A stretch of 15,570 nt of DNA from Chthonomonadales bacterium (GTDB lineage Bacteria; Armatimonadota; Chthonomonadetes; Chthonomonadales; CAJBBX01): contig JBBIPC010000011.1 in NCBI GenBank assembly GCA_037443035.1, positions 88,017 through 103,586 on the forward strand, read 5' to 3'. The notes beneath the pieces are model-generated. The model was not told the DNA's origin, searched no databases, and was given only the letters and a program-made list of their open reading frames with translations. Positions 1 to 15,570 of the stretch are shown one piece after another. Each line of letters opens with the position of its first letter. The stretch's first letter is position 1. Made by a program: the position numbers and the translations under genes.

Positions 1-43
1 GGTAAGTAGCCCAACTCGAGACCGAACTACGTCTCAAGGAAGA

Positions 44-67
44 GGGTCCCGCCGTGCGGCGGGACCC
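44..67 (-). terminator. Probable intrinsic terminator of the metallopeptidase gene
   Basis: Perfect 10-bp inverted repeat GGGTCCCGCC (44-53) / GGCGGGACCC (58-67) with a 4-nt loop, 21 nt past the TAG at 89. It is followed on the minus strand by pyrimidine-rich TCTTCCTT (imperfect U-tract). Confidence 0.7.
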
Positions 68-88
68 AAACTGTGGCAATGAGCGAAG

Positions 89-3000
89 CTACGGCGCGAC
101 GACGTTGAACGTGCCCGTGGCCGACCCAGGCGCGATCCAAGCATCGCCGGCGAAGATCGCCATGAAGCTGTGGCTGCCAATGCTCAGACCAGTTGTGTCC
201 GGATAGGTGAACCACGCTATACCGGTCTCACCGGTGTCCGCTGTACCTACATCGGTGCCCTCTATCTGGAACGCAATGGTCTTCTGCGTCAGCCACTGGT
301 AATCGGGCAGACGGCGCACGTAGGCTCGAAGCACGGCGGGCTGACCCTGGCGGACGCTGCGTGCGTACGGCCAGATGTAGACCGGTGCTCGCTCCACGGT
401 GAGGCTGGCCGATGCCGACGAGGGACCGTATCCGGCGTCACCCGCGAATGCCGCACTCAGCGAACGCGTCCCGGCTCCCGTACCGTCGGGTATCCAGTAG
501 CGCAACAGAGCGCGCCCATTCGCATTGGTCGGTGCAGTTCCCACATCCGTGCCGTCCACAGCGAAACTCACGGTCCTGTTGGCAAGCGGTTTCGACCCAG
601 GATCGCTCCAGAGGTAGGCCTTCAAGTAGACGTCGCCACCGACAGTACCAGTGCGATCCGGCATGGACATCTTGGAACCACTTGTCGTTGCAGTCAGGGT
701 GGCGCTTCCGGAACCGCTCTGGAAGTCGGCGTCACCGGCGAACGAGAAGCCAAGGGGAACCGCGCCGACCGGCCCCGGTACGACGTACGGCAGGCTTGCT
801 CTTCCGCTCGCATCCGTATCTGCCTGGCCCACATCGGTTCCATTCACAGAAAACGTAACCGTCTTCCCCTCGAGCGGCGTCTGGCTGTTGAGCGTACGGA
901 CATAGCCGCGGAGGTCCACGGTCTCTCCGATGACGCCAGTACGATCCAGGCCGAACACGCGCACGGCGCCCTTCGCGAGGCTGAGGGTTCCTGATGCGGT
1001 CGAGCCCATGTAGGGCACGGATCCAACGAAAGTCGCGTCTACCGTCAGGTCGCCGACGTGGACCGACGGTGGTATGGAGTAGGTAACGGAGGCCACACCC
1101 GAAGCATCCGTCGTTCCGCTGCCGACAGGTGTGCCATCCACTGCGAAGTCCACAGTCATACCGGCGACGGGCGCGCCGCTATCCGTTTCTGTGAGTGTTG
1201 CCGACAGCGTCGCGCTACTATCTATGGCACCGGTGGCTGGCGAGACAACCAGCGCGGTGGCCTTGGCGAGCGACAGGAAGTCAACATCGTACCGGTGAGG
1301 ACCGACAACGACGGTGGCCACGTCAGGAGTGAAAGGATGACCGGGCTTGCTGGGTCGGACAAGGTGCGTACCGGCCAGGCAGTCGGCGAAGGAGTACTTG
1401 CCGTCCGCATCGGTAGTGGTGGTGCGATCTACGGTACCGATGTAGCTCAGCGACAGGCCCCAACCATCGAGCGTACCAGTGTCGGCAATCGCCAGATCTC
1501 GGATCCTCAGCTTCCATGTGCCCTGGACCGGCTTGCCGAAGAGCGCTGAGAGCGGTTCGGCCGGCCGTGTCTCGTCGGGATAGGTTGTGTAGATGTTATC
1601 TGCACTTCCGCCCGTTCGGTTGTGGAGACGCACTCGCGTGCCGTCCGGATGGATGAGGGAGACCTCCAGGTCACCGATGTAGGGATGGGTGATGGCGACC
1701 CAGACGTGAATGTCGGTCACGGTCCCTCCATCGGTCACTGTCAGTGGCGCCTCGATGCCGGTCGTGTTGTTGTCAGGGATGGCCGTGCCGGGCCAGTCTT
1801 CCATGCTAAGGTTCTTGTCGGCCGGGCTGGTGAGTGTCACGGTAACGTCGGGCAGTCCAGACGAACCGTGGCGTACCGTACCTGCAATGGTGAAGCTATT
1901 CAACGCGAAGTTGACGCCAACCTGATCGGGTCCTACCGTGACATCTTGATATGTCGGAGCGAAGGCCGAAGTGCCGCGGCTCGGCACCACTCGCCAGGTG
2001 CCGGGTTCGAGACCGGCCAGAGCGTATGTTCCATCGGAAGCCGTGGTGGCCGTCACGGTCAACGGCGTTTCTCTATAGACCTTGAGCGTCCACGAGACCA
2101 ATGTGCCTGTATCGAGGGCCGCGTTGTCGCTGACCCACAGTCGCCACGGGCCAGCCAGTGGCTTTCCGCGCAGCTTGTCGAGGCTCTCCGCCGGAGTGGT
2201 AAGTGTCGGATATGTGGTGACGATATTGTGCGCGCTGCCTCCGGTCATGTCATGCAGGAGGATCATGGTGCCGTCCGGGTGGACGAGGCCCACCTTCAGG
2301 TCACCGATCCATGTATGCTGGATATTCACCGACACCTCGACACTGCCCACTGTCCCGGAGTTCTTGATCTCGGCGACCGACTCAACGCCCGTCGGATCCC
2401 CGTCCGGGATGCTCAGGTTCGGGGTAAGGGATGCGGAGGCCCCGGCAAGCGTACCGGTGACAGTGACGCCCTCCATGGGTGCGCCGGAGTCGGTGACGCT
2501 ACCCGAGATAGTGAACTGCTGAAGGATGTAGATCTTCGCCGATGATGTGGCGGGGAAGGCCTCCTCGTCGCCAGCCCAGTCAGCCGTAACGACGATCTCA
2601 CCAGGCTGCGCGTCGGCCGGCACGGTGAACGGCACGCTGGCGACGCCATCGGCGTCGGTGACGGCCGAACCCGCATCGCTACCATCTGCTGTGAATGTGA
2701 TAGTCTTGCCTGCGACCGGAGCGCCGTCCAGCGCCCGAGTCAGTGTGGCCTTGAGCGTTACGTCCTGGCCCGGGTAGGCAACGTCATGCGCTACGCTGAG
2801 GTTCGTGATACGTGGGTCAATGAGAATGCCGCGGTCTACGAAGACCTGCGTGATGGCTTGTCCATCGGCACCTCCGTAGAGATCCTGATTAGCGGCGATG
2901 ATGGCCAACGCTCCGTCCTGGAAACTGGCCATCGGTGACAGGCGGAAATGGGACTCGAGGATGATGGTGTCGGCGCGCGTCTGGCCGACGATGCCACGTA

Positions 3001-4489
3001 TCTGCCAGAGACAGGCGCTCCAGATCTCGCCGTCAGCGTGCACCTCGCCCTGCATGTCCTCCGGGTAATGCTTCGTACTGTCCAGCCGGCGCAGGAATGC
3101 CGGATTGCCTGGGTTGTAGGAGGTTGCATCCCACGTCGCTACGTACACATCCCAATCGTGGCCATGGGGGCCGATGCCGGTGAACGTCGTCACCGCCCAG
3201 TAATCGCCGAAACCTTCCCCCATGGAACCGCCTTCGTGGGTCTGGCCCCAGCCTGGTACCTGGTTATCCTGGATGGCGTGCCCGTATTCGTGGAGGATGA
3301 CGTGAGCATCCTCGGCGTCATCCACGCCGCCGGTGCCCGTGGTAATGTTGCCAGTCCATGGCGAGTACCAGGCGTTGTCGTCGGTGGTGCCGTTTACGTC
3401 CATACCCTGGGGCCGATTGTTGACGTTCGTGAACCCCAGGCTCTGGATGTACCGCTGGTTGGTGTCAATGTGGTAGTAGCACATGACTTCCTCGAAGCGG
3501 TCATCCGAACGGAGGTAGTTGAACGACAAGGATGGCTCATTGGCTCGGGGCTGCTGGGCCGTGGGCTCCGTGGTGCAGAAGGGACCCTGGAGGTAACCCG
3601 TTCCGTCGAGGTCTTTGAGGGTGACCTGAACTCGCTCGTTATTCAGCGCAGGGTAGTCCGCATCGTCATTGTCCGTGAGATTGGCTTGTCCCGAGGTCAT
3701 GACAGGGTTCGGCACGAATACCCAGCCGTCGCCGTCCACGAATCGGGCCCGGTTCACGATGCGCAGGACCTTGTTCTCAGGAATGCTGACGAGCACCTCC
3801 CAGGCGCCTGCCGGTTTCCGCGTGTCCACATGGACATTCCAGACCAGAATAGGCTGAGCATCCTGAACGAACACGGCGGGCGAGGCGGTCGGTGGCACCG
3901 TCGGCGGAGCCTGCGGTTTCAGGGCTTCCAATGCCTGGGCGATGGCTTTGGCTGGATCACCTACGATCGCCGTCTTGAGCTCGCCCTTGATCGTAACCAG
4001 GTCAGCGTTGACAAGGACCACGGCGCCCTTCTTGTTCAGGTGCACGGACAGATAGCCGCCCAGCACAGGGTAGCCAGCAAGGACCTGACGGAAGCGCACA
4101 TGGGTACCCGTCAGGCTCTGACGACTCTCCAACGGCTGCAGCTCGCGCAGGTCGCTGGACAGCTCGAGGACCTTGGCGTTGGTTCGCAGGAACCGTACAG
4201 CAGCCTCTTCGGGCGTGCGCGCGCCTGCGATGGGCACCTCACCTCGGACGCGCACGACACGTCCCGTCGCCAGGTCTCGCTGGACCACGGCACCGCGCAC
4301 GACCCCTGCCTCCGGTGGGGATAGTTTGGGCGTAGGGCCAAACGGGGAAGCGAGAACATCCTTCGGTATGTCCACTGCAGCGCCTTTCTGACCCGCCTGG
4401 GGACCGCTAAGCGTTGCACCCGCAGCGAGCACGAGACAGGCAACGGCTACGGGCCAGAGGAGCCCAAGCCTCAGAGAAAAGCCTTTCAT
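89..4489 (-). CDS. Secreted modular zinc metallopeptidase (M36 fungalysin/M4 thermolysin-like): signal peptide, FTP+PepSY propeptide, catalytic domain, 2 proprotein-convertase P-domains, 2 carboxypeptidase-regulatory-like domains, 5 Ig-like repeats
   Basis: HEYGH zinc motif (3278-3292), downstream GEGFGD (ExxxD third ligand) and EVHADGEIW. FTP-like 'THVRFRQVLAGYPVLGG' and PepSY-like 'WEVLVS'. P-domain signatures 'IQHTWIGDLKVGLVHPDG' and 'ITHPYIGDLEVSLIHPDG'. Start moved from the ORF-track 4540 to ATG 4489 (MKGFSLRLGLLWPVAVACLVLA, signal-like), which is preceded by GGAAAGGA. Confidence 0.88.
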   Translation of the reverse strand: MKGFSLRLGLLWPVAVACLVLAAGATLSGPQAGQKGAAVDIPKDVLASPFGPTPKLSPPEAGVVRGAVVQRDLATGRVVRVRGEVPIAGARTPEEAAVRFLRTNAKVLELSSDLRELQPLESRQSLTGTHVRFRQVLAGYPVLGGYLSVHLNKKGAVVLVNADLVTIKGELKTAIVGDPAKAIAQALEALKPQAPPTVPPTASPAVFVQDAQPILVWNVHVDTRKPAGAWEVLVSIPENKVLRIVNRARFVDGDGWVFVPNPVMTSGQANLTDNDDADYPALNNERVQVTLKDLDGTGYLQGPFCTTEPTAQQPRANEPSLSFNYLRSDDRFEEVMCYYHIDTNQRYIQSLGFTNVNNRPQGMDVNGTTDDNAWYSPWTGNITTGTGGVDDAEDAHVILHEYGHAIQDNQVPGWGQTHEGGSMGEGFGDYWAVTTFTGIGPHGHDWDVYVATWDATSYNPGNPAFLRRLDSTKHYPEDMQGEVHADGEIWSACLWQIRGIVGQTRADTIILESHFRLSPMASFQDGALAIIAANQDLYGGADGQAITQVFVDRGILIDPRITNLSVAHDVAYPGQDVTLKATLTRALDGAPVAGKTITFTADGSDAGSAVTDADGVASVPFTVPADAQPGEIVVTADWAGDEEAFPATSSAKIYILQQFTISGSVTDSGAPMEGVTVTGTLAGASASLTPNLSIPDGDPTGVESVAEIKNSGTVGSVEVSVNIQHTWIGDLKVGLVHPDGTMILLHDMTGGSAHNIVTTYPTLTTPAESLDKLRGKPLAGPWRLWVSDNAALDTGTLVSWTLKVYRETPLTVTATTASDGTYALAGLEPGTWRVVPSRGTSAFAPTYQDVTVGPDQVGVNFALNSFTIAGTVRHGSSGLPDVTVTLTSPADKNLSMEDWPGTAIPDNNTTGIEAPLTVTDGGTVTDIHVWVAITHPYIGDLEVSLIHPDGTRVRLHNRTGGSADNIYTTYPDETRPAEPLSALFGKPVQGTWKLRIRDLAIADTGTLDGWGLSLSYIGTVDRTTTTDADGKYSFADCLAGTHLVRPSKPGHPFTPDVATVVVGPHRYDVDFLSLAKATALVVSPATGAIDSSATLSATLTETDSGAPVAGMTVDFAVDGTPVGSGTTDASGVASVTYSIPPSVHVGDLTVDATFVGSVPYMGSTASGTLSLAKGAVRVFGLDRTGVIGETVDLRGYVRTLNSQTPLEGKTVTFSVNGTDVGQADTDASGRASLPYVVPGPVGAVPLGFSFAGDADFQSGSGSATLTATTSGSKMSMPDRTGTVGGDVYLKAYLWSDPGSKPLANRTVSFAVDGTDVGTAPTNANGRALLRYWIPDGTGAGTRSLSAAFAGDAGYGPSSASASLTVERAPVYIWPYARSVRQGQPAVLRAYVRRLPDYQWLTQKTIAFQIEGTDVGTADTGETGIAWFTYPDTTGLSIGSHSFMAIFAGDAWIAPGSATGTFNVVAP

Positions 4490-4605
4490 GATGCGGTGTC
4501 CTTTCCATGCTGCATCTCGCAGCACCGATTCAGCGTGCAAGTACTGGTTGTTGTGTCCTGTGTGCGGACCCGCTCGGCGACGTCCGCATTTCGACGCACG
4601 GAACT

Positions 4606-5724
4606 TTACGTAAGATAGTCTCGCAGCTTGCGGCTTCGCCGAGGGCTGCGCAGCTTGCGTAACGCCTTGGCCTCTATCTGCCGGATTCGCTCCCGGGTCA
4701 GCCGGAAATGACGTCCGACTTCCTCGAGGGTACGGGACCGGCCGTCCTCGAGGCCGAACCGCATGATGAGCACATCCCGTTCGCGTTGTGTGAGCTGGTC
4801 GAGAATCTCCTCGATGCGCTCCCGGAGAATCAGGTGGGACGCCGCGTCCGCTGGAGTAACGGTCTCGTGGTCCTCCACGAAGTCCACCAGGGGACTCTCT
4901 TCCTCTTCTCCCACTGGGCCTTCGAGGGAGAGGGGCTCGGGCGCGATGCGCTTGATCTCCTCGACGCGCTCCACAGGCATCTCCAGCTCCCTCGCGAGCT
5001 CCTCGTCTGTGGGTTCACGGTGGAGTTCCTGCAGAAGGCGGCTGCTAGTGCGCAAGAGGCGATTGATCGTCTCCACCATATGGACTGGGATCCGTATGGT
5101 ACGGCCCTGGTCGGCGATGGCGCGGGTGATGGACTGGCGGATCCACCAGGTCGCGTAGGTGCTGAAGCGGTATCCTCTCGTGACATCGAACTTCTCGACC
5201 GCACGCATGAGGCCGATATTGCCCTCCTGGATGAGATCCGGGAAGGACATGCCACGTCCGGTGTAACGCTTGGCGATGCTAACCACGAGCCGCAGGTTCG
5301 CCTGGGTCAGCTCCTTCTTGGCCTGTTCGTCGCCTTGCTTAATCCGGTGGGCAAGTTCGACCTCCCGTTCCATGGTGAGCAGGGGGATACGGCCGATCTC
5401 GCGCAGCCACATGCGCACAGAATCGTCCACCGCCATGCTCTCGGCGGCCTTCTGGTCCTCGTCATCGCGCCGTCGGCGAGCCTTGTCAGAGACGCCATCT
5501 GCGGCGCCATCCTCCTCGACGGCATGCGGGTTACGGCTGCAGACTTCGATGCCCTCTTCTGCTAGGTACTCCAGGATTTCCTCGATCGCATCCGCGTACA
5601 CACCCTCCGGGGGCAACGCATCGTTGACCTCGTCGTATGTCACGTAGCCACGTTGTCTGCCTCGATCCAGGAGCCTTCGGAAAGCAGCAGAGCGTGTAAG
5701 CTCCTCGGTCGTCGTGCCACTCAC
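4606..5724 (-). CDS. rpoD: Primary RNA polymerase sigma-70 factor (RpoD/SigA, short form without a large non-conserved region)
   Basis: Region 1.1 ([13 protein letters not shown]), 1.2 ([11 protein letters not shown]), region 2 ([51 protein letters not shown]) and region 4 ([23 protein letters not shown]). GTG start with GGAGG upstream. Directly downstream of dnaG, as in the classical macromolecular synthesis operon. Confidence 0.96.
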
Positions 5725-5803
5725 GTCTTGCTATTCCTCCCCCTTTGCGGTACGAAAAGCGCACGCATCCAACTCCACCACTCTGGCCTGGCTCCTCTGC
5801 AGC

Positions 5804-7669
5804 TCAACTGCCAGACCCCTTCAAACGCGCCAGCAGCGCATGCAGCGCCTGCACCCGTTCCCGGTCGTCCGCCGTGAGTTCCGGCTTGGACCTGAGCAAC
5901 CGACTGATCTCAGCACTCACTGTCTCGGCTCTGCGGCTTCGCACGATGCGGATGGCATCCTGCAAGACCGCCTCGTCAATAGGTTCGTTCGTCAGAGCGA
6001 TCTGCGATTCCTGCAAGCGCCGGACGGCGGATTCTGCAACTTCGGGTAAGCACTCGGCACGGAGACGTCGCACAAGCTCAGCCTCATCTGCTGTAACGAG
6101 ATCCGGCCTTGCGAGCACGAACTCCAGAAGGGCCCGGTCGCCCGGGTCGAGCAGATCATCAGGATGAACGAGCCGAACTACGATGCTCCTGTGAGGCGGG
6201 ATCGCCAACGCGCGAACGATGAGCAGCTCCGCGGCCTGGACTCGCGAGCGCGGTGTCGGTCGCAGGTCTGTGCCTGCCGACTCGGACAGCCCGTCGCTGG
6301 TGTCGCCGGGTCCCGCGGCAGCGTCGGCAGGCCGGCCTCGTTGGAAAGGTTGTCGGGACGCGACCGTCGGCCTCGCCCTGCGGTGGGCGGCATCTTCGGC
6401 GTCCCGGTGAAGCTGCTGCTTGGCGACCCCTGGGCCATGGATACTGAGCGGATGGAGATGCCATACCTTTTCGATGTAGGCGTCCCTTTCCACCCGCGTC
6501 GGCACTGTTGCCAGGATAGCGATGATCTTGCGGAGGAGCGCCTGGCGACCGTGTTCTGTCTCGGTATCGGCCGAGGCGATGGCCAGGTCCAGCTCCATCT
6601 CCACTCGTGTGACAGCATCGGCAATAGCCCTGGCGAGACGCTCTGGGTGACCATCCCGCACGAGGGAGTCGGGATCCTCGCCTGCCGGTAGGCGAACGAT
6701 ACGGACTGCGACGGACTGCTGCTCCAGTTCGGTCGCTGCGCGGAGGGCTGCCTTGATACCAGCGGTATCAGCATCGTAGACGACGACCGCCGCAGGGGCA
6801 AGCCGTGCCAGGCGTCGAGCATGCTCCGCCGTGAAGGCAGTGCCAAGGCTCGCCACGGCATTCTCAAAGCCGTTCTGGTGCGCCGCGATAACGTCCATGT
6901 ATCCCTCCATGAGGAGGGTGCGGCCCTGATCGGCGATGGCCCGTCTGGCGAATGGTAGGGCGTATAGCAGGCGACTCTTCAGGAAAACGGGAGTCTCGCC
7001 AGTGTTGAGATACTTGGGTGGCTCATCGCCCATGGCGCGTCCACCGAAGCCGACAATGCGCATCTGCTCATCATGGATCGGGAACATGATGCGATTGCGG
7101 AAGGCGTCCACATGGCGGCCCCCCTCGCGTTGGTAGAGCAGACCTGCAGCGACAGCGATGCCAAGGTCTATCTTGCGGCCGGTGAGGTAAGCGGCCAGTC
7201 CGCGCCAATCGTCGGGTGCATAGCCGATCTGGAAGCGTTCGATGGTCTCGGGAAGCAAACGCCGACCGTGCAAGTACTCCCGGGCCGCCGGGGCGTGTTC
7301 GAGGCACCTGCGGAAGTACGTCGCGGCGACGGCGTTGGCCTCGTAGAGGGCTTCGCGTTGGCTTCGTTCCTTGGGGCTGGTGAACTTGCTTCGGAACTCC
7401 AGACCTGCCCTGCGCGCCAGATACTCTGCGGCCTCGACGAACGTCATGTTCTCGTGACGCTGGACGAACGTGAAGACGTCACCGGAGGCATCGCACCCGA
7501 AACACTTGAAGGTCTGGGTCACAGGATCCACGTTGAACGAGGGCGTTTTTTCTTGATGGAACGGGCAGAGACCCACCCAGTTGCGGCCACGGCGCTGTAA
7601 CTGGACCACCGAACCGATGACCTCGACGATGTCGTTGCGCGCCCTGATCTCTTCCTTGTCTGCTTCCAT
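5804..7669 (-). CDS. dnaG: DNA primase
   Basis: CHC2 zinc finger CPFH...CFGC, FRNRIMFPI, GFGGR, PKYLNT, TOPRIM EGYMDV and YDADTAG, and GEDPD. Start placed at ATG 7669 (MEADKEEIRARNDIVEVIG matches the usual DnaG N-terminus) rather than 7717. Confidence 0.96.
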   Translation of the reverse strand: MEADKEEIRARNDIVEVIGSVVQLQRRGRNWVGLCPFHQEKTPSFNVDPVTQTFKCFGCDASGDVFTFVQRHENMTFVEAAEYLARRAGLEFRSKFTSPKERSQREALYEANAVAATYFRRCLEHAPAAREYLHGRRLLPETIERFQIGYAPDDWRGLAAYLTGRKIDLGIAVAAGLLYQREGGRHVDAFRNRIMFPIHDEQMRIVGFGGRAMGDEPPKYLNTGETPVFLKSRLLYALPFARRAIADQGRTLLMEGYMDVIAAHQNGFENAVASLGTAFTAEHARRLARLAPAAVVVYDADTAGIKAALRAATELEQQSVAVRIVRLPAGEDPDSLVRDGHPERLARAIADAVTRVEMELDLAIASADTETEHGRQALLRKIIAILATVPTRVERDAYIEKVWHLHPLSIHGPGVAKQQLHRDAEDAAHRRARPTVASRQPFQRGRPADAAAGPGDTSDGLSESAGTDLRPTPRSRVQAAELLIVRALAIPPHRSIVVRLVHPDDLLDPGDRALLEFVLARPDLVTADEAELVRRLRAECLPEVAESAVRRLQESQIALTNEPIDEAVLQDAIRIVRSRRAETVSAEISRLLRSKPELTADDRERVQALHALLARLKGSGS

Positions 7670-7676
7670 GCAACCT

Positions 7677-7682
7677 ATTGTA
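7677..7682 (-). promoter_or_regulatory. Putative -10 element (TACAAT) of a leaderless dnaG promoter
   Basis: Minus strand reads TACAAT-aggttgc-ATG, a 7-nt gap to the start codon with no strong Shine-Dalgarno. No recognisable -35. Confidence 0.55.
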
Positions 7683-7688
7683 ATACAA

Positions 7689-7714
7689 CGGGAGCCGGCA
7701 TGCACCGGCTCCCG
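7689..7714 (-). terminator. Intrinsic terminator after the Met-rich gene pair
   Basis: Perfect 10-bp stem CGGGAGCCGG (7689-7698) / CCGGCTCCCG (7705-7714) with a 6-nt loop, followed on the minus strand by TTGTATT, ~40 nt past the TGA at 7753. Confidence 0.72.
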
Positions 7715-7752
7715 CAATCGAGGTCGTCGCCGAATCTACGCGCTTCTCGGAG

Positions 7753-8892
7753 TCACTCCGGCTTCTCGGGATTGGGCGGCACTGTCAGCCCGACGGTGAT
7801 ACCCACGACGCGCATCCCCTTGCCGCGGTCAGCGAGCTGGAAGGCAACGTTGGCCTTCTTGCTGTAGTCCAGCGTCCTCGTGTTGCCGCTGACGATCGTC
7901 TCCTCCGGGAAGCCGTAGATGGAGTAGATCTTGGCAGCCGTATCGCCGAGGCCAACACCATTCACGGTCCTTGCGCCAGCCTTGTAGCCGAAGGATTGGA
8001 TCTGGATGACACGTCCTTCGTTGTTGAACAGGAACACATGCGTATCGGTGCCCTTCTCATAGACCCAGGCAACCTCACCAGGCCCTGTCTCGATGGCGGT
8101 TCCAGCACTGGTCTGGGTCATCGTGCCGGTCGCGCCGCCCGGTGCGCCCGGCATGCCGCCCAACATAGGAGCGCCCATCATGCCGCCTGGCATACCGGGC
8201 GCTGTCGTTCCGCCTCGGAGTCCAGGCATGGGTATGCCGCCACCTGTGTCGCCCATGGCACCCATGGGAGCGCTCATGCCGCCCGCCATGCCCATGCCAC
8301 CCAGACCAGGCAAGCCGCGGCCGCCTGGGCTGGACATACCGCCCATAGCGCCGCGAGGCGGACCCATCATCATGCGACTCATGCCACGGCCCCCGGCACT
8401 GGACATTCCACCCATGGCTCCGGGCGGGGGACCCATCATCATGCTGCTCATGCCGCCCATCATCGGCGATCTCGGCGCACCCGCTGCACCACCTGCGCTG
8501 GACATACCGCCCATCATAGGGGCCCTGGGCGCACCCATGGCGCCGCCTGCACTGGACATTCCACCCATCATGGGGGTGGTCGGTGGCCCGGAGATGCCGC
8601 CTATGGAGGGCAGGCCCCGCGCACCCGTCATGCCGGCCATACCGAATGGCATGCCTGTGCCGCCCGGTGAGAACATCGCCGCGCCGCCGACGGTCGTGGT
8701 GGGAGTGACGCTCAGTTCTGCGGGTGGACCCGCTTCCACTCGCGTGGGTTGTCCATACTTAGCGAGGACGGCCTTCCATGTATCCAGTATGCGAACGCCG
8801 AGTAGGCTCTTGTCTGGTTTCGGAGCAGCGAGGGCTGTCGCAGACCAGATCACGCCCATTGCCAGCGTTGCTCCTGTTAGAATTCGTCGCAT
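7753..8892 (-). CDS. Secreted hypothetical protein with Met/Gly/Pro-rich low-complexity insert (paralog A)
   Basis: Signal peptide MRRILTGATLAMGVIWSATALA-A and RBS-like GGAGAGAGGA upstream. N- and C-terminal segments align with 8928-10049 (LLGVRI...G.PTRV; WVY...FN..GRVI.IQSFG.K; LGD; TLDYS.K; GKGMRVVGIT). Confidence 0.88.
   Translation of the reverse strand: MRRILTGATLAMGVIWSATALAAPKPDKSLLGVRILDTWKAVLAKYGQPTRVEAGPPAELSVTPTTTVGGAAMFSPGGTGMPFGMAGMTGARGLPSIGGISGPPTTPMMGGMSSAGGAMGAPRAPMMGGMSSAGGAAGAPRSPMMGGMSSMMMGPPPGAMGGMSSAGGRGMSRMMMGPPRGAMGGMSSPGGRGLPGLGGMGMAGGMSAPMGAMGDTGGGIPMPGLRGGTTAPGMPGGMMGAPMLGGMPGAPGGATGTMTQTSAGTAIETGPGEVAWVYEKGTDTHVFLFNNEGRVIQIQSFGYKAGARTVNGVGLGDTAAKIYSIYGFPEETIVSGNTRTLDYSKKANVAFQLADRGKGMRVVGITVGLTVPPNPEKPE
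8330..8568 (-). repeat. Five in-frame coding repeats (MGGMSS core) inside paralog A
   Basis: 17-bp units on the plus strand: CTGGACATACCGCCCAT at 8330 and 8498, CTGGACATTCCACCCAT at 8399 and 8552, variant CTGCTCATGCCGCCCAT at 8444. Spacings are 69, 45, 54 and 54 nt, all multiples of 3. Confidence 0.85.
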
Positions 8893-8927
8893 CAGAGGTT
8901 CTCCTCTCCGCAGGCCGTTGCCTGGCC

Positions 8928-10049
8928 CTAGCGTCGCCCCTCTGAAGGGGCTATGGTAATGCCGACCACCCGCATGCCTTTGCCGTCATGGCGGTCCAGC
9001 AGATCGAACACGACATGGAACTTCTGCGAATAATCGAGGGTTAGGGAATCGCCCTGCCGAATGGTCGTGCCTGCCCATCCGTACTTCTGATAAACCTTGG
9101 CCACCGGGTCACCGAGGGTAATCGATCGAGACGTCGCGCCCTTCCCCTTCGGCCCGAACGATTGGATGCGGATGACACGCCCGTCCTTGTTGAACATGAA
9201 GTGGATGGTCTGTTGGCCTCTCACGTAGACCCAGGTTTCCTTGACTTCTTCGCTCGGTACCGACGCCTGGACCTGCGACTGTGCGCCCACAGAGCCGCGC
9301 ATGCCCCCGATTCCAGGCATGCCCATGGGCCCGCCCGCAAGTCCTGCCATGAGGCCGGTGTCGCCAGCCGCGGCACTGGTGAGGCCCGTGCCGCCTCCGT
9401 ACATGGGAGGCATCATCATGCCGCCGGGACCTGGAACGCCAGCACCGCCCATGGGACCACGCATGGCGCCGCGTGCGCCTCCGCCGATGGGTGAGCCTGC
9501 ACCAATATCGTCTTCATCCTCGCTCTTACCACGGGCTCCGCCCATACCGCCCGGCATCGGCGGTCCACCGGCCATACCACCGACTGTGGGCATGCTTCGA
9601 CCACCGCCTCCCATGGGAGCGCTCATGCCCCCCATCATTCGGGGGTTGCCCATGGCGCCCATGCGCGGATTACCCATGCCGCCCATCATGGGGGCGCTCA
9701 TGCCGCCGGCGCTCATCATGCCACCCATCATGGGTGCACCAGGAGGTCCGGCCATGCCCATGGGGGCGCCCATCATGGGGCCGCCCGGTATGCCCATGCT
9801 CATGCCGCCCGTCTGGGCCCTTTGCATGTTGACGTTGATGGATCCCACTCCCATCTCGGGCGGCAGCGCCATGCCCGGCACGACCCGGGTCGGCTCGCCG
9901 TGTACTCTCAGCACGGTGGCGTAGTCGCGCCAAATGCGCACCCCCAGCAGCTCACGCTCAGCAGGTTGGGCAGCCTGAGACATGATCGCCGCTGTCAGGA
10001 ACCATGTCCCCAACATCCCGCCCAGCACGACGCGGATTGGTCGTAGCAT
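8928..10049 (-). CDS. Secreted hypothetical protein with Met/Gly/Pro-rich low-complexity insert (paralog B)
   Basis: Start moved to ATG 10049 (MLRPIRVVLGGMLGTWFLTAAIMSQA-A, signal-like), preceded by AGGAGG. Clear paralogy to 7753-8892 in the flanking folded segments. Confidence 0.88.
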   Translation of the reverse strand: MLRPIRVVLGGMLGTWFLTAAIMSQAAQPAERELLGVRIWRDYATVLRVHGEPTRVVPGMALPPEMGVGSINVNMQRAQTGGMSMGIPGGPMMGAPMGMAGPPGAPMMGGMMSAGGMSAPMMGGMGNPRMGAMGNPRMMGGMSAPMGGGGRSMPTVGGMAGGPPMPGGMGGARGKSEDEDDIGAGSPIGGGARGAMRGPMGGAGVPGPGGMMMPPMYGGGTGLTSAAAGDTGLMAGLAGGPMGMPGIGGMRGSVGAQSQVQASVPSEEVKETWVYVRGQQTIHFMFNKDGRVIRIQSFGPKGKGATSRSITLGDPVAKVYQKYGWAGTTIRQGDSLTLDYSQKFHVVFDLLDRHDGKGMRVVGITIAPSEGRR

Positions 10050-10161
10050 TTTCTCCCTCCTGTCCATGTCGGCAAAGCCGAAGCCCACGGGCGTACTCTC
10101 TAACTACGCCCTGTGCGCGCGAGTTTCCTTCTATCTTCAGAATATCTTACGTCTGATCGCC

Positions 10162-11934
10162 TCATTGTAGCACGGGAACTGGGTGCAATTCCCGTGAACG
10201 GGCGTGCAGTTCGCTGATCGTCACGAATGTGTACCCCCGCCGGCGCAGCTCGCCAATGATCCGTGGCAGCGCTGTGACGGTGGGTTGACGGCCATTGTGG
10301 AGGAGAACGATGGCACCCGGACGGACCCCCGCCAGAATATGCGCAGTCAACGGAGCGCTCCCCTCCAGTTCTTTCTGCTCACCGTTCACCGTCCACATGC
10401 AAGCTTGGAGTCCCAGGGATGCAGCAATCCGGCTGACACGCTCCGAGAGATTACCGCCTGGCGGTCTGAACCACCGCGGCGCGATGCCTGTCACGTGTTC
10501 GACGCAGGCATTCGTACGGACGAGCTCGTGCCGGATGGTCGCATCGCTGGCCCTGGCGAGGTTCGGATGCGAGAACGAATGGTTGCCGATCTCCATCCCA
10601 GCCTGCGCGAGTCGCATCACGAGATCCGGGCTTGCGGCAGCATGTCGCCCGATGACGAAGAACGTGGCTGGCACCTGCTCGCGGGTCAGGATGTCCAGGA
10701 TCTGCTCGGTGATGCCCGGTCGCGGACCGTCATCGAACGTCAGGGCAACAAGCTTCTGCTGAGGTGCCGCGCGCCAGAACGCCGGCTCGAAAACCGGCCT
10801 CGGACGAACGATGTGCTCGAGATCAGGCCAGACGGACGGATCCACTGCCAACGCCAGGCTCGACCACCGTCTGGCTGCGGATTCGTCACCGAGCTTGTGT
10901 GCGGCCTGCGCAGCCAACGCCGCGACGGACGCTCGACTCGGACGCAGCGCAAGCAGACGCCATAGCCGAGCTTCCGTCAGGCTGTCGTCCCGGTGCGCAG
11001 GTGCGCTGGCGTTCTGCGTGACGATCTCCTGACGCGTCGTCCGTATATCCTGTCCCGTGCCGTCGTAAGCAACGGTTTCAACAACGTGCACGCCGTTGGG
11101 GACTGTGGCGCTGTCCCACGCCAGTACGAAGGGACGCGAGTTCACCACGGCAAGGAACTTGCCATCCACGCGGAATGCAACGTAGCTCGCGTCGCTGTCG
11201 CCAGCACGCAACTGGACAGAGCCCGATACCGCGATACCCTTTGCTTTCTCCTGGACTGCCAGGAGGTTCCGTGGCAATGGCCGCAGTCCCCATCGGATGG
11301 GATGCGCTGGATCGAAGGTCATGAGGGCCGCTCGATAGTCTTCGTATCGCGCAACAGTGGGGTCGTTCAACACAACGGGTGCATCCTCCAGAACCCGCTG
11401 CCCATTCCCTTCGGCATGGGCGACGGCAAGGGCAATGGCCCGCCTGGCGGTATCCAACTCCATGGGAAGCGCGACACTTGCGGCGCCGCGCGAACCTCGC
11501 AGAAAGGCCACGTACTGACGTGCCAGCAAGCAGATGCCCGCGTCACCGTGCTTAGTGGCGGCTTCCAATGCAAGGTCGGCCTGCGCGAGATCGCCGGCTG
11601 CCAAACGGAGCAGGCCCATGCCGTAGCTGGCGATGGCGTTGTCCGGGACCAGGTTGTGCACTGCCTGGAACGCCTTCTCGCTACCGGATCTATCCCCGGT
11701 GAGCATCAGGATAGCTCCGGCCATGTTGTGAAGGAGCACACTCGACGGCATGGCCTGAAGACCTTGCCGCGTGCGCAATGCCGCTGCCTCGAAGTTCCCT
11801 CGTTCGGCTTGGTCCAGTGCTTCTCTCAGGACGGATCGTTCCGGATCGCTGTCCTGACGGGACTCCCGAGCCATGCTCGGCGTCAGCGCCACGCATAGGA
11901 CGCCCACCACCAGCAGAAGGTTACACTGCGTCAT
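10162..11934 (-). CDS. Secreted polysaccharide deacetylase family (CE4/NodB) protein with N-terminal TPR-like helices and an Ig-like domain
   Basis: Signal-like N-terminus. TPR-like 'AFQAVHNLVPDNAIASYGMGLL', Ig-like 'VAFRVDGK...WDSATVPNGVHVVETVAYD', and CE4 motifs LTFDDGP, GNHSFSH, FRPPGG, GAIVLLH. Confidence 0.88.
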   Translation of the reverse strand: MTQCNLLLVVGVLCVALTPSMARESRQDSDPERSVLREALDQAERGNFEAAALRTRQGLQAMPSSVLLHNMAGAILMLTGDRSGSEKAFQAVHNLVPDNAIASYGMGLLRLAAGDLAQADLALEAATKHGDAGICLLARQYVAFLRGSRGAASVALPMELDTARRAIALAVAHAEGNGQRVLEDAPVVLNDPTVARYEDYRAALMTFDPAHPIRWGLRPLPRNLLAVQEKAKGIAVSGSVQLRAGDSDASYVAFRVDGKFLAVVNSRPFVLAWDSATVPNGVHVVETVAYDGTGQDIRTTRQEIVTQNASAPAHRDDSLTEARLWRLLALRPSRASVAALAAQAAHKLGDESAARRWSSLALAVDPSVWPDLEHIVRPRPVFEPAFWRAAPQQKLVALTFDDGPRPGITEQILDILTREQVPATFFVIGRHAAASPDLVMRLAQAGMEIGNHSFSHPNLARASDATIRHELVRTNACVEHVTGIAPRWFRPPGGNLSERVSRIAASLGLQACMWTVNGEQKELEGSAPLTAHILAGVRPGAIVLLHNGRQPTVTALPRIIGELRRRGYTFVTISELHARSRELHPVPVLQ

Positions 11935-11955
11935 CGGAAACAGGTCGCGTTTCTC

Positions 11956-13356
11956 CTATACTTTCACGCGCTTCCATTTGCCGTCACGGAATAGCAGGAT
12001 GGCCAGGATACCGCTGAGGGCTGTTGTCGCGGACATGGCGATCCATGCTCCGGTAGCGCCGTAGCCCAAGCGAAGGGCGAGGAGCCAGGTCAGTGGCAGG
12101 CGGAATACCCAGAACGAAACGGCTGTGGCCACGGTGGGCCGAATGGTATCGCCGGCGCCTTGAAGACCGCCGGTGAGGATCATGCCGAAGGCTAGCATGG
12201 GCTCGGAGATAGCCATGATGCGCAGGTAGTGGGTGGCGATGGCAACTACCGCGGGATCGCGCGTGAACAGATGGGTGAATGGCTCTGCGAAGATGAAGAA
12301 CACAGCACCCATGACGGTCATGACCACACAGCCCTGGTAGGTGGCGGCCCAGCCCAGGCGCTCGGCATGGCGTGCGCTCTTGGCACCCAGCGCTTGGCCA
12401 ACCAGTGCCGAGGCGGCCACGCTGAAGCCAAGCCCCGGCATGAAGGCAATGGACTCGGCTGTGAGACCGATGGGCAACGCGGCGACGGCATCCATACCCT
12501 CGGGCGTCCTGGAGAGGATCCCCGTGAAGCCGAGCATGGCGGTTGTCCGCACAACGGCTGCGATGGCTGCAGGCACGCCGATCCGCAGGATGCGCGACGT
12601 CCATGCGACCGTCGGCCACAGGTAGGACCACCGCAGACAGCCATGCACAGGTGATCGGTGCAGGAGGATGAGATACAACACCAGGGAGACGAGCATGGAG
12701 GAAGACATGGCCAGCCCGCCGCCTGGTAGTCCCAGCTTCGGGAATCCCCAGTGACCGAGCATGATGGTCCAGTCGCCTAGAATGTGCACGCAGTTGGCCG
12801 CGAGCATGACCTTGAGTGGCGATCGAGTATCCCCCAAACCCCGGAAAATGGCGCTCACAACCGCCCCCACATTGCCCGGCACCAGACCGAGCAGGGCATA
12901 GGTGAGGAAGGCTGCGCACTGGTGGGCCGGACCACCGGAGACGCCCATGAGAAGCAGGAGTGGCTTCATGGATAAGTAGATGACGAGCATGGAGACGAGA
13001 CCGATAGCGCCGCCCAGCCCGATGGATTTGCCGGCCGCACGCTCCACTTGATCCGCATCCTGCGCGCCAGTGAAACGGGCCACTAACGCCGTCGTGCCCA
13101 CGGTGATGGCCATGGACACGGAGACTGTCACGAACATGATCTGCCCGCCGACGCCGACTGCCGCCAGGGCATCCCGCCCGAGTTGTCCCACGAACATTCG
13201 ATCGAGAATGCTGTTGGTTGTCATGAGGACGGAGGTCAATACCGACGGCCAGGCGAGACGCCAGACAGCCGCGTGGGTGTCCCGCGTGGTCCAGTGGGCG
13301 AAGCGATCCGGCGCAGAGCCGAGGGCTGTGGGTAGTGCTCTTTCGTTCGATGCCAT
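11956..13356 (-). CDS. MATE family efflux transporter / flippase-like protein
   Basis: 'WRLAWPS...DRMFVGQLGRDALAAVG', 'FRGLGDTRSPL', 'GLQGAGDTIRP', 'GATGAWIA' and multiple hydrophobic segments. Start placed at ATG 13356 because the longer ORF (to 13713) overlaps the divergent oxidoreductase. Confidence 0.92.
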   Translation of the reverse strand: MASNERALPTALGSAPDRFAHWTTRDTHAAVWRLAWPSVLTSVLMTTNSILDRMFVGQLGRDALAAVGVGGQIMFVTVSVSMAITVGTTALVARFTGAQDADQVERAAGKSIGLGGAIGLVSMLVIYLSMKPLLLLMGVSGGPAHQCAAFLTYALLGLVPGNVGAVVSAIFRGLGDTRSPLKVMLAANCVHILGDWTIMLGHWGFPKLGLPGGGLAMSSSMLVSLVLYLILLHRSPVHGCLRWSYLWPTVAWTSRILRIGVPAAIAAVVRTTAMLGFTGILSRTPEGMDAVAALPIGLTAESIAFMPGLGFSVAASALVGQALGAKSARHAERLGWAATYQGCVVMTVMGAVFFIFAEPFTHLFTRDPAVVAIATHYLRIMAISEPMLAFGMILTGGLQGAGDTIRPTVATAVSFWVFRLPLTWLLALRLGYGATGAWIAMSATTALSGILAILLFRDGKWKRVKV

Positions 13357-13363
13357 TTCGCCT

Positions 13364-13369
13364 ATTCTA
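13364..13369 (-). promoter_or_regulatory. Putative -10 element (TAGAAT) of a leaderless MATE promoter
   Basis: Minus strand reads TAGAAT-aggcgaa-ATG, the same 7-nt geometry as in front of dnaG. Confidence 0.5.
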
Positions 13370-13476
13370 CCTGCCCTATGCACGACGGGCCGAGCGAGGC
13401 ATGCCGGGGTGCACGTAGGAGAATAGCAGCGCGGTGCCGAAACCGCGTTGCAGCGCCAACACGGAGGAGGTTCACC

Positions 13477-14505
13477 ATGAGTGGTAAGGTGAGAGTGGCC
13501 ATGCTCTCGTTCGCGCACGTGCATGCGCCAGGCTATGCCGATCAAGTAACGAAGAACCCCGAGGCCGAGATCGTGGCCATCTGGGATGAGGACCCTGTAC
13601 GGGGCCGTATCGAAGCAGAGAAGCGGAAAGTACCGTTCGTGGACAAGCTGGAAAGCATTCTGGCGGATGCGCAGGTAGATGCCGTAGTCGTGGATACGCC
13701 TACGAACCTCCATGCCGAAGTGATTCTAGCCGCCGCAAAGGCCGGGAAGCACATCTTCACCGAGAAGGCGCTGACGATCACGACGGCAGATGCCACCATC
13801 GTCAGAGATGCCGTGAAAGCTGCGGGCGTATGCTTCATGATCTCGCTGCCGTCTCGCTGCAAGCCGGAGATTCTGTTTGCAAAGCGAGTCCTCGACGACG
13901 GTCTTCTGGGTACCGTCACCGAGATGCGCGCCCGCGTGGCTCACATGGCGGCGCTGGACAGGTGGTTCGGGCCTGCGGAGAATCACTCGGGGAACGCTTG
14001 GTTCGGCGACGAGAGAGCGGCCGGCGGTGGTGCGTTTTTCGACCTCGGCTGCCATCGGGTTGACGTCATGCGCTGGTTCTTGGGCGAGCCTGCGTCGGTC
14101 GTGGCGCGCATGAACAACATCAGCGGCGCATATGACATTGACGACAACATGGTGGCCGTGGTGGAGTTCCGCAACAAGGCGCTGGGTATTCTGGACGTGT
14201 CGTGGGTCCATCGGGCTGGTCCGAACCCGCTGGAGATCTACGGTACCGATGGCTATCTTTCTATGGACATGGGAATGGGTGTGAGGGTCTGGCTGGAGAG
14301 CACGAAGCTCGACGCCTCGGGCATCAAAGGACCTGTACTGCCGACGAACCTCCCGCCAGCGCTGCCGTCGCCCATGGAGCAATGGATCAGCGCTATTCTT
14401 CGCGGCACGGCCATGACCATTAGCGTGGACGATGGTTGGAACCTGACCCAGCTTCTGGACGGCTGCTATACTGCTGCGAGGACCGGTCACGAGGTCGTCT
14501 TCTGA
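13477..14505 (+). CDS. Gfo/Idh/MocA family NAD(P)-dependent oxidoreductase
   Basis: 'VDAVVVDTPTNLH', 'AGKHIFTEKAL', 'GGGAFFDLGCHRVD', 'LEIYGTDG'. ATG 13477 is preceded by GGAGGAGG. Confidence 0.93.
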   Translation: MSGKVRVAMLSFAHVHAPGYADQVTKNPEAEIVAIWDEDPVRGRIEAEKRKVPFVDKLESILADAQVDAVVVDTPTNLHAEVILAAAKAGKHIFTEKALTITTADATIVRDAVKAAGVCFMISLPSRCKPEILFAKRVLDDGLLGTVTEMRARVAHMAALDRWFGPAENHSGNAWFGDERAAGGGAFFDLGCHRVDVMRWFLGEPASVVARMNNISGAYDIDDNMVAVVEFRNKALGILDVSWVHRAGPNPLEIYGTDGYLSMDMGMGVRVWLESTKLDASGIKGPVLPTNLPPALPSPMEQWISAILRGTAMTISVDDGWNLTQLLDGCYTAARTGHEVVF

Positions 14506-14837
14506 TGGCATCGGTGCGGGAGCTTGTCTTCCAGGCGGTCCGGCGCATTCCGCGGGGCAAGGTCCTCGCCTACGGCCAGGTGGCCGAACTTGTGGGCGGC
14601 GTGGCGCTGAGCGGGTACGAAGTAGGGCGTATTATGTCCAGCGCAACGCCGGACGTACCGTGGCAGCGCGTGGTAGCCCGAGACGGCTCGCTCGTAATCA
14701 GCAAGCGGAATCCCTCCTTGGCCCAGGAGCAGCGCCGGCTCCTGGAGCTGGAGGGAGTCACTTTCGACAGCGCCGGACGTGTTCGCATGGACCTGCACAC
14801 ATGGGTGCCGGGCGGCACCCTGTTCGAGGAGGAGTAG
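14505..14837 (+). CDS. Alkyltransferase-like (ATL / YbaZ-type) MGMT-family DNA-binding protein
   Basis: 'VRRIPRGKVLAYGQVAELVG', 'VPWQRVV' (Trp in place of the catalytic Cys of PCHRV) and 'QRRLLELEGV'. The ATG overlaps the upstream TGA (TGATG at 14503-14507). Confidence 0.9.
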   Translation: MASVRELVFQAVRRIPRGKVLAYGQVAELVGGVALSGYEVGRIMSSATPDVPWQRVVARDGSLVISKRNPSLAQEQRRLLELEGVTFDSAGRVRMDLHTWVPGGTLFEEE

Positions 14838-14840
14838 CGA

Positions 14841-15407
14841 TTGCCTGCATGGCGGTTCGTGGGATTCGATTGGTCGCGGTACCATGCGCTGGCGCCCATG
14901 CTCATGGAGGCGGCCAGGTCGCGCGACTTCTCATCGCTACCGAATAGGGATGCGGCCGACCTCGTGTCATCCCTGGATCCTGGGCTATCGCCGGAGGAGA
15001 TCTGCAACCTGGTCATTGCCGAGCTATGCACCGAAGGCGATGAAGTGGATTTCCGGGGGACGTTTCCCGATTTCGTTCGATACGTCCGCCGACGGGATCC
15101 GGAAGGGGAGGCCGCCGACCTCCTGGCCGAGGCAGCCTTCGCTGCGCCGAATATCGAGTCATGGTTCGAGCACGAGCCAGGCCTGGTGGGTATCCTGACC
15201 TGGGCGAAGTTGGACCATCTACGCTCTCACCTGGAGGGGTGTATCCGCGAGGGGCAACGAAGGCAACGCCGCAGCCGGCTTCAAGAGCTCGTGGACCTTG
15301 TCCGCCCCGCACCATCCCACGACGACCTCTTGCAGGACCTCTTCGATCTGGTGACCAACTGCCTGGAGAAGCGCCTGGGCCTCGCAGTTCTGATGACGGA
15401 AGGGTAG
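14841..15407 (+). CDS. Hypothetical protein (188 aa)
   Basis: TTG start 3 nt after the ATL stop with GAGGAG upstream, protein-like composition, and same orientation as the operon. No family securely recognised. Confidence 0.7.
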   Translation: MPAWRFVGFDWSRYHALAPMLMEAARSRDFSSLPNRDAADLVSSLDPGLSPEEICNLVIAELCTEGDEVDFRGTFPDFVRYVRRRDPEGEAADLLAEAAFAAPNIESWFEHEPGLVGILTWAKLDHLRSHLEGCIREGQRRQRRSRLQELVDLVRPAPSHDDLLQDLFDLVTNCLEKRLGLAVLMTEG

Positions 15408-15542
15408 CAAGCGGGGGTGGGTGTGTGCCGTACCACGGCTCGCCTGGCAGTTTCACCTCTGCCGCGCTCGATGTACCGACTGCTTCCGGTGATCGTCGGC
15501 GTCATTCAAACCCACGAGCTTCACTCCTCCGTTCTGGGGTTG

Positions 15543-15570
15543 CCCTCACCCTGGCCCTCTCCCGCGCGCA
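15543..15570. repeat. Left part of a REP-like palindromic element (CCCTCACCC..CCCTCTCCC type), truncated by the window end
   Basis: CCCTCACCCTGGCCCTCTCCC at 15543-15563 matches the widespread bacterial repeat normally closed by GGGAGAGGG. The closing arm is not in the window. Confidence 0.6.

Follow-up and report, generated by a model that had tools for sequence, protein, structure and literature searches.

A genome-specific peptide dialect shared by loops of a predicted exported BLIP/yfeY-like family, PilN, PilO and PilP, and an unannotated protein in Armatimonadota

Low-complexity loops are usually regarded as sequence-indifferent linkers. In the sticker-and-spacer meshes of FG-nucleoporins, several subunits round a channel carry disordered chains that are rich in Gly, lack charge and have hydrophobic residues at intervals. 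The copper and silver binders PcoC and SilE and the CueO loop have conserved Met residues together with His or Cys ligands, and the members of the BamE/SmpA_OmlA/OsmE group are single-repeat lipoproteins with an N-terminal lipobox cysteine. In the ECOD account, the yfeY-like, CAP_assoc_N and DUF4309 groups are united with BLIP, SmpA_OmlA and the PepSY inhibitors, and the BLIP-like families are described as mostly protein binders or inhibitors (PMC11836899). MrpX is reported to contain about 20% Met and 44% charged residues and to be co-transcribed with yedYZ (PMC4436054). Finally, the NLR-associated amyloid signalling motifs (BASS, HET-s-like) are, in two reports, short sequences found on different proteins for which like-with-like templating is proposed (bioRxiv 10.1101/2020.01.06.895854, PMC12261475).

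The window analysed here, a 15,570-nucleotide stretch of DNA from a Chthonomonadales bacterium, contains two adjacent genes, designated A and B (Table 1). An earlier note on this DNA described them as secreted paralogs with conserved N- and C-terminal segments round a long insert containing about 37 Met residues, no Cys or His and few aromatic residues, and direct counting confirmed this description, with the signal peptides again read from the sequence. The inserts comprise 218 residues in A (G65, M37, P29, A26, S18 and F2, with C, H, W and Y absent) and 212 in B (G64, M37, P26, A22, S13 and Y1, with C, H, W and F absent), and G, M, P, A and S together make up 80% and 76% of them, respectively. 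Both are nearly uncharged, with about 30% Gly and 12-13% Pro, and their Met content of 17% compares with 2.4% across the 2811 called ORFs of the window's genome. Outside the inserts, A and B are 47% identical over the 110 amino acids of their C-terminal parts and 47-50% identical over 26-30 amino acids of their N-segments. The inserts had been said not to align residue by residue while keeping similar length and Met content; the likeness in length and Met content stands, but short peptides, including AGGMSAPM, GGMSAPMG and APMMGGM, are common to both. The motif MMGGM occurs three times in each, at 8449, 8503 and 8557 in insert A, where it lies inside a 54-nt tandem repeat, and at 9624, 9675 and 9717 in insert B.

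The signal peptides were judged from sequence features (a basic start, a hydrophobic core and AxA), and past the N-terminus neither protein contains a hydrophobic 19-mer above 0.9. Given the appearance of the N-terminus and the absence of later hydrophobic segments, both proteins are predicted to be exported and periplasmic. A ribosome-binding-site-like GGAGG precedes the ATG of gene B; a promoter scan returned 0 sites, and terminator-like sites were at chance level.

Table 1. Features of the A/B locus and of protein X. Positions are those of the window, except for protein X.
Feature	Position	Strand	Description
Gene A	7753..8892	minus	379 aa; predicted signal peptide; Gly/Met/Pro insert interrupting a tandem BLIP/yfeY-like domain
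A residues 29-53	8734..8808	minus	First strand-helix-strand of repeat 1 (LLGVRI...KYGQP), pLDDT about 90
A insert, residues 54-271	8080..8733	minus	Predicted disordered
A residues 272-370	7783..8079	minus	Remainder of repeat 1 and whole of repeat 2
Gene B	8928..10049	minus	373 aa paralog, architecture as in A
B residues 33-57	9879..9953	minus	N-segment of repeat 1
B insert, residues 58-269	9243..9878	minus	
B residues 270-367	8949..9242	minus	Folded C-terminal part
dnaG	5804..7669	minus	Directly downstream of A/B; context, outside the mechanism
rpoD	4606..5724	minus	After dnaG; context
TPR-Ig(Big_7)-NodB/CE4 deacetylase	10162..11934	minus	590 aa; upstream of A/B; candidate client
Protein X	C6:99060-100748 (window's genome)		Unannotated

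No family in Pfam or NCBIfam matches A or B above cut-off. Membership of CAP_assoc_N or DUF4309 as Pfam families was rejected: CAP_assoc_N scores 13.7-14.4 bits against a curated cut-off of 29.3, and among 30 family members, CAP_assoc_N and DUF4309 match 7 and 4, respectively, and only at E values of 0.008-0.01 or worse. The best match in a sequence search of solved structures is a BamE, at E 0.19. In the ESM Atlas, the clusters closest to A are unnamed Armatimonadota proteins, and a short-insert relative used as the query gives DUF7738, DUF4309 and BLIP/PepSY-like leads. The named homologues found are Armatimonadota hypothetical proteins, and a search confined to the open-access literature listed nothing on the A/B family or on motif sharing within a genome. 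The proposal that these genes represent an undescribed, predicted exported family is borne out.

In an AlphaFold2 model of A built on a 24-row alignment, pLDDT is about 90 at residues 31-50 and 271-370 and mostly below 50 in the insert, no part of which is confidently docked. In this model, the two flanks form a single tandem BLIP/yfeY-like domain with a two-repeat alpha/beta fold, and the insert stands in place of a short loop in repeat 1. The top four structural matches are YjgB DUF4309 (4ygt, Z 11.4), CAP_assoc_N (4ifa and 4h0a, Z 10.9 and 10.5) and YfeY DUF1131 (2qzb, Z 10.7), covering 120-135 residues at an rmsd of 3.4-5.2 and 12-16% identity, and rank 5 reaches only Z 7.6. Foldseek returns the same top four (4h0a at E 6.7e-4). 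Weaker matches, at Z 6.2-7.0, include OsmE, BamE and a BLIP-like protein (3d4e, Z 6.7). At Z 10.5-11.4, A falls structurally within the BLIP/yfeY-like superfamily (ECOD; Pfam clan PepSY). The fold is of a known kind; what is new is the peptide dialect described below.

The family is present in 270 of 301 Armatimonadota genomes, in one or two copies each, and has matches in 56 of 61 relatives; a second profile detected it in 24 of 29 genomes picked for weak or missing matches. The sole locus in the homologue set from outside the phylum (L062; E 3e-4 over half the query) was not counted as a member. The gene directly downstream is dnaG in 32 of 40 loci sampled across the phylum and in 19 of 31 loci of the homologue set (25 with room for it). 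The deacetylase lies directly upstream in 26 of the 31 homologue-set loci (28 with room) and in four of the 40 phylum-wide loci, and the order deacetylase, family gene, dnaG, rpoD is found at all five loci of the distant family f23. As a universal partner, the deacetylase was discarded beyond Chthonomonadales and f23, since it is missing from the other 36 phylum-wide loci. Among the loci read, the family gene never adjoins a pil operon. A tree of 89 C-terminal domains, based on 102 columns and with many forks left open, tracks organism families; in it, the window's pair, family f3 and G076 each go back to a duplication of their own. Pairing is therefore optional: gene pairs arose at least three times, most genomes carry one copy, and the suggestion of a heteromer, taken as an obligate unit, is not borne out.

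The inserts were surveyed in 242 sequences, of which 185 were distinct and contained both flanking motifs, yielding 183 measurable inserts after the removal of fragments, duplicates and two rows that had been parsed wrongly; the related sequences that remain are not independent. Insert length ranges from 27 to 232 residues with a median of 130, a few relatives having short acidic inserts of 27-36 residues, and Gly plus Pro account for at least 30% in 174 of the 183. Of the features emphasised in the earlier note, every full-length relative that was parsed retains the insert, whereas the pair is optional, as above, and Met enrichment is not conserved. Met reaches at least 10% in 91 inserts, falls below 5% in 67 and below 2% in 43, and trades off against Phe plus Tyr (rho -0.64).

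These figures bear on the function first suggested for the loops, in which exported Met would soak up Cu(I)/Ag(I) or oxidants and be regenerated by a methionine sulfoxide reductase. The Met content of the A and B inserts and of the 91 Met-rich inserts would fit such a sponge, as would the single MsrA of the window's genome, which is unlinked to the locus and has a signal-peptide-like start. However, the sponge reading fails as an account of the family because Met is not conserved and Phe or Tyr take its place in many relatives. The 23,904 insert residues contain 11 His and one Cys, no match to the MsrP/YedY family (PF00174) was found in the window's genome, which is 100% complete (controls were positive in 9 of 14), and the genes found to recur beside the family gene are dnaG, rpoD, the deacetylase and X. 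We therefore consider a Met-based sponge very improbable; metal or oxidant scavenging would at best be a side benefit in Met-rich lineages.

A different role is suggested by where similar stretches recur. A scan of the window's own genome for Met/Gly stretches like the A/B inserts found them in PilN, PilO and PilP, encoded in a pilM-N-O-P-STN-secretin operon and carrying the dialect motif, and in the unannotated protein X. In 41 pil operons, PilN, PilO and PilP have Gly/Pro loops, whose contents of Met (rho 0.78), Phe (rho 0.48) and Tyr (rho 0.46) follow those of the family insert encoded in that genome (n=39), and within family f14 the Met content of the loops switches jointly. The correspondence extends to exact peptides. 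When 6-mers shared between insert and pil operon were compared, the own genome ranked first in 14 of 39 cases, with about one expected; mean sharing was 0.027 for the own genome, 0.007 within the same family, 0.003 for other families and 0.0028 for shuffled inserts. Permutation within families supports sharing with the family insert for PilN (p 0.0002, n=38), PilP (p 0.0008, n=36), PilO (p 0.023, n=34) and X (p 0.0002, n=24, own genome first in 13). The STN protein (p 0.31, n=34) and the secretin (p 1.0, n=26) are encoded in the same operon as PilN, PilO and PilP and show no sharing. The longest identical tracts measure 39 residues between the family insert and X in G028, 27 residues between the same two proteins in G014 and 14 residues between the insert and PilN in G065. 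The dialects differ between genomes, with MGMPG, GGFPG and YGPYSGPP as examples, and have no fixed modifiable residue in common.

The PKD protein Y (p 0.079, n=23) and the PQQ-propeller protein Z (p 0.08, n=20) were not significant and were rejected as regular carriers. In G133 and G225, the motif is nevertheless present in Y and Z.

The sharing is uneven: in 25 of the 39 cases the own genome is not the best match, and several genomes, in families f11 and f20, have no 6-mer in common between insert and pil operon. In the window's own pair the sharing is weak: it ranks only eighth of 39, and its longest shared peptides span 6-8 residues. MMGGMSAP is the longest peptide of the B insert in common with X, and MMGGM occurs nine times in the genome (three in A, three in B, two in X and one in PilP). 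Of the 58 Gly-rich ORFs listed for this genome, the remainder are without the motif. When one degenerate pattern per genome was used to scan eight whole genomes, 90 matches were obtained, of which the family gene accounts for 39, pilNOP for 26, X for 20, Y for two and Z for three, and there was no match elsewhere; reversed patterns gave 0 matches except for two in G118. The patterns were picked after sharing had been seen, and the family matches and most of the Pil matches arise by construction, so the informative parts are the recurrence of X and the absence of matches elsewhere.

A single query detected protein X in 24 of 30 genomes, and a profile detected it in 25 of 29, in some cases weakly. 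It consists of an Ig domain and a beta cup like the N-terminal barrel of lipovitellin/MTP (Z 13.5), for which Foldseek gives LmcA, with the loop inserted ahead of the last strand. In 9 of 11 loci, X precedes a gene that we take from its sequence to be tatC-like. At three of the five f23 loci, this X-tatC unit is divergent from, and adjoins, the deacetylase-family gene-dnaG-rpoD cluster, which gives independent support to the view that X and the family belong together.

The matching peptides could owe their likeness to copying of DNA or to selection on the protein. Between adjacent paralogs, copying is clear: 298 of 489 insert codons are identical (61%, against 36% expected), reaching 58 of 63 in G028, and the inserts of such pairs have been homogenised by conversion at the DNA level. 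Over 11 pairs in family f3, the longest peptide in common averages 19 residues when the two paralogs of a genome are compared and 5.6 when orthologs are compared across genomes. Between unlinked genes, codon identity is close to the chance level, with 268 of 667 codons identical in peptides shared by the family insert and X (40% against 38%, z 1.1), 42-44% against 38% for the family insert and Pil proteins (z 2.3-3.8) and 49% against 43% for Pil proteins and X (z 2.6). Given the paralog conversion and the slight excess, at z 2.1-3.8, in the family-Pil and Pil-X comparisons, DNA copying explains part of the likeness. Between close relatives, dN/dS is 0.03-0.33 for the insert (14 computable of 15 pairs) and 0.01-0.13 for the fold (12 computable pairs). 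The insert thus appears to be under purifying selection, and the low ratios could also reflect composition alone.

It is possible, then, that the loops are tolerant spacers selected for length and for Gly/Pro/hydrophobic composition, with the matches left behind by occasional gene conversion. The plain conversion between adjacent paralogs, the small codon excess in unlinked pairs, the weak or absent sharing in many genomes and the wide range of insert lengths are all in keeping with this. It does less well with the unlinked family-X tracts: only 11 codons are identical across the 27-residue tract and 18 across the 39-residue tract, the latter, chosen as the longest and therefore biased, having 21 silent and 0 replacement differences. 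Nor does it predict that the STN and secretin loops stay out of the dialect despite their place in the PilN/O/P operon, as the other listed Gly-rich ORFs do. We consider the spacer account unlikely, and composition-level selection with conversion remains a serious rival. The earlier idea of selection on composition, taken as selection on composition alone, is not supported, since unrelated proteins encoded in one genome have exact peptides in common with the insert. Conversion may seed the repeats, with selection at the protein level keeping the loops matched.

An assembly-type role remains the best reading of the insert from these comparisons. The tandem BLIP/yfeY-like domain would display a long Gly/Pro loop, predicted to be disordered, in which a peptide peculiar to the genome is repeated. 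The matching loops of A/B, X and PilN, PilO and PilP would bind one another, like with like, and so anchor A/B and X at the scaffold of the type IV pilus machine in the periplasm. We put this forward tentatively, at somewhat below an even chance. A newly arisen repeat would pass from loop to loop by gene conversion, and selection would retain the matching versions; these contacts might also, on a weaker footing, build a local mesh or condensate.

The peptide-sharing and selection data would also fit if the shared peptide were a tag read by one co-evolving partner per genome, such as a chaperone, a protease, an export factor, a modifying enzyme or a folded domain of A/B or X. The binding and inhibitory habits of BLIP-like families (PMC11836899) and the cup-shaped beta domain of X, like those of lipid-transfer proteins, would suit a reader of this kind. 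No reader gene was identified, however, the dialects offer no constant residue to modify, and the model of A does not dock any part of the loop with confidence, so a tag seems unlikely. A third possibility is that A/B act on their own, independently of the pilus, as a BamE-like regulator or a regulator of cell-wall enzymes that is expressed together with dnaG-rpoD and whose loops match others because all share a crowded periplasmic layer. The near-universal presence of the gene in one or two copies, its fixed place ahead of dnaG-rpoD and the resemblance of a single repeat to BamE and OsmE (Z 6.5-7.0) point in this direction, but the tandem repeat and the lack of a lipobox are unlike BamE, and both the exact peptide matching and the exclusion of the secretin loop are left unexplained. 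We regard this regulator as highly improbable.

Under the favoured reading of loops that tether A/B and X to the pilus scaffold, the folded domain might recruit or inhibit an enzyme of the envelope and in this way couple remodelling of the wall or envelope to the pilus machine. The habits of the superfamily suggest such a role, and the TPR-Ig-deacetylase is the best candidate client on the basis of adjacency in two lineages only; the proposal as a whole is doubtful. In its broadest form, the picture is of a periplasmic mesh of unrelated proteins (PilN, PilO and PilP, the BLIP-like family and X) joined through a genome-private dialect that conversion and selection re-synchronise across unlinked genes. 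Such a self-matching envelope assembly code, with two new phylum-wide pilus accessory factors, is a possible but decidedly tentative interpretation. Within a genome, envelope proteins that are neither homologous nor linked retain identical peptides as long as 39 residues, and these peptides change between genomes. A shared dialect could offer a sequence-only route for assigning unknown proteins to a machine, and here it indicates two unannotated, near-universal Armatimonadota proteins as candidate partners of the type IV pilus scaffold. The natural differences between cognate and foreign dialects would also suit tests of sequence-specific assembly by disordered periplasmic chains.

Among known systems, YjgB, CAP_assoc_N and YfeY resemble A/B in being exported proteins with a two-repeat alpha/beta fold, and differ in that the A/B family has a Gly/Pro loop splitting repeat 1. 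Repeat 1 of A superposes on the BamE/SmpA_OmlA/OsmE group (Z 6.2-7.0 over 58-59 residues), from which A/B are set apart by their two repeats, lack of Cys and giant loop; the likeness to the BLIP beta-lactamase inhibitors is one of fold only. The hypochlorite sponge MrpX-YedYZ (MsrPQ) is, like the A/B inserts, exported and Met-rich, but MrpX is small and charged whereas the inserts are nearly uncharged and lie within a folded domain. A/B were not assigned to this type, as Met richness is lost in many relatives and the window's genome has no YedY match, or to the Met/His-rich copper and silver binders, as Met is exchangeable and His and Cys are nearly absent. The amyloid signalling motifs are the nearest published analogue found of a motif tied to different proteins. 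Those motifs, however, sit in NLR signalling, whereas the present ones are Gly/Pro-rich, repeated, predicted to be periplasmic, variable between genomes and found on housekeeping envelope proteins; membership was rejected, the carriers being the family gene, PilN, PilO, PilP, X and occasionally two other envelope genes, and not an NLR receptor with its neighbouring effector. The analogy with FG-nucleoporins involves no homology: cohesion of the dialect loops is putative, and the would-be sticker is Met, Phe or Tyr according to lineage. In the type IVa pilus system PilMNOPQ, the motif is carried by PilN, PilO and PilP of the window's genome. A/B and X are encoded outside the pil operon, and the searches run gave no likeness of either to a pilus component; it is the co-evolution of the motif that marks A/B as a candidate type IV pilus accessory.

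The genome-specific repeated peptide (dialect) of the family insert recurs in other envelope proteins of the window's genome. In the pil operon it is found on PilN, PilO and PilP; the STN protein and secretin carry another loop type, of Gly, Tyr and Phe. The dialect is also present in protein X, which is widespread across the Armatimonadota and is followed by a gene that we take from its sequence to be tatC-like. Protein Y, present in 29 of 30 genomes, tracks the composition of the family insert (rho 0.69 for Met and 0.73 for Tyr), and its motif sharing with the family is borderline. Protein Z, presumably a PQQ-type propeller-like protein with an Ig-like domain, occurs in 25 of 30 genomes and has the dialect in only one of those scanned (G133).

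Features in the window and elsewhere in its genome (G000; C, contig; L, locus read)
Feature	Coordinates	Strand	Remarks
M36/M4-like metallopeptidase, exported, 1483 aa	window 89-4540	-	two P-domains, Ig repeats
TPR-Big_7-NodB deacetylase	window 10162-11934	-	motifs TFDDGP, HSFSH, RPPG
pilM-N-O-P-STN-secretin operon	G000:C7:101859-108680 = L133:10860-17680	-	
Protein X	G000:C6:99060-100748 = L134:4076-5749	+	Big_7 Ig domain, lipovitellin/MTP-like beta cup, Gly/Met loop
Protein Y	G000:C3:123924-125426 (L136)		PKD domain, long Gly-rich insert
Protein Z	G000:C17:25175-26995; L262:3800-5839		
GspC-like protein and secretin of type II secretion	G000:C6:152004-156372 = L135:6317-10373		Met/Gly/Pro stretches in both
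MsrA	L328:1354-2028		

Many PilM-like proteins of Armatimonadota match in two pieces and have open frames of 480-660 aa, which suggests an internal insert. The genome's sole MsrA has a start resembling a signal peptide. Among the pair's neighbors, the deacetylase has an Ig domain like that of protein X, and the metallopeptidase gene follows rpoD in the closest relatives only.

Several family members are unusual. P0112 (590 aa) fuses two whole modules in tandem, hinting at a dimer-like use of the module. In four loci from two organism families (L364, L365, L366 and L370; f19 and f26), the family genes form a divergent pair, and the gene that comes next is not dnaG; it codes for a membrane-anchored protein of 440-460 aa, with similar N-termini. 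Finally, P0114, P0120, P0126 and P0147 have short, mostly acidic inserts of 27-36 residues, and are useful natural controls without the loop.
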